This document shows, piece by piece, positions 1 to 64,000 of a stretch of 64,000 nt of DNA (within the stretch, counting starts at the first letter, position 1; every line of letters starts with the position of its first letter). The stretch is taken from IMG/VR virus record IMGVR_UViG_2882504083_000001, positions 10,772 through 74,771 of that record; one strand, written 5' to 3'. The translations under genes were made by a program, and so were the position numbers. The notes beneath the pieces are model-generated. The model ran no database searches, was not told the DNA's origin, and saw nothing but the letters and a program-made list of their open reading frames with translations. This stretch comes from a virus. Its lineage: Duplodnaviria > Caudoviricetes.

Positions 1-1
1 T

Positions 2-676
2 AAGGAAAATAATTTATATACGCAACCTGATGTAATTGGATATTATACTTACAATTACGGAACCACTGCAGAAAAGGTTGCTAGCGTATATGTCTTTGAC
101 CATTCTCCAAAGCCAAAGTTATTTGGACAAACTACAAGCCTTCTCTTTGAATATGTTATGAAATCTACTTTTGGAATCGGGCTTAGTCTAAATAGTTCAA
201 ATTTTCAAGCTTCTCACCTTAGCTATCCAAAGTTCGATTCGTTATTCGATTTAGGTCTTATTAAGAATGCAACGCCAGGATTTGCCGGCTTTTCCGTTGA
301 CCAGCTTATCGGTTACGAGATTTTGCTTCCATATCAGACTCACCATGACAACGAGTTTTTAAAAATAAGAACTGCGAATATAAACTTCTCATATCACTTC
401 TTAAAGGAATCCAATTTCGATCCGTACATTAGAATAGCTTTCGGCTATGGAAAAGAAGGCGTCACTGATTCGAAAATATATCAAAGTAGCCTTATAATCG
501 GAACACGTTATTTTATGAATAATAGACTTTACTTACTCTGCGAAGTTGTCGGTAATAACTATGATGCGTATAGGGTGACTAACGGGACTTTAAAAAATAT
601 ACTAAACGAAAAAAATAGGCATGTTTGGTCGTTACAAGAATATTCCGCAAAAGTCGGTTTAGGTATCAATTTCTAA
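2..676 (+). CDS. Outer-membrane beta-barrel protein, 5'-truncated by the window edge
   Basis: The frame of ORF 158..676 is open back to position 2. Alternating hydrophobic beta-strands and the C-terminal YSAKVGLGINF (terminal Phe) are typical of OMPs. Confidence 0.6.
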   Translation, partial: KENNLYTQPDVIGYYTYNYGTTAEKVASVYVFDHSPKPKLFGQTTSLLFEYVMKSTFGIGLSLNSSNFQASHLSYPKFDSLFDLGLIKNATPGFAGFSVDQLIGYEILLPYQTHHDNEFLKIRTANINFSYHFLKESNFDPYIRIAFGYGKEGVTDSKIYQSSLIIGTRYFMNNRLYLLCEVVGNNYDAYRVTNGTLKNILNEKNRHVWSLQEYSAKVGLGINF

Positions 677-1174
677 CAATTTGCAATTCAGCGTATAATA
701 TCATTTGGCTCTTATTTGATTGGCGAGCGGGTCGGGTTTGATGAATTCTCAAGGCGTTTGTGTAAGTTATATTTTACCAACGCAGTAGTGAGTACGTTAG
801 ATTTATTTACAGGAAAAGTATTGAAATACGAAACACCTGTGTACAACTACAACGAATAAGTATAACCCATGTCTCCGGTCTAGAGTGTTACCGATGTGCC
901 AGAACATACAAAAGGGTAGGGGAAAAAGGGCGACAGAATTACATATTATCGGAAGTAGGTGGGACCACAAAGTCCTTGATTGTTAAAGAAAAGTAAAATA
1001 CGCAATTGTATTTTTTCTTAATAAATAAATGAAATTACTCTTGAACCAATGGGACGCATTATTTTAAGTTAGTTAGAACTAATTGATATACGAATATATG
1101 GAATAAGTCATGTATTTATATAAAGTCGGAAATGAGAATTTAATCAAAATATCATAATGCTATTCTTTTAGAAA

Positions 1175-2260
1175 ATGAAAACAATATATCTAGATAACAA
1201 TGTTTATGATGCTGTGCTTAGAGAAGAAGTTAACGCTAAAAAATTATGGGCAGACCTGCTTAGCCTAAGTAATGGAGGCAATGCTCGCGTTTTGTATTCT
1301 TTAGCCAATATTTCGGAGGCTCCCAAGGATGGGAAAGTTATAGCTTTAATGCGAACCTTATGCAAAAATAACTATCTAAACGAGAAATATCAGATAGTTG
1401 AAAGAGATCCTCAAGAGCTTCATCGAACTTTGCATGAAAATTCACTTGAAAGTGATAAACTTATAATGACTGAAAGTTTGTCAATAGCAGCTCCGCCATT
1501 TGATCTGAGGCCTTACTTAAATACATTAGGATTTGGACCACAAAGACTTAACAATATTTCCGAAGAAGAAATTTTTCCTGTTTTAACGGATTTGTTTGAT
1601 AAATTACTTTCAAATGGAACCGCAAATGTAGCCGGAGGTCCTTATGCGAATTTTGACATGGATAAGTTCGTGAAAGAAAGGCAAGCGCAAAGTATAGATC
1701 TGATTGAAAAACAAGAGAAGTCAACTGTAGCCGAACTTATAAAAATCAAAGATGATTTAATATCATCAACTGAGCAATACTCAAAATTATTCGACCTTGA
1801 TATTGCATTATCAAGGGAAATTATAGCTCCTAAATTAGCTGAGATAGATTCACAATTAAACGTCTTTCGAATGCAGGTAGCCGATACAAAACGGAAACTC
1901 AAAGAACAAAAAAAATCCGATGGTGTTCAAATTAAAAATTTTAAAGATTTCTTGGAATTTCTATATTATGCAGTGGATCCCCCGATTACTACATTATTTG
2001 GTAAGATTCAGTTACATTTTAGTTTACTTGATTCTTTTGGCTATTATCCAGATACTAAAAAGAAGAAAAGGAAAGAACGGGATGGAGGATACTGGGTTGA
2101 GATATGGGATACAAATCATCTTTTATTTGCTTTGAACTGCGACTATTTTATTACTAAAGATTTCGGATTTTATTCGCGAGCAAATGCAATTATAAAATAC
2201 CACAACTTGAATTTAAGAATACTTTCTATTGAACAATGTGAAAAAGAATGGTTCGATTGA
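1175..2260 (+). CDS. PIN-like domain protein with a large helical insertion
   Basis: N-terminal IYLDNNVY, YSLANISE, and C-terminal DTNHLLFALNCDYFITKD match the acidic PIN active-site pattern. Confidence 0.55.
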   Translation: MKTIYLDNNVYDAVLREEVNAKKLWADLLSLSNGGNARVLYSLANISEAPKDGKVIALMRTLCKNNYLNEKYQIVERDPQELHRTLHENSLESDKLIMTESLSIAAPPFDLRPYLNTLGFGPQRLNNISEEEIFPVLTDLFDKLLSNGTANVAGGPYANFDMDKFVKERQAQSIDLIEKQEKSTVAELIKIKDDLISSTEQYSKLFDLDIALSREIIAPKLAEIDSQLNVFRMQVADTKRKLKEQKKSDGVQIKNFKDFLEFLYYAVDPPITTLFGKIQLHFSLLDSFGYYPDTKKKKRKERDGGYWVEIWDTNHLLFALNCDYFITKDFGFYSRANAIIKYHNLNLRILSIEQCEKEWFD

Positions 2261-2381
2261 TTTCATGTTACATCGTAAAGTTTCGTCTCCTCGCTTTGTT
2301 AGTGCAAAAACGCTTGTGAGCGTAAAGTCGAGAGGGCTCTTTCATTAAATGGCATGCTAAAAGATATTCTGGAATACTATT

Positions 2382-3167
2382 ATGATGCTCTATAAATACA
2401 GATCAATAAATGAATTTACTTTTAAACTGATATTGGACAACGAACTTTATTTCGCAAAGCCATCTGAATTTAATGATCCTTTTGATTCTAGGACAAAGAC
2501 CATTTACCACGGAACATTTAATGAATGGTATACTTTATTTCGTAGGAATGGAATGAATCATGATGAGTCAAAGCAAAAAGCTGAAGAATGGGAAGGGAAG
2601 GTAATTGATGATTCAATGTTGGGGGATAGGCAGGCCTCGGATGACGAAAACAGAATATTATGTCTTTCACAGGTTCGGGATAATATTCTAATGTGGGCTC
2701 ACTATGCAGATCAGCATAGAGGTATTTGTCTGGGATTTGAAGTTACTGAATTGAAAAAAAGTAGAGGATTGGAACTTGAAGAAGACGATTTCGAACTTCC
2801 AAATCCCAATTATCCGAAAGGTTATCTGTCAATACTCGATGTCAACTATAATAATGTAATGCCGCCGCCATTAAATTTACTCAAGGAATCTCCTTCTGAG
2901 ATATTTCGGTTCTTACTAAGGAAAAATGAAGACTGGAAATATGAATATGAATCACGTTTATTTTTGGTAAATGATTGGATAAAAAGAAATCCAGTTCGTT
3001 TTAAGAAAAAAATACTTAAAGAGATTATTTTTGGATTAAGAATGTCGGAGACTGATAAAAAAATAATCCGAGATATTATTACTAAAAATTACGTAGAGAA
3101 TGGCTTCGATGTTCGAATTTTTCAATGTCATGAAAGCGATGTTAATTATCAGCTTTCCATCAATTAA
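2382..3167 (+). CDS. DUF2971-like protein
   Basis: Motifs LYKYR, FNDPFD, CLS, MWAHYADQHRGICLGF and K..DWKYEYESR. Confidence 0.75.
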   Translation: MMLYKYRSINEFTFKLILDNELYFAKPSEFNDPFDSRTKTIYHGTFNEWYTLFRRNGMNHDESKQKAEEWEGKVIDDSMLGDRQASDDENRILCLSQVRDNILMWAHYADQHRGICLGFEVTELKKSRGLELEEDDFELPNPNYPKGYLSILDVNYNNVMPPPLNLLKESPSEIFRFLLRKNEDWKYEYESRLFLVNDWIKRNPVRFKKKILKEIIFGLRMSETDKKIIRDIITKNYVENGFDVRIFQCHESDVNYQLSIN

Positions 3168-4123
3168 TTTAGCACGTCGAAAAATTGCGCTTACGAGACT
3201 TTTTCTATGCCTCATTCAACTCTTTCGCACATAATTGATAGAGGATGTAACGTCGAAGGACTTCGTTAGTGCAAAAATTTGTAATTATGAAATATTCAGA
3301 AAAAGTTAATCAATTTCTAAGTGAATATATACCAGGTCCTAAAATATATTCTCAGACCTACTATCATTATACGAAACTTTCTACTCTTATTGAAATTCTA
3401 AAAAATCGGGAAGTATGGTTCACCGATATATCGTTTCAAAATGATACAACTGAGTTCAGCTACGGTTTAGAAAGAGCAAAGAAAGTATTTTCTATTGTAA
3501 AGACGAGTATGGATCTATCTGACTTTTCAAATAAGGTTGCTGATTCATTTGAGAAAGAGATCGATAACATGGGCAGAAATTTTCGTATTTTCACTTTTTC
3601 ATTAACGTTGAATCGAGATAACCTCGTTCATTGGTCTCGATATGCACGATCAAATCAAGGGGTATCTATTGGTTTTGATATTTACCAGCTCGGCCTTGCT
3701 GAAAGAGAAGGAGAGCTCCCGGCTTCATTCATACCGTATCAAGTAATCTATGATAATGACGCTCAAGCAAAAGCATTTGAAAAATTATTTAAATGCTATC
3801 TAGATCATGTTCAGACGACCCAGGGTCTGACTAATGTAGATGTTCGTCAAATCGGTAGCTTAACAATTGCAATGGCAACTCATTTATGTTCTTTTTTTAA
3901 AAATGAGCATTTCGTAGATGAGAATGAATTACGATTCATAAAATCTGTCGACGTCAGAGAACCTAAAAAGGTCCAATTCCGATTCCAAAATGAGACTATG
4001 ATACCCTATATCATTTGTGATCTGGCAAACGAAAAAGTAACACCAGCAAATCTGATTAAGGAATTGATACTTGCCCGCGGTGCGAAAATAAATAAAGTAG
4101 CAATGGAAATATTTTGTAACCGC

Positions 4124-5701
<1,578 letters not shown>

Positions 5702-5741
5702 TCGGATTCAGTCTTAATACTTTCTTTTCTTGAGTCAAACA

Positions 5742-6082
<341 letters not shown>

Positions 6083-6092
<10 letters not shown>

Positions 6093-6373
6093 CGTCCTAA
6101 ACTAAACTGAACGTTTACTTGGAGCGATGCCTTCCCCGACGTATCTATCTTTAGGGTCAAAAATTCGGCTTCTACCAATGACTGAGAATTTGTCGAGGAA
6201 GGAGGAATTTCTACAAAGTCGTTCTTCTCTGAATGCTTAGAACGTCTCTCCCAATGATATCGAAACGTCGTGTATTTGAGGTGTCTTTCTTTACAATACT
6301 GAGGCTGGGAAAGTCCACTCTTTGAAAAGTCATCAAACTCTTTGGGCCAATCTATTTTCGTTTTTTTCATCAA
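6083..6373 (-). CDS. tnpA: IS66 accessory protein TnpA
   Basis: SGLSQPQYCKE...TTFRYHW HTH-like motif; first ORF inside the IS66 end. Confidence 0.85.
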
Positions 6374-6625
6374 AGACAGTTTACAACATTTATACGATTA
6401 GAAAAAGGTGCGGTTGTTTAGGCGCTTACAATATTTTGCAAGCAGTACGACCTTGATCATAATATAATTCACGACTCCAAGGTTCCTTACAGAGCTGAAT
6501 ACGGCGGTTAACTCAGAATTTCACTCTTCACTTTGCATCCGGATTAATATAATTCTTAGAAAATTGTCCTGATCAAATGAGACATAATCCTGATGTGACA
6601 GAACATACATTCAAGGAAGTTAGGG

Positions 6626-6934
6626 CTACGCATGGACTTTCGGAACATGGTAGAGTTCTTTATTGCCTTTCTTGAATACTATTTCGGCCCCGAGTGCTTC
6701 GATTACACTTATTAAGCTATTGAAAGTAGGGTTGTCTCTTTTTCCTGACTTAATATCTTGAATTACGGTTGGGGATAGATTGGTCTTTTCCGCAAGCTCT
6801 CGCACGGATATATGCTCTTGTTCCATAAGTTCGCTTATCATTTCAGAAAGATAAAACTCGTTATACTTTTTTTCAAAGGATTTTCGCCTTTGAGGGTTTT
6901 GCATAATTCTATCGAAAGTGGATTTACTTTTCAT
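6626..6934 (-). CDS. XRE-family HTH antitoxin (HigA-like)
   Basis: HTH motif ISVRELAEKTNLSPTVIQDIKSG.RDNPTFNSLISVIEALG; overlaps the upstream toxin gene. Confidence 0.85.
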   Translation of the reverse strand: MKSKSTFDRIMQNPQRRKSFEKKYNEFYLSEMISELMEQEHISVRELAEKTNLSPTVIQDIKSGKRDNPTFNSLISVIEALGAEIVFKKGNKELYHVPKVHA

Positions 6935-7322
6935 AATATGCCCCTGCCTCTGTCCTTTCTAAATAATCTTTCCGAAATGCTACTGCTCTAGCTTTTTCGT
7001 TAGCTGGTAACTTGTCTTGCCTCTTTGGAAATCCATTCGTGATTATTATCTTTTTCCCCACGGTGAAAAAACAAAGAAACCTGTTTGGTTTAGGTTTAAA
7101 GGCGAAAATTTTATCACCTTCATTCCGGAACTTTTGTTCATTGAATATTTTTCCTGTATCAGCCATCTTTTTCACGAGTACAAGAAAGTCATCTTGCTCA
7201 TCTATTGAAAGACCTTCAAAGAATTCTAAAGAGACAGATTTAGAATTTTTATCAAAGAACCATTCGATTTGAAACACCGGACCTTGATAAACTAAATATT
7301 CAGGTTTTTTTACTTTTCGCAT
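6924..7322 (-). CDS. RelE/ParE-family (HigB/Gp49-like) toxin
   Basis: IFAFKPKPNRFLCFF..GKKIIITNGFPKRQDKLP..EKARA; toxin lies upstream of the antitoxin. Confidence 0.85.
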   Translation of the reverse strand: MRKVKKPEYLVYQGPVFQIEWFFDKNSKSVSLEFFEGLSIDEQDDFLVLVKKMADTGKIFNEQKFRNEGDKIFAFKPKPNRFLCFFTVGKKIIITNGFPKRQDKLPANEKARAVAFRKDYLERTEAGAYYEK

Positions 7323-7570
7323 TGTAACAATATAGTGGTACGGACGTGATTGTCAACAGGGAAATCTCGAGGCGGAGCAAAAGCACAACAAGTGTATGCT
7401 TACTATATGACTACCGATAATGTACATTATGTCACATAGAATTATGTCCTTTAATAAATGAGTAGAAAATGGCATTATCGGAAGTTGCCTGTTGCATCAC
7501 ATAATAATCTACTCCAAATCTTAGAAGAATCAATATAGTGCATTCTTTCGTTAGATGGTTGAGGTGCATT

Positions 7571-7717
7571 ATGAAACTGAATCTACAGGAGAGACACATG
7601 GTCACGAAGATCTTCAAGGAGAGAGACCGTTGGGCTTTCAAGAAAGAAAAAAGTCTGATTCTCGATGAATTCGTAGAAGTCACCGGGTATAATCGATCCT
7701 CTTACGAGTTCGCTTAA
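7571..7717 (+). pseudogene. N-terminal stub of an integrase-core/ISNCY-like transposase
   Basis: Translates to MKLNLQERHMVTKIFKERDRWAFKKEKSLILDEFVEVTGYNRS, showing the KKEK..ILDEF...TGY.R motif, and is then truncated. SD GAGGTG upstream. Confidence 0.55.
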
Positions 7718-7786
7718 GTCTTTCTTGAGCTGGGTCTCATCCACTTTGATTACTTTCAAGTGCGTTTTTTCTTCTTCTGCCTTCAT
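7695..7786 (-). pseudogene. N-terminal stub of an IS256-like transposase
   Basis: MKAEEEKTHLKVIKVDETQLKKDLSELVRGS resembles IS256 N-termini (..LGELVRGTVEETLN). Similarity ends at the GATCC junction. Confidence 0.5.
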
Positions 7787-8016
7787 TGGGGGTTCTCCTT
7801 TTTTTGAATTTGATCGTTACAAACTCAATCGGCAAGGAGAGCCTTCTCATTCTTTCTTAAATCTGAGAAATATTTAGGACGTTATCTAAATCTTCTACTC
7901 CATTTTTCAAAGCAATTCACAATTGCCGTGAGCCTAAAAAAACAGAATTAAAAACGGCGATCGAAATTTTAGATAGCACATTTAATTTCATAGATATGCA
8001 GAAGTTTAATTTAGCA

Positions 8017-8571
8017 TTATAAATATTTATTTTTTATATTAAGACTCGTGTAAGGAACAGTTGTACGAAAATTGTATTTGAATATTCGCCGGTAAGATTT
8101 CTTTACAAATGCCAATTTTCTATTTTCTATTTGTTTTAACCTAAATAATTCTGTTTTATCAATAAGCGTAAATTTAATTTCATTGGGTTGTTGGGTAAGT
8201 TTTTTTTCTATACTGGCAAAAGGGACTATAATTTGAACAAATGTAAATCTTTTTGTATTTGTTGATTTAGCATTGTGCGTACCTGAATTACTGACAATAT
8301 TGAATTTTAATTTTTTCATGCCTTCAACAAATACTTGGAAACTGTCACCGCTTAAAGTTTCACCAAGATTTAATTTTGAGTGAACGCAAATAATTGCTTT
8401 CTTCGGATTCAGTTCTTTTTTATTTTTTGCCCAACTATTCCTATCTGTTTTATATTTTAAACATTTCCCTTTTTTAGGAATTTCAACCACTGATGAGATA
8501 TTCCATTTTCTAGATGTAATATCTGCCGAATCGCATTCCATCGAAACGTACTGTGTAATGTATTCAGACAA
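8017..8571 (-). CDS. Hypothetical protein, third gene of an AT-rich cassette
   Basis: 184-aa ORF, co-oriented and closely spaced with the upstream gene. No motif recognised. Confidence 0.5.
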   Translation of the reverse strand: MSEYITQYVSMECDSADITSRKWNISSVVEIPKKGKCLKYKTDRNSWAKNKKELNPKKAIICVHSKLNLGETLSGDSFQVFVEGMKKLKFNIVSNSGTHNAKSTNTKRFTFVQIIVPFASIEKKLTQQPNEIKFTLIDKTELFRLKQIENRKLAFVKKSYRRIFKYNFRTTVPYTSLNIKNKYL

Positions 8572-8580
8572 AATTCTTAC

Positions 8581-9057
8581 CTATAAATTTTTAAGAAGTT
8601 CACCATAGTTTTCAGGTGTTATCGAAAACATTTCTTCTACTTGGTCAGTATCTAATTCCATTTCAATATCTTTAACAATCTTAGCTATAAGCCTTAAATC
8701 TCTTTCGGTTATTTTTGAGTCTAATGAAATTACATATTTGTTCCCATTATTGTTGATTTCGGATTCAAACTCTTCTTCGGAAATGGATTCACTTTCTAAA
8801 TCATTTAATAATTTTAAGAAATTATTCTTTTTTAACAAATTTCGAATTGCTAACGTTTTAAATTTATCTAAATCAGAAATATCTCCAAGCCTCTCGCGAA
8901 ATTTAGACAGCATAGCTTCAAATTCGCTATGTCTAAATTCGAATTTTATAATTCTGTTATACGTATTTAAGTTATCTATTGTTACCTTTTTAGCAGAAGA
9001 CATTGATTTCTCTTGTGTCGCTGGAAAGTTTAATAAATCTTCTATTTCGACGCCCAT
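8581..9057 (-). CDS. Hypothetical acidic protein
   Basis: 158-aa ORF overlapping the upstream gene. Confidence 0.6.
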   Translation of the reverse strand: MGVEIEDLLNFPATQEKSMSSAKKVTIDNLNTYNRIIKFEFRHSEFEAMLSKFRERLGDISDLDKFKTLAIRNLLKKNNFLKLLNDLESESISEEEFESEINNNGNKYVISLDSKITERDLRLIAKIVKDIEMELDTDQVEEMFSITPENYGELLKNL

Positions 9058-9608
9058 CTGTTTACCTCCTCTATGTTTTTATTTATTGTCTCTTTAACAG
9101 AAACTTTAATAAATGTTTCTCTATTAAAGCGGTTTAAAAATTGTACTTGAAGTTTATTGTTAACCAATGAAACGAGCATCTCTTTGTTTAAAATTCCAGG
9201 TTCGGTTTTTATAAATTTAAAAGCCGAAAGTTGATAGCCCGCAACATTCATTTTATTTAATATTTCGATTGCATTTTTCTCTGATTTTTCCGAATCAATA
9301 GAAAAAGTCAATTCGATGACTGCCGAAGAAACAGGGGTATGCTGTAGATTTCCTAAAATTTTATCGGCAATAATTTTAGCATTAACTAATGTATCTTTTT
9401 TAATGTCGTTACATACAATCTTAATTGTTGAAGCGGACGGATAAATAGAAATATTATTAAGGGAATAACCAAATTCAATATCTTTTACGCTAAACAATAC
9501 ATCAAATGAATCTTGCGACTCAAACAAAAATTGTTGGACCCAGGGAGGAGTGAAAATCTTTGGATTCCAAGCACCGTTTAATATTAATTGTAATTTTATA
9601 GGCTCCAC
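9042..9608 (-). CDS. Hypothetical protein, possibly TIGR04255-like
   Basis: N-terminal ILNGAWNPKIFTPPW, and TPVSSAVI resembling that family's pattern. Confidence 0.45.
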   Translation of the reverse strand: MEPIKLQLILNGAWNPKIFTPPWVQQFLFESQDSFDVLFSVKDIEFGYSLNNISIYPSASTIKIVCNDIKKDTLVNAKIIADKILGNLQHTPVSSAVIELTFSIDSEKSEKNAIEILNKMNVAGYQLSAFKFIKTEPGILNKEMLVSLVNNKLQVQFLNRFNRETFIKVSVKETINKNIEEVNRWASK

Positions 9609-9769
9609 AATTACAAGTTTCCTAAGATATAATAATCAGCTACTTTTATTATCGAATTGGCCGGTTCAAATTTTTGCGTTTTTTAAAATTACTTATAAAA
9701 TTTGCAATGAAAATTTCAAAATTGACAAAATTGTCTATTATAAAAATAAGTATTAAAGTATCTTTTTTG

Positions 9770-11458
9770 CTATTTTGACCGAATCAATAGCCCATTTGGA
9801 TTCGAAAACATCGCCGCCATTTTCATAAAACTCCCCGAAATCGTTTGAAGATCGCTTACAATCGCGGAAATCCCTGTCGATACTACGGGAAGAAGAGCCT
9901 TCTCTATCCCACCTACCACCTGAATAAGTGCCTTCATAGCCCCCTGATTTTCCTTGAAAAGATCGAGCATCGCTTTGTTTAACTCGTATCCGACCTGAGC
10001 CGCGTCCGCGCCAACATCAGACGCAAACGTCTCTTTTTTCAGGTTATCCAGCTCAAGACCTTTGTTGTAACCGGCTTTGATTGCAGAATTATCCGAACCG
10101 AAATCCTTGTAGCCGAATTTTAGATCCGACATTTCCGTAAAACTTCCACCGGACATTTTTTGAATGATCCCGCGTGTGTTTCCATCGAGACCGGATAACG
10201 CGGAAGTCATAAATTTTCCGGGATTTTTTTCCGAATCGCGGATCGCTTTGAAAACATCCCCGCTGTTTGCTTTCAAAGATTCCGCCATAGAAAGAGAACC
10301 AAAAACGCCGCCACCAAAGGCTCCACTTCTTCCTTGATCGGTAAGCTGTTCTGCGAGAGCCATTTTCCGGGTCGGGTCCATTTTGGATCCGTCTCCGCGA
10401 ACGATACCGGCGGAGAATTTGGCGTAGTCTGAAATATCTCCGGAGTAGCCTTTCGATCGAAGATTTTCAGAGATACTTGCAAGTTTTGAAATATACTCTG
10501 ATTGGCGTAGCTCTCCAAATCCGGAGGCGTTAGCCCCACCTCTCAAATATCCTAAACTAGCATTCTTTGATTCTTTTCGAATCGTCTCGAGCTCGCGGAC
10601 AACCTCTGAAAGACTTTTTCCTTGAGAGGATGCAAACTGAATTGTTTCGGAATCGATTTGATTTCCTTTTCCATAAACGGAATCGCCGGTCACTCGACCG
10701 CGCATAACGTTCGCTTGTGCGAGTTCCGCGTTTGAGAAATAACCGCCTCCCCCGCCGAGATAACCGCCGGTCGCTCCGATCGTCGTGGCTTGCGACTGCA
10801 TAGCGGCGTGATACTGTTCGCCAATCGCTGAAATTGTTTTTAAAACTCCTCCCGCGATCGCAAATGCAGCACCGACAAAAGGAAGTGATCCGGCCGCAGA
10901 GGATAATGTCTGACCCTTAACTGATCCTCCGTCCGATCCACCCCCTCCCCCACCGGCTCCGGGAAGATTTCCTAAACCACCCTTGTCAAAATTCGCGGAT
11001 TGAATTTTTAACTCAGCTTTCTGGATAGAGAATTGTTTTGCGCCGTTAGGATTCGAAAGTCCTTGAGATGGACTTTCACCCGTACCATCTTCTTCACCGG
11101 AAGAATTCTTTTTTTTCTTCTTTGAAAGAAGATCCTTCGCGGCTGAGATTTTTTTGTCTAAGGTATAGTAGAATCCACCGTGACCGGTTTCGTCAAGATC
11201 TGAACCGTCTGCTCCAATCTTGTTCGCGGTTACACTTCCGTTTCCGTATTTGGAAGCAGATTCTTTGAATCGTTTTTTGTAATTCTTAGGATACCAGGAT
11301 TCATCTTTTCCGCTGTTTCCTCCTCCCCCACCTCCGGGAGATTTCGGAAACCTAACACCTCTCTTTGCTTTTCGCGCAACCCTTTCGAGTTCCTTTTCAA
11401 CATCTTTGAAATCGGGTGTTGCGTGAACCGAAATGTCAATATGTTCGCCACTAGACAT
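9770..11458 (-). CDS. Tail tape measure protein
   Basis: Gly/Ala/Ser-rich helical 562-aa protein directly downstream of the tube and chaperone genes. Confidence 0.7.
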   Translation of the reverse strand: MSSGEHIDISVHATPDFKDVEKELERVARKAKRGVRFPKSPGGGGGGNSGKDESWYPKNYKKRFKESASKYGNGSVTANKIGADGSDLDETGHGGFYYTLDKKISAAKDLLSKKKKKNSSGEEDGTGESPSQGLSNPNGAKQFSIQKAELKIQSANFDKGGLGNLPGAGGGGGGSDGGSVKGQTLSSAAGSLPFVGAAFAIAGGVLKTISAIGEQYHAAMQSQATTIGATGGYLGGGGGYFSNAELAQANVMRGRVTGDSVYGKGNQIDSETIQFASSQGKSLSEVVRELETIRKESKNASLGYLRGGANASGFGELRQSEYISKLASISENLRSKGYSGDISDYAKFSAGIVRGDGSKMDPTRKMALAEQLTDQGRSGAFGGGVFGSLSMAESLKANSGDVFKAIRDSEKNPGKFMTSALSGLDGNTRGIIQKMSGGSFTEMSDLKFGYKDFGSDNSAIKAGYNKGLELDNLKKETFASDVGADAAQVGYELNKAMLDLFKENQGAMKALIQVVGGIEKALLPVVSTGISAIVSDLQTISGSFMKMAAMFSNPNGLLIRSK

Positions 11459-11762
11459 TTTTTAGCTCGGAATCGATTCGATTTAGAATTTCTTTTTTCT
11501 TAATTTCCGCTTCCCGCGTAAGCATCTCTTTTGAATACCCGGCTTCCGTTTCCAGGATAGTTTTGATTGTCGGCGACAAATCCGTTAGGAATTGCTCTGG
11601 TTCGGTTTTCTTCACCTGACGTCTTTGGGAAAGAAGATTGATCCGTTTGAGTATTTTCTGAGTGTCCACTCTCGAAATCGCTTCGATCAGGAATCGTTTC
11701 TGTTCCGGGAAGAGATTTCCGAGGTGATTCACTCTCCTGGGGAAGATTTGAAACTTCGTCAT
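11451..11762 (-). CDS. Tail assembly chaperone, GT-type C-terminal part
   Basis: Frame is open upstream to 11822 (KKIGTLDAISNEENLYDLLLMTKFQIFP...EQKRFL). Lies between the chaperone and the tape measure gene. Confidence 0.6.
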   Translation of the reverse strand: MTKFQIFPRRVNHLGNLFPEQKRFLIEAISRVDTQKILKRINLLSQRRQVKKTEPEQFLTDLSPTIKTILETEAGYSKEMLTREAEIKKKEILNRIDSELKNV

Positions 11763-12159
11763 TAGAAGAAGGTCGTAAAGATTCTCCTCGTTTGAAATTG
11801 CGTCGAGCGTCCCGATTTTTTTTTAACTCTGATCTAAACCAGCTCTCTTTCTTTTCGTATTCTTTGAAAAGATGAATCACAAACTCTTTGTCCCGTATCT
11901 TCTCGAAGTTATCTAATTCCTCGATCGGGAAGTTCTCCGGGATTTCTTTGATAACGTGATTTAGGGTTGTCGTTGCCCGGATATATCCGTAAGTATAGTT
12001 TCGAATCGATTCGAGGTATGCTCCGTTTAGACGTTTTGCGATCGCAATGTCTATGTCTATCTCTAAGGAAGGATCAGCAATTTCCGCTTCAAACTGATAC
12101 GATTCTCCTTCGTATTTAGCGGACAAAGTTACTCGTGTATTCGGATCTAAAATTCTCAT
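11500..12159 (-). CDS. Tail assembly chaperone (gpG-like); only about the first 115 aa look genuine
   Basis: Follows the tail tube gene. An A9 run at 11816-11824 precedes a non-protein-like tail that overlaps the next ORF. Confidence 0.6.
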   Translation of the reverse strand: MRILDPNTRVTLSAKYEGESYQFEAEIADPSLEIDIDIAIAKRLNGAYLESIRNYTYGYIRATTTLNHVIKEIPENFPIEELDNFEKIRDKEFVIHLFKEYEKKESWFRSELKKNRDARRNFKRGESLRPSSNDEVSNLPQESESPRKSLPGTETIPDRSDFESGHSENTQTDQSSFPKTSGEENRTRAIPNGFVADNQNYPGNGSRVFKRDAYAGSGN

Positions 12160-12186
12160 AAGAAAAGATTAATCCGAACACACGAG

Positions 12187-12194
12187 AATCGGAG
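12187..12194 (-). promoter_or_regulatory. Candidate late-gene motif CTCCGATT
   Basis: 27-nt spacer to the ATG at 12159; same motif and spacing at other structural genes. Confidence 0.55.
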
Positions 12195-12204
12195 AAAAGA
12201 AAGG

Positions 12205-12642
12205 TTAGTTAAACGCTTCCATTGGTTCCCAATCGACAAGTTCGAATTCGATTTCGCGGCCAGAGAGTTCGTTATTTGAAATTCCGAATCCTTCCGTATT
12301 GACTGCACCCGTAAGAAGACCGACACGCTTTCCAGAAATCTTGTCGATTACCAAAATGTCGTAGAGATCGTCCGCGTGTTCATCGTGATACGTATCGATT
12401 TGAACGACTCCTTCGAGAGCGGTTTTAAGAATATGAAACTCGCCGGATGCTGTCCCCTGCCAATCTAACGATTTAAGTCCTTTGGGTTTTCTCGTTCCGA
12501 TTGCTTGAATTCTCTCTTGGTGATTGTTTATATTCACGCGGAGGGACTTCATAAATCCCACCGCTTGCCCATTTATTTTTACTACCGCGTCATTTCCTGT
12601 AAGAACTGCTGGATTTGGTCTAGCTGATTTTGCCACGATCAA
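12205..12642 (-). CDS. Tail tube protein
   Basis: 145 aa directly after the sheath gene; KINGQAVGF...ERIQAIG pattern typical of myovirus tubes. Confidence 0.8.
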   Translation of the reverse strand: MIVAKSARPNPAVLTGNDAVVKINGQAVGFMKSLRVNINNHQERIQAIGTRKPKGLKSLDWQGTASGEFHILKTALEGVVQIDTYHDEHADDLYDILVIDKISGKRVGLLTGAVNTEGFGISNNELSGREIEFELVDWEPMEAFN

Positions 12643-14471
12643 CCTCCGTTACTCGTGCCGCGCACGACATCGAGGTTGATTAGGAAAAACATATAATTGA
12701 TCGGAGTTACGATCGTGCCATCAGGGAAGACGAAGTAGATAACATCGCCGTCGCGCCGAATATCGAAGTCTTCTCGAAAGGCGGGTTCACCCGTGTAAAT
12801 GTTTCTTGTAAGCCAGCCGTATTGACCAACGTATACGTTTCGAAAACGCTGGATGACCGCGGTACGTATATCTGCGTCGGTAAGGTTCGAGCCAAGAGCG
12901 GAAGGGTCTGTTGGAACCTCACCGATAAAAGTGGAATCAAGCCACTCTCTGAAATCTTTTACAAGAGCGAGTGCCGTGCAGATCGTCGAGGCTTGATTCT
13001 TGATTAAGTTTTGATTTTGATACGAGGTGACAGCGAATTCAATTTTGTAAGGACCACCGTTCGGTTTTCGAGTAATCACAAGTCCACCGGCGCGCAAAAC
13101 TTTTTTTATATGCGTTTTTGTTAGCTTCTCCGGGGCATCGACAAGGTTTAAGTCTTTGTATGTGACTGTTTCGCGGACGTTCGCGCTAGCTTTGATTGCG
13201 TTGTGAAGAACCGCAGTCATCCAACCCGGATACGTTTTAAGATTTATGCGATCGGATGCGTAACGCGTAACGGGTGAAAATCCTAATACTAAATATTCTG
13301 AGTTAGTCCCTTTTATATCATCGATTCTTTGATCGATGGATCGTGTTAGGTCAAGACCAGCACCTCCGAACCTTTCATCCGCTCCCTCGGGTGAGTTCGC
13401 GTTTGCAAGTTTGTCTGCAAGATACAATACAACGCTTGGAAGTGATGTACAGACGTTGATGTAAAAGCCTTTACATAGCTCGGTATCGAAAACGGTATCT
13501 ATCGCGTCGAGATAGGCTTGCGGTGTTACGACTCCTGTATTTCCGCCCGAAAGATAGGCAAAAGCGGCCATATCCGCGAGAGGTTTTCTTACAGGACCGG
13601 ATTGAATCTCGGCAAGACCGTTACCTAAAAAGAATTGTTCCTGTCCGTAAAGAAGTGACTTTAGAACAAAAGGAGATGATTTTACATCTACGTTCTCTGA
13701 AACTAGAAGGTGATCGAGTGTTTGAGTCTTCTTGTCCGGCGATGAAAGAAGAGTGATTTCGTATCCGGTTCTACTCGAAACAAAACCTACAACTTCTTGT
13801 AAAGTTTCGTAGTCTTTAACAGGAACGACTAAATCGCTAGATCCGTCAGTTGGAGCGGAACCCGAAAGAGTAATTCTTAACTCGTTCCCATCAAAGGAAA
13901 GTGCAGCGTTTCCAGCATCTCCTGTGTAACGAATTCTAAGTTCGTTTGCCTCAAGAGGAGTCGAGGTCTGAATTCCTACCGCGTCCCCGACCTGTAGAAT
14001 CGTTCCACCGCTCGTAATACGAAATCGAATTTGATTTCCTCTCGGACCCGGAATGATCCCTTGTACTACGGCAGTAGTCCCCGCGAGTGTGGTGTTTGCG
14101 GTGAATGACGCGCGAACGTTAGGCGAAATATTGATCGCCTTAATCGTTTGCGGACCCGAAGAAAATCTAGAATCTTTGGAGGGCGAAAAAGCGGCAATAA
14201 CCGCATCTGCCAAATCTCCGGAGTAGAGAACCGAGCGCGCTTCGTCGGCTCCGCTAAATTCAAGAATTCGTTTAGAAGTTTCTAGACTTGAATCGTTTAC
14301 ATCGAAACCGTTGTCAGCCGGTCCGATTAAAACGAGAGTATTAAGATCGGGAGAAATTCCCGCGCTTTGTGATTTTGTACGAAATGCGCCTCTTGCGCCC
14401 GGTTGAATAAATCCTCTACCAAGAAATTCAACGTCTCTTGTTCCCAAACAACCCCCTCCAGACCTCTTCAA
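12639..14471 (-). CDS. Contractile tail sheath protein
   Basis: 610 aa with FIQPGARG, LIGPADNG, SGDLADA..AAFSPS and YLSGG; C-terminal ALALVKDFREWLDSTFIG and TPINYMF. Confidence 0.85.
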   Translation of the reverse strand: MKRSGGGCLGTRDVEFLGRGFIQPGARGAFRTKSQSAGISPDLNTLVLIGPADNGFDVNDSSLETSKRILEFSGADEARSVLYSGDLADAVIAAFSPSKDSRFSSGPQTIKAINISPNVRASFTANTTLAGTTAVVQGIIPGPRGNQIRFRITSGGTILQVGDAVGIQTSTPLEANELRIRYTGDAGNAALSFDGNELRITLSGSAPTDGSSDLVVPVKDYETLQEVVGFVSSRTGYEITLLSSPDKKTQTLDHLLVSENVDVKSSPFVLKSLLYGQEQFFLGNGLAEIQSGPVRKPLADMAAFAYLSGGNTGVVTPQAYLDAIDTVFDTELCKGFYINVCTSLPSVVLYLADKLANANSPEGADERFGGAGLDLTRSIDQRIDDIKGTNSEYLVLGFSPVTRYASDRINLKTYPGWMTAVLHNAIKASANVRETVTYKDLNLVDAPEKLTKTHIKKVLRAGGLVITRKPNGGPYKIEFAVTSYQNQNLIKNQASTICTALALVKDFREWLDSTFIGEVPTDPSALGSNLTDADIRTAVIQRFRNVYVGQYGWLTRNIYTGEPAFREDFDIRRDGDVIYFVFPDGTIVTPINYMFFLINLDVVRGTSNGG

Positions 14472-14655
14472 AAGGTCTGTTAGCGATTGCTTTTAGTTCC
14501 GATTTGAATCTCTCCCGGAAGCGGGGAGTAATTGCTTTCCCGAGTTCCTTTTCTTTTTGTAAAAGAAACTCGTTTGCGGTTTGAATTACCGTCGGTTTAG
14601 AATTATTTTTTGGATCCGCTTTTAATTTTTGAAACTGAAGTTCTTCGTCTTTCAA
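14428..14655 (-). CDS. Small phage protein upstream of the sheath
   Basis: 75-aa ORF coupled to both neighbours. Confidence 0.55.
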   Translation of the reverse strand: MKDEELQFQKLKADPKNNSKPTVIQTANEFLLQKEKELGKAITPRFRERFKSELKAIANRPFEEVWRGLFGNKRR

Positions 14656-15428
14656 TGTTTCGTATCACCTAAATCAAAGCCTTCAAAACGAGTTCGGCTT
14701 TTCTTTAGGAATACATCGAACGACTTCGTATCGGGAAATAACCAAGACGGTTTTATTCGAAAAATCGATTTTGTTTGAACAAGTTTTACTTTGATTTCAA
14801 ATCCCCAGAAAGGTTCTGAAAAATCTGTAGTAGTTAAGTTTGGTTCTGTGTCCTCGGGTAGGAAGACGGTTAGTCCCGGAAAAAGAATTGGAAGATCATT
14901 TGCAAGAAGTAGAGTTACGGCGAGTGATGCGTCATACAAAAATTTGTTTGTGTTTCTTCCTGCGTTTCCTGTAGAAAATCCGGTTATATAGACATCGGAC
15001 TCAACGCTTAACTGAATCTGTTGGAAATTTTTGTTTCTGGAAAATTCATCGATAAAAGCTTTTGTAGCAAGTCTTTGACTTTCGGGTAACTGCGAAATCT
15101 CTTCTAAATATCTCAAAAACTGTTCTGAGTTTTGAAAGTGAAGATCGTTTAGTCCTAAAAATTGAGTATGACGCTCGGAAGCGCATTCGATTCCGATTTT
15201 TGGAAATTTTGAATTCGGACCCGTTACGGAGATACCTTCTTGATAGAGCGGATGACCATGAACAACCGGAACATCCAGATTTCTTTTTGAAATCCCGGTC
15301 AAAGGAAGACATTCGCGAAAAAAATTCACGACCGCATCCTCCGGGGGAGCGGGATACGTTATAAGAATCGATCCTTTGTCTCTTCCGTCCTCGCGGCGAA
15401 TGCTTTCTTCTCTAAGACTTTGGTCCAT
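14652..15428 (-). CDS. Putative tail terminator/completion protein
   Basis: Position between capsid and sheath genes; 258 aa. Confidence 0.5.
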   Translation of the reverse strand: MDQSLREESIRREDGRDKGSILITYPAPPEDAVVNFFRECLPLTGISKRNLDVPVVHGHPLYQEGISVTGPNSKFPKIGIECASERHTQFLGLNDLHFQNSEQFLRYLEEISQLPESQRLATKAFIDEFSRNKNFQQIQLSVESDVYITGFSTGNAGRNTNKFLYDASLAVTLLLANDLPILFPGLTVFLPEDTEPNLTTTDFSEPFWGFEIKVKLVQTKSIFRIKPSWLFPDTKSFDVFLKKSRTRFEGFDLGDTKH

Positions 15429-15456
15429 TTAAAAAGTGAAGATAACACTCAAATAT

Positions 15457-16203
15457 TCAAATCGGTTTTTTTCTTTTTTTTAAAAGTTCGAGGATCAGAC
15501 TTTTCGTATCCGATGCGACAGCTTGTTTTAGAATTTTGGATTTTAACGCTTTGCTCACGTCCTCTCTTACACCTGCGAATATTTTTTGAGCGGGAATCGC
15601 CGGTTGAAAAAAGTTTCTACTTTTTTCATTCACGACAACAAACTTTAAATAGGAACGTTTCACATTGCCGTTTTTGTATTTTTGTTCCGCGACAAACGCA
15701 TTTCCCTTACCGCTCATTCCAGGATCTACGCGGTATTTATACTTGTTCCTTGTCACCATTTGACCGTGTGCGTTCTCTTCCTTAAAGGTTCCTATCTTTA
15801 TAATCGCAGAATTGATTGAATTGTGTTTCGGACTTACAGGTGTACCATTTTCGTTTTTCTTAATCGGTACAATCACATACGGTCCATTCTCTCCCTGACG
15901 CGCGCGGCTTCCTCCGAGGAGTGCCGGTCTCATGTCGTAACGTCCCCTCCCCTTCTCAAGAACCGCAAGATAATTGTATTTTCCTTTGTTCGGATGATAT
16001 ACTTGAAACCCACCCGGAATCTTTCTAAGTAAGATCCCTCCCCCGCCTCCGGCTTTGTTCGACATCGCCATCCGTCCCCACCAACTCGGTTTTGCGGAAA
16101 GTGTGCTTGCGATTAAGGAATCTCTGGCCGCCGTTGCGATTTGGTGAAGGACTCTTTCGGTATCCGGGAATTTCCCTTTATTATAAAGCTGTTCGAAGTT
16201 CAT
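15457..16203 (-). CDS. Putative neck/tail completion protein
   Basis: Basic 248-aa protein after the MCP; LEKGRGRYDMRP and YLKFVVV...FQPAIPA pattern. Confidence 0.5.
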   Translation of the reverse strand: MNFEQLYNKGKFPDTERVLHQIATAARDSLIASTLSAKPSWWGRMAMSNKAGGGGGILLRKIPGGFQVYHPNKGKYNYLAVLEKGRGRYDMRPALLGGSRARQGENGPYVIVPIKKNENGTPVSPKHNSINSAIIKIGTFKEENAHGQMVTRNKYKYRVDPGMSGKGNAFVAEQKYKNGNVKRSYLKFVVVNEKSRNFFQPAIPAQKIFAGVREDVSKALKSKILKQAVASDTKSLILELLKKRKKPI

Positions 16204-16230
16204 AAAAAAAGGGGCGATTCCTCACCCCTT
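16204..16230 (-). terminator. Rho-independent terminator after the major capsid gene
   Basis: Minus strand reads AAGGGGTGA-GGAA-TCGCCCCTT followed by a T run, ending directly at the next ATG. Confidence 0.7.
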
Positions 16231-16257
16231 AACCTTTATAAGAATTTGAAATTTAGT

Positions 16258-17706
16258 TTAGATTCGAACCGGAACGTTCGTAAAGACTCTGAATTTTTCT
16301 TCCGCTAAAATCTGTAGAACGCTATAGTTCTCAACGATTCCAAGTCTTGAACGAACCACTCCCCCGGCTCCGTAAGGAAATAGCGTTTTTGTATATCCGA
16401 GAAGTTCGGAAAGAATCAGAGTTCTTGTATCATCCGAAGAAGATTTACTGTTAAAATCTCCCATGACCATAATGGTTGTTCCAGGCAAATCTTCGTTAAG
16501 ATCTTGAACGATCGTCGTAGGTCCGGCGGTGTTTTTTCTCACCTCCCGCATATAGCGGATAAGATTCGAATTTGGTCCTGTTTCTCTAAAGATCGCGTAA
16601 CGTGTCTCAGGTACACCACCCGTTCCCGGAGTAATCGTGAGTTCGGAGGCACCGTTTAGTGGAACCGAAATGGTTTGAGCGGAGGAAGCCTTAGACCAGT
16701 TCTTTAGATCACCGGCACAAACACGGTATTTGTAGTCCCCGACATACGAACCCGTAAACAAAGATCCCGGTACGGAATTCAAAGTGGAAACGGTAAAGGA
16801 AGGCATCGCCGGAGAATGTGTATCGGAGGTCGGTCCTTCTACCCAATGTCCGTTTTGATCTCTTCGAAGTGGAACTCCCCACTCGTGACGATCCATCCAA
16901 ATATCGTCGTCAAAAACGATTACGCCATCTTTTGCGTTAGAATCCGCAACTCCGCTGACAACGTTAGACATTGTTGTTGAACCAGGAGACTGATTGTTAT
17001 TTTGGATAACAATTCCATTGCCGGAACGATCATAAGTCTGGTCATACAGAGCCTTGGTCGCCGGGTGCATCTTCGCGTAATTCGTAAGTCCGAAGTGTCT
17101 GGTTCGGATTTGCGAAGAATAAAACTTCATCTGATCGACCGCCGGAAGAGATCCGCGACAATCGGTATAGAAATCACTTCCTAACGCTTTGATTTGAGTT
17201 TCGAAACCGTCTTGTTCGAGTTTGTTTAGATCCTTTTTCCCAAACCAAATCCGTCTCATTTGGGATTCCATTCCCCGCTTGAGTGCAGCGTTTGATTGTG
17301 CGAGTTCTGGATCTTGCGAGTTATTAACCGTATCTACAACTTTGTTATAACTAAAACCCTCAGCGATATAGTTCACTTCGTTGTAAAGACGTTCGAATAC
17401 TGCGTCTCTGTAGGTTGGTTCGTCTGACTGACCAATATACGAAGAGTTGTACCAACCGCCGCCATGCGATTTGTTTCTGTTGTATTCAGCGATGACCTGA
17501 TTGATATTTCGGCGAGGAGTTTCTTTCAAAAACTTAAAGTCTTTGTCCGTGGAAACGGTTGCGACAAACACCTTGTCAAGCGATTGCATCGAGAGAACCG
17601 CACCCGACGAATTGAAGTCGATGAAAGGTGAGGCTCCGTTTTGTGCGGTGTTTGCTTCAAAAGCTTTTTTAATTTCTACAAGTTGTTCAAATGTGTGTGG
17701 TCCCAC
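16258..17706 (-). CDS. Major capsid protein (SPO1/Twort-like)
   Basis: 482 aa. LSMQSLD, VNNSQDPE, VQDLNEDLPGT and terminal FRVFTNV parallel Herelleviridae MCP motifs (VNNIADP, FVDKNETLPET, WARIKNV), recalled from memory. Confidence 0.8.
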   Translation of the reverse strand: MGPHTFEQLVEIKKAFEANTAQNGASPFIDFNSSGAVLSMQSLDKVFVATVSTDKDFKFLKETPRRNINQVIAEYNRNKSHGGGWYNSSYIGQSDEPTYRDAVFERLYNEVNYIAEGFSYNKVVDTVNNSQDPELAQSNAALKRGMESQMRRIWFGKKDLNKLEQDGFETQIKALGSDFYTDCRGSLPAVDQMKFYSSQIRTRHFGLTNYAKMHPATKALYDQTYDRSGNGIVIQNNNQSPGSTTMSNVVSGVADSNAKDGVIVFDDDIWMDRHEWGVPLRRDQNGHWVEGPTSDTHSPAMPSFTVSTLNSVPGSLFTGSYVGDYKYRVCAGDLKNWSKASSAQTISVPLNGASELTITPGTGGVPETRYAIFRETGPNSNLIRYMREVRKNTAGPTTIVQDLNEDLPGTTIMVMGDFNSKSSSDDTRTLILSELLGYTKTLFPYGAGGVVRSRLGIVENYSVLQILAEEKFRVFTNVPVRI

Positions 17707-18497
17707 TATTTTAGCACTTCCTTATACTCGTTAAGAAATGCTTGAGCGCGATCTGACAGTCTCCATGTAGACTCGAAGTACGCTACGTCTTCGAGTTGGC
17801 ATTTCCCAAGTTCAACGCCTTTAATGATATGATTACTAACTCTTTCGCGGTCAGGACCGGCGATCACGCCAGCTATAACGCCGTTTTTTCCATTTTGTGA
17901 TCTGGTAACGGGATTTTTTTCTGAATTCGGTTTTTCGGAAATTGATCCAATTTCGGATTTAAGCTTTTGAACCGTTGCTGATAGTTCTTCGGTTTCTTCC
18001 GCGCGATCGAGTAAAAGTTCGATTGCGGCCGCAAGTGTCTCTTGACCGGATTTAAGAATCTCTAAAGTACTTTTAAACTCTTGAAAGAAAGCGAGTTTTG
18101 CTTTTTCGATTTCTTTCTCTTTTTCTGCTTCCTCTTTCTTCTTTTCCTTTTCTTTATTCTTTTTTTTCTCGCCCTCGCCTTCCTCCTCATCTTCGTTTTC
18201 TCTTTCAACCTCCGATCCTAATTCGGATTTATTCACCTCCGAATCCTCATCCTCGGAATCGTCGAAATACGCGCTGATTACATCCTCAGCAAAAGATCCA
18301 GCGTCGGAATCGGAGACTCCTTGAGCGACCGCCCACTCTTTTACTTTGTCCGTTTCTGGAAGAACACTTCCCGAATCGAGAAGGGTAGTGACTTTGGAAG
18401 CTAAGGACTGAAGATCCGGTGAACCCGGATTTTCGGACTTCCGTATTGGTTTCGAAGTTAGGCGCGAACGAAGCCTATCAATCGCATCGACTAGCAT
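17706..18497 (-). CDS. Putative scaffolding protein
   Basis: Acidic/charged coiled-coil protein between protease and MCP. Confidence 0.6.
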   Translation of the reverse strand: MLVDAIDRLRSRLTSKPIRKSENPGSPDLQSLASKVTTLLDSGSVLPETDKVKEWAVAQGVSDSDAGSFAEDVISAYFDDSEDEDSEVNKSELGSEVERENEDEEEGEGEKKKNKEKEKKKEEAEKEKEIEKAKLAFFQEFKSTLEILKSGQETLAAAIELLLDRAEETEELSATVQKLKSEIGSISEKPNSEKNPVTRSQNGKNGVIAGVIAGPDRERVSNHIIKGVELGKCQLEDVAYFESTWRLSDRAQAFLNEYKEVLK

Positions 18498-19420
18498 ATT
18501 CTTTCTCCGTTTAATTTTAGAAAAAGAGCGTCGGTGAGATTTTCTAAGTCTTCTCCTTCAATGCTGTATTCCAAAGATAAAATGGAACGAATCAAGGATG
18601 AGCGACACTCCATCCCCTGATTTACTATGCGGTCGTCAATATCGGTGAAAATTAAATCGACGAAGCGGTCTTGCGCGACCGGGTCCGATTGAAAAAGTTT
18701 TGTAAGGAATGCAAGCTTTCGTTCAATGCGAGAAAGCCTATCGATTTCAATGTTTTCTTGGATAGAAGATGTACTGGGTAAAGAAGCGACACCTAATTCC
18801 GACTTTTCAATGTCTCTAAGAAATACGGCTCCTTTAATAAGCTGAACGCTTGTATCTGGATTGATAACCTCTTGAAGCGGAGCTAAGGCACATTTTTTAA
18901 GTTGGATCTTGCGTATCGTTTTTCCTTGATAGTCTTGCGGTTTTGCGTATCCGCTGACCGATGCTCCCCAGCCGTTGAATCCAGCTTGTAACCCTTTTTT
19001 GATTTCTTCGGCAAAACTGTTACCGGGAAAAAGACGTCCTTGGATATAGAGTCCGTCGTTTTTGATTCCAAGACTGGTAGGAAAATCGTCTTTCGTTCCG
19101 ATCTGTTCCGGTGCGCCGATGATTGCTTTTGTCTTCGCGTCTTGAAGAGAGACAAGGGTCGTTCCTGTAAGTTTACCTTCGGATTTAAGGTCACGAATCT
19201 CTTTATCGATTAGGTCTGTAAGATGGTTGTAGTCGAAATATCCTTGCGAAGTGAATTCGCTTCGCATTTCTTTATCTGCATACGCAGATTTAAGAATAAC
19301 CTCGCCTTGTTTATCTTCGCGTTCGGAAGAAGCTCTGACTAAGATTTTGATCGCACCGGTCCTGTCTTCAGGACTGGCTTTTAAAATCTGAAATGGATGT
19401 AAAAACGTAGTCTCATTCAT
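18491..19420 (-). CDS. Prohead protease
   Basis: ASSEREDKQGEVI, GYFDYNH, LYIQGRLF and GWGASVSG; upstream of scaffold and MCP. Confidence 0.75.
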   Translation of the reverse strand: MNETTFLHPFQILKASPEDRTGAIKILVRASSEREDKQGEVILKSAYADKEMRSEFTSQGYFDYNHLTDLIDKEIRDLKSEGKLTGTTLVSLQDAKTKAIIGAPEQIGTKDDFPTSLGIKNDGLYIQGRLFPGNSFAEEIKKGLQAGFNGWGASVSGYAKPQDYQGKTIRKIQLKKCALAPLQEVINPDTSVQLIKGAVFLRDIEKSELGVASLPSTSSIQENIEIDRLSRIERKLAFLTKLFQSDPVAQDRFVDLIFTDIDDRIVNQGMECRSSLIRSILSLEYSIEGEDLENLTDALFLKLNGERIC

Positions 19421-19447
19421 GGAGACTACGCCTATTCTATATTATGG

Positions 19448-19455
19448 AATCGGTG
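19448..19455 (-). promoter_or_regulatory. Candidate late-gene motif CACCGATT
   Basis: 27-nt spacer to the ATG at 19420. Confidence 0.5.
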
Positions 19456-19461
19456 AACTGG

Positions 19462-19797
19462 TTAGTTCAGAAATGTGTGAATCAAAAATAAAATACTGAT
19501 AAGTTCGGTTTGAAGTTGAAAATCAAAATTAAACAAAAATAGAAACTTGTTCTCGGATTCCACAGCCTTTTCTACTTCTTTTTTAACAACATAATCGCCT
19601 CTTAAAAATCGAAAAAGGACGCGGAAATAACTGCATTCATATATGATTATCATCCAGCCTTCCTGCGAAACTTTCAGATATTCCAAATATTTAGCAAAAA
19701 AACCGTCGAGAACCCAAATCCCGTCGTCTCCAATCCATCCGCGCATAGGAAGACCCATATAAAATATCTTGTGAATTTTTTTCTCTTTCAAATCCAT
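19462..19797 (-). CDS. Hypothetical phage protein
   Basis: 111-aa ORF filling the gap and co-oriented with neighbours. Confidence 0.45.
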   Translation of the reverse strand: MDLKEKKIHKIFYMGLPMRGWIGDDGIWVLDGFFAKYLEYLKVSQEGWMIIIYECSYFRVLFRFLRGDYVVKKEVEKAVESENKFLFLFNFDFQLQTELISILFLIHTFLN

Positions 19798-19864
19798 TGC
19801 GCGAGTACATTATAAAACAGTTGAACGTTGTAATTTTTCAAATATTTAAAAGGGATCTATTTTC

Positions 19865-20254
19865 TTAGACTGCGCTCGAATAAAAGAATATTTTTACTTT
19901 CCCTTTCGAACAAATTTTCGGATTCCAATAAACTTTCGCCTGAGTTGTCGATTGAATTTTCTCCAAAACGATTCCCGAATATATTCCGGATTCGGATAAA
20001 TCCAAACCGCTCGCATCAAACCACTTATCCACGGTTATCGAATCCCCGATCGTAAGGGTCGGATTCCCATCAAACGGAATCACGACTTTTACGAATAAAT
20101 GTGAGATTAAAGAATTGATCGCGAGGACGTCCCCCAGGTTGTAACTCCCGAGAGGGCTTGAAAAATCGATCTCTGATTCGGCGACGAATAAATTTTTCAA
20201 TAAAGAATCCTCAAGGAAGTCATCGAACGTATATGGACCGAGGAAACTCGGCAT
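19865..20254 (-). CDS. Putative minor structural or decoration protein
   Basis: Beta-rich 129 aa (VVIPFDGNPTLTIGD...WFDASGLDLSESGIY). Confidence 0.45.
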   Translation of the reverse strand: MPSFLGPYTFDDFLEDSLLKNLFVAESEIDFSSPLGSYNLGDVLAINSLISHLFVKVVIPFDGNPTLTIGDSITVDKWFDASGLDLSESGIYSGIVLEKIQSTTQAKVYWNPKICSKGKVKIFFYSSAV

Positions 20255-20435
20255 TTAGGTTTTAGAAACTTGGTTACGATTTTCACATCGATCAGAATTA
20301 AAAAACATCGATCGAAAAAATCGTACAGTGTCATAAATCAATCGAGAGAAAAAACCGATAGCAAACCAGAAGAGTAGACTTGAAAAAAGTGTATAAAGAA
20401 AAATTCCTTCGAAGATTTCATAATTATTCATATCT

Positions 20436-23400
20436 TCAAGTTTCTTCCTTATAGAATGAAATCGGGTTTTCTTTTTTACTTTCTTTCACAATATCGCTGA
20501 TTGTTTTATAATTTTCTTCTTGGCTGGAAATTCGCGGTGCAGCTTTATCAAACGGCTTTTCAAGTTGAAATTCTGATTTAAAGACCTTTATGAATTCGTC
20601 GAACGCTTTGACTATTCGTTTTCTTTCTTCTCCTTGAGGGTATTTCATCTCATTTTGATACGCTAGAAGCGGGTGCATATCTTCCGTTACCCTATTCGGC
20701 GCAACCAGATAAGTATTTTGCATTCCTTTCTCTGCGAGTTTGTCCTCGACAAATGCTTCAAAACCGCGCGCGAAAAACTCCACTCTTTCAGTGAGATCTT
20801 TGCTCCTCGTTGCGAGCGCGTTATTATAGAATTTCGTATTTGTGCCATCAGGATTTTTATAGATCGCAGAAATCAATTCTCGAATTGGTTTTACAAATTC
20901 ACCTTTGGGATTCATAGAAATAAAGTGACTTCGATCCCGTTTAGAATCTTTTCCGGTGCAGAAATGGTCAAAGAAATGTCCGAATTCGTGCGCCACTGAC
21001 CCGTCCCCATTTGTTTTCGTTACATTGATGATTCTAAAATTGGAACTGTAACTCGCGGATTGTCCCGGTTTACCCCGCGCACCGAAAGCCATATTCAGTC
21101 GTCCTTGAATATTTACTTTTTTTAAATCAATCTCTAACGCGTCTTCTAAATCCTTCATGGAAGCAACAAATCGCGTTATATGGTCTTTGGATGACTTATC
21201 ATCCATGTAATTTCCAAACTGGACGGACCTAAAGCCCCAATCTTCGGAAAGTGCTTTTGAAGAAATTTCACTCGATTGTATTGCTCGCCCGTTTTTTCTT
21301 AATATCACTCCTAATGGTAAACGTTTAAGATTTTTTTGATTTGGATTTAATTGTTTTGTAGACTTCTTTTTCTCAGCCCAAGACCAATCTGAATCTCGAA
21401 CATTATTAAGGGGATATTTTGACCATTCTTCTCTTGTGGGAATATCTTTCTCTTTCGTTCTTTCGAGGAAGATTTTTTTCGCATACTCTTCGCTAAACTG
21501 CGGATTTTTCCTTTGTAATTCTTTTGCATTTGGATACATTTTTAAAAACGAATTTCTTTGAAGTTCAGAGTTTAATTCTAATTTCTCAACATAATCTTTG
21601 TATTTTTTGGAGGCTGTTTCTTCGCTGAGTGGATTGTATCTTAAAGCATCCCTCCAAACCATTATCGCGGGATCTGTTTTTGTGAATAAGAGGTTTGCAA
21701 ATCGATCCCCCATAACCGAAGGAATGAGTCGTAGACCAGGCTTAGAATCATTCACATAATAATATTTGTTCAATAACGAATAAAGTTCTCGATCTATTTC
21801 GTAGGTTTGATTTATTTCACCGCTTACTAACTTTTCAATGATCGTTTCTGTACCAGGAACCGTATTTCCGATGATCTTTTTGTATTTTTCGGCAATTGCA
21901 TTTATAGAATCTTTTGTTTGGTCCGAATTTGAACATTCAGATTGGAATTCTGAAATCTCAGAGCGAATTTTACTCATAAAATCTCGGAGTGTTCTTCTCG
22001 AAAAGGAATTCGCGTAATCAGTAATTTCGGAAATTGTTTTCGCATTCAAGATCGGATCGAGGATTTCTTTTAAGTTTTGAACATACTCCTTTCGTGCATA
22101 ATCAGAATCCGCAGGTTTCGAAGCGATCGCTTCATAAAGCTTCGATTTGAGAAAAACTAAACCACCATTCTCTCCTTTATTTTTGTACTCCGTATAATCA
22201 AACTGCGGAAGAACTCGATCTTTTTTTACGACTCTTTCGGCTGTTGCAGAATCCAGTTTTTCTAAATCTGCATTCTTGAGTAATTTTGCGATCGCGGCCA
22301 TCTCTTTTCGAGATCCCGGCACCCGATCATTAAAATCTTTGAATTCTTTGTTTTTTTCTTTAACATCAAGTATGCTTTGAACTACATTATGTTCAATGTC
22401 GATATTTACGTCCGATTCCTCTTTTTTAATTTCCTCTCTATCGGTATCGTTTGAGACTTGAGCGGCTTGGTTTTGTTCAATCCATTCATTTCCATGTGTG
22501 TCGTGTTTACCCTCTGCATTTTTGTTACCGCGCATCGCTTCGGAAAGAGCGGAAGTTTCCAAAGGAAGATTCGTAACCTTGGTTTCGAAATTACTTTCTT
22601 TATTTGCAGATGTCTCTTTAGGTTTATCAATGACTACGATTCTTGTACTAACCCCTGTTTGTCTAAAAGAGTCGTTACCTTGAAATGATCCCGAAGGAAG
22701 TTGTTCCGCTTCGCCGCCGATCTCATCTAACCAACTTCTAAAATTTTTTGATTTCGAATCCTCTCGGTAAAATGGACCTTCGGACATGATACTTACGAGT
22801 CGTCCGCCCGGTTTCAACAACGAATACGCGTGTTGAATGTGAGCCATATCTTGACCCTTTTCAAACGGAGGATTCATTATAATTCGATCGTAAAGTTTGT
22901 CTTTAAACTCTAAGAAGTCGCTACCAACTAAGTTGAATTCTTTTTTTTGGAGAATTTCTCGTAAGGAACCGAAATACTCGATCGTATCGGGCTTGATACC
23001 CGTTGAGCTTAATATTTCTTCGGAAAGATCTCCTTTCCCTGCGGAGGGCTCCAGTACATCCATGCCGAGAGTAATTTGAGCTTCATTTACAAGTCTTTGT
23101 GCTAACGGTTTTGGGGTCGGGAAGAAACCTGGGATCTTGGCACCAATGAGATTTTCTTCTAATTTTTGGATTTCCCGTAATTTTGGATCCGGTCCTCTAC
23201 CTTGATTCTTTTCAATAAGACCGCGTAAATGTTTTCCCGCATCCTCGATCTTTTTATACGTATCAAGACCGAGGCGGAGCATACTTAATGTTTCTGTGTT
23301 GTATTGATTTACATCTGGTTTTCCCTTAATAAAGATTTCGTATTTAACTTCTCCAATTTGAACCGTATTCTTTGATTTTTTGTCGGCGGGTTTCACATAC

Positions 23401-24959
23401 AGATTTTCTTCGAGATTTTCTTTTAAATCAAAGATCCGTTTTAACTCTTCTATTTTTTCAAGATTGTTTATATGGATTGTTTCATGATTCGAATTTCTAT
23501 CTCTTAGAGTGAATTTAAGAATTGTTTCATAATCTGATTTCGAAAGGAGTCTATTTTTCAAAGCCCAGTCTAAACTATGATTATATACTCTGCCTTTTGA
23601 TCCTATTTTTATATCATTCGATGATTCGGATAAAAAAGAATTCCTATAAAATTTACGAAAACTCACAGAAACTTTTTCATCTAAGGCTTTCAATTCATTC
23701 GAATCAGGTATTTGTCTATATCTGTCCAGATACTTTGAAGCCGATAAAATACCCTCAATATCTTTTTTACTTTTGATACTTTTAAGATACTCTGGAAGTC
23801 TTGCGTCTTCGACCTCGTTTGCGAGACCATAGAGGGCAGCTTGAATGTTTCTCATCTTTACGGCGTCGTCTCTCATTGCGGAAGCGATTCCCGCCCTTCG
23901 TCGCGTCGGGTTTTGTTTAGAAATCGGAGGGTTTTCTCTGTGCTGAATTGCCTCTTCCATGTTGTCGGCGAGAAGTCTAAATTTAGAAGAGATTACTGAT
24001 CTTTTTATGGGTGAGTCGTCATCGATCGGTTTAGGATTGTTTTTTTCGTTATATGTAAGAAGAGAATCGCTTACATAGGTTCTTAATATTTTTAAGACGA
24101 TGGATGATTCTTTTATTTCAAGCCGCGAGACCTCTTCGTTTATCTTCGATTTAATCGCAAGAGGTATCTGTTTTCTTTCGAGGGAGGTTTTCACTCGTTC
24201 AATGTAATTTTTATCCGATAGAGAGAGACCCTCGTTACTCAGTTCTTTTACAATATCTTGTAAAAAGTTACTTTGAAGAGTTTTCGGTCCGCTCGCCTTA
24301 ACATCATGTTCGCCCGATGCGTTGTCATTCCCAAGCATCGCTTCCGAACGCGATCGTTTCGTATCTTTAACTTTTTCGGAAACTAAGGACCGTAAGATTT
24401 TATTTACGTTTTCGGAAGTGACTCGAATATATCGATATGAAAGATTGAGGATTTTATTTAGATCATTCTCTCCTTTGTAAGCAAGATCCAAGTATTCTTT
24501 TGCCCTAGATTCTAACCCCGCATCGAGAAGTGCGTTTTTGACCTCGGTAATTAGGGATCCTAAATCTTGGATTTTCCCCGGAGTATATACTGGTCTGAAA
24601 ATTGCTTTCGATTGGTTTTTTAGATGAGGAAGGTTTGTAAAAAGAGACGGTTGGCGCGGATCGGATTCTTTTTTCGATTTTACCTGTTCTGATTCTAAAC
24701 GGAAATCACCGTTCTCTTTCCCCTGCAAAACATGTTCGTTAGTTTGCGGGTTATGAGTCGCGGTATGTTTTTGATTCTCATTTTTTACTCGGTGAAACGG
24801 GGGCTTTGGCGGGGCTTTGATTTGTCTCCAAGGGTGTTTGAGGTTTGGAAATTTTCTCCAAATAGATAAGTCTTTGTGTGTGGATATATCAAAGTTGTAA
24901 TATTTTTTTCCTTTAAGAATCAGGAGAGTATCGCGCACAACTTCTCGAATTTCAGTCAT
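20436..24959 (-). CDS. Large polyvalent protein: N6-adenine MTase + LPD5-like + LPD1/MPTase-like domains
   Basis: FFPTP, VLEPSAGKGDL and IIMNPPF (MTase, about 22630-23150). FRSVQFGNY, MAFGARG and TKTNGDGSVAHEFGHFFD (HExxH; LPD1). Confidence 0.8.
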   Translation of the reverse strand: MTEIREVVRDTLLILKGKKYYNFDISTHKDLSIWRKFPNLKHPWRQIKAPPKPPFHRVKNENQKHTATHNPQTNEHVLQGKENGDFRLESEQVKSKKESDPRQPSLFTNLPHLKNQSKAIFRPVYTPGKIQDLGSLITEVKNALLDAGLESRAKEYLDLAYKGENDLNKILNLSYRYIRVTSENVNKILRSLVSEKVKDTKRSRSEAMLGNDNASGEHDVKASGPKTLQSNFLQDIVKELSNEGLSLSDKNYIERVKTSLERKQIPLAIKSKINEEVSRLEIKESSIVLKILRTYVSDSLLTYNEKNNPKPIDDDSPIKRSVISSKFRLLADNMEEAIQHRENPPISKQNPTRRRAGIASAMRDDAVKMRNIQAALYGLANEVEDARLPEYLKSIKSKKDIEGILSASKYLDRYRQIPDSNELKALDEKVSVSFRKFYRNSFLSESSNDIKIGSKGRVYNHSLDWALKNRLLSKSDYETILKFTLRDRNSNHETIHINNLEKIEELKRIFDLKENLEENLYVKPADKKSKNTVQIGEVKYEIFIKGKPDVNQYNTETLSMLRLGLDTYKKIEDAGKHLRGLIEKNQGRGPDPKLREIQKLEENLIGAKIPGFFPTPKPLAQRLVNEAQITLGMDVLEPSAGKGDLSEEILSSTGIKPDTIEYFGSLREILQKKEFNLVGSDFLEFKDKLYDRIIMNPPFEKGQDMAHIQHAYSLLKPGGRLVSIMSEGPFYREDSKSKNFRSWLDEIGGEAEQLPSGSFQGNDSFRQTGVSTRIVVIDKPKETSANKESNFETKVTNLPLETSALSEAMRGNKNAEGKHDTHGNEWIEQNQAAQVSNDTDREEIKKEESDVNIDIEHNVVQSILDVKEKNKEFKDFNDRVPGSRKEMAAIAKLLKNADLEKLDSATAERVVKKDRVLPQFDYTEYKNKGENGGLVFLKSKLYEAIASKPADSDYARKEYVQNLKEILDPILNAKTISEITDYANSFSRRTLRDFMSKIRSEISEFQSECSNSDQTKDSINAIAEKYKKIIGNTVPGTETIIEKLVSGEINQTYEIDRELYSLLNKYYYVNDSKPGLRLIPSVMGDRFANLLFTKTDPAIMVWRDALRYNPLSEETASKKYKDYVEKLELNSELQRNSFLKMYPNAKELQRKNPQFSEEYAKKIFLERTKEKDIPTREEWSKYPLNNVRDSDWSWAEKKKSTKQLNPNQKNLKRLPLGVILRKNGRAIQSSEISSKALSEDWGFRSVQFGNYMDDKSSKDHITRFVASMKDLEDALEIDLKKVNIQGRLNMAFGARGKPGQSASYSSNFRIINVTKTNGDGSVAHEFGHFFDHFCTGKDSKRDRSHFISMNPKGEFVKPIRELISAIYKNPDGTNTKFYNNALATRSKDLTERVEFFARGFEAFVEDKLAEKGMQNTYLVAPNRVTEDMHPLLAYQNEMKYPQGEERKRIVKAFDEFIKVFKSEFQLEKPFDKAAPRISSQEENYKTISDIVKESKKENPISFYKEET

Positions 24960-24986
24960 TTTGAAAAAGTTTAGTGCGGATCGAAT

Positions 24987-24994
24987 AATCGGAG
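24987..24994 (-). promoter_or_regulatory. Candidate late-gene motif CTCCGATT
   Basis: 27-nt spacer to the ATG at 24959. Confidence 0.55.
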
Positions 24995-25112
24995 GTACAG
25001 AGCTTTTTTTGGTTAAGTCAATAATTCCTGGAAAGTCAATTTATAGTTTCTTGACAAAGAAATGAGAATTCATCTACAGTGATGCGATTTTTTTAGTTAA
25101 GGAGATTTTGAA

Positions 25113-25385
25113 GTGAGTGAAGAAACAAATGATGCGATAATCCAAGCGGACAATGGACAACCGATAAAATGCAAAGTATTAACGGAATCGCTCTCAATAA
25201 CGCTTCAAAGGTCAGAACTGTATGACCTTAAAGTTTCCTACCCGATCCATTTTATGATAACGACAAACGGTTTCCATTCACCCTTCCAAGAAATAAATTT
25301 AAGGGCATGGTATATCGGAATCGGACCTGACAAAGGTGATAAAAAGGCAGAGCAGTTTGAAATAACCGAAATCATAGAAATGTAA
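25113..25385 (+). CDS. Small hypothetical protein in opposite orientation (moron-like)
   Basis: 90-aa ORF with SD AAGGAG; its stop abuts the stop of the convergent gene. Confidence 0.6.
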   Translation: MSEETNDAIIQADNGQPIKCKVLTESLSITLQRSELYDLKVSYPIHFMITTNGFHSPFQEINLRAWYIGIGPDKGDKKAEQFEITEIIEM

Positions 25386-26954
25386 TTAAGACTTTTCCCG
25401 GTGAACACTTTTCGATGGACTCCATTTGAAATTAAGATTCGTAGACGCCTTCGCTTGACCGGGAATAAAATCGTCGATTACATCCGTGATATATCCGAAT
25501 TCGGAAACGTCTTCGATTGGAATTGGATAGGTCTTTGACGGATCGATAAAAATTTTAAAAGGCATGCCGGGTCTCAGAGGAACAAAACCGGTCTCAAAGG
25601 TGCCTGACGAAACTTTTAATTCATCGCGGTTGCAAAATATTTGAAAGAGAGTATCCCGGATTCTCGAAAGTTCACCTTTGTAGTTTTCCTTTTTCGAAGC
25701 CGTTAGGTTCTCTTCTTTAAAAACAAGTCCAGCGACTTTAACATGTAAAAGTTTAGGCCCAAAGACTGCGCGCAATTTGTCATCATACTTTGGTTCGGAA
25801 AGAATGGTTCCAAAACTTTGAAATGTGTTTTGGATAACGTGAACACCGACGACTACGGATTCTTCGGAGTCCTCAATTCTGTAATTTTTTAGATCGTCCA
25901 GGTCAAAAAGATAATACGCATCGATTCCGAAACTCTCTAAGTCTCTGAACCTTCCATCAGGTCCAAACATATAAAACGGAGTCGGTCTAAAAATAACTTT
26001 TGCTTCCGTATTCCCTACCTCGTATTCTTCGACGACCGAAGAACCGACCTCGCCAAAGGAAACACCTTTTCCATAAACACCGTCGAGGTCGAAAGTTTCT
26101 AACGGATCGACAAACAATTCATAAAGCGGTTCGGATACATACGAACGAAGGATCTCCCAAAAATTTACATAGGAACCGATCGTAAAGGAGGATAGGACTT
26201 GCGATTCGTACGCAAAAAACTCCGTATACGCCTTCTTCGGTAGTAGGATCGAAAGTATCGCATCTGTGTTTTGGGAAGTTGTCGGTGAAAGGACGTTTTT
26301 GTCGGCGTACCGAGAAACGTTCATAAGTTTACAAAAGAACTCGTCCCAAAAGTTCCGTATCAAATCGGAAAGCTGGCCTTGTAAAAAAACCTGCGCGGCC
26401 TTCGTGATAACACCGGCGTACGAATCTTCGGAACGCGCCGCCGGTTCGCCGTCTTGTTTTTGATAGTCGATAAAAAAGTCGGTATCGGAAAGAATTGTCT
26501 CGATCGGTGAAATCGTAACGTTTACAAAACTTTTTCCGTCCGCCGAATACTCTCGCGCAGCGTTTTTCACCTTCCCGACATTGAGCTTTCGAAATACTGG
26601 ATTTTTTTCTTTCCCCTCCCCTACATCGATGTAAAGAAAAACGATACTCCTGATCGAAAAGACCTCTCGAAATGGAATCTCCTCTCCTTCTTCAATTTGG
26701 TCTAACGGAAGCGCGGTATCTCCGCTTGTTTGAACGAAGTATTTTTCTTGATAGGGAATTGTTAGAAAGATTCCACCTTTTCCGGCGGAGATAGAGCGGT
26801 GAGACTTAATACTCGTAACATATTCAACCGGAAAGAAATGTTTCGAATCTTTTCCAGGAAGACGGATCTCTAGCGCGAAGCCCTTTGGGGGTAAAAAGAA
26901 AGAGTTACGAACCGATTTGAATTCTTTTTGTTTCGTATCACCGGCAGACGGCAT
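25386..26954 (-). CDS. Putative baseplate hub protein
   Basis: 522 aa adjacent to the spike gene; FWEILRSYVSEPLYELFVD and VIFRPTPF. Confidence 0.55.
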   Translation of the reverse strand: MPSAGDTKQKEFKSVRNSFFLPPKGFALEIRLPGKDSKHFFPVEYVTSIKSHRSISAGKGGIFLTIPYQEKYFVQTSGDTALPLDQIEEGEEIPFREVFSIRSIVFLYIDVGEGKEKNPVFRKLNVGKVKNAAREYSADGKSFVNVTISPIETILSDTDFFIDYQKQDGEPAARSEDSYAGVITKAAQVFLQGQLSDLIRNFWDEFFCKLMNVSRYADKNVLSPTTSQNTDAILSILLPKKAYTEFFAYESQVLSSFTIGSYVNFWEILRSYVSEPLYELFVDPLETFDLDGVYGKGVSFGEVGSSVVEEYEVGNTEAKVIFRPTPFYMFGPDGRFRDLESFGIDAYYLFDLDDLKNYRIEDSEESVVVGVHVIQNTFQSFGTILSEPKYDDKLRAVFGPKLLHVKVAGLVFKEENLTASKKENYKGELSRIRDTLFQIFCNRDELKVSSGTFETGFVPLRPGMPFKIFIDPSKTYPIPIEDVSEFGYITDVIDDFIPGQAKASTNLNFKWSPSKSVHREKS

Positions 26955-26976
26955 TCCAAAACTATTTCTTATTTTT

Positions 26977-27678
26977 CTAAATCGGCGGTCCGGTTTTTGT
27001 AGGTGGTGACGGACCCGGTGAATACGTATGTCCGTGGTTTTTGGCAGGAATTCCGTCGATGATTACATCCTCGCTAACCGTGATTTTTCCGGTCTGGTCC
27101 GTATCTCCTTCTATCGTTAAATCCCCTTCGAATTTTGTGTTTCCTTTGAATGTAGTCTCACCCTCAATTTCCAGAGTTTCGACTTTGAGTTTTGCTTTTT
27201 TGTTTTCGAAGTCGAGTGAGAATACAAGAACTTGATTTTCGTTATAGATTTCGATTTTGTGTGTGGTTTTTCGTATGCAGTAACCGGATTCGTGAAAGTC
27301 GATAATGTCTTTTTCAGGATCGATAAAACTAAACTTAGACCAAAAACTTTGAAGATTGGAAAGATCAGAATCCTTTGTAGCGAATGGAAAAACTTGTGTG
27401 ATTACAGGTGCGCGGTAGGAACCTGCGATAAACTCCAAAAGGACTAACTGGTCTTTTTTGATTCCAAACGCTCGTCCGTGTGCATTCCCATTTTGTTTTA
27501 AAAAAGGTCCGATGGTTCGAACCTTTTTAAACGGTTCTCCAAAGGTTGTTATCACGTTTACGCGAAACCGCGGTAGAACCTCGGTAACTGTCGCAAGTAG
27601 CGCGGAGGCAAACCTTGAGTCCGGGGACTGAGGTCGTTCTTGAAAGTCAAATGCGTCGTTTGAAAATCCAGACCTCAT
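26977..27678 (-). CDS. Baseplate central spike (gpV/gp45-like)
   Basis: OB-fold-like N-terminus, beta-helix repeats (IEGETTFKGNTKFEGDLTIEGD) and a C-terminal HGH...KTGPP metal-binding tip. Confidence 0.75.
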   Translation of the reverse strand: MRSGFSNDAFDFQERPQSPDSRFASALLATVTEVLPRFRVNVITTFGEPFKKVRTIGPFLKQNGNAHGRAFGIKKDQLVLLEFIAGSYRAPVITQVFPFATKDSDLSNLQSFWSKFSFIDPEKDIIDFHESGYCIRKTTHKIEIYNENQVLVFSLDFENKKAKLKVETLEIEGETTFKGNTKFEGDLTIEGDTDQTGKITVSEDVIIDGIPAKNHGHTYSPGPSPPTKTGPPI

Positions 27679-29585
27679 ACGGAAATTATCGCGCTCCCTC
27701 CGCTCAACGATTCGATATAAAATAGAAAGTGAAGGGTGTCTGCGTCTTGAACAGTTCCGAAGAACTTCGCATCAAGAATACGTGGATTGGATTTAATCAG
27801 TCTTAGGAATTGAGGGATATATTTTTTTCTTTGAATTTCGTCGGGCAATTCTCCCGGAGGAATCGGATTTCCAATTTCAGGAGAACCGGGAATTGATCCT
27901 TGAATAATGTCAATGTGATCTAACGTTTCGTTAAATAGTGCATCGTCTCCCTCGACAAGTGCAAGATCGCCGGTCGGAGACACTTCAATTCCTCTGTTCG
28001 GCGTGAGCTTTATATCGCAACCGATGAGTGCGACCTCTAAATCTTTCGGAGAAGGATTCTCGGGAAGACTTGTGAAAATATTCGTTCTTGTTCCATACGG
28101 GATCTTGATTGCAAGTCGATCGAGGGTTGTATCTCTTTTACCGTTAAAAGATGCAAGGGCTTGTCCAAGGCTTGCGTCTCCGAGCTTTGTTTCTGCGATA
28201 TTCTCCCAAGTATCATTTGCCGAAGTATGAAGTATGGAAAATTCGTTGTCAATACTTGCTACGTTAAGCGCGGCAAGGGTTTCAAGTAGTATCTCATCGG
28301 CGGATAAGGCGAACCTGTAAACGTCGTTGTCGACCCATACAGTAAAATCCGCACCGGGTTGTAGGCTCATGGCTTCATACGATCCCGAGTTATCCACTGG
28401 GATCACGAACTGACCTATCAGCGCAAAAAGCGCAGAGCAGTTGTGTCGAGTTTGGTCAATGTTTTGTCTAAATTCAGCTTCGTTCGCTCTCGACTTTTTG
28501 TAAGCTTCGTCGATTTTGTCTGATAATTCCTCTGCGTGAAATCCTCTTCTTTTTTTAGATATTCCCAAATCGGATTTTGCGGACTCAAACGTAACGCGAG
28601 CGAGCTTTCCTTGCGCGGTAAACTGATCTTTCATCCGGTCCCAAGAAGAAAGAAGTCTTTTTGCGGAACTTGTAAAAACTTGTACTCCGCGAGCGGCACC
28701 AAGTAATGCACCGGAAAGTTGTAAGGGTACATTTACAAGATTCTCGAGCTCGTTCATAAGACCGGAAATGGTTCGAAACGCGTTGAAGTTACTCCTTACA
28801 AGCTGGCTCGCGATTTTAGAATTCAGTTCCTTTACGACGACAAGGTTTAGCGAATACTTGTAAGTGTTTGTGTCGCTGACTGACCGGGAAATCGTAAATC
28901 CATTCTGCGGAATCACAACCTCGACAGTACGATTTCGATCGTAATCCCGAAAAACAAACGCATGCGTTTTCCATGTGAGTCGATTCTCTGAAAATAGTTT
29001 TGTGATCTTTTGTGCTTGTGGATCGTTTGAAGAATACTCAACCGCGTCAAGACTCCTTGCGTAGTGAAGAAAATACATAAAGTCTTGAAACTCTTGAAGC
29101 CCGGAACGAAACTCCCCTCCCCCAAGACTCAAGTAACTGCTTCGAATCTTGTCGTAGTAACTCCCAACTTTGTTTTTTACGATCGACTTCCCGGCGGAAA
29201 ATGCGGACTGAACAAATCCACTCCCTGAGTCTCCTGGTATGGAAATTTTAGGTTTTGAAGGAAGACCCAAATGATAGATGTGAAACTCCCCTTCGAGTTT
29301 TATATCGTTGTTATCTTGTCCGTAATCGACAACGATACAACTTCCAAAGGTTTTCTCGACTGAAGTTCTGTTTTTAAAATTTTCAGTGTAGCTAAGAGGG
29401 CCGTTTACAAAAAAGTATTCTGATTCATTTTGAAAAATAGAATACGTTCCGTTTGATTTCTTTTCATAGAAAGCAAACGAGAAAACATTTTGAGGCTCAT
29501 AAGTCGGCGCAAGAGACCCGCTAAACGCTCCTCCCGTAACTGAATTAAATCCCGACGTTACTCCACTGACGACACTGGAAAGCAC
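27675..29585 (-). CDS. Baseplate protein: tube-initiator-like + LysM-like + gp25-like fusion
   Basis: LysM-like ILHTSANDTWENIAETKLGD..LGQALASFN; gp25-like GDLALVEGDDAL...GSIPGSPEIG near the C-terminus. Confidence 0.55.
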   Translation of the reverse strand: MLSSVVSGVTSGFNSVTGGAFSGSLAPTYEPQNVFSFAFYEKKSNGTYSIFQNESEYFFVNGPLSYTENFKNRTSVEKTFGSCIVVDYGQDNNDIKLEGEFHIYHLGLPSKPKISIPGDSGSGFVQSAFSAGKSIVKNKVGSYYDKIRSSYLSLGGGEFRSGLQEFQDFMYFLHYARSLDAVEYSSNDPQAQKITKLFSENRLTWKTHAFVFRDYDRNRTVEVVIPQNGFTISRSVSDTNTYKYSLNLVVVKELNSKIASQLVRSNFNAFRTISGLMNELENLVNVPLQLSGALLGAARGVQVFTSSAKRLLSSWDRMKDQFTAQGKLARVTFESAKSDLGISKKRRGFHAEELSDKIDEAYKKSRANEAEFRQNIDQTRHNCSALFALIGQFVIPVDNSGSYEAMSLQPGADFTVWVDNDVYRFALSADEILLETLAALNVASIDNEFSILHTSANDTWENIAETKLGDASLGQALASFNGKRDTTLDRLAIKIPYGTRTNIFTSLPENPSPKDLEVALIGCDIKLTPNRGIEVSPTGDLALVEGDDALFNETLDHIDIIQGSIPGSPEIGNPIPPGELPDEIQRKKYIPQFLRLIKSNPRILDAKFFGTVQDADTLHFLFYIESLSGGSAIISV

Positions 29586-29611
29586 GAAAGAGAGAGTAGG
29601 GGAGGCTTTTT

Positions 29612-29629
29612 AATCGGAGTTTTCCGATT
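29612..29629. promoter_or_regulatory. Back-to-back pair of TCCGATT motifs between divergent baseplate units
   Basis: AATCGGA-GTTT-TCCGATT, with a 26-nt spacer to the GTG at 29585 (-) and a 27-nt spacer to the GTG at 29657 (+). Confidence 0.6.
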
Positions 29630-29656
29630 TCAAATTTTCGAATACGGATCTTCTTT

Positions 29657-30847
29657 GTGGCCGCTCCGTATGTTCCAAAAATTTTCTTAGAATATGTTAC
29701 CGCGATACAGAACTCGCTTCTTGCTTCCGGTTCACGTCTTTCAAATTTTAATCCAGGTTCAAGAATCTCAACATGGATTGCCGCGATCGCAACAGTCCTC
29801 GCAGAAGGGGATCTACGAACCCTTAACGGTTTTTACTACGCGATCAAAGAAGGCGTATACAACGCCTTCGGTTTTAAAAGACTCCCCGGACTTGTATCCG
29901 TTGGACTCGTTCGTATCGAACATTTAGGTCATACCGAACCGATCACAATTCCCGTTTTCAAACTCGACCTTTTCGGTCTTGAGTATGAATCGATCGCATC
30001 CGTTACTATACCGGTTGGACAAACCTTTAGCGAGATTGAAATCCGGGCAAAAAAGCCAGGAGTCGATTACAATATCCGTAGGCTTTCGATCAATACACTG
30101 GAAGGACTTGGTTCGGTAAATATCGAACTTCCGCCAAACATTCGAATATGGAATCCGGCAGACTTCGCTGGTGGAACAAATCTTGAATCCGAAGAAAACA
30201 GGTTAAAAAGATTCAGAAACTTTATCATTTCATTAGGTCGTTCGACAAAGCTTGGAATCTATACTGCGGCCACATCGATCCCCGGAATAGCAGGGGTTCA
30301 ACTAACAACAAACTGCAATCCATATTCGGGTGCGTTCGAAATCGGTTGGATCAATTTGTATGTAAGCGACGGAACCTCAAACCCTCCACAAAGTCTTTTG
30401 GATTTGGTTCAAAAAACGATCGAAGGAGACCTAAAAGATCCAGAGAATTATCCCGGATTTTCCGCCGCAGGTACCCAAGTTGCCGTTTTCCGAATTCCGG
30501 TCTTTGGTATCACGGTAAAGTTCAAGCTTCAAATCCAAAAAGAATCTCAGCTAAAAGATGAAGACGCGTTAAATATCGCGCAAAATCAAATCACCGTTTA
30601 CCTGAATACGCTTCCTGTTGGTTACGATGTTCTTTTAAAACAAGTCGAGGGAACTATCCTTAAAGCGCACCCTGACTTTTATCGGGTCATTATCGAAGAA
30701 TTCTACGGAAAACTTGCAAGTGATCCTGTTCCAAATCCAGTCCCGCTAAACTCTGATGTCGTGGTTCCATCGACGTATCTACCGCGCACAGGTGGAACCT
30801 CCGGCGGTTCCATCTCTGGAACGCTTGAACGAGTGGAGCCAACCTAA
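29657..30847 (+). CDS. Baseplate J/gp47-like wedge protein
   Basis: LSNFNPGS, AKKPGVDYN, GGTNLESEENRLKRFRNFI.SLGRSTK.GI and INLYVSDG. Confidence 0.85.
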   Translation: MAAPYVPKIFLEYVTAIQNSLLASGSRLSNFNPGSRISTWIAAIATVLAEGDLRTLNGFYYAIKEGVYNAFGFKRLPGLVSVGLVRIEHLGHTEPITIPVFKLDLFGLEYESIASVTIPVGQTFSEIEIRAKKPGVDYNIRRLSINTLEGLGSVNIELPPNIRIWNPADFAGGTNLESEENRLKRFRNFIISLGRSTKLGIYTAATSIPGIAGVQLTTNCNPYSGAFEIGWINLYVSDGTSNPPQSLLDLVQKTIEGDLKDPENYPGFSAAGTQVAVFRIPVFGITVKFKLQIQKESQLKDEDALNIAQNQITVYLNTLPVGYDVLLKQVEGTILKAHPDFYRVIIEEFYGKLASDPVPNPVPLNSDVVVPSTYLPRTGGTSGGSISGTLERVEPT

Positions 30848-31444
30848 ATGTCTTTTAACAAACTCTTAGAATTGATTCCGCAGATAAACGCAACCGATCC
30901 TGTGTTTCGAGAACTCTTCGGAAATGAGGAGAGACCGGAGCTTAGTCCGGTTACGAATATAAACGACATTAACAAGGGTGCGCTTTTTAATTCGGTTGAG
31001 TGGCATTTGAGATACCAAGCCTTAGCCGCGCGTTCGGCGGAGCTTTCTAACGCGGAAGGATATTTTTTAAAACTTTGGGCAGAGTTTTTAGGAATCGAAA
31101 GACCTGTTGGAATGTCAGACGAGGAGTTTGTCGGATACATTATCGGATATGTTCTCTCTAATGAACCTACAATTCCAAAACTCGGCGAGGTCTTTCCTGC
31201 ACCCGATTTTGTAGTTCTTCGGTGTGACGAGCTAGGATTTGCAACCGACATTTCCGCGAGTGATCTAGGACTTAACATTCCCGGTCCGGGAACAAAAGCC
31301 GTTTCAGGAATTATAACCCCCGATCGCGGCGCAAGTTATATCGTCGTAGATGATATGAGTCGTTTAACAAATCTTCAACTTACAGAAGCGACAAGGATTC
31401 TCGCCGCTGGAACTGCGGTGTTCGCGGGAGAAACCAATGTCTGA
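30848..31444 (+). CDS. Baseplate wedge protein (gpI/gp48-like)
   Basis: AEGYFLKLWAEFLGIERP.GMSDEEF motif, directly after baseplate J. Confidence 0.7.
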   Translation: MSFNKLLELIPQINATDPVFRELFGNEERPELSPVTNINDINKGALFNSVEWHLRYQALAARSAELSNAEGYFLKLWAEFLGIERPVGMSDEEFVGYIIGYVLSNEPTIPKLGEVFPAPDFVVLRCDELGFATDISASDLGLNIPGPGTKAVSGIITPDRGASYIVVDDMSRLTNLQLTEATRILAAGTAVFAGETNV

Positions 31445-32219
31445 GGTTCAAATTCCTTTAACAAACAACGAAGTTAAAATTTATTATCACAATCAATTTC
31501 AAAAACTTTCTTCCACAGATCTTAACCGTCTCTCCGGCGCGGAACCGCAAAACTCTAGTATCCCCGCGATTCTTACTTCAATACTTGCAACGATAGGAAG
31601 AACAACGGATACCGCGATCGGATTCGAGGTAAGTTCACCCGAAAATCATACAATTCTTGTCGGACCCGGACTTGTAATTCGACCCGATGCAGTTCATCTT
31701 TTTCCTTCTATAACGCTTACACCCTCCTTGGGTGCGCTTTGCGGGATTTACGAATTCTCACTTGATTCTCTTCTTTCCGATAACTCCGCGGTTCAGGTTT
31801 GGAATATTGAATCGGAAAGATTTCAACCGCAGGTAAGACCGACGCGAAAAACGTTTCAAACAAATCTTTTTGAACAGTGGAGTCCGACGACTCCCCTTCC
31901 CTCTTCTACTCCCGGAAGATTTTCACTCCTGTCGTATGAAAAAAGTTCACCTACCGGACCGATTACAAATCTGGTTCGTACACTTCCTGTCTATGATCCT
32001 GCACTGATCGGAATCGATGTGGAATTGAATCCTGGGATTGAAGATAACGATTCGCTTGCGTCTGCGATAAACTGGCTTTTTGATTTCATCGAAGAAAAGG
32101 AATTTATAAGAACGACTCCCTCACCCGGATTTAATTCCGCGAACTGGAGGGTACGAACACAAGGAAACCTTTCCTTTTGGAGTATAGACAACGGGGGTAG
32201 CTGGCACCCTTTCGCATAA
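31437..32219 (+). CDS. Baseplate/tail protein, probably extended by a -1 frameshift
   Basis: 260 aa ending in an Asp-box-like SIDNGGSW; slippery C CCT TTC sits just before the stop. Confidence 0.65.
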   Translation: MSEVQIPLTNNEVKIYYHNQFQKLSSTDLNRLSGAEPQNSSIPAILTSILATIGRTTDTAIGFEVSSPENHTILVGPGLVIRPDAVHLFPSITLTPSLGALCGIYEFSLDSLLSDNSAVQVWNIESERFQPQVRPTRKTFQTNLFEQWSPTTPLPSSTPGRFSLLSYEKSSPTGPITNLVRTLPVYDPALIGIDVELNPGIEDNDSLASAINWLFDFIEEKEFIRTTPSPGFNSANWRVRTQGNLSFWSIDNGGSWHPFA

Positions 32220-32275
32220 CCCCACCGAGCGGTCCTTCGTCTCCGGTTCCCGGAGCGGGTGGTCATTGGGTGGGG
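32207..32275 (+). other. Candidate -1 programmed ribosomal frameshift signal
   Basis: Heptamer CCCTTTC (32207-32213), 6-nt spacer, stem CCCCACC/GGTGGGG (32220-26/32269-75) and inner hairpin CTCCGG-TTC-CCGGAG (32241-55). Confidence 0.65.
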
Positions 32276-32659
32276 AATTACGGTTCGAATCGTTACGACG
32301 TGTTTCCTCAAGGTTCCTATTCAATCGGGGACTTTTGGCATGTCGTCGACGCGCATCTTGATTACGGTGTTCCCGTTACTGACTGCGGACAGTGTGGAGG
32401 TCAAAACGAATGTTTTCAAAAAGGGCCGTGGTTTGACTGCTTACCGTGTCCGGGCGGTTATTCAAGATCCATAAATGTCGGGCTTTGTTGGACCGGTGGC
32501 ACCGTATTCGTTCCGTGTTGCACGACGACTTGTTGTATAAACAACTGCAATACGTGCCATATTCCGAATTGGTATACGAGATACCGAGTCTATAAATATG
32601 AATTTCTTCAATGGACTCTCGTCACAACCTATTCTATCCCCGGAAGATTCTGGTCTTAA
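32213..32659 (+). CDS. Cys-rich domain in the -1 frame (annotated GTG start at 32270)
   Basis: Frame open from 32201. A Pro/Gly linker is followed by a domain with 12 Cys. Confidence 0.65.
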   Translation, partial: RITPPSGPSSPVPGAGGHWVGNYGSNRYDVFPQGSYSIGDFWHVVDAHLDYGVPVTDCGQCGGQNECFQKGPWFDCLPCPGGYSRSINVGLCWTGGTVFVPCCTTTCCINNCNTCHIPNWYTRYRVYKYEFLQWTLVTTYSIPGRFWS

Positions 32660-32662
32660 TCC

Positions 32663-32839
32663 ATGAAAGAAGAGTCCTTAACTTTTTCTGAATCCAGACT
32701 TGAGGTTTGTCTCTCCTGTCCATTCGTCGTAAAACGAATTTTCTCAGAACAATGCAGCGTTTGTTACTGCTTTGTTCGCCTCAAAACAAAACTAAAATCC
32801 GAGGCTTGTCCGATAGGGCGATGGAAAAGAGAATCCTAA
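32663..32839 (+). CDS. Small 6-Cys protein (DUF6171-like), 58 aa, below the ORF-track cutoff
   Basis: MKEESLTFSESRLEVCLSCPFVVKRIFSEQCSVCYCFVRLKTKLKSEACPIGRWKRES*. Confidence 0.7.
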   Translation: MKEESLTFSESRLEVCLSCPFVVKRIFSEQCSVCYCFVRLKTKLKSEACPIGRWKRES

Positions 32840-32840
32840 T

Positions 32841-33164
32841 ATGAGTTGTTGTAGTGGAGGAAAAACTATGAATCAAGAACTGATATTCAATCAAATCGAA
32901 CAGTTTTCGAATATCGAAACGAACTTAAAACTAAAAGATAGCGTTGCGACTAAGATTGTCCGCGCCCTTCTTCAAAAAGCAAAAGAACTGCATGAAGAAT
33001 TTAAAGAAAATAGTGAGGAACATATCTTTCACAGCCTTTCCCAAAAAGCACTTACCGCATTCTATACCAATCAAGATGTAAGTTCCCTTTTAGAAATGGT
33101 AAGTGAAAAGATTTTTCTAAGCCTTAGCGAAGCAAAAAAATTAGCGGAAGAGTTTAAGAAATAA
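32841..33164 (+). CDS. Hypothetical protein
   Basis: 107-aa helical ORF starting MSCCSGG; start may be an internal ATG after SD GGAGG. Confidence 0.55.
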   Translation: MSCCSGGKTMNQELIFNQIEQFSNIETNLKLKDSVATKIVRALLQKAKELHEEFKENSEEHIFHSLSQKALTAFYTNQDVSSLLEMVSEKIFLSLSEAKKLAEEFKK

Positions 33165-33169
33165 AACCT

Positions 33170-33436
33170 ATGAAGCTAAAAAAGAAACTGAAATCCCTTC
33201 TCTTTTCACTCACGTTTCCGAGACTTTCATCAAAGGTTCTTATAAACCGTTCCGGCTGGAATCTCATATTACGAAACCACTTCTCACCTTGGCTTTCCGT
33301 AACGGCGTTCCCAGTCTTCTCCCTGACCTATGAAGGAAGGGAGAAAAACGGACACTACGTATCCTGGATTTTCGGAATCTTTGGAATCTCTTTTGTTTTT
33401 CTTTTCTATTCCAAATCTCCAAGTTCGGGGTGTTGA
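33170..33436 (+). CDS. Hypothetical protein with a hydrophobic C-terminus
   Basis: 88-aa ORF at the end of the plus-strand unit. Confidence 0.4.
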   Translation: MKLKKKLKSLLFSLTFPRLSSKVLINRSGWNLILRNHFSPWLSVTAFPVFSLTYEGREKNGHYVSWIFGIFGISFVFLFYSKSPSSGC

Positions 33437-33657
33437 AGTTCCCTTTCGTAATCCCCTAAAAGATCGCGCTTTTTTAAAAACTCTAAAAGAACATCTCTTT
33501 CAAGTTTGAGCGCGTCTCTTTCTACAAACGTAAAATCGATCGCGATAAAAAGATCATCAAATGCTTTTTGAGTGAGAGCTTGAAAGTAAAGTCCCTCGGT
33601 AAGAAGCGCACGGATTCGTAAAACATCGGGGTGATGTCGGAATGGTTTGTTTTGCAT
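33406..33657 (-). CDS. Hypothetical protein
   Basis: 83-aa ORF downstream of the InPase-ParB gene. Confidence 0.5.
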   Translation of the reverse strand: MQNKPFRHHPDVLRIRALLTEGLYFQALTQKAFDDLFIAIDFTFVERDALKLERDVLLEFLKKRDLLGDYERELQHPELGDLE

Positions 33658-33673
33658 TCCGCATTCTAAAATT

Positions 33674-36013
33674 CTATGTGGCTATCGGGTTTGAATATTC
33701 CTGTTTTAGTTCGTTCAATTTTGTAATCGCTTCTTCCATTTCGAACATGTATGATTTCGAAAAAAGCATTCCTATACTTGAATCGTCTTCGATTTCTTTC
33801 AGTTTTGATTGTATCGAATCCTTGATTATATTAAGATCCTGAATAATCGCCCCAAGTCTTCCGATTACGGAAGCAGAACCGACACCTTTGTCTGCGGCTA
33901 TGGCGATCGAAGCCGCAAGCTCCTTTGAAAATTCTTGGGAAAGTGCGTTTACATTATCCCCTAAAATTCGGTTATATGTTTTTTGGATTCCGTCAAGCAT
34001 TGTATCCAGCATTTTTCTATTCGTCGCGGCCTTCTCCATTGAACCGACGGACCGCAGAGCTTCTTTTTGAATGTTTGTCGCTACCGAATCAAAATCAAAA
34101 TTATCGAATTCCCCGCTTTGGAGTTCTTTGATATAGTTTTGAACTACTGCCGGACCTTTTCCCGGATACTTTGCTTTGTTCTCAACATACCATTTAAACG
34201 CTCTAATCTGAATCGTATGGTTTGGTTTCTCGTTTTTGTCTTTTCCAAACATTCCGATCACCTCGGCAACACCGAGAGGTAACGATTTATCCTTTTTTGA
34301 AATGAGAGCAAATAGATCCGGGCTAAGATTTTTTAAAGCTAGACGCTTTTCGATTTCTCCGACTTTTTTTCCTAACTTTTCCGCGATCGTTTTCGAATCC
34401 CATCCGTTCTCTACCATTTCGAAATATGCGTTTGATTCGTCGGTTGGATTCACTGATCGCCTGTGATTTTCGCTAACTTGAGCGACGAGTCTTTCGTTCG
34501 TGGATTGAAAAGATTTCGGAACTACGTGAATCTCAAAACTATTCGGAAGCTTTCCTTCTTCTACGAGTTCTTTGATTGCTTCGTAGCGGTGGTGTCCTGC
34601 GACGACAGTCCACTGGTTTTCTTTTAGATCCACCGCCATCGGATACTGAGGATCATATCCGTTTTGTTTTATAAGGGCTTTCAGTGAATCGATTTGATCT
34701 CGATCGTAATTCTCTTTTGCTGTGTATTGTTTTATGACTCGAAGTTTGTTAAAAGGGAGTTTTGTCGGAACTGGATTTCCTGTTTTCGGAGTTTCTTCTT
34801 TTTTTTCATTCTTTTCAGTTTCCGGTTTTCGCTCCTTTCTTTCGCGACCGCTCGGTCGAAGTCTCCAACCTTTTTCCGTTTTAATTCGAGTTTTCCCGTC
34901 ACTCCAAACCGAAGGCGAGTTCAGTGGTGCCGGCGGTCTTCCTACACCAATTTGCGCTTTCAGAATTTTTTCTAAACGCGGGATCGAATCTTTGATAAGG
35001 GTAAGCGAGGAATTTAAAATTTCATACGGGTTTTGTTCTTTTGATAATCTTTGATTCGGATCTTGAATTTTGTTATTAAAGATCGCTGTTTTGCGAACTT
35101 CGAAGAGTGGAGTATCTTCTAAAAAATCCGACTGTTCTGAATTCTGTTTTTTTAGAAGAGAAAGTTTTGATTTGAGAAATTCGATCTTTGGATTTTTTAA
35201 TTCCTTCTTTGTGGAACCGGTTTTAAGCCACTCTTTAAACTGATCTATTGTTAAGGAAATAATACTTCCAAAACCCTTCCAACCTTTTTCGTAATTGGAA
35301 AGATACGCTTGTTTTGCGGCTTTTTGATCGTGAAAACCGAACATAACTTTGTGTTCATCAAAGGAATGGTCTTTGTTTTTTTGATTGATAACGAATACGA
35401 TTTCGGATTCGGTGTCAGGACCAAGGAAAACGTCAACATGATCCCCGTCGGCACCGGAAGTTCTTTTAAGATACCCGTAATCGTTTCGAATCTTTATTTT
35501 CCACTTCTTGCCGTCTCTGTCTTCACCCGAACGATAGGTTCCTTTTTTGTTCTCGATCGCAATATCGAATCCTTGGATTCGAACATGATTCTTTTTGTAA
35601 TTCCCCGCTTTTAACTGTGCGGGTGATGGATTTGATTTCAAAACGTTCGAAACGAACCCAATACAGACAGACTTTTCTGTCTGTATTTTTAATTCCTCTT
35701 CTTCTCCTTCCTCTTCCCAAAAAAGAGCCTTCGCTTTTAAAAACTCACTCAGGAATTCGGCTCCCAGCGTTTTGAATTCCTTGGACAAAGAGACACATCC
35801 CTCTTTTGAAATCTCCTTATTAGAAGACTTAAAAACAGCGAGCAGTGCTTTTCTGGAAAGCTCGTTTAGTTGCGCTTCCATCCAAGGCTCTCCCTCTTCG
35901 TCCATTGCCCACTCTTGCCAGAGTGGGTTTTGTTTGGTCATAGAAAGATGAATCTTGTCGAGGATGGATTCTGCGAGTTCGAACGTAATATCTTCTTTTT
36001 GAAGAAGGGTCAA
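33674..36013 (-). CDS. Polyvalent protein: InPase (inorganic pyrophosphatase-like) domain + ParB-like domain
   Basis: IAIENKKG.YRSG, DYGYLKRT.GADGDHVDVFLGP and FDEHKVMFGF (about 35220-35620). VVAGHHRYEA and ENHRRSVNPTDES..HTH (about 34300-34750). Confidence 0.8.
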   Translation of the reverse strand: MTLLQKEDITFELAESILDKIHLSMTKQNPLWQEWAMDEEGEPWMEAQLNELSRKALLAVFKSSNKEISKEGCVSLSKEFKTLGAEFLSEFLKAKALFWEEEGEEEELKIQTEKSVCIGFVSNVLKSNPSPAQLKAGNYKKNHVRIQGFDIAIENKKGTYRSGEDRDGKKWKIKIRNDYGYLKRTSGADGDHVDVFLGPDTESEIVFVINQKNKDHSFDEHKVMFGFHDQKAAKQAYLSNYEKGWKGFGSIISLTIDQFKEWLKTGSTKKELKNPKIEFLKSKLSLLKKQNSEQSDFLEDTPLFEVRKTAIFNNKIQDPNQRLSKEQNPYEILNSSLTLIKDSIPRLEKILKAQIGVGRPPAPLNSPSVWSDGKTRIKTEKGWRLRPSGRERKERKPETEKNEKKEETPKTGNPVPTKLPFNKLRVIKQYTAKENYDRDQIDSLKALIKQNGYDPQYPMAVDLKENQWTVVAGHHRYEAIKELVEEGKLPNSFEIHVVPKSFQSTNERLVAQVSENHRRSVNPTDESNAYFEMVENGWDSKTIAEKLGKKVGEIEKRLALKNLSPDLFALISKKDKSLPLGVAEVIGMFGKDKNEKPNHTIQIRAFKWYVENKAKYPGKGPAVVQNYIKELQSGEFDNFDFDSVATNIQKEALRSVGSMEKAATNRKMLDTMLDGIQKTYNRILGDNVNALSQEFSKELAASIAIAADKGVGSASVIGRLGAIIQDLNIIKDSIQSKLKEIEDDSSIGMLFSKSYMFEMEEAITKLNELKQEYSNPIAT

Positions 36014-36019
36014 AGGGTT

Positions 36020-36532
36020 TTATGAACCTACGATTTCTATTGAATTTTGTTTTTCTCTGAACTTACAGTATTCTTCCCAGAAAGTTTTTAGCTGATCGCG
36101 GTTTAGGGATCTTAACATACCTTGGATCGATCCGGTTTGTAAAATCTCATCGTTTGGAAGGATGAGAATAATCGGTTCAAATTTGTAAAGTGTTTTGAAC
36201 GGAATTGCAACGTAACGGGCCATCTTACTTGCAAGACCTTCGGGATTCTTATTGGTTCGGGGGTCGTAGTGTAGAACCATAATTTGACCGGGAGCTTTCG
36301 CGCTAAAACTGAAATTTAGCTTCCATGTAGCGAACGCAAGAGCAAGCATTTGAAGATGATACGAAACAAAAATTAGAATGAGCCTGATTCTATTTTTGTA
36401 AAGAGCCGAATAATGATAAATGTATTTGTAGGTGATTGTTCTTTCGATACGCAAAAACGCTTCTCTGAATCGTTTTGGAAAAAAGAATTCCTTAACGATT
36501 CCTTTTAGAAAAAAATTTAAAGCTGAACTCAT
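36020..36532 (-). CDS. Hypothetical protein
   Basis: 170-aa ORF in the packaging/head cluster. Confidence 0.45.
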   Translation of the reverse strand: MSSALNFFLKGIVKEFFFPKRFREAFLRIERTITYKYIYHYSALYKNRIRLILIFVSYHLQMLALAFATWKLNFSFSAKAPGQIMVLHYDPRTNKNPEGLASKMARYVAIPFKTLYKFEPIILILPNDEILQTGSIQGMLRSLNRDQLKTFWEEYCKFREKQNSIEIVGS

Positions 36533-36547
36533 TGGTCTTCCTGATTG

Positions 36548-37675
36548 TTAGTTTAACGATCCTCTTCCGTTGAAGTTTGAAAGTGGTTTCATTTTGAAGA
36601 TCCTTGGTTTTTCGCGGTCTTCTCCACTTCCACCCTCTACAAATCCCGTTATTCGAAATGTTGGATGATAATCGTAGATTATGGTGTAACCGTTTTTCGG
36701 TTTATCGGACAACCACTGGATTTTTGATCCTCCGTAAACGATATAGTCCTCGCCGCGTTTGTGCGTTTTGATTCCGTTTCGTTCTTTAGAAAGGATCTGA
36801 TCGACAGATGCGATCGGGGAATAAGATACAGTGTCGTATTTTGAATTTTGGAAGGATACGAATTCGGAGTGTCTTAGAGTCGTGACAAGAAGGGTTATAA
36901 TATCTCCTTCCCCCATTTTGTAACCTCCACCCATAACAGCCATGAGTTCGCCTTCTTGAAACGTGATCTGGCTTCTCTCGAATAGTTTTCTTGAATCGGG
37001 ATCGTTTCTAAATGTCTTGTATGCAATTTTTACCGGGTTAAAGGTTTGAACCTTGACCCGGTATCGTCCGCTTACTCGTTTCGGGAAAACGATTGAGTTT
37101 AGGGAATGACCGCTGATTTCAACTTCAAAGGGAGATTCGTTTTCATCCTCCGGAACCTTAAAAACTTCTACGACTCCGACGATCGCCTCTTTGTTTAGTT
37201 CCGGGAAAAGTTCGTATTCGTTACGCCCGATGACCTCAAAGAATTTCTCTTCGATTAGGCTTACATTGTATTTTAAAAGAACCGCGTTCCAGTATTTGAG
37301 ATTTTCTAAAACCTCAAAAGAATCCTCATTTGTATGTGTTACCGTAAGGGGAGTTTGTTTGCCTTGGGATTGAAGAACCGCGCTAACGATTTCCGTAATC
37401 GGTGCAAACCTCGTATATACCTTACTTCCTTGGATTTTGTAGGCAAACTCTTCTTGGATGGTAAGGGTTTCTTGAAAGGTTCGGATAAGCCCGTCTAAAC
37501 AATACTTACAATCCGGAAGTCTTTCCTCTTGTGGGCAAGGACAAGGTGTAAGTCTGTACCAGAGTGCCGATTCACCTCTACGATCAAGAAGCTCCTCGTT
37601 TGTGAGCGGTGTTAAAACGTTTGGTTTTGTAGGAATGGAAAAGGGCGTTTGACCGCCCTGGCCGGATTTCCTCAA
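36548..37675 (-). CDS. Putative head-completion/neck protein with a CPC...CxxC zinc motif
   Basis: WYRLTPCPCP....PDCKYCLDG resembles the CPC-motif neck proteins of SPO1/Twort-like phages. Confidence 0.55.
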   Translation of the reverse strand: MRKSGQGGQTPFSIPTKPNVLTPLTNEELLDRRGESALWYRLTPCPCPQEERLPDCKYCLDGLIRTFQETLTIQEEFAYKIQGSKVYTRFAPITEIVSAVLQSQGKQTPLTVTHTNEDSFEVLENLKYWNAVLLKYNVSLIEEKFFEVIGRNEYELFPELNKEAIVGVVEVFKVPEDENESPFEVEISGHSLNSIVFPKRVSGRYRVKVQTFNPVKIAYKTFRNDPDSRKLFERSQITFQEGELMAVMGGGYKMGEGDIITLLVTTLRHSEFVSFQNSKYDTVSYSPIASVDQILSKERNGIKTHKRGEDYIVYGGSKIQWLSDKPKNGYTIIYDYHPTFRITGFVEGGSGEDREKPRIFKMKPLSNFNGRGSLN

Positions 37676-37944
37676 ATCCTACGAACCCTTGTCGCTTGCG
37701 TTTCGAAAACACCTTTTACTTTGTCAAAGCCGCGTCTTGTTTCGAATTCAACGGGTGTTCCGTTTTGGATTTCATCCTCTCTGAGACTGGAATACTTCGC
37801 ATTGAAGAAAAAACATCTTTGATTCTCTGTTTCGATGAATCCGTATCCGCCTTTATTGATGGATTGGTTCCAAGGAATGTAACGTCTGATTGTTCCGCTT
37901 AAAAGTTTTGATTTTGTTTCCAAGTGATAAATTCTGAGAGCCAT
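37672..37944 (-). CDS. Cold-shock-domain (OB-fold) protein
   Basis: GTIRRY...KGGYGFIET...CFFF...GTPVEFE...QATRV. Confidence 0.7.
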   Translation of the reverse strand: MALRIYHLETKSKLLSGTIRRYIPWNQSINKGGYGFIETENQRCFFFNAKYSSLREDEIQNGTPVEFETRRGFDKVKGVFETQATRVRRI

Positions 37945-39422
37945 TCCGATTCTTCTTCATGGCTGCACATGGGTTCCTCCCAGATCCCACTTCGGTATAC
38001 ATCACTCTTCCGAATCGGTCCAAAAATTCTTTCTAATCGAATCCGTTCCTCGTTCGCCTTCACCTCTTCTTCATATCTTGCGTCGGTCCTTAACCTTTCT
38101 TTTGCGTCACGGATGCGACCCTCTCGAAATATTTCGTCAATCTCGTTCTCTTCTCTTTCTTCTTTCTCTTCTTCGACGACTTCGTATTCGCAACTGCAAT
38201 TCGGGTGCATGGGACAACAGAACCAGTATTCACCATATTTTCTTTCCGCGTTTGATTTTCCGGGCCAGACCGCTATTGTAGTTTTCGGGTCTCCATAGAA
38301 CTGATCTTGTCCGAGATAGACAAGACCAAGACTTTTCATGTATCGTTTGTCTTTAAGGCTTTCTTTGGAAGGGAAGACTCTTGCAATTTCGTTTCGAAAC
38401 CGCTTACACTCGTTACACCGGACCGGATTTGTGTGGCTGTGCGGGTTTCCGTAATTCCCGCCGGACATTCGAACATACGTCGCGGTCTCGCTTTCGTTTG
38501 CGAGCATGAGAAGTTTTCCGTTATTGAAATTGATCGCGCACTCGGTAAACGCGAAACGAGCCATGTCTCTATTCAGATGATCGGTTACAAGTTCTTCGTA
38601 TTCTTTTTCCCGGAGGGATCTCTCTTCCTCGGAAATCCCCTCTTCAAACATTCCAAGGGCATCTTTGATCTCCGTATCATCCGGCGAGATCATCAAGGAT
38701 TCGATTTCTTCCTCGGTTGCATTCCTCGCCAATGCCTCGACGATTTGGCGGCGATACATGTTCGTTATGAGTTCAAACGCTTTCCCTTTTCTTTCTCCCC
38801 GGTTGTCATATATCGCAAGCCACTCGGCTCCTTTTGACTCAGTGTAAAGAAGCGCGTATGTTTGTTCTTTTGTGAGACCTACCTCTTCTCGTAAGACGTC
38901 AATATCTTCAAGACCGGGGAGATTGTGCGCGATCGCTTTTTCTGAGAATTCGGGTAAGGACAGACGTTTTAATTCGTCCGGGTCTTCTCCCTCTCCTATC
39001 ATGTATTCGGCGACGTATCCTAGAATTGTCGCTTTGTCTCTTTCCTTTAAATACACTTCGTTCCAGTCGCGGGCAAGAAAATCGAAGATTTCCTGATCCT
39101 TCTCGTTTAGGTCTTCGCGGTATACAACCCCTTCCGGGAATTCTATTTTAGTTTGTCTTCGAAGCGGTGAATAGTCTTTGGAAGGATCGGGAGTTACCTG
39201 AATCGTTTTCGGGAAAAACGTTGGTCTTATGAGAAGTTCGCCATAGAATTTCTTTCTTAGCGAATCCATTGCATCCGACCAAACGGATTTTCGAATCTCA
39301 AATTGCTTTTGATCCCGATTATTCCCGAGAAGAGCGGATTGAAGAGAAAGAAAATAATAAAGCCAAGCGTAAGTTAGTTCTCGTACGACTCTATATTCTG
39401 AAAATCTTGATTCTCTCTGCAT
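37899..39422 (-). CDS. Phage head morphogenesis protein (Mu gpF/SPP1 gp7-like)
   Basis: C-terminal RCNEC...CPMHPNCSCEY motif. Confidence 0.7.
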   Translation of the reverse strand: MQRESRFSEYRVVRELTYAWLYYFLSLQSALLGNNRDQKQFEIRKSVWSDAMDSLRKKFYGELLIRPTFFPKTIQVTPDPSKDYSPLRRQTKIEFPEGVVYREDLNEKDQEIFDFLARDWNEVYLKERDKATILGYVAEYMIGEGEDPDELKRLSLPEFSEKAIAHNLPGLEDIDVLREEVGLTKEQTYALLYTESKGAEWLAIYDNRGERKGKAFELITNMYRRQIVEALARNATEEEIESLMISPDDTEIKDALGMFEEGISEEERSLREKEYEELVTDHLNRDMARFAFTECAINFNNGKLLMLANESETATYVRMSGGNYGNPHSHTNPVRCNECKRFRNEIARVFPSKESLKDKRYMKSLGLVYLGQDQFYGDPKTTIAVWPGKSNAERKYGEYWFCCPMHPNCSCEYEVVEEEKEEREENEIDEIFREGRIRDAKERLRTDARYEEEVKANEERIRLERIFGPIRKSDVYRSGIWEEPMCSHEEESEWLSEFITWKQNQNF

Positions 39423-39434
39423 ATCGAGGAGGGG

Positions 39435-39941
39435 TTATTTTCTTTTTTGGTTTTGGAATTCACGAACAAGCTTTGAGGCTTTCCAAAAAAGAATATGAAG
39501 AACTGTCTCGCGCCCTTTGTGATTCTCGATCGAGGAACATACGCTATCAAAAAGTACCTGCCTTTCGTTCTCAGGAAGTTTTCCAATCGCAATCGCGAAA
39601 CTGGTATCTTTTTCAGGAGATCCTTCGAGAAGTCCCGATTCCCTAAGAACGCGAATCCCTTTAGTAAAAAGTAAATGAAGAACTGTATCGCGGGCTTGTT
39701 TGTTTACGACCGAGGATACTAGGCTGTCGAATAGATTTTGAATTTTGTCGGATTCAAGTTTCAATATTAGATTCGAAAGAAAGGTATCCGTTTCGTTGTC
39801 GTTTTTCTCTTCGTCTTTATCTAAGAATTCTATCGTTTCTTGTTCTTTTGATTGTTCTTCACTTTGCGCGGTCAGATTCGAGTTTTGCGAATCTTCTAAT
39901 GTTAAGTTTTCGGTTTCTTGAGATTGTATTTCTGCTTCCAA
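39435..39941 (-). CDS. Hypothetical protein with an internal duplication of about 37 aa
   Basis: LFDSLVSSVVNKQARDTVLHLLFTK and LFDSVCSSIENHKGRETVLHILFWK. Confidence 0.6.
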   Translation of the reverse strand: MEAEIQSQETENLTLEDSQNSNLTAQSEEQSKEQETIEFLDKDEEKNDNETDTFLSNLILKLESDKIQNLFDSLVSSVVNKQARDTVLHLLFTKGIRVLRESGLLEGSPEKDTSFAIAIGKLPENERQVLFDSVCSSIENHKGRETVLHILFWKASKLVREFQNQKRK

Positions 39942-40001
39942 GATTTCATCCTTTCCAGGTTTATGAAATCACTTTGAAATATTTGAGAGAATCGGAGAAG
40001 G

Positions 40002-41438
40002 TTAGTTTCTTGAATGCTGAAAACCGGGTTGAAGTCCAAGCCTTGCAAGTCTTTGATTTTGAATGTCGGAAAGCCTTACAGGTCGGTCCTCAATTTCTTT
40101 TTTTACGGTTTCTTTTTCCCGAGTAATAATCGAATTCTTTCTTCCGACAATCTTTAGCGCGAAGTATCTGAGACAGTCCATAGAATGATCGTGGTCCTTG
40201 CCGGGGACTTCCTTTGCATTCTTTCCGTCTTTTGCAGGAACCCAAGAGTAAATTGAAAATTCTTCGATCGTGTGAACACAGGTTCTAAAGATTCGAAGCT
40301 TGACGCCTTGTTTCGCGTCGAGGAGTTTCATTAGGGCTTGAATACCCGTGGAAATGTCTTTGTCCGCGGCGATTGTCGCAAGTCCGCACTCGGCCATTGT
40401 CGCGCGGTCTTCCGCATCGTGATCGGCGACTATAAAGAGGTTTGGTTTTCGGTTTTTCTTTATCTCTTCACAGTGTGTGCGAACTGTTTTTTCGCGTTCG
40501 TAGTGTTCATCCGCCAAATACCAGGTTTCGTTTGATTTGTCGAAGTAGAGCCAAAGAAAAACAAATGGATTCGTGTAACCAAAATCCACAGCACCAGCAC
40601 AGTCCCAGGTTTCAGGAATTGTGAAAGGTTCGACAATCGCCTCTTCAAATTTGGGATAAACAAGTCCCTCTACATCGATCCACTGACCAAGAAAGAGCCG
40701 TTCGCGTTCAGCACCGGTAAGCTCCTCAAGCATCTGGACGTACTCTTTCGAAAGAAAAGGATTGTCTAAAGGAGTCCATGAACGTCTCGACATCCTTTGA
40801 AGTCTTGATGCGGATAACGCGTTTCCTGTTTCGGGATCTTGTCTTAAAACAAAATACTTAAAGATCCAATGGAAGCGGTTTCTGGGGTTACAGTCTACGA
40901 TCAGTTTGTTTAATAGTTCTTCACGAACAAGAGAGAGACGGGTTTTGATTTTCTGGTAAGTCGCGTACGAGATTTGAGTCGCTTCATTGATAAAGATCGT
41001 ACAAAACTCAGTCCCCATGATCTTTTCCACGCGATCGGCATCGTCAAGACCCGCGCCGTATATCTCGGAACCGTTTGTGAATGTCAGAATGTGGAGTGAT
41101 TCGTTGATTGTAAAATCACGGTCCTCGACGAATCCCATTTCTTTGAGGCAAGGAATGAGAGTCTGTTTCCATACGGAGATTTTAAGATGATTGAGTCTGT
41201 AGCGTGCAATGAGGTGACGAGAGTTCGGAGAAATCCAAGCCCTTGATATGATAGCCTTTATAATCAGATAAGTTTTGCCGCTACGCGCTCCGCCGTCGTA
41301 GCAGATTTCCTGCACATAAGGCGCAGACCAATCCTCGTCTAAGGCGCGGGGTTGTTTTTCGGAGAAGACTTGATTTCGTTGGACATTTGTTGCGTTAGTT
41401 TTCTTCGGATCGATCTTTAGAAGAGATTTCTTCGACAA
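40002..41438 (-). CDS. terL: Terminase large subunit
   Basis: Walker A GGARSGKT, Walker B IFINEA, coupling motif DCNP, and nuclease motifs AVDFGYTNP and DHSMDCLRYF. Confidence 0.95.
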   Translation of the reverse strand: MSKKSLLKIDPKKTNATNVQRNQVFSEKQPRALDEDWSAPYVQEICYDGGARSGKTYLIIKAIISRAWISPNSRHLIARYRLNHLKISVWKQTLIPCLKEMGFVEDRDFTINESLHILTFTNGSEIYGAGLDDADRVEKIMGTEFCTIFINEATQISYATYQKIKTRLSLVREELLNKLIVDCNPRNRFHWIFKYFVLRQDPETGNALSASRLQRMSRRSWTPLDNPFLSKEYVQMLEELTGAERERLFLGQWIDVEGLVYPKFEEAIVEPFTIPETWDCAGAVDFGYTNPFVFLWLYFDKSNETWYLADEHYEREKTVRTHCEEIKKNRKPNLFIVADHDAEDRATMAECGLATIAADKDISTGIQALMKLLDAKQGVKLRIFRTCVHTIEEFSIYSWVPAKDGKNAKEVPGKDHDHSMDCLRYFALKIVGRKNSIITREKETVKKEIEDRPVRLSDIQNQRLARLGLQPGFQHSRN

Positions 41439-42003
41439 CTACCCGTTTCCCGCCGATTAACTTCTCAACCGCTCCGGGACGTTCACCGACCCCCGTTACA
41501 ATTTGAATGTTTACCTGGCTTCTTTCTTCCGAGTTACCGGATTCGTGCCTGATAGTATCCGGTTGTCCAAGAGATCGGAGAAGTTCTTTGATAATAGTGT
41601 TGCGGGATTTAAAAAGAAATGAAAGGTCAAGGTTGGAAACCTCTTCGTCAAGGATGCGTGATCTAAGAAAATCCATGAATTCAACCGCTTCTTCATTCAG
41701 TCTTGCGAGTGTTTGGGCTAAATCGGCTACAATCTTACCCCTCAATTCCTTCCTTAAATTTCCTGAAATTTCCTTACGCTCGACATTCCAGTCATTTACT
41801 TGGATAAGGTTATCTAACTTCTTATACGAAACTTTGAATTTCTTACAAATTGTCTCTCGTCCAACACCCCGGAGATAATGGACTCGAATCTCTTCTTTGA
41901 TTTCCTCCGAAAGAACATCGTAGCCTTTCTTTACGGAATGTGTTTTCCTCCCTCCACTACTCTTTGTTTTCTTCTTTGGGGGAGGTTTCGTTTTCTTTTT
42001 CAT
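41395..42003 (-). CDS. terS: Terminase small subunit (HTH)
   Basis: N-terminal HTH (HYLRGVGRETICKKFKVS...NDW); overlaps the terL start. Confidence 0.7.
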   Translation of the reverse strand: MKKKTKPPPKKKTKSSGGRKTHSVKKGYDVLSEEIKEEIRVHYLRGVGRETICKKFKVSYKKLDNLIQVNDWNVERKEISGNLRKELRGKIVADLAQTLARLNEEAVEFMDFLRSRILDEEVSNLDLSFLFKSRNTIIKELLRSLGQPDTIRHESGNSEERSQVNIQIVTGVGERPGAVEKLIGGKRVVVEEISSKDRSEEN

Positions 42004-42191
42004 CGAGTGATGAGAATCTTAAAGTCCAGCGCGGTATCGTAGTAGAGGTGAATGAAAAATTCAAGACGCCTTTGGAAGAACTGAATCCAAATTTCTTTTT
42101 GCTTCCGAACAGGATCTTTCGTCCAGATCGATACCCACAAATCTTCGTTTGTTTTTGAGTGCAGTTTTACCGACAGTTCCCTCTCCAGCAA
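42000..42191 (-). CDS. Possible small protein
   Basis: Its stop overlaps the terS ATG (ATGA), but it also overlaps the MTase 3' end. Confidence 0.3.
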   Translation of the reverse strand: MLERELSVKLHSKTNEDLWVSIWTKDPVRKQKEIWIQFFQRRLEFFIHLYYDTALDFKILITR

Positions 42192-43035
42192 ACGGATCTA
42201 GAACGGTTCCTCCTTCCGGACAACCCGCGAGTACACAAATCTCAAAAAGACGTTCCGGCCCGACTGCCGTGTGTCTATTTCTTGAATTCGGGGTTGGTAT
42301 CTGCCAAACCGATCGTCGTCTTGCGGTGAAATTTCCTGACTTGATTTTATTTTCTAAGATCCGGTCACGAACGGAGGTAGGAGTTTCGGCCAAGTAAGAT
42401 TTATATTCTTTTAGTGGGAATGTTTCCTCTTTTAAATGTTCGCAAGCTGTGGTTTCCTTTATTTTTAAAAAGCTGTGAATTTGATCGTGATGGATTTGAG
42501 AGATCGGAACCGAAACACTTTCAGCGTTAAAATAGTAAAGATCCATATCACGAACAAAGAACAAAACGTATTCGTGTGAGTTTGTGAATCTTCTCTTCGC
42601 CGATTCCGGCTTACACGATCCAACGTTACCGGAGTCCGTTGAAATAGATTTCGCCCAGACGATTTCCTGAACAAAGTGGTATCCCTCTTCTTTCATAAAG
42701 TCAACGAACCCGGAAGGGATTCGGATCGCTTGTCCGTGTTGGAAGGTATCACCGATGTTTACGAACACCGTCGCGGAATCTTTTAAGTGTTTCGCGGCCT
42801 CCCTGAATACCAATGCGAGGTGAGAAAAATACTGTTTTGTTTTTCTCTCTCGCCCTATCTCAAGTCCTACTGACGGATGAGTTACATCTAAGTATTTTCG
42901 TTTTTGGAAATACGGCGGCGAGGTCACGAGGCAATCGAACTTCGGATAGATCAGATTTTTTTCTCTGTAGTCCTTTAGAACCGTATCAGCGGAACCGCAA
43001 ATAATTTCAAAACTCAAGCGATTCTCTCCTGACAA
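42061..43035 (-). CDS. Beta-class N4-cytosine/N6-adenine DNA methyltransferase
   Basis: Catalytic VTSPPYF precedes the SAM-binding VLDPFAGEGT; also VFVNIGD and EIVWAK. Confidence 0.9.
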   Translation of the reverse strand: MSGENRLSFEIICGSADTVLKDYREKNLIYPKFDCLVTSPPYFQKRKYLDVTHPSVGLEIGRERKTKQYFSHLALVFREAAKHLKDSATVFVNIGDTFQHGQAIRIPSGFVDFMKEEGYHFVQEIVWAKSISTDSGNVGSCKPESAKRRFTNSHEYVLFFVRDMDLYYFNAESVSVPISQIHHDQIHSFLKIKETTACEHLKEETFPLKEYKSYLAETPTSVRDRILENKIKSGNFTARRRSVWQIPTPNSRNRHTAVGPERLFEICVLAGCPEGGTVLDPFAGEGTVGKTALKNKRRFVGIDLDERSCSEAKRNLDSVLPKAS

Positions 43036-43931
43036 AAAAGAGCGATCTGTTCAAACAGTGCTTCCGAACACTCCCATTTCCCGCCTTCAAGTTCCGCGAA
43101 ATAGCTTTGCGAGTAACCGAGTCCTTGAGCGAGCTGGAACTGAGTTAGTCCCGCCTCTTTTCGTAACGCCTTTATTCGAGAGGCCGTCTCTTCGTTTTCG
43201 GATTTAAAGTTTTTGTCAAAGTATTTGGAACGGGCCGCCTTCGCGCACTCGCAAACCACTTCTTTAAACGCTCCGCGCCATTCATAATTCAAGTTCTTAC
43301 CGTGGACTTTTAGAAGGAATTTTCCGTTTCCTTGATCCGCTAAGTTTATCCGAAGATTTCGAATCTTTTTCTTAGCCCAAAGTTCGTGCAGGATTTCAAT
43401 CGAATCCTCTTTGTTTGAACCCTTTCTGATTTTCTTTAGATCGCCTTTCAGTGTAGAGACAAGGATTCCCGTTTTCTTACTGATTTCATTGAGTTTTTCT
43501 AGGAAAATTTTTGTTCCGGTAAAAAACTCCGGACAAAACTCGCGATACGTTAAGAGCCTGTCTTTAAAATGATACTGACCTTTTCCGTAATTTTTTTCGG
43601 CAATATAGGAAACTGGATCATCAGGGGAAACGATATACGCATCGATAGCCACCCATCCTAGGAGTTTGACCGCTTTGATTCTATGCTCGCCGGAGAGACA
43701 AAGATACAGATCTGAATCGGGGATCTTTTGAAGTGATATTGGTTCGTGTAATCCGTTTCGTTTTATATTCTCCGCTAATCGCCGGATGAACTCTTCCGTT
43801 TTAGGACGGAATATTTTTTCATTCTTTGGATGAAATTGAATCTTCTCCAAAAGAACCTTTACACGTTCGAGTTTTATCTCGTCTTGATTGGTTACTGACT
43901 CTATTACGTTACTGGAATTTGTTTCAAACAC
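43014..43931 (-). CDS. ParB-like N-terminal domain + C-terminal XRE HTH protein
   Basis: HPKN, LAENIKRNGLHEPI and LSGEHRIKAVKLLG; IKALRKEAGLTQFQLAQGLGYSQSYFAELE. Confidence 0.8.
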   Translation of the reverse strand: MFETNSSNVIESVTNQDEIKLERVKVLLEKIQFHPKNEKIFRPKTEEFIRRLAENIKRNGLHEPISLQKIPDSDLYLCLSGEHRIKAVKLLGWVAIDAYIVSPDDPVSYIAEKNYGKGQYHFKDRLLTYREFCPEFFTGTKIFLEKLNEISKKTGILVSTLKGDLKKIRKGSNKEDSIEILHELWAKKKIRNLRINLADQGNGKFLLKVHGKNLNYEWRGAFKEVVCECAKAARSKYFDKNFKSENEETASRIKALRKEAGLTQFQLAQGLGYSQSYFAELEGGKWECSEALFEQIALFCQERIA

Positions 43932-44041
43932 ATCTCACGAATATTTATTTTTACCGAGAGAGTCCTTTAATTTGGCTTTGTGATTAGGAAAAAGTTAAGG
44001 GATGGAATTTTGTGCGGTCCTTAATTTTTGTTACATTCAAT

Positions 44042-44989
44042 TCACATAAGGTTTTCCGATTTTAGTTTCAATAGAGCTCTCCATGCAAGACATACCACTG
44101 CCGGTACTTGTCCGTTTCCAATTGCTCGGAGCTGGTCCAACCGAGCGGCCATCCCATTAACCACTCGACCCACCGGGGGTTCAACTGCCCACCATTCACC
44201 TCGCTGTATTCGGGTCGCTTGCTCGAATGAAACTTGGCTTGAAATAAATCTCCTTCCGTTATCATCGAAGTCGTTGGAGTGGGATATTTCTTCACTGCGG
44301 TTGCAAGTCCTTCTCCTGAAGTTTTGCTTACTCCCTTTCGATTGTAATTTCCGCATACGGTAGGCGTGGGCCACAACCTTTGATCTCTTACTTGATCTTG
44401 AAGCCGTAATTGTCTTCGGTGTCCCGAAGGTCTTACTTTTTTTTCGACAATCAAATCCAGTTGTTCCTGATTCAACGCTCCTCCGGTGCCCGTATCGGGT
44501 GTACGCCAGTATCCAGATTCGTTTTCGGATATGCGGAGCCCCAACGTTATCAGCTCCCAACACTCCCCAGATTGCATCAAACCCCATCGAGGCCAAGTTT
44601 CCAAGAACTCGATCGATTCCACGCCTGGTAAGCAATGGGGAATTTTCCACGAAAGCGTAGCGTGGTCGAACTTCGCAAATGATTCGGAACATTTCTTTCC
44701 AAAGACCGGAACGTTCGCTGTCAATTCCTCCTCCCTTTCCGGCAATTGAAATGTCCTGGCAAGGAAAACCTCCCGCCACCACATCAATAAGTCCTTTCCA
44801 AGGTCGTCCATCAAAGGTACAAACATTATCCCAAACGGGGAACGGTGGCAGGTGTCCTTCATTTTGTCGCTGGAGTAGTCGTCTGGCACAGTATGAGTTG
44901 AGTTCCACGGCACAGACGGTTTTCCATCCGAGCAACGCGCCGCCGAGTAAGCCTCCTCCAGCACCCGCGAAAAGTGCCAGCTCATTCAG
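44042..44989 (-). CDS. C5-cytosine DNA methyltransferase, alpha polypeptide (probable CTG start at 44989)
   Basis: LNELALFAGAGG (motif I), GGFPCQDIS (IV), FVENSP (VI), APHIRKRIWI (VIII), LRAIGNGQVP (X). In-frame TAA lies just upstream of the CTG. Confidence 0.85.
   Translation of the reverse strand: MNELALFAGAGGGLLGGALLGWKTVCAVELNSYCARRLLQRQNEGHLPPFPVWDNVCTFDGRPWKGLIDVVAGGFPCQDISIAGKGGGIDSERSGLWKEMFRIICEVRPRYAFVENSPLLTRRGIDRVLGNLASMGFDAIWGVLGADNVGAPHIRKRIWILAYTRYGHRRSVESGTTGFDCRKKSKTFGTPKTITASRSSKRSKVVAHAYRMRKLQSKGSKQNFRRRTCNRSEEISHSNDFDDNGRRFISSQVSFEQATRIQRGEWWAVEPPVGRVVNGMAARLDQLRAIGNGQVPAVVCLAWRALLKLKSENLM
44068..44985 (-). CDS. C5 methyltransferase beta polypeptide in an overlapping frame
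   Basis: 305-aa frame open across the alpha gene; WRTP/WPTP/YPTP repeats and GQLNPRWVEWLMGWPLGWT (motif IX-like). Confidence 0.75.
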   Translation of the reverse strand: MSWHFSRVLEEAYSAARCSDGKPSVPWNSTHTVPDDYSSDKMKDTCHRSPFGIMFVPLMDDLGKDLLMWWREVFLARTFQLPEREEELTANVPVFGKKCSESFAKFDHATLSWKIPHCLPGVESIEFLETWPRWGLMQSGECWELITLGLRISENESGYWRTPDTGTGGALNQEQLDLIVEKKVRPSGHRRQLRLQDQVRDQRLWPTPTVCGNYNRKGVSKTSGEGLATAVKKYPTPTTSMITEGDLFQAKFHSSKRPEYSEVNGGQLNPRWVEWLMGWPLGWTSSEQLETDKYRQWYVLHGELY

Positions 44990-45203
44990 AAACTTTTATC
45001 CCTTTGAAAGAAAGAATTCCTTCAGAATACCTAACTGAAGTATCAGGCGGCACTGCCGTTCGAAGTTTGTAAGATGGGTTTAAAGAAATTTCGTTTTTGA
45101 AATTTTGATTCAATACCGTGAAGAGTATTTAACTTCTTCGAATCGGTTAAAAAAGAATCCCTGGACTTTTAACATTTTCACATATAGAATCCAGGGATGT
45201 TCA

Positions 45204-45551
45204 CTATGCGACTTTTAAGAGAATTCCATTTCTCCAAATTTTGGTTTTAGAGGGTCTGTTCTTTCGTGTGATCGAGTAAACGTATTTTTGAACGGAATAC
45301 TCAATGCCAAGGGGCGCCAGCCTTTGAAGTTTCTCAGCTTCCAAAATAGCTACCTTGTCGCCGTCCTCTCCTATAAAGCACTGACCCGTTGAACCCCAAA
45401 GCCTTCTTTGGCCGGATTCTGGTTTAAAGTGCTTGTAAATATGAAACTCGATTCTTTCTTTATCCAACATTCTATTGTCCTCGTCTTTGTTACGCTGCGT
45501 CACCGCAAAGAATCTTCTGGCTTCTTCGCAAGTCCATGATTCGAAGCGCAT
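45204..45551 (-). CDS. Hypothetical phage protein
   Basis: 115-aa ORF in the early operon. Confidence 0.55.
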   Translation of the reverse strand: MRFESWTCEEARRFFAVTQRNKDEDNRMLDKERIEFHIYKHFKPESGQRRLWGSTGQCFIGEDGDKVAILEAEKLQRLAPLGIEYSVQKYVYSITRKNRPSKTKIWRNGILLKVA

Positions 45552-45768
45552 CCCTGTGGCTTAATTCCAAAAGCATTCCGTCCGCATCTTGAACAAAATA
45601 GTTCCCGTCAAAGGGCTTTGGAGCTTTTGAGAATTTCGGTTCTACAAAGCGATTCAATATCTTTCTTAAATTGGTCACTTTGTTTCTTAATTCTTCGATT
45701 TCTTTTTCTGAGATCTGGTTCATGCTGTTTTTTCCTCTGCATTTGCTGTGTAGGCATACAATTCGCAA
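45490..45768 (-). CDS. Hypothetical phage protein
   Basis: Probably starts at the internal MNQISE; coiled-coil N-terminus. Confidence 0.5.
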   Translation of the reverse strand: MRIVCLHSKCRGKNSMNQISEKEIEELRNKVTNLRKILNRFVEPKFSKAPKPFDGNYFVQDADGMLLELSHRDALRIMDLRRSQKILCGDAA

Positions 45769-47033
45769 GCTTTGACTCCTTTAGCAGTTCGAAACTGCGG
45801 TGGAGCAACTTCTGCGAAATATTTGTTGTACATCAGTTGTTTTGATTCTTCGTAGAGGGAAGGATTTCTATTGTCTCTGTAATATTCGAAAGAGGTGAAT
45901 GGCAACAATTCGATCGCCCACTTGAGAAAACACTCATGAGGTGAATTCGGTACTGCTTCTATATTTTTTACTTCGTTTTTTTTGTTTTGGAACTCTTGCT
46001 TTTGGGGTGGTTTCGTTACGTACTCCTTTTTCTTTTTTTGATAGTTCGCTTTTGGTTTTTCGTATTTTACTTCTTCAACTTTTATCAACCGAGACCAAAA
46101 TTTTAGGACTGTCTCGGGACTCACACATTGTCTTCTCCAAAAAAGTTCATATCCCTTTCGATATTCGATCAGGACTTCAATCTTTTCTTGTACCAATTCC
46201 CAAGATCCTTCTGTCATTTGGAATAGAGTCTCAAGACTATTCTTCTCGATCGGGGATTCCCCGAGGATGCTCTTGTGATTTTCGAAATAGATTTTTTTGA
46301 AGTTCTCAAGCCAAGTTTCAGGGTAACATTCTGTTTGCTGTTTTTCCGAATCGCGAAGATCCGTTTTGTGCGGATTGTCTCCCCTACTCTCTCTAGAAGT
46401 TTGAATTTGTTTCTTTTTTTCTTCGTTTGAAAGTACTTCGTGATTCAGTATTTCTTTCTTAGTATTTAGTAGGTTGCGGCTTACCGAGTTCGGATCTTCC
46501 GAAACCGGATTCACCGGGACCGGAAAATCCAGGTTTTTTAAAATTTCCTGTGCGGGTTCGGAGTTCTCTTTTGTATCTTCAAAAAGTAAAAGATTTTTCG
46601 TATCTTGCTTTTTCTTTTTCGTACTTCTGACGAACGGCGATTTCTCTTCCGGCTTTTTAGAAACCTCAGAAAAGCACCAATACTGTGACAAATGCCCCGT
46701 TTTCGGGTTTCTGATCCGAACGAGTTCCGCGTATCCGAAGTGAGCTAACTCTTTTAATCCAGAGAGAACCGCACTTTCTTCGTCTGAAGAATAGACACAA
46801 AGTTGTCTCGCACGAAATTTCCAATCATCAGGCATTCCAAGGATGATAAGGAACAGTCCTTTCGTCTTGTTACTAAGTCTTTGATCTCTGCTAAAGGAAT
46901 TACTTGTTACGGTGAAGTTTGTAGTATGCGCGACTCGTTCGATAGTTTTAACGGACATCTTCTTAATCCCTAAACATGTTTTGAGCCATGAATTTATACG
47001 TTCGATTCGGAATATCGCGACCTTGAATTCCAT
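45720..47033 (-). CDS. Phage replication initiator (winged-helix N-terminus); likely start at MSVKTIER
   Basis: NFTVTSN...DQRLSNKTKGLFLIILGMPDDW...VLSGLKELAHFGY motif. Confidence 0.7.
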   Translation of the reverse strand: MEFKVAIFRIERINSWLKTCLGIKKMSVKTIERVAHTTNFTVTSNSFSRDQRLSNKTKGLFLIILGMPDDWKFRARQLCVYSSDEESAVLSGLKELAHFGYAELVRIRNPKTGHLSQYWCFSEVSKKPEEKSPFVRSTKKKKQDTKNLLLFEDTKENSEPAQEILKNLDFPVPVNPVSEDPNSVSRNLLNTKKEILNHEVLSNEEKKKQIQTSRESRGDNPHKTDLRDSEKQQTECYPETWLENFKKIYFENHKSILGESPIEKNSLETLFQMTEGSWELVQEKIEVLIEYRKGYELFWRRQCVSPETVLKFWSRLIKVEEVKYEKPKANYQKKKKEYVTKPPQKQEFQNKKNEVKNIEAVPNSPHECFLKWAIELLPFTSFEYYRDNRNPSLYEESKQLMYNKYFAEVAPPQFRTAKGVKACELYAYTANAEEKTA

Positions 47034-47301
47034 GACCCGACATGTGACGAATGAACTTCAACACCGAACTAATTTCTTCGAGCTTGTCCGTAAAAAAGAA
47101 ACACTGGTCGTATTTATCCTGAAATTCCAAATGGTCTTCACGTATTCTGATTTTTATCTGCGGTATGTCTCTTGACTCGAACTGAAAGTAATTATTATTC
47201 TCCCAACCGTGTTTGTTTAGAATCCTTTCTATTTCGTGTCTGTCCTCCTTTGCATTGATCTTTTCTCTATTTCGTTCTAATGTTGCCTGCGAATTATCCA
47301 A
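46963..47301 (-). CDS. Hypothetical phage protein
   Basis: 112-aa ORF with SD AAGGA. Confidence 0.55.
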   Translation of the reverse strand: MDNSQATLERNREKINAKEDRHEIERILNKHGWENNNYFQFESRDIPQIKIRIREDHLEFQDKYDQCFFFTDKLEEISSVLKFIRHMSGHGIQGRDIPNRTYKFMAQNMFRD

Positions 47302-47481
47302 CTGAGTTTATTCCTTCGTTTTACTTCTCTAAATACGCTTGGTTTATTTCTTTTAAAATTTCCGCTTTCGACTGCTTACGGAAATATGGCCCGAATTTGA
47401 TTATCAGAAAGCCGACAATTCCGAAAATTAGTGCTGAGTAATAAAAAATGTTCATTTTTCTCTAAGGTTCCTTTTTCCAAT

Positions 47482-47682
47482 TTACGCAGTTTTTGAAAGT
47501 TCACGGAATTTTACGTGACCGATATATCGAAGGTGTTGGTCGATAACCCACCCGGCGCAAATCGGACGGGAGAAACGGGAGTAAACGACCTCGTTCGTGA
47601 ACCGATTGTACACTTCAAACAAGGGTTCTCCGTCCGGTCTTTCTCCGGCGGGCTGAATTCTATAAATTTCAAGCGGGTCCAT
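47482..47682 (-). CDS. Hypothetical phage protein
   Basis: 66-aa ORF in the early operon. Confidence 0.5.
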   Translation of the reverse strand: MDPLEIYRIQPAGERPDGEPLFEVYNRFTNEVVYSRFSRPICAGWVIDQHLRYIGHVKFRELSKTA

Positions 47683-47683
47683 C

Positions 47684-47929
47684 TTATACGACCCTTGGGA
47701 TATAACGGGGAGTTTTCGAAATTAGTTTGAATAACCTTGAATTGTTAATTGAGAAGTTTTCGTATATTAGAATTTTTATATGTTGCGCGAGTGGCATTTC
47801 GCTGTAGTATCGCAAGAAATGGAGTTTCGAAAATGTCATTCGTACGAATTTTGAATTCATACCCACAACGAAAGCCTGACTCACATTTGGTTGCGCCGGA
47901 GTCGTTTTATGAAAAATATTCACGATCAA
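47684..47929 (-). CDS. Possible Cro-like small protein
   Basis: First gene of the leftward operon, divergent from the repressor-like gene; start uncertain. Confidence 0.35.
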   Translation of the reverse strand: MIVNIFHKTTPAQPNVSQAFVVGMNSKFVRMTFSKLHFLRYYSEMPLAQHIKILIYENFSINNSRLFKLISKTPRYIPRVV

Positions 47930-47964
47930 TATCCTATTTGGGAATATTTCTTGATTTCCCGAAC

Positions 47965-47987
47965 TTTCCTGTAATTGACACAGGAAA
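47965..47987. promoter_or_regulatory. Candidate operator overlapping a TTGACA box
   Basis: TTTCCTGT-AATTGAC-ACAGGAAA inverted repeat in the divergent intergenic region. Confidence 0.45.
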
Positions 47988-48059
47988 AAACTATATTTAC
48001 CGTATTTTATATTATATATAATTTGTATAGACTTTATTTTGTATTATCTATAAAACGTA

Positions 48060-48494
48060 ATGGACCGCATGAATTTAAAACTCGACCCTAATGTAGATTA
48101 CTCTGATTCAAAAAATCGATATTTGTTTATTGAGGAGGTTCTTGGATTCGATGAAGATGCAATGACTATCCTTCTAGGCAAAATTAGTAAGCCCACTTAC
48201 CATTCATACAAATACGGCAAAACTCTTATGCCTGTAGTTCGAGTCGAGATTCTAAAAAAAGAAGGCTTCAACGACAGATGGGTGAACCACAATGAAGGCG
48301 AACCATTCATTAAGGCAGGTAAAAATATAATAGAAATGAAAAGAGACACGAACTTCATTAAGATGCTCGAAGCCGAGAATCTAAAGGATGTTCTAACTCA
48401 GTTCTTGGACTCAAACCCTTCCTCAGATCGGATAAATTGGCTTCGGACTGCAATTGAATTTGCGGCTCAAAATTCGAATAAAAATAATCCGTAA
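48060..48494 (+). CDS. Putative CI-like repressor (HTH)
   Basis: Divergent from the early operon; ISKPTYHSYKYGKT...GFNDRWVNHNEGEPF resembles CI-type N-domains. Confidence 0.6.
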   Translation: MDRMNLKLDPNVDYSDSKNRYLFIEEVLGFDEDAMTILLGKISKPTYHSYKYGKTLMPVVRVEILKKEGFNDRWVNHNEGEPFIKAGKNIIEMKRDTNFIKMLEAENLKDVLTQFLDSNPSSDRINWLRTAIEFAAQNSNKNNP

Positions 48495-48612
48495 TATCCC
48501 TCGAAACTTGTTTCGCAACCGCCTCCAAGTCCAACTCCCCTCTTTTCGCCTCCTCGAAAATTTTATCGATCATTGCAAACACCGCCTGATCGCACTCTAC
48601 TCTTGATTTCAT
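48358..48612 (-). CDS. Hypothetical protein convergent with and overlapping the repressor 3' end
   Basis: 84-aa ORF with SD-like GGGG upstream. Confidence 0.35.
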   Translation of the reverse strand: MKSRVECDQAVFAMIDKIFEEAKRGELDLEAVAKQVSRDITDYFYSNFEPQIQLQSEANLSDLRKGLSPRTELEHPLDSRLRAS

Positions 48613-48827
48613 AAGATCCCCTACTCTACTACGACCGAATAAATTATTTCTTTTAGCAGGGTCAAGAAAGCTGAAAGAGACAGATAGTTCAGGATATAAT
48701 TTGAAAGCTAAACAAAATGATTTTTTTTATATTTCCCAGTAATTCCCATAGGAAAATAGACTAAAACACCATCCCGGTTTATGTAAGTTCCTCAAAAAAA
48801 CTGAGGCTTTGAAATATATTATTAAAG

Positions 48828-48865
48828 AATTTTCAAATGGGAACGCTCATTCCCATTTGAAAATT
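48828..48865. repeat. Palindrome upstream of parA (candidate centromere or operator)
   Basis: AATTTTCAAATGGGAA-CGCTCA-TTCCCATTTGAAAATT, perfect 16-bp arms. Confidence 0.75.
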
Positions 48866-48935
48866 TCAAAAAATATACCTGACATAATTTTTTACGCTTT
48901 CGCAAAAATTCTAAGATTTCTATTCTTTTAAAATC

Positions 48936-49685
48936 ATGAAAATAATTCCCATTTGTTCCGGGAAGGGTGGAGTCGGAAAAACCACTAACACCATATTCCT
49001 CGGTCAAACTTTGTCTTATTTAGGCTACAAGGTGTTACTTATTGACTTCGATTTTAATCGAAGCTTGAGCAAGTTCACACTTTCCCGCTTCGGAGTAAAC
49101 GAGCAAGAGACAACTTTTAAAAACTCATTTAACATGCTTTTTGAGGCGGATGACTATTCAAAATACATATTCAAAACAGGCGAGAATTTTGATTTTATTC
49201 CAACCATCGAACGCCTCAAAAAGGTTGATTTAGAATTTTATGATGACCCTAGGCTTAAATATAGATTCGAAAATCTGTTACGCAAACTCGATTACGACTT
49301 CATTTTACTTGATCTACATAACGTTGTAAATGTTGTTCTTCTAGCTGCCATTCACAGCGCAGACCATATTATTTCTCCAATGGAATATGGGGATTGGGGA
49401 CAAGAAGGAACCGATGCAATGTATAAAGTTTTTAAGGAAGTCGAATCAAGCTCATCCAAAAAAATCAAATTTACAGTCGTACCTTCAAGAGTATCTAAAA
49501 GGAGAATTGAAGACCTGATTGAAGTTTGCGAGCATAACGGTCTTTCTGTTAGTAAGTTTGCAAACTATAATGACGATATCGTTCATTCTGCTTCGAACTT
49601 AGGAGAATTTTTAAATCCCAAAAAACATTCCGCATTCGAGCGATTTTTAGTTTTGGCGCATGAGGTTTCAAATGGCACAAAATAA
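48936..49685 (+). CDS. parA: ParA-family partition ATPase
   Basis: Deviant Walker A SGKGGVGKTT, VLLIDFDFN and YDFILLD. Confidence 0.92.
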   Translation: MKIIPICSGKGGVGKTTNTIFLGQTLSYLGYKVLLIDFDFNRSLSKFTLSRFGVNEQETTFKNSFNMLFEADDYSKYIFKTGENFDFIPTIERLKKVDLEFYDDPRLKYRFENLLRKLDYDFILLDLHNVVNVVLLAAIHSADHIISPMEYGDWGQEGTDAMYKVFKEVESSSSKKIKFTVVPSRVSKRRIEDLIEVCEHNGLSVSKFANYNDDIVHSASNLGEFLNPKKHSAFERFLVLAHEVSNGTK

Positions 49686-50325
49686 TATTCCCAACAGAAA
49701 TGATCGGCTTAAAGAAAAGCTGAAAAACAAGAACTCAAAGCTAAAAGCTCAAGCATCGGACAATACTGAGCTGGATACGATTAGTTCAGTCACTTCTATT
49801 GACCCGCAACTAAAAGAACTTAAAGAACACTACGAGTCCTTACTAAACGCACACCGAAGAACAATAAATGCCTCAATCGAATTCGGCGCATACCTCTCCA
49901 AAGTTAAGGACACCGTAGGACATGGCCATTTCATAGATCATATAGAGAAGAATAAATCTTATTTGGGTTTTGATAGAAGAGCGGCTAGCAATTACTTGAG
50001 AATTTACAATGGCCAACATTTCATTAGAAAGGAATCTAAAACAATCCAAGATGCAATAAATGACATTAGAATCGCAACTGCCGGCCTGCCCGAACCCGAG
50101 TTCGAAAAGAAACTCGAAAGAGAAATCAACCCCCTAGAGTATGATTCAACTAAAGCAAAGAAACTGTATAAACTTTTCATTAAAAACGGCAAAGTCAAAA
50201 AAGGCATAAAGAAGCCAGTAGCAGATTATATAAGAAAATTCATTGAAAACGAAATGGAAAAAGAAAAAAAGAAATACGAAAGTATAATCGCTGGATACCA
50301 AAATGACTTATCCATACTCAACTAA
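49660..50325 (+). CDS. Putative ParA partner with a DUF3102-like domain
   Basis: IEFGAYLSKVKDTVGHGHFIDHIEKN...FDRRAASNYLRIY; overlaps parA. No GxxR ParB CTPase motif seen. Confidence 0.6.
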   Translation: MRFQMAQNNIPNRNDRLKEKLKNKNSKLKAQASDNTELDTISSVTSIDPQLKELKEHYESLLNAHRRTINASIEFGAYLSKVKDTVGHGHFIDHIEKNKSYLGFDRRAASNYLRIYNGQHFIRKESKTIQDAINDIRIATAGLPEPEFEKKLEREINPLEYDSTKAKKLYKLFIKNGKVKKGIKKPVADYIRKFIENEMEKEKKKYESIIAGYQNDLSILN

Positions 50326-50327
50326 CA

Positions 50328-50353
50328 CAAATGGGAATGCTCGTTCCCATTTG
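50328..50353. repeat. Second palindrome, just downstream of the par operon
   Basis: CAAATGGGAA-TGCTCG-TTCCCATTTG, same arms as the 48828-48865 site. Confidence 0.75.
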
Positions 50354-50481
50354 ATAGATATAGCAACCGCACCCTCATCCAAATAATGAAGTTTCATAGA
50401 AATCGAAAATTTTAAATTTTCTTAAAAAAAAGTCTTGTACTCGATTTTCAAATAGGTAAAGTTGTTTTGAATCTAAATCCA

Positions 50482-50687
50482 GATTCGTGTTCACAATATT
50501 CCACCTGCAAGGAAGTGAGATACCTTGCAGGGCGGAGCCCAAAAAACCTTTCTATTATGTCTCTTTTTTTAAATTATGTCCCATAAAATCCTTGACATTT
50601 ATTTAGTACACGATTCTAGTCCAAACCAATCTTAGGAGACATAACTAAGAGCGGCTTATCTCACATTTGCCGAATTGAACACGAATC
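50482..50687 (+). other. Nested complementary segments in the rep leader (candidate structured RNA)
   Basis: Pairs 50482-93/50676-87, 50515-22/50657-64 and 50555-63/50636-44, plus local hairpin 50504-12/50523-31. Confidence 0.45.
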
Positions 50688-50778
50688 GTGGACCTATCGC
50701 CAAGGCTCTAAACCCTTATCATAGTTCCCCGTTTCAAAATAGAGTAGGGTAATACCTTTACCGTGCCACGCCCAAACT

Positions 50779-52155
50779 ATGTCTGGCACTGTAGAACGGA
50801 AAAAAAATATGGTCGAGGACGTCAAACGAGCGACTGTGATCTCTTATGCCATCGCGTCATTAGAGTTATCTGGGAAGAAAGAAAAACTCCTAACGGTAAT
50901 TACGAACTTAGATATACAAGCTCGTGCCGAAGGCCGGGCAGGATGCAACGCTAAAAATAAAACTCTTGGTAAAATGTGCGGTTTAGCGGAAACTTCAGTT
51001 TCTAAATATATCAGAGAGTTTCGAAGAGAGGGCTATCTTGAAGCTGGAACTTTCCACGGCCATAGTAGAATCTTGAATTCTAATTATCACGACGCCGTAA
51101 TCAAAGAAAGGATCGAATATAAACTCTCTTCTTCTAGGACAAATGGACTAGGCGGCACCGAAAATGAGTACGGAGCAGCCCCGTACGATGGTACGGGGTC
51201 TAGTTCTTCTAACACTTGTACTAACCAACCATCTAACAAAAAAGAGAATCTTTCACTTTTTAACGATTACTTTCAAAAACTTTCAGAGATGGCAAAGACT
51301 TTGATTTTGAAAGAGTATGGTGAATATACGGCGACCTTGGATAAAGAGAAAGCAAAAACAAAACTCTGGTTCAAAGAAAGTCAAGATTCGGATATTGTTT
51401 TGGACGTTATTCGTAAGCTCATATACATTAAGTGTTCACCGGAGTTTAAAACAGACTTACGATTTTGGGGAACCATTTCGGTGAACATCGCATGTGCGTA
51501 TAGTTACAAAGACACGATCCTAACTACTTACCAAACGCTCATGAATAGCAGAAGTGAAAATGCAACTGTGGAAGCAGCGTCGAAAGAAAAAACCTACCAA
51601 GAATCGACATGGCGAGGACTTAGCAATTGGGCTTCGGAAAAACTCACGATTTCATCGAGAGAAATTTTGAATTCAGTCACGGCAAAAATAGAAAACAATG
51701 AAGTTCAGGTTTATGGGAATGTTCCAGAATCAATCCGAATGATAATTACAAAATATTTTTTGGAAGAAACAAAAGAGAAAATGACAGTACGCTTTTTAGA
51801 TACTCCGGGATATAGAGAAAACAATAAGCCAGCTTTGAACTCAGAAAATAAAACCCCGGAAAATAAAAGCGGTGAGACTGTTAAGAATCGAAAAGATGTC
51901 CAAGAAACGATCAACTATCGAAAGGGTAGTTATGAAGATTTCTTAGGAATCACAAAGCGACGAGTTTCGAAGGTGGATTTTCAGATATTGAAAGAAGCGA
52001 AATACACAATGGAAAGAGGAGTATTAAAATTTCATACAGATATTCCAGAAAATCTGAAAATTCATATTCAACATTATTTCAAGGAGCTAGTTGAAATGCC
52101 CTATTATGTTTTGTTTGTTGATTCGGAACTAAAACAAGATAAGGAAGTTGCATAA
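50779..52155 (+). CDS. rep: Plasmid/phage-plasmid replication initiator (HTH Rep)
   Basis: HTH AKNKTLGKMCGLAETSVSKYIREFRREGYL; located after parA and its partner; duplicated C-terminal domain. Confidence 0.7.
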   Translation: MSGTVERKKNMVEDVKRATVISYAIASLELSGKKEKLLTVITNLDIQARAEGRAGCNAKNKTLGKMCGLAETSVSKYIREFRREGYLEAGTFHGHSRILNSNYHDAVIKERIEYKLSSSRTNGLGGTENEYGAAPYDGTGSSSSNTCTNQPSNKKENLSLFNDYFQKLSEMAKTLILKEYGEYTATLDKEKAKTKLWFKESQDSDIVLDVIRKLIYIKCSPEFKTDLRFWGTISVNIACAYSYKDTILTTYQTLMNSRSENATVEAASKEKTYQESTWRGLSNWASEKLTISSREILNSVTAKIENNEVQVYGNVPESIRMIITKYFLEETKEKMTVRFLDTPGYRENNKPALNSENKTPENKSGETVKNRKDVQETINYRKGSYEDFLGITKRRVSKVDFQILKEAKYTMERGVLKFHTDIPENLKIHIQHYFKELVEMPYYVLFVDSELKQDKEVA

Positions 52156-52321
52156 AGGAAAAGACATGAAATCGTATTTTATGATATTCTAATGGTCAGC
52201 GCAAGAGATGGGACGAATAGTTGTTGATAACATAATATCAATAACAGTATAGTTGAAGGTTTCCGTCCAATCCACAGGCTAAAGTTGACATATTCTAAAA
52301 TAGGATAAAAAGGGGTTTTTT

Positions 52322-52777
52322 ATGGAAATGGAATTTTTCGAAAGTGACGATTCTGTTCTTTTGAATGCTTTGAGTTCCATTGAGAAGTTGAAAAGTGAAA
52401 GTGATCTCGAATCTTTAAATGGTGAACAGCAAATTGTTTTACTTGTATGGAATCTTTACTATTCAGCTGTACGAGGGGAGCTAACTGGATACTTTCTTAG
52501 TTTAGATGAAATAAGTGTTCAGCAGACATTATTCTCATTAAAAAGAATCAAGGCAGGATCGATCGCAGAAACCTTTAACGAGGCATTGTTGCTGAGTCCC
52601 GAAATTCAATGTGAATCCGACAAGGGGATTGATTCATTATTAGGAGAAACAACAATCCAGTTTATTAGCTGCTTGGAGCTATTGGAGATGAGACTTGCGG
52701 AGTCGGATGCAAAAATATGCAATTTAATCTTAGAATTTATTTCCAATAATTCAGAATCCATTTATACTAAAAAATAA
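52322..52777 (+). CDS. DUF4375/DMP19-like acidic protein
   Basis: EQQIVLLVWNLYYSAVRGELTGYF...LKRIKAGSIAETFNEA; strongly acidic. Confidence 0.55.
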   Translation: MEMEFFESDDSVLLNALSSIEKLKSESDLESLNGEQQIVLLVWNLYYSAVRGELTGYFLSLDEISVQQTLFSLKRIKAGSIAETFNEALLLSPEIQCESDKGIDSLLGETTIQFISCLELLEMRLAESDAKICNLILEFISNNSESIYTKK

Positions 52778-52843
52778 ACAATTTAGTGATTTAGATAGGT
52801 GCTTGAATCGAATCAATAATTCGGCAGGTGGCAGTTATTTTTC

Positions 52844-53359
52844 ATGTTGAAAGAAAAGAAAAATTTCGAGCAAATAGCACAAATTACTTTGCCAAATTAT
52901 TTTAAAGAACTATCCGCTCGGTTAAAAAATCCGCTTCCTATGAAGCTTTTTTCAAAAGAAGGACTCGGGGAAACTGCGATTTTCAGTTCGATTACGAATC
53001 ACTTCGGATTAAAAAATTACGAAGATTTTCCTGGTTGTTATGTGTTCTCCGAAAGAGGAAATATCCAATACATCAGCGTAACAAAGAGCATTTCTACTCG
53101 GATCAGACAGCACTTAAAAGGCACGAACCATTCCCCGCTGGCATATCAAATCGCTAAAAATAAATTGGATATGGGCTTGAGCAGAAATCTGTGTATGCAA
53201 AATGACAGATTTCTTGAAGAACACAGGAGAGCGCAAGAGCTTATCTCTACCTGGGATTTAGCGGTAATTGAAATCGCCGATCCGATCGAGCGACGTCTTT
53301 TCGAAGTATATGCCGCTCTCAAATTGAATACAGTTTACGATTCATTTGAATCTGAATAA
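52844..53359 (+). CDS. GIY-YIG nuclease-like protein
   Basis: FPGCYVF...QYISVTKSISTRIRQH and R.LFEVYAALKLNT; the YIG glycine is replaced by Ser. Confidence 0.7.
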   Translation: MLKEKKNFEQIAQITLPNYFKELSARLKNPLPMKLFSKEGLGETAIFSSITNHFGLKNYEDFPGCYVFSERGNIQYISVTKSISTRIRQHLKGTNHSPLAYQIAKNKLDMGLSRNLCMQNDRFLEEHRRAQELISTWDLAVIEIADPIERRLFEVYAALKLNTVYDSFESE

Positions 53360-53366
53360 AATTAGG

Positions 53367-53978
53367 TCAAAATTTTCGTGATCTTATTTTGAAAAGTAAA
53401 TTTAAAAAAATACCAGCCACGACAAGAGAGTAAAATATTATTTCGTTTCTTTCTCTTTTGCCCTCGTCCGATTTCGACTCTTTCAGAGTATTTAAAATTT
53501 CATTTAATAATACTTCTATTTCTTTCAACTGATCCGCTTGACTACGATCAATCTGCGAATTCGTAGGGGTTCCACGAAATGCAGTCGGAAGAACAATTTT
53601 TTTCTTTTGTCCTTGGTAAGCGGCATCAAGTTCGGATTTGATCTCAGTATTTAATGACCAGTGTTTTTGAGCTTTTAGGAGATATTGAATGGCACGCGCG
53701 TGATTTTTTCGTCTGTTTTCTTCTTTTCCTAAACAAAGCCAAGACCGAGTTATCAAGAGTTCTGCGTTAGGATCAGATGGATTCTGTTCCAATAGAAGAG
53801 TTGAAAGCTTCTCGGCTTCGAGACATCGACCTTCGTCAATCAAACGATTCCCATCTTCATAGCTTCCTGAAAAGGATTGTTCCTCTGCGATAATGGGTAA
53901 GAAAATGAATACAAGTAAAAGAAAAGTTTTAGGAATCTTCATATTCTTACCTGTCGATGCGGATTGCCTTGTGAGCAT
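53367..53978 (-). CDS. Exported TPR-like protein with a C-terminal membrane anchor (likely start 53942)
   Basis: Signal peptide, TPR-like helices and a C-terminal hydrophobic segment. Confidence 0.7.
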   Translation of the reverse strand: MLTRQSASTGKNMKIPKTFLLLVFIFLPIIAEEQSFSGSYEDGNRLIDEGRCLEAEKLSTLLLEQNPSDPNAELLITRSWLCLGKEENRRKNHARAIQYLLKAQKHWSLNTEIKSELDAAYQGQKKKIVLPTAFRGTPTNSQIDRSQADQLKEIEVLLNEILNTLKESKSDEGKRERNEIIFYSLVVAGIFLNLLFKIRSRKF

Positions 53979-55311
53979 ATCGCGCTCGGGGCATTTTTTG
54001 AGAATCGAGCGTCCAAGTGCTTGCGATGGGATTTTGAAGTCCGATGGAATAAACGGAATCCGTCGGAATGTTCAGAGCGGTCGCTCCACCGAAAACAAAG
54101 AGCTTTCTCGTTTCGTACGATGCTTGTGTTCCTGGAAAATATACGGAAACGGGAAGGATTGGTCCTATCGTAAACGCTCCGGAGCCGATTTGAGAAAAGT
54201 CGGTTCTGTTTGAGGTAGTAATCGATCCAACTGGTTGAAGCGTGCTTGTTCCTGTAGAACCACCGATAACTGCAAACCACTCTGGATCAGTAGGGTAGGG
54301 GTCAGAGTTTAACGGTTTTACACAAGCAGCACCCGCTCCATGTCTTGCTAAATTGATCGAAGGTTCTCCCGCACTTGTTATGGAATTCACAGAAGGAACA
54401 TAGCTGTCCGACGTTGCTTGCGAAGAACCGTCGTTTGTAAATCTTCCCCCCGTAAAAAGAATCGAACCATTGAGTCCACAACCGGACATATCCACTCTGG
54501 AAAAGATTGCGGTAAGAGAAGTATAACTTTGCCAAATGCCGACAGGTCCAATACCGGGATAAAAACGAGAAACCGTATTCAGAATTGTTCCCGTTGTCAT
54601 GTCGGTAGTCGTCGTTCCTGCAATGATAAAAATTTCTTCACCGACGCTTGCGATAACCCCTCCTTGGTTTGCGGTTGGTAAGTCGGCAAGAGTCTTCCAC
54701 TGATCTGTATACGGATCATAGACTTCCGTTTTTTTAGAAGCAACATATACACCGGCCTGTTTTTCAAGTCCGCCGATGACATAAATTTTATCTTTGTGGG
54801 AAACAATGTTCGCGAAAGCGCGAGGGGTGGGGATCGAAGTTACAGCCGGATACCATGTAGAGGTAACTGGATCAAAAAAATCAATTTGAGAAACTGGATT
54901 TGCGTCCGCACCGATTCCGCCGACAATCCAAAGTCCGCGAGTTCGATTCGGGAAATCGCTTACCCAAGTTTTAAATGCAATTGGTGCGCCTTGGAGATTT
55001 TCGAGGTCCGACGAACAAAAAACATAAGCTAAATAATCGGTGTTTGATTCAAGGTTTTGAAGGACCATAGAATGAAATTTTGCATTTTCGAGACTTGTGG
55101 TCGCCGACTCGATCCCACCTTTCCCATATACAACGGATCCGGGCAAAGAAGCGGAACACTCCCAGGAAAGAGTAGCGGAGCGAGGTCCAAGCTGAGAGAC
55201 AACTGCGAACGTAACTTTGGCCGTTTCCGCGTCATGAATCGATGAAAGCGGAGAGTTCTGACAAGAGATGAAAAGTGAAAAGGAAAATACGAAAACAAGA
55301 ATGCGAATCAT
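53947..55311 (-). CDS. Kelch-repeat lipoprotein with an N-terminal FN3-like domain
   Basis: Lipobox FISC; repeated GG-containing Kelch motifs (LWIVGG, IYVIGG, ILFTGG, LFVFGG). The ATG at 55311 overlaps the upstream TGA. Confidence 0.85.
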   Translation of the reverse strand: MIRILVFVFSFSLFISCQNSPLSSIHDAETAKVTFAVVSQLGPRSATLSWECSASLPGSVVYGKGGIESATTSLENAKFHSMVLQNLESNTDYLAYVFCSSDLENLQGAPIAFKTWVSDFPNRTRGLWIVGGIGADANPVSQIDFFDPVTSTWYPAVTSIPTPRAFANIVSHKDKIYVIGGLEKQAGVYVASKKTEVYDPYTDQWKTLADLPTANQGGVIASVGEEIFIIAGTTTTDMTTGTILNTVSRFYPGIGPVGIWQSYTSLTAIFSRVDMSGCGLNGSILFTGGRFTNDGSSQATSDSYVPSVNSITSAGEPSINLARHGAGAACVKPLNSDPYPTDPEWFAVIGGSTGTSTLQPVGSITTSNRTDFSQIGSGAFTIGPILPVSVYFPGTQASYETRKLFVFGGATALNIPTDSVYSIGLQNPIASTWTLDSQKMPRARYAHKAIRIDR

Positions 55312-56210
55312 AATAACAACCCCCAGGAGATTCGAAGACCGGAGCGACAAAGCGAGTCACTTGCTTCAAAGGTGCATTGAGAACGAAGTCCAAGGCGAAG
55401 TCTTGAGCCGTTACTGAATTCCCAAGCCCAGCCAAATTCCCCTAAAACCTCGGGGTCGATCCCATTCTGTGATTTCGAGTTATGCGTCCATTGAACCCCG
55501 GTGATACCTCCTCCAAATAGAAAATACGGCGAGGATGATCCCCACTGTTTGCCTAAGTATCCCGATTGATTCCAGAGTGTTATGGAGCCTTGTGCAGACG
55601 GGGCTAAAGAAAGTTCAGAAAGAAAACCATAAAACCAAAGTGGTTTATTAACGAATCCCTTTTCGATAAAAAATCCTAACCCTGCGGTTCCCGGATTCGT
55701 TCGATTCCATTGGCCGAGGTTTCCCTGAATGAGAAAACTCCCACCGACATAGAGTTGATTTTCGCCGGAACGGCCTGATAGATATTTTTCCGGAAGTTCC
55801 GGAGCTTCAGATTCGTTTTCTTTTGTGGATAGGTTTTGAATTTTTGATTTTTCGATCTCAACGAAACCAAGATCGGTTCGGAAAATATAGCGGTCTTTTT
55901 TGCGTTCAACGATGATTCCTCGAATTGAGGAGCCGTCAGTTAGTTGAAATTCGGAGTACAGATAAGAGCTTTCTGGTCCCTTTTTTTGATAATCGATCCT
56001 CTGGACTTCATGCTTCGGAATTCTGTATTGTCTACCTTTCCAGCGAACGTTTACCACATCCGCATTTTCGTTTATCTCTTCGATAAGGAACGCCTCTCCT
56101 GTTTTAAGTAGCAATTCCGATGCAAAAAGCGAATAGGGGAGTATCAAAGCACATGCAAGAAAAATAATATAAGAAACTTTCACCTTTAAATCCCGTAAAT
56201 ACTTAAACAA
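55308..56210 (-). CDS. Leptospira LA_3334-like outer-membrane protein
   Basis: Signal peptide, two small Sm-like domains (ELLLKTGE, FQLTDGSSIRG) and a beta-barrel C-terminus ending ISWGLLL. Confidence 0.6.
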   Translation of the reverse strand: MFKYLRDLKVKVSYIIFLACALILPYSLFASELLLKTGEAFLIEEINENADVVNVRWKGRQYRIPKHEVQRIDYQKKGPESSYLYSEFQLTDGSSIRGIIVERKKDRYIFRTDLGFVEIEKSKIQNLSTKENESEAPELPEKYLSGRSGENQLYVGGSFLIQGNLGQWNRTNPGTAGLGFFIEKGFVNKPLWFYGFLSELSLAPSAQGSITLWNQSGYLGKQWGSSSPYFLFGGGITGVQWTHNSKSQNGIDPEVLGEFGWAWEFSNGSRLRLGLRSQCTFEASDSLCRSGLRISWGLLL

Positions 56211-56504
56211 GGAATTAAATTTGTGTCTTATTTGTAAATTGTTTAATGCGAATGTTTCAAAGGAAGTAAAGAATACGAAATATCAAGTTATAATGTATCT
56301 TTCAAATTGCGGTTTATACCTAAATAATACTTTATTGAAAATTATAATTCATAACTTCACTCAATCTTCGAAAATTCAAAAAATAATACCAAACTTACGA
56401 CACCTTTTGTAATGGTGTCAAAATAGCCGCAAAATAATGTAGCCTAAGAGACATAGAGGCTTGTTGCAGTTTGCGATTATGAAAACGAAATTTCGGGGTT
56501 AGGG

Positions 56505-59500
56505 ATGAAATCGAGAATTGCAAAAGTTATCTATCTTGTTGTTTCCATTCTATTTGTATTAAATTTTTCCTTTGTAGATGGTGTTCGAAATTTCTTTAGC
56601 GCGGTCGCTTCGGCTTTTTCATCCGGAATTCCACAGGCTCTCACTGTGATCCATGCAGGTTCGGATGGTTCTGCAAGTACTCAATACGAAATTGAGCTCC
56701 CAAAAGGTACAAAAGACGTAATTCCTAAGTTGTCGCTTTCCTACAATTCCAATGGTAGAAACGGGATTGTAGGTATGGGCTGGGATTTAAACGGAATTCA
56801 TTCCATTTCTCGAAATCCTTCTTACGGAATTTCCTATAACGGTACGGATCAGTATATCTCTTCCCTTGCCGGTGAATTGATCGATGTAAGCGGAAATAAA
56901 ACGAAGTATCACAGCCGAAAAGAGTCTTGGATCTTATTTTCACCGCAGGGAACTTGCGGAGACGCTCCCTGTTCATGGATTGCAACGGATAAGTCCGGTA
57001 GAAGATTTTTTTTCGGAGGAAGTTTAGATTCCAGAATTCCAGCGTTAGGAAGAACAGCGGGGTCGATTCGTGAATGGACTTTGAGTCGCGAAGAGGACGT
57101 CCACGGAAACGGTTATAACATTCAATATTCTTCCATAGACGTTACCAACGGCGATTATTATCCAGATACGATTACATACAATGATCGAATTATCCGGTTT
57201 GTTTACGAAAACCGAAACGACAAAACTTCGAATTACATTTTAGGAACTTTGGAGCGGATCCAAAAGAGACTCGATAAAATCGAAATCTTAGTTGCGGGTA
57301 GCATATTTAGAACGTATGATCTCGATTATTCTTACGGTCCGGTAACGGGTCGAACTGTACTTCGGACGATTAAGCGATCGGGCAGTAATACGTTCGGTTC
57401 TGAAAATTTTGACGACTTGAATTTCACATATACGAATCAATCGGGTAGTTTCTCGATCGGAAGTCTCGATTATCAAGTGTTTACGGACACGACAACGATG
57501 AACGTTTTCATTCCGAACATTGCTGTTGATTTCTTAAACGTTTTTTTTAATAGTAGTCTTCCTTACCACCCTTCCGCACTGGATACAAATATCGATGCGT
57601 CTCTCCAATACGTTGTTAAAGTTCCCGTTCCGGATCGAAACGCATGTAACCTAGGTGCCGCATCCTGTCTTTGCGCTTTGTTGGTTCCATGTTGGGGAGG
57701 AAATCAAGGTTTCTTTGAATATTTAGCCGGGAACTGTGCGGGCTTTTTGGGTTGGGGCGGGCCGGATGCTTGTGTGAACGGTGTGAATTCCGCTTTAACG
57801 GCTTGGTTGCCTATGGATCTGAACGGTGACGGCATATCGGATTTCGTCGCGATCAACGGTACCGAAGAGAACGGATCGATTCATTTAACCGGGCATATTC
57901 AACGGATCGGACAAGGTCCAATTACATTTACTAGTTGGAATATTCCAATTCATTATAATACCTATTTTCAACCCGTCGATTTAAACGGGGACGGTAAAAC
58001 GGATTTCGCATACGAGGATGGAGGAAGACTTTGGGGGATCTACTCAAACGGAACCAGTTTTAGCGCACCTGTCCTTTTTGGGAACGTTAGTTTGGCCGGA
58101 GCTAACCGCAATATGAGCGTTTTTAGTCCGTACGAATATCGATTCCATTACGGTCCGAATAGTACGTCTCCTCAAGCGAGCAATCGTCCGGCTGCGGATT
58201 TTTTTGCGGATATGAATGGCGACGAATTGACCGACTTTGTTCATGCGAATGGAAGTAGTTTTTCCATTTATATCAACCGGGAGACGTACTTTGATAATCC
58301 GATCGTTATTGCAGGGGGTAACGATTTCTTTCTAAATGCCATGGTCGATATGACGGGCGATGGGAAGGCGGATTATCTTCAGCTTATCCAGACTTATGAT
58401 AATCCAACATTGAGCGCTTTGCAGGCTCAAAAAGCCGCGTTGGATACTTTGATGGCGCAGTATCAAGCGGACCACACAAGAGCGAAAGCGGTTGCCGATT
58501 CTTTTCCCGTTTCGACGACCGGGAATGTAATCGTTGAAGCGGAATTTCAAAATTTCATCGCTTATTTGGATACAAATGGAAATAGCCTTCTTGCGGATTA
58601 TTACGAACTGAACGGCAGTGCGTACGATTACGATAGCACCGACCTTACAAATCTTCAAACCGTGCTGGAAAATATCGTAAGCGCGAAAATGAACTTCGTA
58701 GGCGAACAGAGTTATTCGATTAACTCTCAAATCGGAGCGATTTACGCGCAAGGCACAGTGGGACTGGCGACGTACGCTCTTCAAATCAGAAGTTTTAATT
58801 TGAGTAACGGCACTTCTCAAGTTAGAACGTATTCTATGTCCAATTCGATCGATCCGGAAAGAAGCACGCTTGCGGATGTGAACGGGGACGGAGTGCTTGA
58901 TTTTGTTTCGTTTCCGGGAACTCAATGTGTCGTATCGATTTTTATGGGGAATGGTTTTTCCAGTCCGATCGCAACGAACCTAAATGCGGGGACAGGTAAG
59001 AACTTAGTTCAGTTTAATTTCGGAGAAGTGAACGGCGACGGGTTGTCCGATTTGGTGCTTTTTAACCGCGAATCACAGAGATTTGAAACCTATCTTTCCA
59101 ACGGTAACGGTAATTTTACGTTGAACGGCAGTTATTCGTTCGGCGGTTTTTCTCCCCAAGAATATACGGATGCTAACGGTATCGAGAGAGCCGATCAATA
59201 TCAAATTTCTTTACAAGACATGAACTTGGACGGGATTTCCGATCTAAGTCTCGTTTTCTTGAACGTAGGAAAGACGATGGGAAAGGTTTATTATCGATAC
59301 AGTTCCCCGAGAAGCACCGGAGAGGATTTACTCCAAGTCGCATCCAATGCTTCCGGAAATCAAAGTTCGAGAGTGCAATACGCGCTGACAAATCAGCATC
59401 CGGGAGCGACACAACCGGGAACCGGTAATTATCCAAACGTGCCAAACGTTTCTCCCGGTTTTTTGGTCGTTCAATCGGAAATAGATATGTCTACGGGTGT

Positions 59501-62500
59501 TACTCATCGAAAAAATTATTCTTATTCGAATTTGAGATACAATCAAGGTACAAGGGGAGTCGCGAGAAGTCTCGGCTTTGCTTCGATCCGGGAAACGGAC
59601 GTAAACACGGGATTTTACAAGATCACGGATTACTTTCAAAACGATTATCGGCTGTCCGGTTCTCCTCAATCCGAACGGAGTTACAACGCATCCAATAACT
59701 TGCTGCGATCAACTGTTTATTCGGCTCATTCGTTTCCGAATTCGTTCGGAACGGAGATTGCGGTTCCCGGTTCTATTGTTTCCAATCTATATCAAAATGG
59801 AAATCTGCTGACCACATCCGTTAAGTCCGTCTCTTATGATTCCTACGGTTTTGCAACGAGCGATTCGGAATCGATCGGGTCCCATTCTATCACCAATACG
59901 ACTCAGTATTCTCATGATACGACTGCGTGGAGAATCGGAAGGGTCGTTCGATCCAGAAAGAATGTGGACGGAACCTGGACAGAGGATTCTCAATTTCAAT
60001 ACACGGGTGATAATCTCACTTCTAAAACTCAATTTCCCGCGAGTGCTTATCCTTTGACGACTTCGTTCGGTTATGATTCGTATGGGAACGTGATTTCCGT
60101 GAACGATCCATCCAGCGGCTCGAATACGATCGCATACGATTCTTTACTGAATCATTTTCCGGTTACAAAAACAAACGGACTCGGGCATGTTACGACTGCG
60201 ACTTACGATTCTACAACCGGCCTTGAACTTTCGATCAGTGATCCGAACGGCTCCGTTACGACGACGAATTACGACGCCTACGGAAGAAAGTTGAACGTGA
60301 TTTATCCGGGAGAAACAAGTCCCAATGAAACATATACGTATGAGAATACGGGAAACTACGACTTGAACAACTTAACGAATAACGAATCGGTTACGAAAAG
60401 CATTCGGGACAGCGTAAGCGGAAGCGTTAACGTTTCTAAAATTTTCCGCGACGCTTTCGGCAATACGATTCGAACGGAAAATAATACCGCCGTTGCCGGC
60501 GTGAATACGATCGAAGAGTTTCAATTCGATTATGCGATCGGTAAATTGATCCGTAAATCGCAACCTTATTTGAGCGTTCAAACTCCTCAATACGTTTCGT
60601 TTCAATACAACGATCCGGATGGAGGTTTGTCGTCGATTGTCGAGCCTTCTTCGACTGGAACGATTTTGACAACAGTTTCCAAAACAGGATATACGGAAAC
60701 GAAATCGAAAACCTATCCGGACGGACAAACGGAAGTTCGAAGCGAGACGATCAACGAACTCGGTCAAACCATAAGCCGAACGGAAAACGGTAGAACGATT
60801 TCCTACGTTTACTCTCCGTTTGGCGAGATTCGTTCGGTTACGGACGTATCCGGCGTTACTACAAATATCACGTATGACAGCATTGGGAGAAGGATTTCCA
60901 CCCAAGATCCGAACTCGGGGACGATTTCGTTCAGCTACGATTCGCAAGGTAGAATTGCGAGTCAGACAGATGCAAGAGGAAAGAGCGTTCAATTTACCTA
61001 TGATTCCTTGGGAAGAATTCTTACCCAGAATACGAACGGCGGCGAAACATCGATTGGGTATTCATACGACGACCCGAGTGTACCTTTTTCAAGAGGAAGG
61101 TTGACGAAGGTTGTGGATGGAAGCGGTCAGACAGAGTTTCGGTATAATCAAAGAGGGGAAACGATCCAAAAGACGAAGATCGTGGATGATATAACGGCGA
61201 TCTTCAAAACGGACTATGATTCTTTAGGAAGAGTGGTTACGAACACGTATCCGGACGGAACCAAACTTCATACAATCTATTCCCCGACAGGAAGTATTTC
61301 AGGGATCACGATGGATTCAGCGGATGGGACAAGCGTAGGACATACGGTCGTACGATACGAAGGGCCGGCATTGAACGGCAACGGAGAACCGATCGTAAGA
61401 AGAGTGACTGGAAACGGAGTGACCATGGAGATCGCGTTCGAACCTACGGACCAAAAACCGCTCGCATTAACGACGCGTAAACCGGACGGCAGCGTAATCG
61501 GAAACGTAGAATATACGTATGACGGGAAGGGACAACTCACGCGGATCGAAGATCGATTGAATCCGACAAGAAGTCAAAATTTTACCTTGGACAATTTAGG
61601 CAGAGTGACCCAAGCGACGGGGAAATACGGAACGCAAAGCTATTCGTATTCTGCAAACGGAAACTTGATGCAAAAAGGCGCATATACCTTGAGCTACGGT
61701 GATCCACAACACGCGAATGCGGTGACTCAAGCAACTAGCGCGAACACCGGAGCGATGAGTTACGGATACGATGCAAGCGGAAATATGACCAACCGCAACG
61801 GAGACGTGTTACGCTACGATAGCTACGGAAAACTGACTGAGATTACACCGAACGGAACGACGGAAACGATCCGTTACACCTACGACTATACCGGGAGCAG
61901 AATCAAATCGATTACGAACAATACGCTGACGACGAGTTACTTTTTCGGAAGCGATTACGAGATCGTGAGGGTATCGGGAACGCCTGAGAAACATACGCTG
62001 TATGTGAAAGGAATCGAAGGGGAAACGGTAGCTCAGTTGACGAGGGAAGATGCGACGTTGCAACTAAGTAACGGTGCGAGTGGGGTAGGTGGTTCGGAAG
62101 AATCAACGATTTCTGTTTTTGTGGGAATTCTAACAAATCCATTTTGCAAGGACGTTGCGATCGATTGTGGGAACTATTACAAGAATCGAATTCAGGGAAA
62201 ACTTGTTTCGGTTTTCGGATATTCCTCGTTTTTTCAAGGAGGAGTTCCCACGCATCTATTCAACGCATTCTACTTCTTGATTCTTTTAGGAATTCTCTAT
62301 TTCTCCTATCCGTTTTTCCTGAAAGGGAATGCACTTTTACAAAACCTCTCCTGGAGAGGAGTCGGAACCCCAGCGGTTATTGTTGCGTTATTTGTGATGA
62401 CTTCTCTTCCCGGATGTGGAATCTTACCCGGAACCGGAGGCAAACAAGGTGATCCTCCTTGGTTATTAGCGATGGGATCAAATTTAGCATCAGGAGTTCC

Positions 62501-63608
62501 GAATATTCAAAATCCAGGAGCTACGACCTCGGGAGGAGGCCAAACGGGCGGAACACCGGTGAACGGAATGTATTTCTATCACCCGGATCACTTAGGATCT
62601 GTAACAACCATCACTGACGGATATGGAAATCCAGCAAGCGGCCCCGAACCTGGAGTGAGTTACGTATCCTACGAACCTTACGGTTCCATCAACCGAAACG
62701 ACTCGTATGGCCCGGATATATTCCGTTACAAATACACGGGACAGGTGGAAGACAAGGAAACGGGTCTTTACTTTTACAAATCTCGTTACTACGATCCAAC
62801 GCTCGGGAGATACTTACAAGCTGACTCAGTTGTTGATCCCAAGTCAGTGAACGGTCAGAATCGATATATGTATGTAGAAGGGAATCCGGTGGGGGCAACA
62901 GATCCATCGGGTCACAGTTTGGATTTGATGTTCTACGCTGCATTGTATCAATACGCGCAATTGCCGAATAATCCGCAGAAGGAAACGAATAACTTGATGT
63001 TGTTGTATCTTCACAACCAACAAATCCGAAACACTTCCGGCCCTGGTTGTCCAGTGAGTGGAAAAAATCCTGCAGTATTTGGTAATTTTCAAGGTGATGG
63101 AAAGTGCGGAGGGTTTTTGCCAAGAGATACAATGGAGTATATGCTTTATGCTTTCTTAGGAAAAGATTTGGGTCCTGGCATTGCGCTTGTAATTTATTTT
63201 TTGATGAAGCCTAATTCACCATTGACTATCGTTGATAGATCCGGAATAGCCCACGATGAAGAGCATAGCTGGGATTTGAACAAGAAGGCAATAAAAGCTA
63301 ACGAAGAATGGATTAAACAGTCCTGGGGGAATTATTATTCGATTAACGAACAGAGGGCGGCATACAAGAGAGAATACGATGCTTTGCCGAAAAGTTATGA
63401 TCGATATGGCGGGACAGGGAAGTCGATTATAGCGGGTGTGAATTACGCAGCGACGACGATCTTTGATTACGAGGCATTGGTTCTTGGAACAACGCTTTTC
63501 GGGATTCAAAATATCGCAGGTTATTTTTGGTTAGGTGCTAATCGAGCTTTGTATGTCCCGAAAGGCAGATACAACAATTTATGGAAACCAAAGAAATGGA
63601 GATTATGA
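56505..63608 (+). CDS. SpvB/TcB-like + FG-GAP + RHS/YD-repeat polymorphic toxin
   Basis: IELPKGT...[22 protein letters not shown]; DLNGDG repeats; YD repeats; [32 protein letters not shown] and [10 protein letters not shown]. Confidence 0.93.
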
Positions 63609-63624
63609 AAGGGGAGTTATCAAA

Positions 63625-63942
63625 ATGATGAATTTTAGAATATTAACTTTATTGGTTTTGTTTATTCTTGGAAATATCTTCTGTTCAATCGGAACAGCAA
63701 GAGATGCTTGTAAGAATAATTTGAAAAAGGGAGGAGTCTTTGATGCAAGCGATGACAGTTGTAATGTGCTGCAATTACTGCTTGCGTCTCCATTGGGTGC
63801 GGATGCGACAATTGAAGTAATCCAAAGTAGAGAGGCCCGTATTTCAATTCAAGTAATTAACTGTTATCAATATTACGAAAAACTTCAAGAGTGCAATAAA
63901 GAGGAGAAGAAATATCTTCCCGCAATCTATAGCAAAGAATAG
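63625..63942 (+). CDS. Putative immunity protein (small exported Cys-containing protein, possibly a lipoprotein)
   Basis: ATG at 63625 after SD GGGGAG, hydrophobic N-terminus followed by Cys, directly downstream of the RHS toxin. Confidence 0.6.
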   Translation: MMNFRILTLLVLFILGNIFCSIGTARDACKNNLKKGGVFDASDDSCNVLQLLLASPLGADATIEVIQSREARISIQVINCYQYYEKLQECNKEEKKYLPAIYSKE

Positions 63943-64000
63943 AAAGTCTCGATCTCGTTGCTTTTGAGTTAAAGCGTTAAGATTTTTCTAGTGTGATAAC

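Follow-up and report, generated by a model that had tools for sequence, protein, structure and literature searches.

A probable programmed −1 frameshift near the end of a baseplate-region gene in LE1-like Leptospira phage-plasmids

Gene A and the overlapping −1 frame

The window analysed here, a stretch of 64,000 nucleotides, contains gene A of an LE1-like Leptospira phage-plasmid. Gene A is the third gene of an operon in which baseplate J (29657..30847) is followed by a gene for a 198-aa protein (30848..31444), and its 260-aa product matches phrog_4351 over the whole profile (1.6e-120, 260/260 positions covered). The following features lie in gene A and beyond its end:

31437..32219, + strand: gene A, 0 frame, encoding the 260-aa body protein, phrog_4351 (from the ORF list and the PHROG match)
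32193..32197, + strand: purine-rich, Shine-Dalgarno (SD)-like run, GGGGG here and GGAGG in most relatives, 9 nt 5' of the heptamer
32207..32213, + strand: slippery heptamer C CCT TTC in the phase X XXY YYZ, kept in relatives
32213..32659, + strand: −1 frame extension of 148 codons plus stop, a Pro/Gly linker followed by a ~130-aa domain predicted to be all beta
32214..32219, + strand: spacer GCATAA, in which the final sense codon, for Ala, is followed by the TAA that stops the 0 frame (32217-32219)
32220..32275, + strand: irregular 56-nt hairpin, a candidate 3' stimulator (from folding, RNAalifold and pair counts)
32384..32557, + strand: Cys-rich insert of the added domain, with 12 Cys including three CxxC and two CC

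Gene A ends with the codons CAC CCT TTC GCA TAA, and its C-terminus consists of an Asp-box-like S-x-D-x-G-x-x-W and then H-P-F-A-stop. In the −1 frame, a TAG at 32198-32200 is followed by an open stretch that begins at 32201 and ends with the stop at 32657-32659. It lacks an ATG, and its only start-type codons are GTGs at +21 (32270) and +31. A −1 slip at the heptamer would join 259 residues of gene A to 148 residues of the extension to give a product of 407 aa with the junction ...SWHPF|RITPP..., in which the Pro/Gly linker that opens the extension (RITPPSGPSSPVPGAGG) leads into the added domain; all 12 cysteines of the added part fall within 32384-32557. A sequence-only reading of the window had described an in-frame heptamer C CCT TTC with a 6-nt spacer and a GC-rich stem, a −1 frame open from 32201 without an ATG, products of 260 and 407 aa, a Pro/Gly linker and a 12-cysteine domain, and each of these was recovered at the positions given above.

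C CCT TTC is the sole in-frame X XXY YYZ motif (XXXYYYN) in the 260 codons of gene A, and it falls inside the 6-codon overlap with the −1 frame. The overlap offers five in-frame positions, over which ~0.045 heptamers are expected by chance, a figure that is only suggestive when taken alone; the occurrence is far beyond chance because the heptamer is kept across relatives. During a slip at this site, the P-site tRNA would re-pair from CCU to CCC and the A-site tRNA from UUC to UUU. The host genome has genes for tRNA-Pro(GGG), tRNA-Pro(UGG) and tRNA-Phe(GAA), indicating that re-pairing in the −1 frame is possible for both tRNAs. In E. coli, C_CC.U_UU.C is reported to be a high-level −1 frameshift motif (PMC4066793). 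We also considered the +1 motif UUU_CGN of influenza PA-X and amalgaviruses, which is inapplicable because TTT CGC belongs to the destination frame and not to the source frame.

Conservation of the junction and competing explanations

The junction was compared across 36 distinct related loci from Leptospiraceae plasmids, phages, MAGs, IMG/VR contigs and metagenome contigs. Overall nucleotide identity among the Leptospira replicons goes down to ~68-74%, and two metagenome contigs that carry the junction have 56% GC. The two-frame layout, with the stop at the same place, was present in 36/36 distinct junctions from independent isolates, plasmids, phage records, MAGs and metagenomes, although this count and those below overstate independence because many of the loci are close relatives. 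The heptamer was identical in every one of the 36 distinct homologous junctions. The codon 5' of it encodes H, L, F, R or Y, yet is NNC in 25/25 distinct loci; the third-position C before the heptamer is thus always present, against a background of 22-41% C. Similarly, in the same number of distinct loci (25/25 in both cases) the Pro codon of the heptamer is CCT and its Phe codon TTC, compared with background usages of 25% and 35%. With three consecutive codons fixed at synonymous positions, these patterns argue for selection on the heptamer bases themselves, beyond what the protein needs. The spacer is 6 nt long in all loci and reads GCATAA in nearly all of them, the variants being GCGTAA in L008, GGGTAA in L019 and GCTTGA in L029. 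On the far side of the stop, PFR(I/V/L)(T/I)P is retained at the junction in all loci. Conservation of the heptamer and the linker in homologues, which had been named as a check on the frameshift, was therefore found for both.

The G+C-rich hairpin lies directly 3' of the spacer (MFE ~ −33 kcal/mol) and is built from a basal helix (CCCCACC/GGTGGGG), an inner helix (GG.CC/GG.C) and an apical helix (CUCCGG-UUC-CCGGAG). Its size ranges from 26 to 56 nt across relatives, and it starts 6 nt past the heptamer in 35 of the 36 sequences and 7 nt past it in the remaining one. Distant loci have different stem sequences, and in these the stem still folds from 6 nt after the heptamer. Hairpin cells were paired in 93.9% of cases, compared with 42-60% when the partners were slid as a control; the basal helix was fully paired (100%) in 26 distinct sequences, and the covariation score of the hairpin was above all 500 shuffles. 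At the fifth pair, the 36 sequences include A-U in 22, G-C in 7, G·U in 3 and U-A in 3, with no mismatch. These data support a conserved, covarying and putatively stimulatory hairpin at the canonical 5-9 nt distance from the heptamer. The single-sequence z of the window hairpin is −1.5, thermodynamically not unusual for its composition, and the corresponding scores in L029 and L031 are −0.6 and −0.1. Part of the stem conservation is due to conserved Pro-Pro and Trp-x-Gly codons.

Upstream of the heptamer, the SD-like run sits at a distance of 9-13 nt across loci. An anti-SD duplex of −6 kcal/mol or lower in the region −20..−4 was found in 93% of 31 distinct loci and in 6% of same-gene background windows, an enrichment that is confounded, since conserved Asp-box Gly codons overlap the run and the loci share ancestry. 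The calculation assumed a generic anti-SD, which may differ from the host's own, because the assembly yielded no 16S 3' end for the host. We regard the run as a candidate for a dnaX-type stimulator on the 5' side.

The reading frame entered by the slip also bears the marks of coding sequence. The −1 frame opens two codons before the heptamer in the window, and among 23 loci it opens 2-7 codons before it (23 codons in one locus). From the stop to the GTG at 32270, the entropy at the three −1 codon positions is 0.39, 0.24 and 1.33. Variation is thus found mainly at −1-frame third positions, indicating that this segment, which precedes any start codon, encodes protein in the −1 frame. Purifying selection persists in both frames. 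Furthermore, the slip cassette (the Asp-box strand, C CCU UUC, the stop, the hairpin and the PFRITP-HW-G linker) is kept at the nucleotide level while the partners on both sides of it differ.

No fused single ORF was present among the 11 matches to the extension in a scan of 1.84 billion representatives, nor was one found by a search of 5.8 billion clusters with the body, in which the 20 homologues were all 186-286 aa long. When 596 Gb of genomes were scanned for an exact 17-mer, 34 matches were returned, whereas ~70 are expected by chance on both strands by our own estimate. The 25 of these 34 that fall outside Leptospiraceae were rejected as family members, as they lack the downstream domain by a motif test; in the two that were inspected, L036 and L063, the upstream frame is also interrupted. 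Because the domain is missing and some 70 chance matches are expected, these matches do not extend the family. A literature search found no paper describing the frameshift site, and the heptamer string gave unrelated matches only.

The sequence-only reading had proposed that a −1 frameshift adds a domain to a baseplate/tail protein, and the invariant heptamer, the selection on synonymous bases, the covarying hairpin and the −1-frame periodicity all support this proposal. On the strength of these comparative data, we put at about 0.88 the probability that gene A is decoded in two ways, yielding the 260-aa body and a 407-aa form made through a programmed −1 ribosomal slip at C CCT TTC.

Four other explanations were weighed against this one. 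The Cys-rich protein could be the product of a separate gene, begun either at GTG 32270 (129 aa) or at the CTG or TTG two codons before the heptamer. The +21 GTG is indeed present in most loci, where it is preceded by G-rich, partly GGAGG-like sequence, and a GGAGG lies a few nt 5' of the (C/T)TG. RefSeq and gene callers put starts at +21 or at TTG −2; gene callers place the start of the downstream ORF inconsistently or miss the ORF. However, the 21 codons before the GTG evolve as −1-frame coding sequence, and the GTG itself is absent from L004, L012, L023, L025, L027, L029 and L031, seven lineages in which this position pairs in the hairpin instead. Initiation at 32270, the alternative that had been offered to the frameshift, therefore cannot explain the family, because the GTG is lost in these seven loci and the linker is coding upstream of any start. 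The (C/T)TG, for its part, is a by-product of the 0-frame Trp codon and stands just 3-4 nt from the SD-like run, and L021-L023 are without any start-type codon from the upstream stop to the heptamer. Two separate genes would also leave the invariant synonymous bases of the heptamer unexplained, and we consider this explanation very unlikely.

The same bases weigh against termination at the TAA followed by reinitiation at the overlapping ATA (ATAA), which would release a free ~146-aa protein: a restart has no need of a conserved CCC TTT CGC or of the third-position C before the heptamer, and a strong hairpin right after the restart site would hinder initiation. The ATA overlaps the TAA in most loci and conserved coding starts in the same region, but L008 and L019 have GTA at this codon and L029 has TTG, and we judge reinitiation to be less probable still. 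Transcriptional slippage on the CCC or TTT run, by contrast, would make the shift at the RNA level and lead to the same protein, and short homopolymer runs are present for it to act on. Productive slippage typically involves at least 7 consecutive A or T residues (reviewed in PMC5009743). At 3 nt, the runs in gene A are much shorter than such slippage needs, and the combination of X XXY YYZ phase, 6-nt spacer and covarying hairpin is the signature of tandem slippage by ribosomes; a shift made during transcription is accordingly highly improbable, more so than reinitiation. Least credible of all is a broken gene or an assembly error, in which a single 407-codon gene has lost one base. Indels are common at homopolymer runs, but the same layout and stop recur in 36/36 distinct junctions from independent sources, an intact single-frame version was not found in the extension and body searches, and purifying selection acts on both frames.

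Predicted folds of the body and the added domain

The AF2 model of the body protein has a pLDDT of 78. When the model was compared with known structures using VIA-align, the matches covered residues ~25-186; the top one was SPP1 gp22 (Z 8.7), followed by the tail fibres of cyanophage A-1(L) (Z 8.0) and HFTV1 (Z 7.7), lactococcal receptor-binding proteins (RBPs; Z 5.9 and 5.6), TssK (Z 5.6 and 5.2) and Mtd (Z 5.5). The best ten matches all belong to the shoulder-fold group of TssK and phage RBPs (Z 8.7-4.6); next come IglD (Z 4.5) and a phi812 baseplate protein (Z 3.5), with unrelated structures from Z 3.3 down. Foldseek listed the A-1(L) fibre and SPP1 gp22 at probabilities of 0.95-0.97 with weak E-values. 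The body thus models as the shoulder fold of receptor-binding proteins, that is, the TssK N-domain fold. Searches of Pfam gave no match for the body or the added domain, and sequence profiles of the body, the added part and the 198-aa neighbour matched no solved structure in the PDB.

The position of gene A is where P2-like and LE4-like phages have their fibre gene. In Leptospira phage LE4 the order is J, a ~200-aa protein and the fibre, which is 404 aa long (PMC6078989), and the gene order around gene A matches it. Argued from this gene order, the body is putatively a homotrimer bound to a wedge (TssG/gpI-like) protein, with a distal head that would bind the target.

The added domain gave an AF2 model with a pLDDT of 84, all beta. 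Its cysteines are mostly lost in L023 and absent in the L033 and L042 versions, indicating that they decorate a variable middle between conserved N- and C-terminal strands; in the window they may bind metal or form disulfides. Identity of the domain falls to 40% among relatives, and among Leptospira it is more conserved than the body, the reverse of the usual pattern for a host-range determinant. A Foldseek search of the PDB and a search of BFVD gave nothing convincing for its fold, the best score in a wide VIA-align search was Z 4.3, and TM values in the ESM Atlas were at most 0.35. Weak matches to class II fusion proteins were set aside, as they reflect only long disulfide-rich beta hairpins. 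No Ig-like chain was listed for the domain by Foldseek, VIA-align, the Atlas or BFVD (best Z 4.3), an absence that does not exclude such a fold. The receptor-binding tip that the sequence-only reading had suggested for the added domain is plausible. The points that bear on this role are the predicted shoulder fold of the body and the fibre-gene position on one side, and on the other an added domain that matches no known fold and is more conserved than the body.

A two-form fibre protein among known recoded genes

In the mechanism that we propose, most ribosomes would read CCU UUC GCA and stop at UAA, producing the 260-aa body. Its N-terminal shoulder would be of the type by which receptor-binding proteins and TssK are anchored to the baseplate wedge. 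Some ribosomes would instead be paused on C CCU UUC by the hairpin 6 nt downstream, possibly with the assistance of the SD-like run 9 nt upstream, and tRNA-Pro and tRNA-Phe would slip back one base onto CCC UUU. These ribosomes would then read the −1 frame through the Pro/Gly linker and into the ~130-aa beta-rich, 12-cysteine domain to complete the 407-aa form. Both forms would presumably be built into the baseplate in a ratio set by the efficiency of the shift, the long form bearing the distal "head". The 407-aa product, the frequency of the shift, the composition of the trimer and the receptor-binding role of the head are what we infer from the locus.

Tail chaperones are the textbook case of programmed frameshifting in tailed phages, and capsid and tail-tube decorations are also known to be made in this way. 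Virion proteins extended by frameshifting include the T3/T7 capsid proteins 10A/10B and the major head and major tail proteins of Lactobacillus phage A2, as well as proteins of Listeria phages A118, A500 and PSA and SPP1 gp17.1* (PMC5009743). As is proposed for gene A, the shift occurs near the 3' end, so that most of the product is a short form and a minority is extended at the C-terminus; in the known cases both forms are built into the particle, and A2 and T3 use −1 slippage. Gene A differs in that its product would be a baseplate-anchored, TssK/RBP-shoulder-like protein and not a capsid or tail-tube protein, and in that the nucleotide sequence of its cassette is kept while the partners to either side vary. 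Frameshift-added domains with an Ig-like fold (I-set, FN3 or BIG2) are the subject of Fraser et al. 2006, as cited in PMC5009743, and the added domain of gene A is not recognisably Ig-like. The terms "tail fiber", "tail fibre", "receptor binding" and "baseplate" do not occur in the accessible part of the text of that 2016 review (PMC5009743). Gene A is, on sequence grounds, best described as an unannotated addition to the class of frameshift-extended virion proteins.

The architecture of the signal resembles that of E. coli dnaX in its three parts, a purine-rich SD-like run ~9-13 nt 5' of the slip site, a heptamer of the X XXY YYZ type and a stem-loop separated from it by 6 nt. The dnaX heptamer is A AAA AAG, compared with C CCU UUC in gene A, and the role of the SD-like run in gene A is putative, being confounded by coding. 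The shift in dnaX leads almost immediately to a stop, whereas the shift in gene A would add 148 residues. Gene A would also share with the tail assembly chaperone frameshifts, lambda G/GT and P2 E/E' (Xu, Hendrix and Duda 2004, as cited in PMC7230728), a conserved programmed shift in the tail module that sets the ratio of two products with a common N-terminus. We rejected a G/GT-type chaperone as an identity for gene A, since the site follows baseplate J and the 198-aa protein and the gene has a predicted virion-protein fold. The site lies on the strand opposite to the sheath, head and tail-initiator genes.

The predicted shoulder fold is common to gene A, TssK, the RBPs of lactococcal phages p2 and 1358, SPP1 gp22, the A-1(L) and HFTV1 fibres and Mtd of Bordetella phage. 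The likeness to the shoulder RBPs extends to an arrangement in shoulder, neck and distal head modules and to a position beside the wedge genes, but not to the level of sequence, where neither Pfam nor the PDB profile search showed any relation. In known shoulder RBPs the head is encoded in frame, while in gene A it would be reached only by frameshifting, implying that a headless form is also made. Recoding would thereby be placed in a gene for a baseplate-anchored fibre or receptor-binding protein, and we found no such case described.

A more speculative idea, which we think unlikely, is that the slip cassette is a portable junction that both fixes the stoichiometry of mixed trimers and serves as a conserved recombination point at which bodies and heads are exchanged between phages. 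If so, a TssK-like trimer might, for instance, combine two headless chains with a headed one, and would present a single monomeric head stabilised by metal or disulfides. The result would be an asymmetric tip on a symmetric fibre, a way of building not previously described.

The signal at this junction is unusually clean: the heptamer is of an efficient type, the spacer has a constant length of 6 nt, the hairpin covaries, and there may also be an SD-like element on the 5' side. It would therefore make a good natural model for bacterial −1 frameshifting outside E. coli. The added domain, moreover, appears to be without a structural relative. In the public records examined, the gene is split into two "hypothetical proteins", given an inconsistent second start, or recorded without its second part, so that the 407-aa protein predicted for LE1-like Leptospira phage-plasmids is absent from databases and from proteomics search spaces. 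LE1-like replicons, which serve as vector backbones, are widespread in pathogenic and saprophytic Leptospira species. To know their adsorption protein, which the 407-aa form may be, would bring an understanding of their host range closer.

A slippery heptamer at the end of a baseplate-operon gene

The window is a portion of a 74.8-kb contig from a Leptospira genome and bears a structural module of myovirus type, with genes for sheath, major head, terminase, baseplate J and ParB; its nearest public relatives are LE1-like Leptospira phages and phage-plasmids. The features relevant here are as follows.

29657-30847, + strand: baseplate J, first gene of the operon
30848-31444, + strand: 198-aa protein, second gene
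31437-32219, + strand: gene A (the 0-frame body, 260 aa), third gene; phrog_4351 match over its full length
32193-32197, + strand: purine-rich Shine-Dalgarno (SD)-like run GGGGG
32207-32213, + strand: heptamer C CCT TTC, in X XXY YYZ phase

A 636-aa tail-tube-initiator/baseplate protein (PF23980, phrog_975; 27675-29585, - strand) diverges from the baseplate J operon across a 71-nt gap, and the genes for J, the 198-aa protein, gene A and the small Cys proteins thus form their own plus-strand unit within an otherwise minus-strand structural module. Directly 3' of the -1 ORF lies a 58-aa, six-Cys member of DUF6171 (32663-32839, + strand; Pfam E 1.8e-6), found in the same position in related plasmids. 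Next in this small Cys-rich set is a 107-aa ORF starting MSCC (32841-33164, phrog_4073). The largest gene of the window, a 2367-aa ORF (56505-63608, + strand), matches only unknown-function PHROGs (phrog_10385, phrog_31698).

The sequence-only reading had proposed that a -1 frameshift extends gene A, and each of its observations was borne out. The gene ends CAC CCT TTC GCA TAA, which places the heptamer in slippery phase. In the -1 frame, a TAG at 32198-32200 is followed by an ATG-free open stretch from 32201 to 32659; a slip on the heptamer gives 259 + 148 = 407 residues (junction ...SWHPF/RITPP...), compared with 260 for the body, and the extension contains 12 cysteines. Gene A contains no other in-phase heptamer, and ~0.045 would be expected across the five possible overlap positions. 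The host encodes tRNA-Pro(GGG), tRNA-Pro(UGG) and tRNA-Phe(GAA), and both tRNAs could re-pair after slipping back one base. In E. coli, C_CC.U_UU.C is among the patterns giving high-level -1 frameshifting, and H_HH.U_UU.Y ranks among the most efficient bacterial motifs (Sharma et al., PMC4066793). Transcriptional slippage, in place of a ribosomal shift, is unlikely, as the runs here are only three long. The window's hairpin is unexceptional for its own composition (z -1.5). From the window alone the case for more than chance is suggestive only; we regard the comparative evidence as decisive.

Conservation of the junction and coding in the -1 frame

Junctions were collected from eight annotated phage and plasmid records, fifteen family genomes (five genera by the genome collection's definition), four metagenome contigs reached via distant protein matches, 26 IMG/VR contigs and nine Leptospiraceae contigs from an exact-word scan, leaving 36 distinct sequences once duplicates were removed. 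CCCTTTC was present in 36 of 36, as was the 6-nt spacer of one sense codon plus stop. In all of them the -1 frame opens only 2-7 codons before the heptamer (one locus: 23) and extends over 136-158 codons. This layout is kept at overall nucleotide identities of ~68-74%, where identity in the added domain is only 40%, and on two contigs with 56% GC (41% here). The codon preceding CCT specifies His, Leu, Phe, Arg or Tyr across 25 distinct loci and is always NNC, whereas within these genes such codons end in C at a rate of only 22-41%; the heptamer Pro is always CCT (25% background) and the Phe always TTC (35%). Protein constraint cannot yield such a pattern and a need for C CCU UUC can, arguing for selection on the bases themselves. 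In the L. weilii plasmid pLiSL18 (NZ_CP092205.1, ~2255), only 154 open 0-frame codons precede the heptamer and the record lists no gene A. The gene is probably disrupted in this plasmid, with the slip cassette and downstream domain intact.

Coding in the -1 frame bears on where the extension begins. PFRITPPxGPxSPVxGAGGHW is a conserved peptide of this frame, and from the 0-frame stop to GTG 32270, the first possible start, variation across 18 sequences is concentrated at -1 frame third positions (mean entropy 0.39, 0.24 and 1.33 at positions 1, 2 and 3), indicating that reading of the downstream frame begins at the slip site. Independent initiation at GTG 32270, the alternative offered by the sequence-only reading, is difficult to reconcile with this coding-type variation upstream of it. 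Furthermore, the codon at the equivalent position in homologous loci is GCG (L004, L012), TGG (L023), GAG (L025, L029), TCG (L027) or GAA (L031). A start at the CTG or TTG that precedes the heptamer by two codons fares no better: in closer relatives this codon arises incidentally from a conserved Trp codon in the 0 frame, and L021-L023 do not have it, with ATG, GTG, TTG and CTG all missing between the upstream stop and the heptamer. Restart at an ATA overlapping the stop cannot account for the family as a whole, given that the codon reads GTA in L008 and L019. Public annotation is inconsistent, with the second ORF started at the -2 TTG or the +21 GTG, or uncalled; where uncalled, a spurious minus-strand ORF is annotated instead (eight annotated records).

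RNA structure and upstream element

A hairpin is present in the minimum-energy fold of every sequence, its first pair 6 nt past the heptamer (7 nt in one); it covers 26-56 nt, and fold energies lie between -21 and -46 kcal/mol. In the 26 distinct sequences that form a gap-free alignment, pairing is 100% in the basal helix CCCCACC/GGTGGGG and 93.9% over the whole structure, compared with 42-60% after shifting the 3' partners by 1-3 columns. Covariation scored higher than in any of 500 shuffles, a control that overstates significance given the kinship among these sequences. One partner of the fifth basal pair is the third, synonymous base of a Pro codon, and the other is the second base of the codon that follows Trp. 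The pair is A-U where that codon encodes Val, G-C where it encodes Ala or Ser, U-A where it encodes Glu, and G·U in three sequences, with no mismatches. The apical helix shows double changes (CUCCGG/CCGGAG, CACCUG/CAGGUG, CAUCG/CGGUG), and the distant loci L031, L033 and L042 have other stem sequences in the same place.

The SD-like run, GGAGG in most loci, lies 9-13 nt before the heptamer, the spacing at which the SD-like element of dnaX acts. It occurs in 93% of 31 loci versus 6% of control windows taken from these genes; the loci are related, and a generic anti-SD was assumed because the assembly lacks the 16S gene. The run coincides with Gly codons belonging to an Asp-box-like motif, S-x-D-x-G-x-x-W, and is a possible third signal element.

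Collectively, this comparative evidence (invariant heptamer, base-level selection, conserved hairpin and -1 coding) supports the proposal of a frameshift adding a Cys-rich domain to a baseplate/tail protein. We put at roughly 88% the probability that this is a canonical, deeply conserved and unannotated programmed -1 ribosomal frameshift yielding a C-terminally extended TssK/receptor-binding protein (RBP)-shoulder-like baseplate protein; on frameshift efficiency, particle stoichiometry and a receptor-binding role we rely on inference. Frameshift-extended virion proteins are a known kind (PMC5009743); the gene class here differs, and our literature search found neither a precedent for it nor a paper on frameshifting at this site.

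Body, added domain and the two predicted products

The ten best VIA-align PDB matches of the body model (pLDDT 78) form one coherent group, all over residues ~25-186.

VIA-align matches of the body
SPP1 gp22: Z 8.7
Cyanophage A-1(L) and HFTV1 tail fibres, N-terminal parts: Z 8.0, 7.7, 7.3
Lactococcal p2 and 1358 RBPs: Z 5.9, 5.6
TssK: Z 5.6, 5.2, 4.6
Bordetella phage Mtd: Z 5.5
After the top ten: IglD, Z 4.5; phi812 baseplate protein, Z 3.5; unrelated proteins from Z 3.3

The predicted body fold corresponds to the "shoulder" by which proteins of this kind are attached to the baseplate wedge, and in all members of the group the target-binding head is C-terminal. The arrangement of J, a ~200-aa protein and then gene A has parallels in TssF-TssG-TssK and in P2 J-I-H. 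It is also that of LE4, in which J and a 221-aa protein come before a tail-collar fibre of 404 aa (PMC6078989).

The extension is confidently modeled as an all-beta domain (pLDDT 84), with no convincing relatives by structure or sequence in Pfam, Foldseek/PDB, VIA-align, ESM Atlas, BFVD or a profile search against solved structures. Its N- and C-terminal strands are conserved, and the cysteines lie in the variable middle part, largely lost in L023 and absent from L033 and L042. Given three CxxC motifs and cytoplasmic assembly, metal binding seems no less likely than disulfides. Within Leptospira, conservation is higher in the extension than in the body (for example 78% versus 56% identity to the window at the same locus), which would not be the usual picture for a host-range determinant.

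In the metagenome contigs L025 (2107-2865) and L029 (2093-2956), the body resembles gene A only in its last ~55 residues (BLASTP 6e-08 over 205-260), with the cassette and added domain in common; the N-terminal part is a different module. The Leptospiraceae MAG contigs L033 (1939-2355) and L042 (2821-3243) share the cassette (heptamer, GCATAA, hairpin and PFRITP...HW.G linker), and their extension resembles the window's in junction and linker only. Their -1 domain is unrelated, Cys-free and 139-141 aa long, behind a longer 0-frame body of 331-350 open codons, which points to heads exchanged at the cassette. These differing bodies and heads argue that the cassette sits at an exchange boundary and is itself kept.

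No fused single-ORF version was found among 20 body homologues, all 186-286 aa. Nor was an in-frame fusion among the eleven proteins from an exhaustive HMMER scan with the extension, in which the true relatives are short ORFs that start either where the frame opens or at the GTG. One single-base insertion would suffice to fuse both frames. The absence of such an insertion over this range of divergence suggests that the short and long products are both needed.
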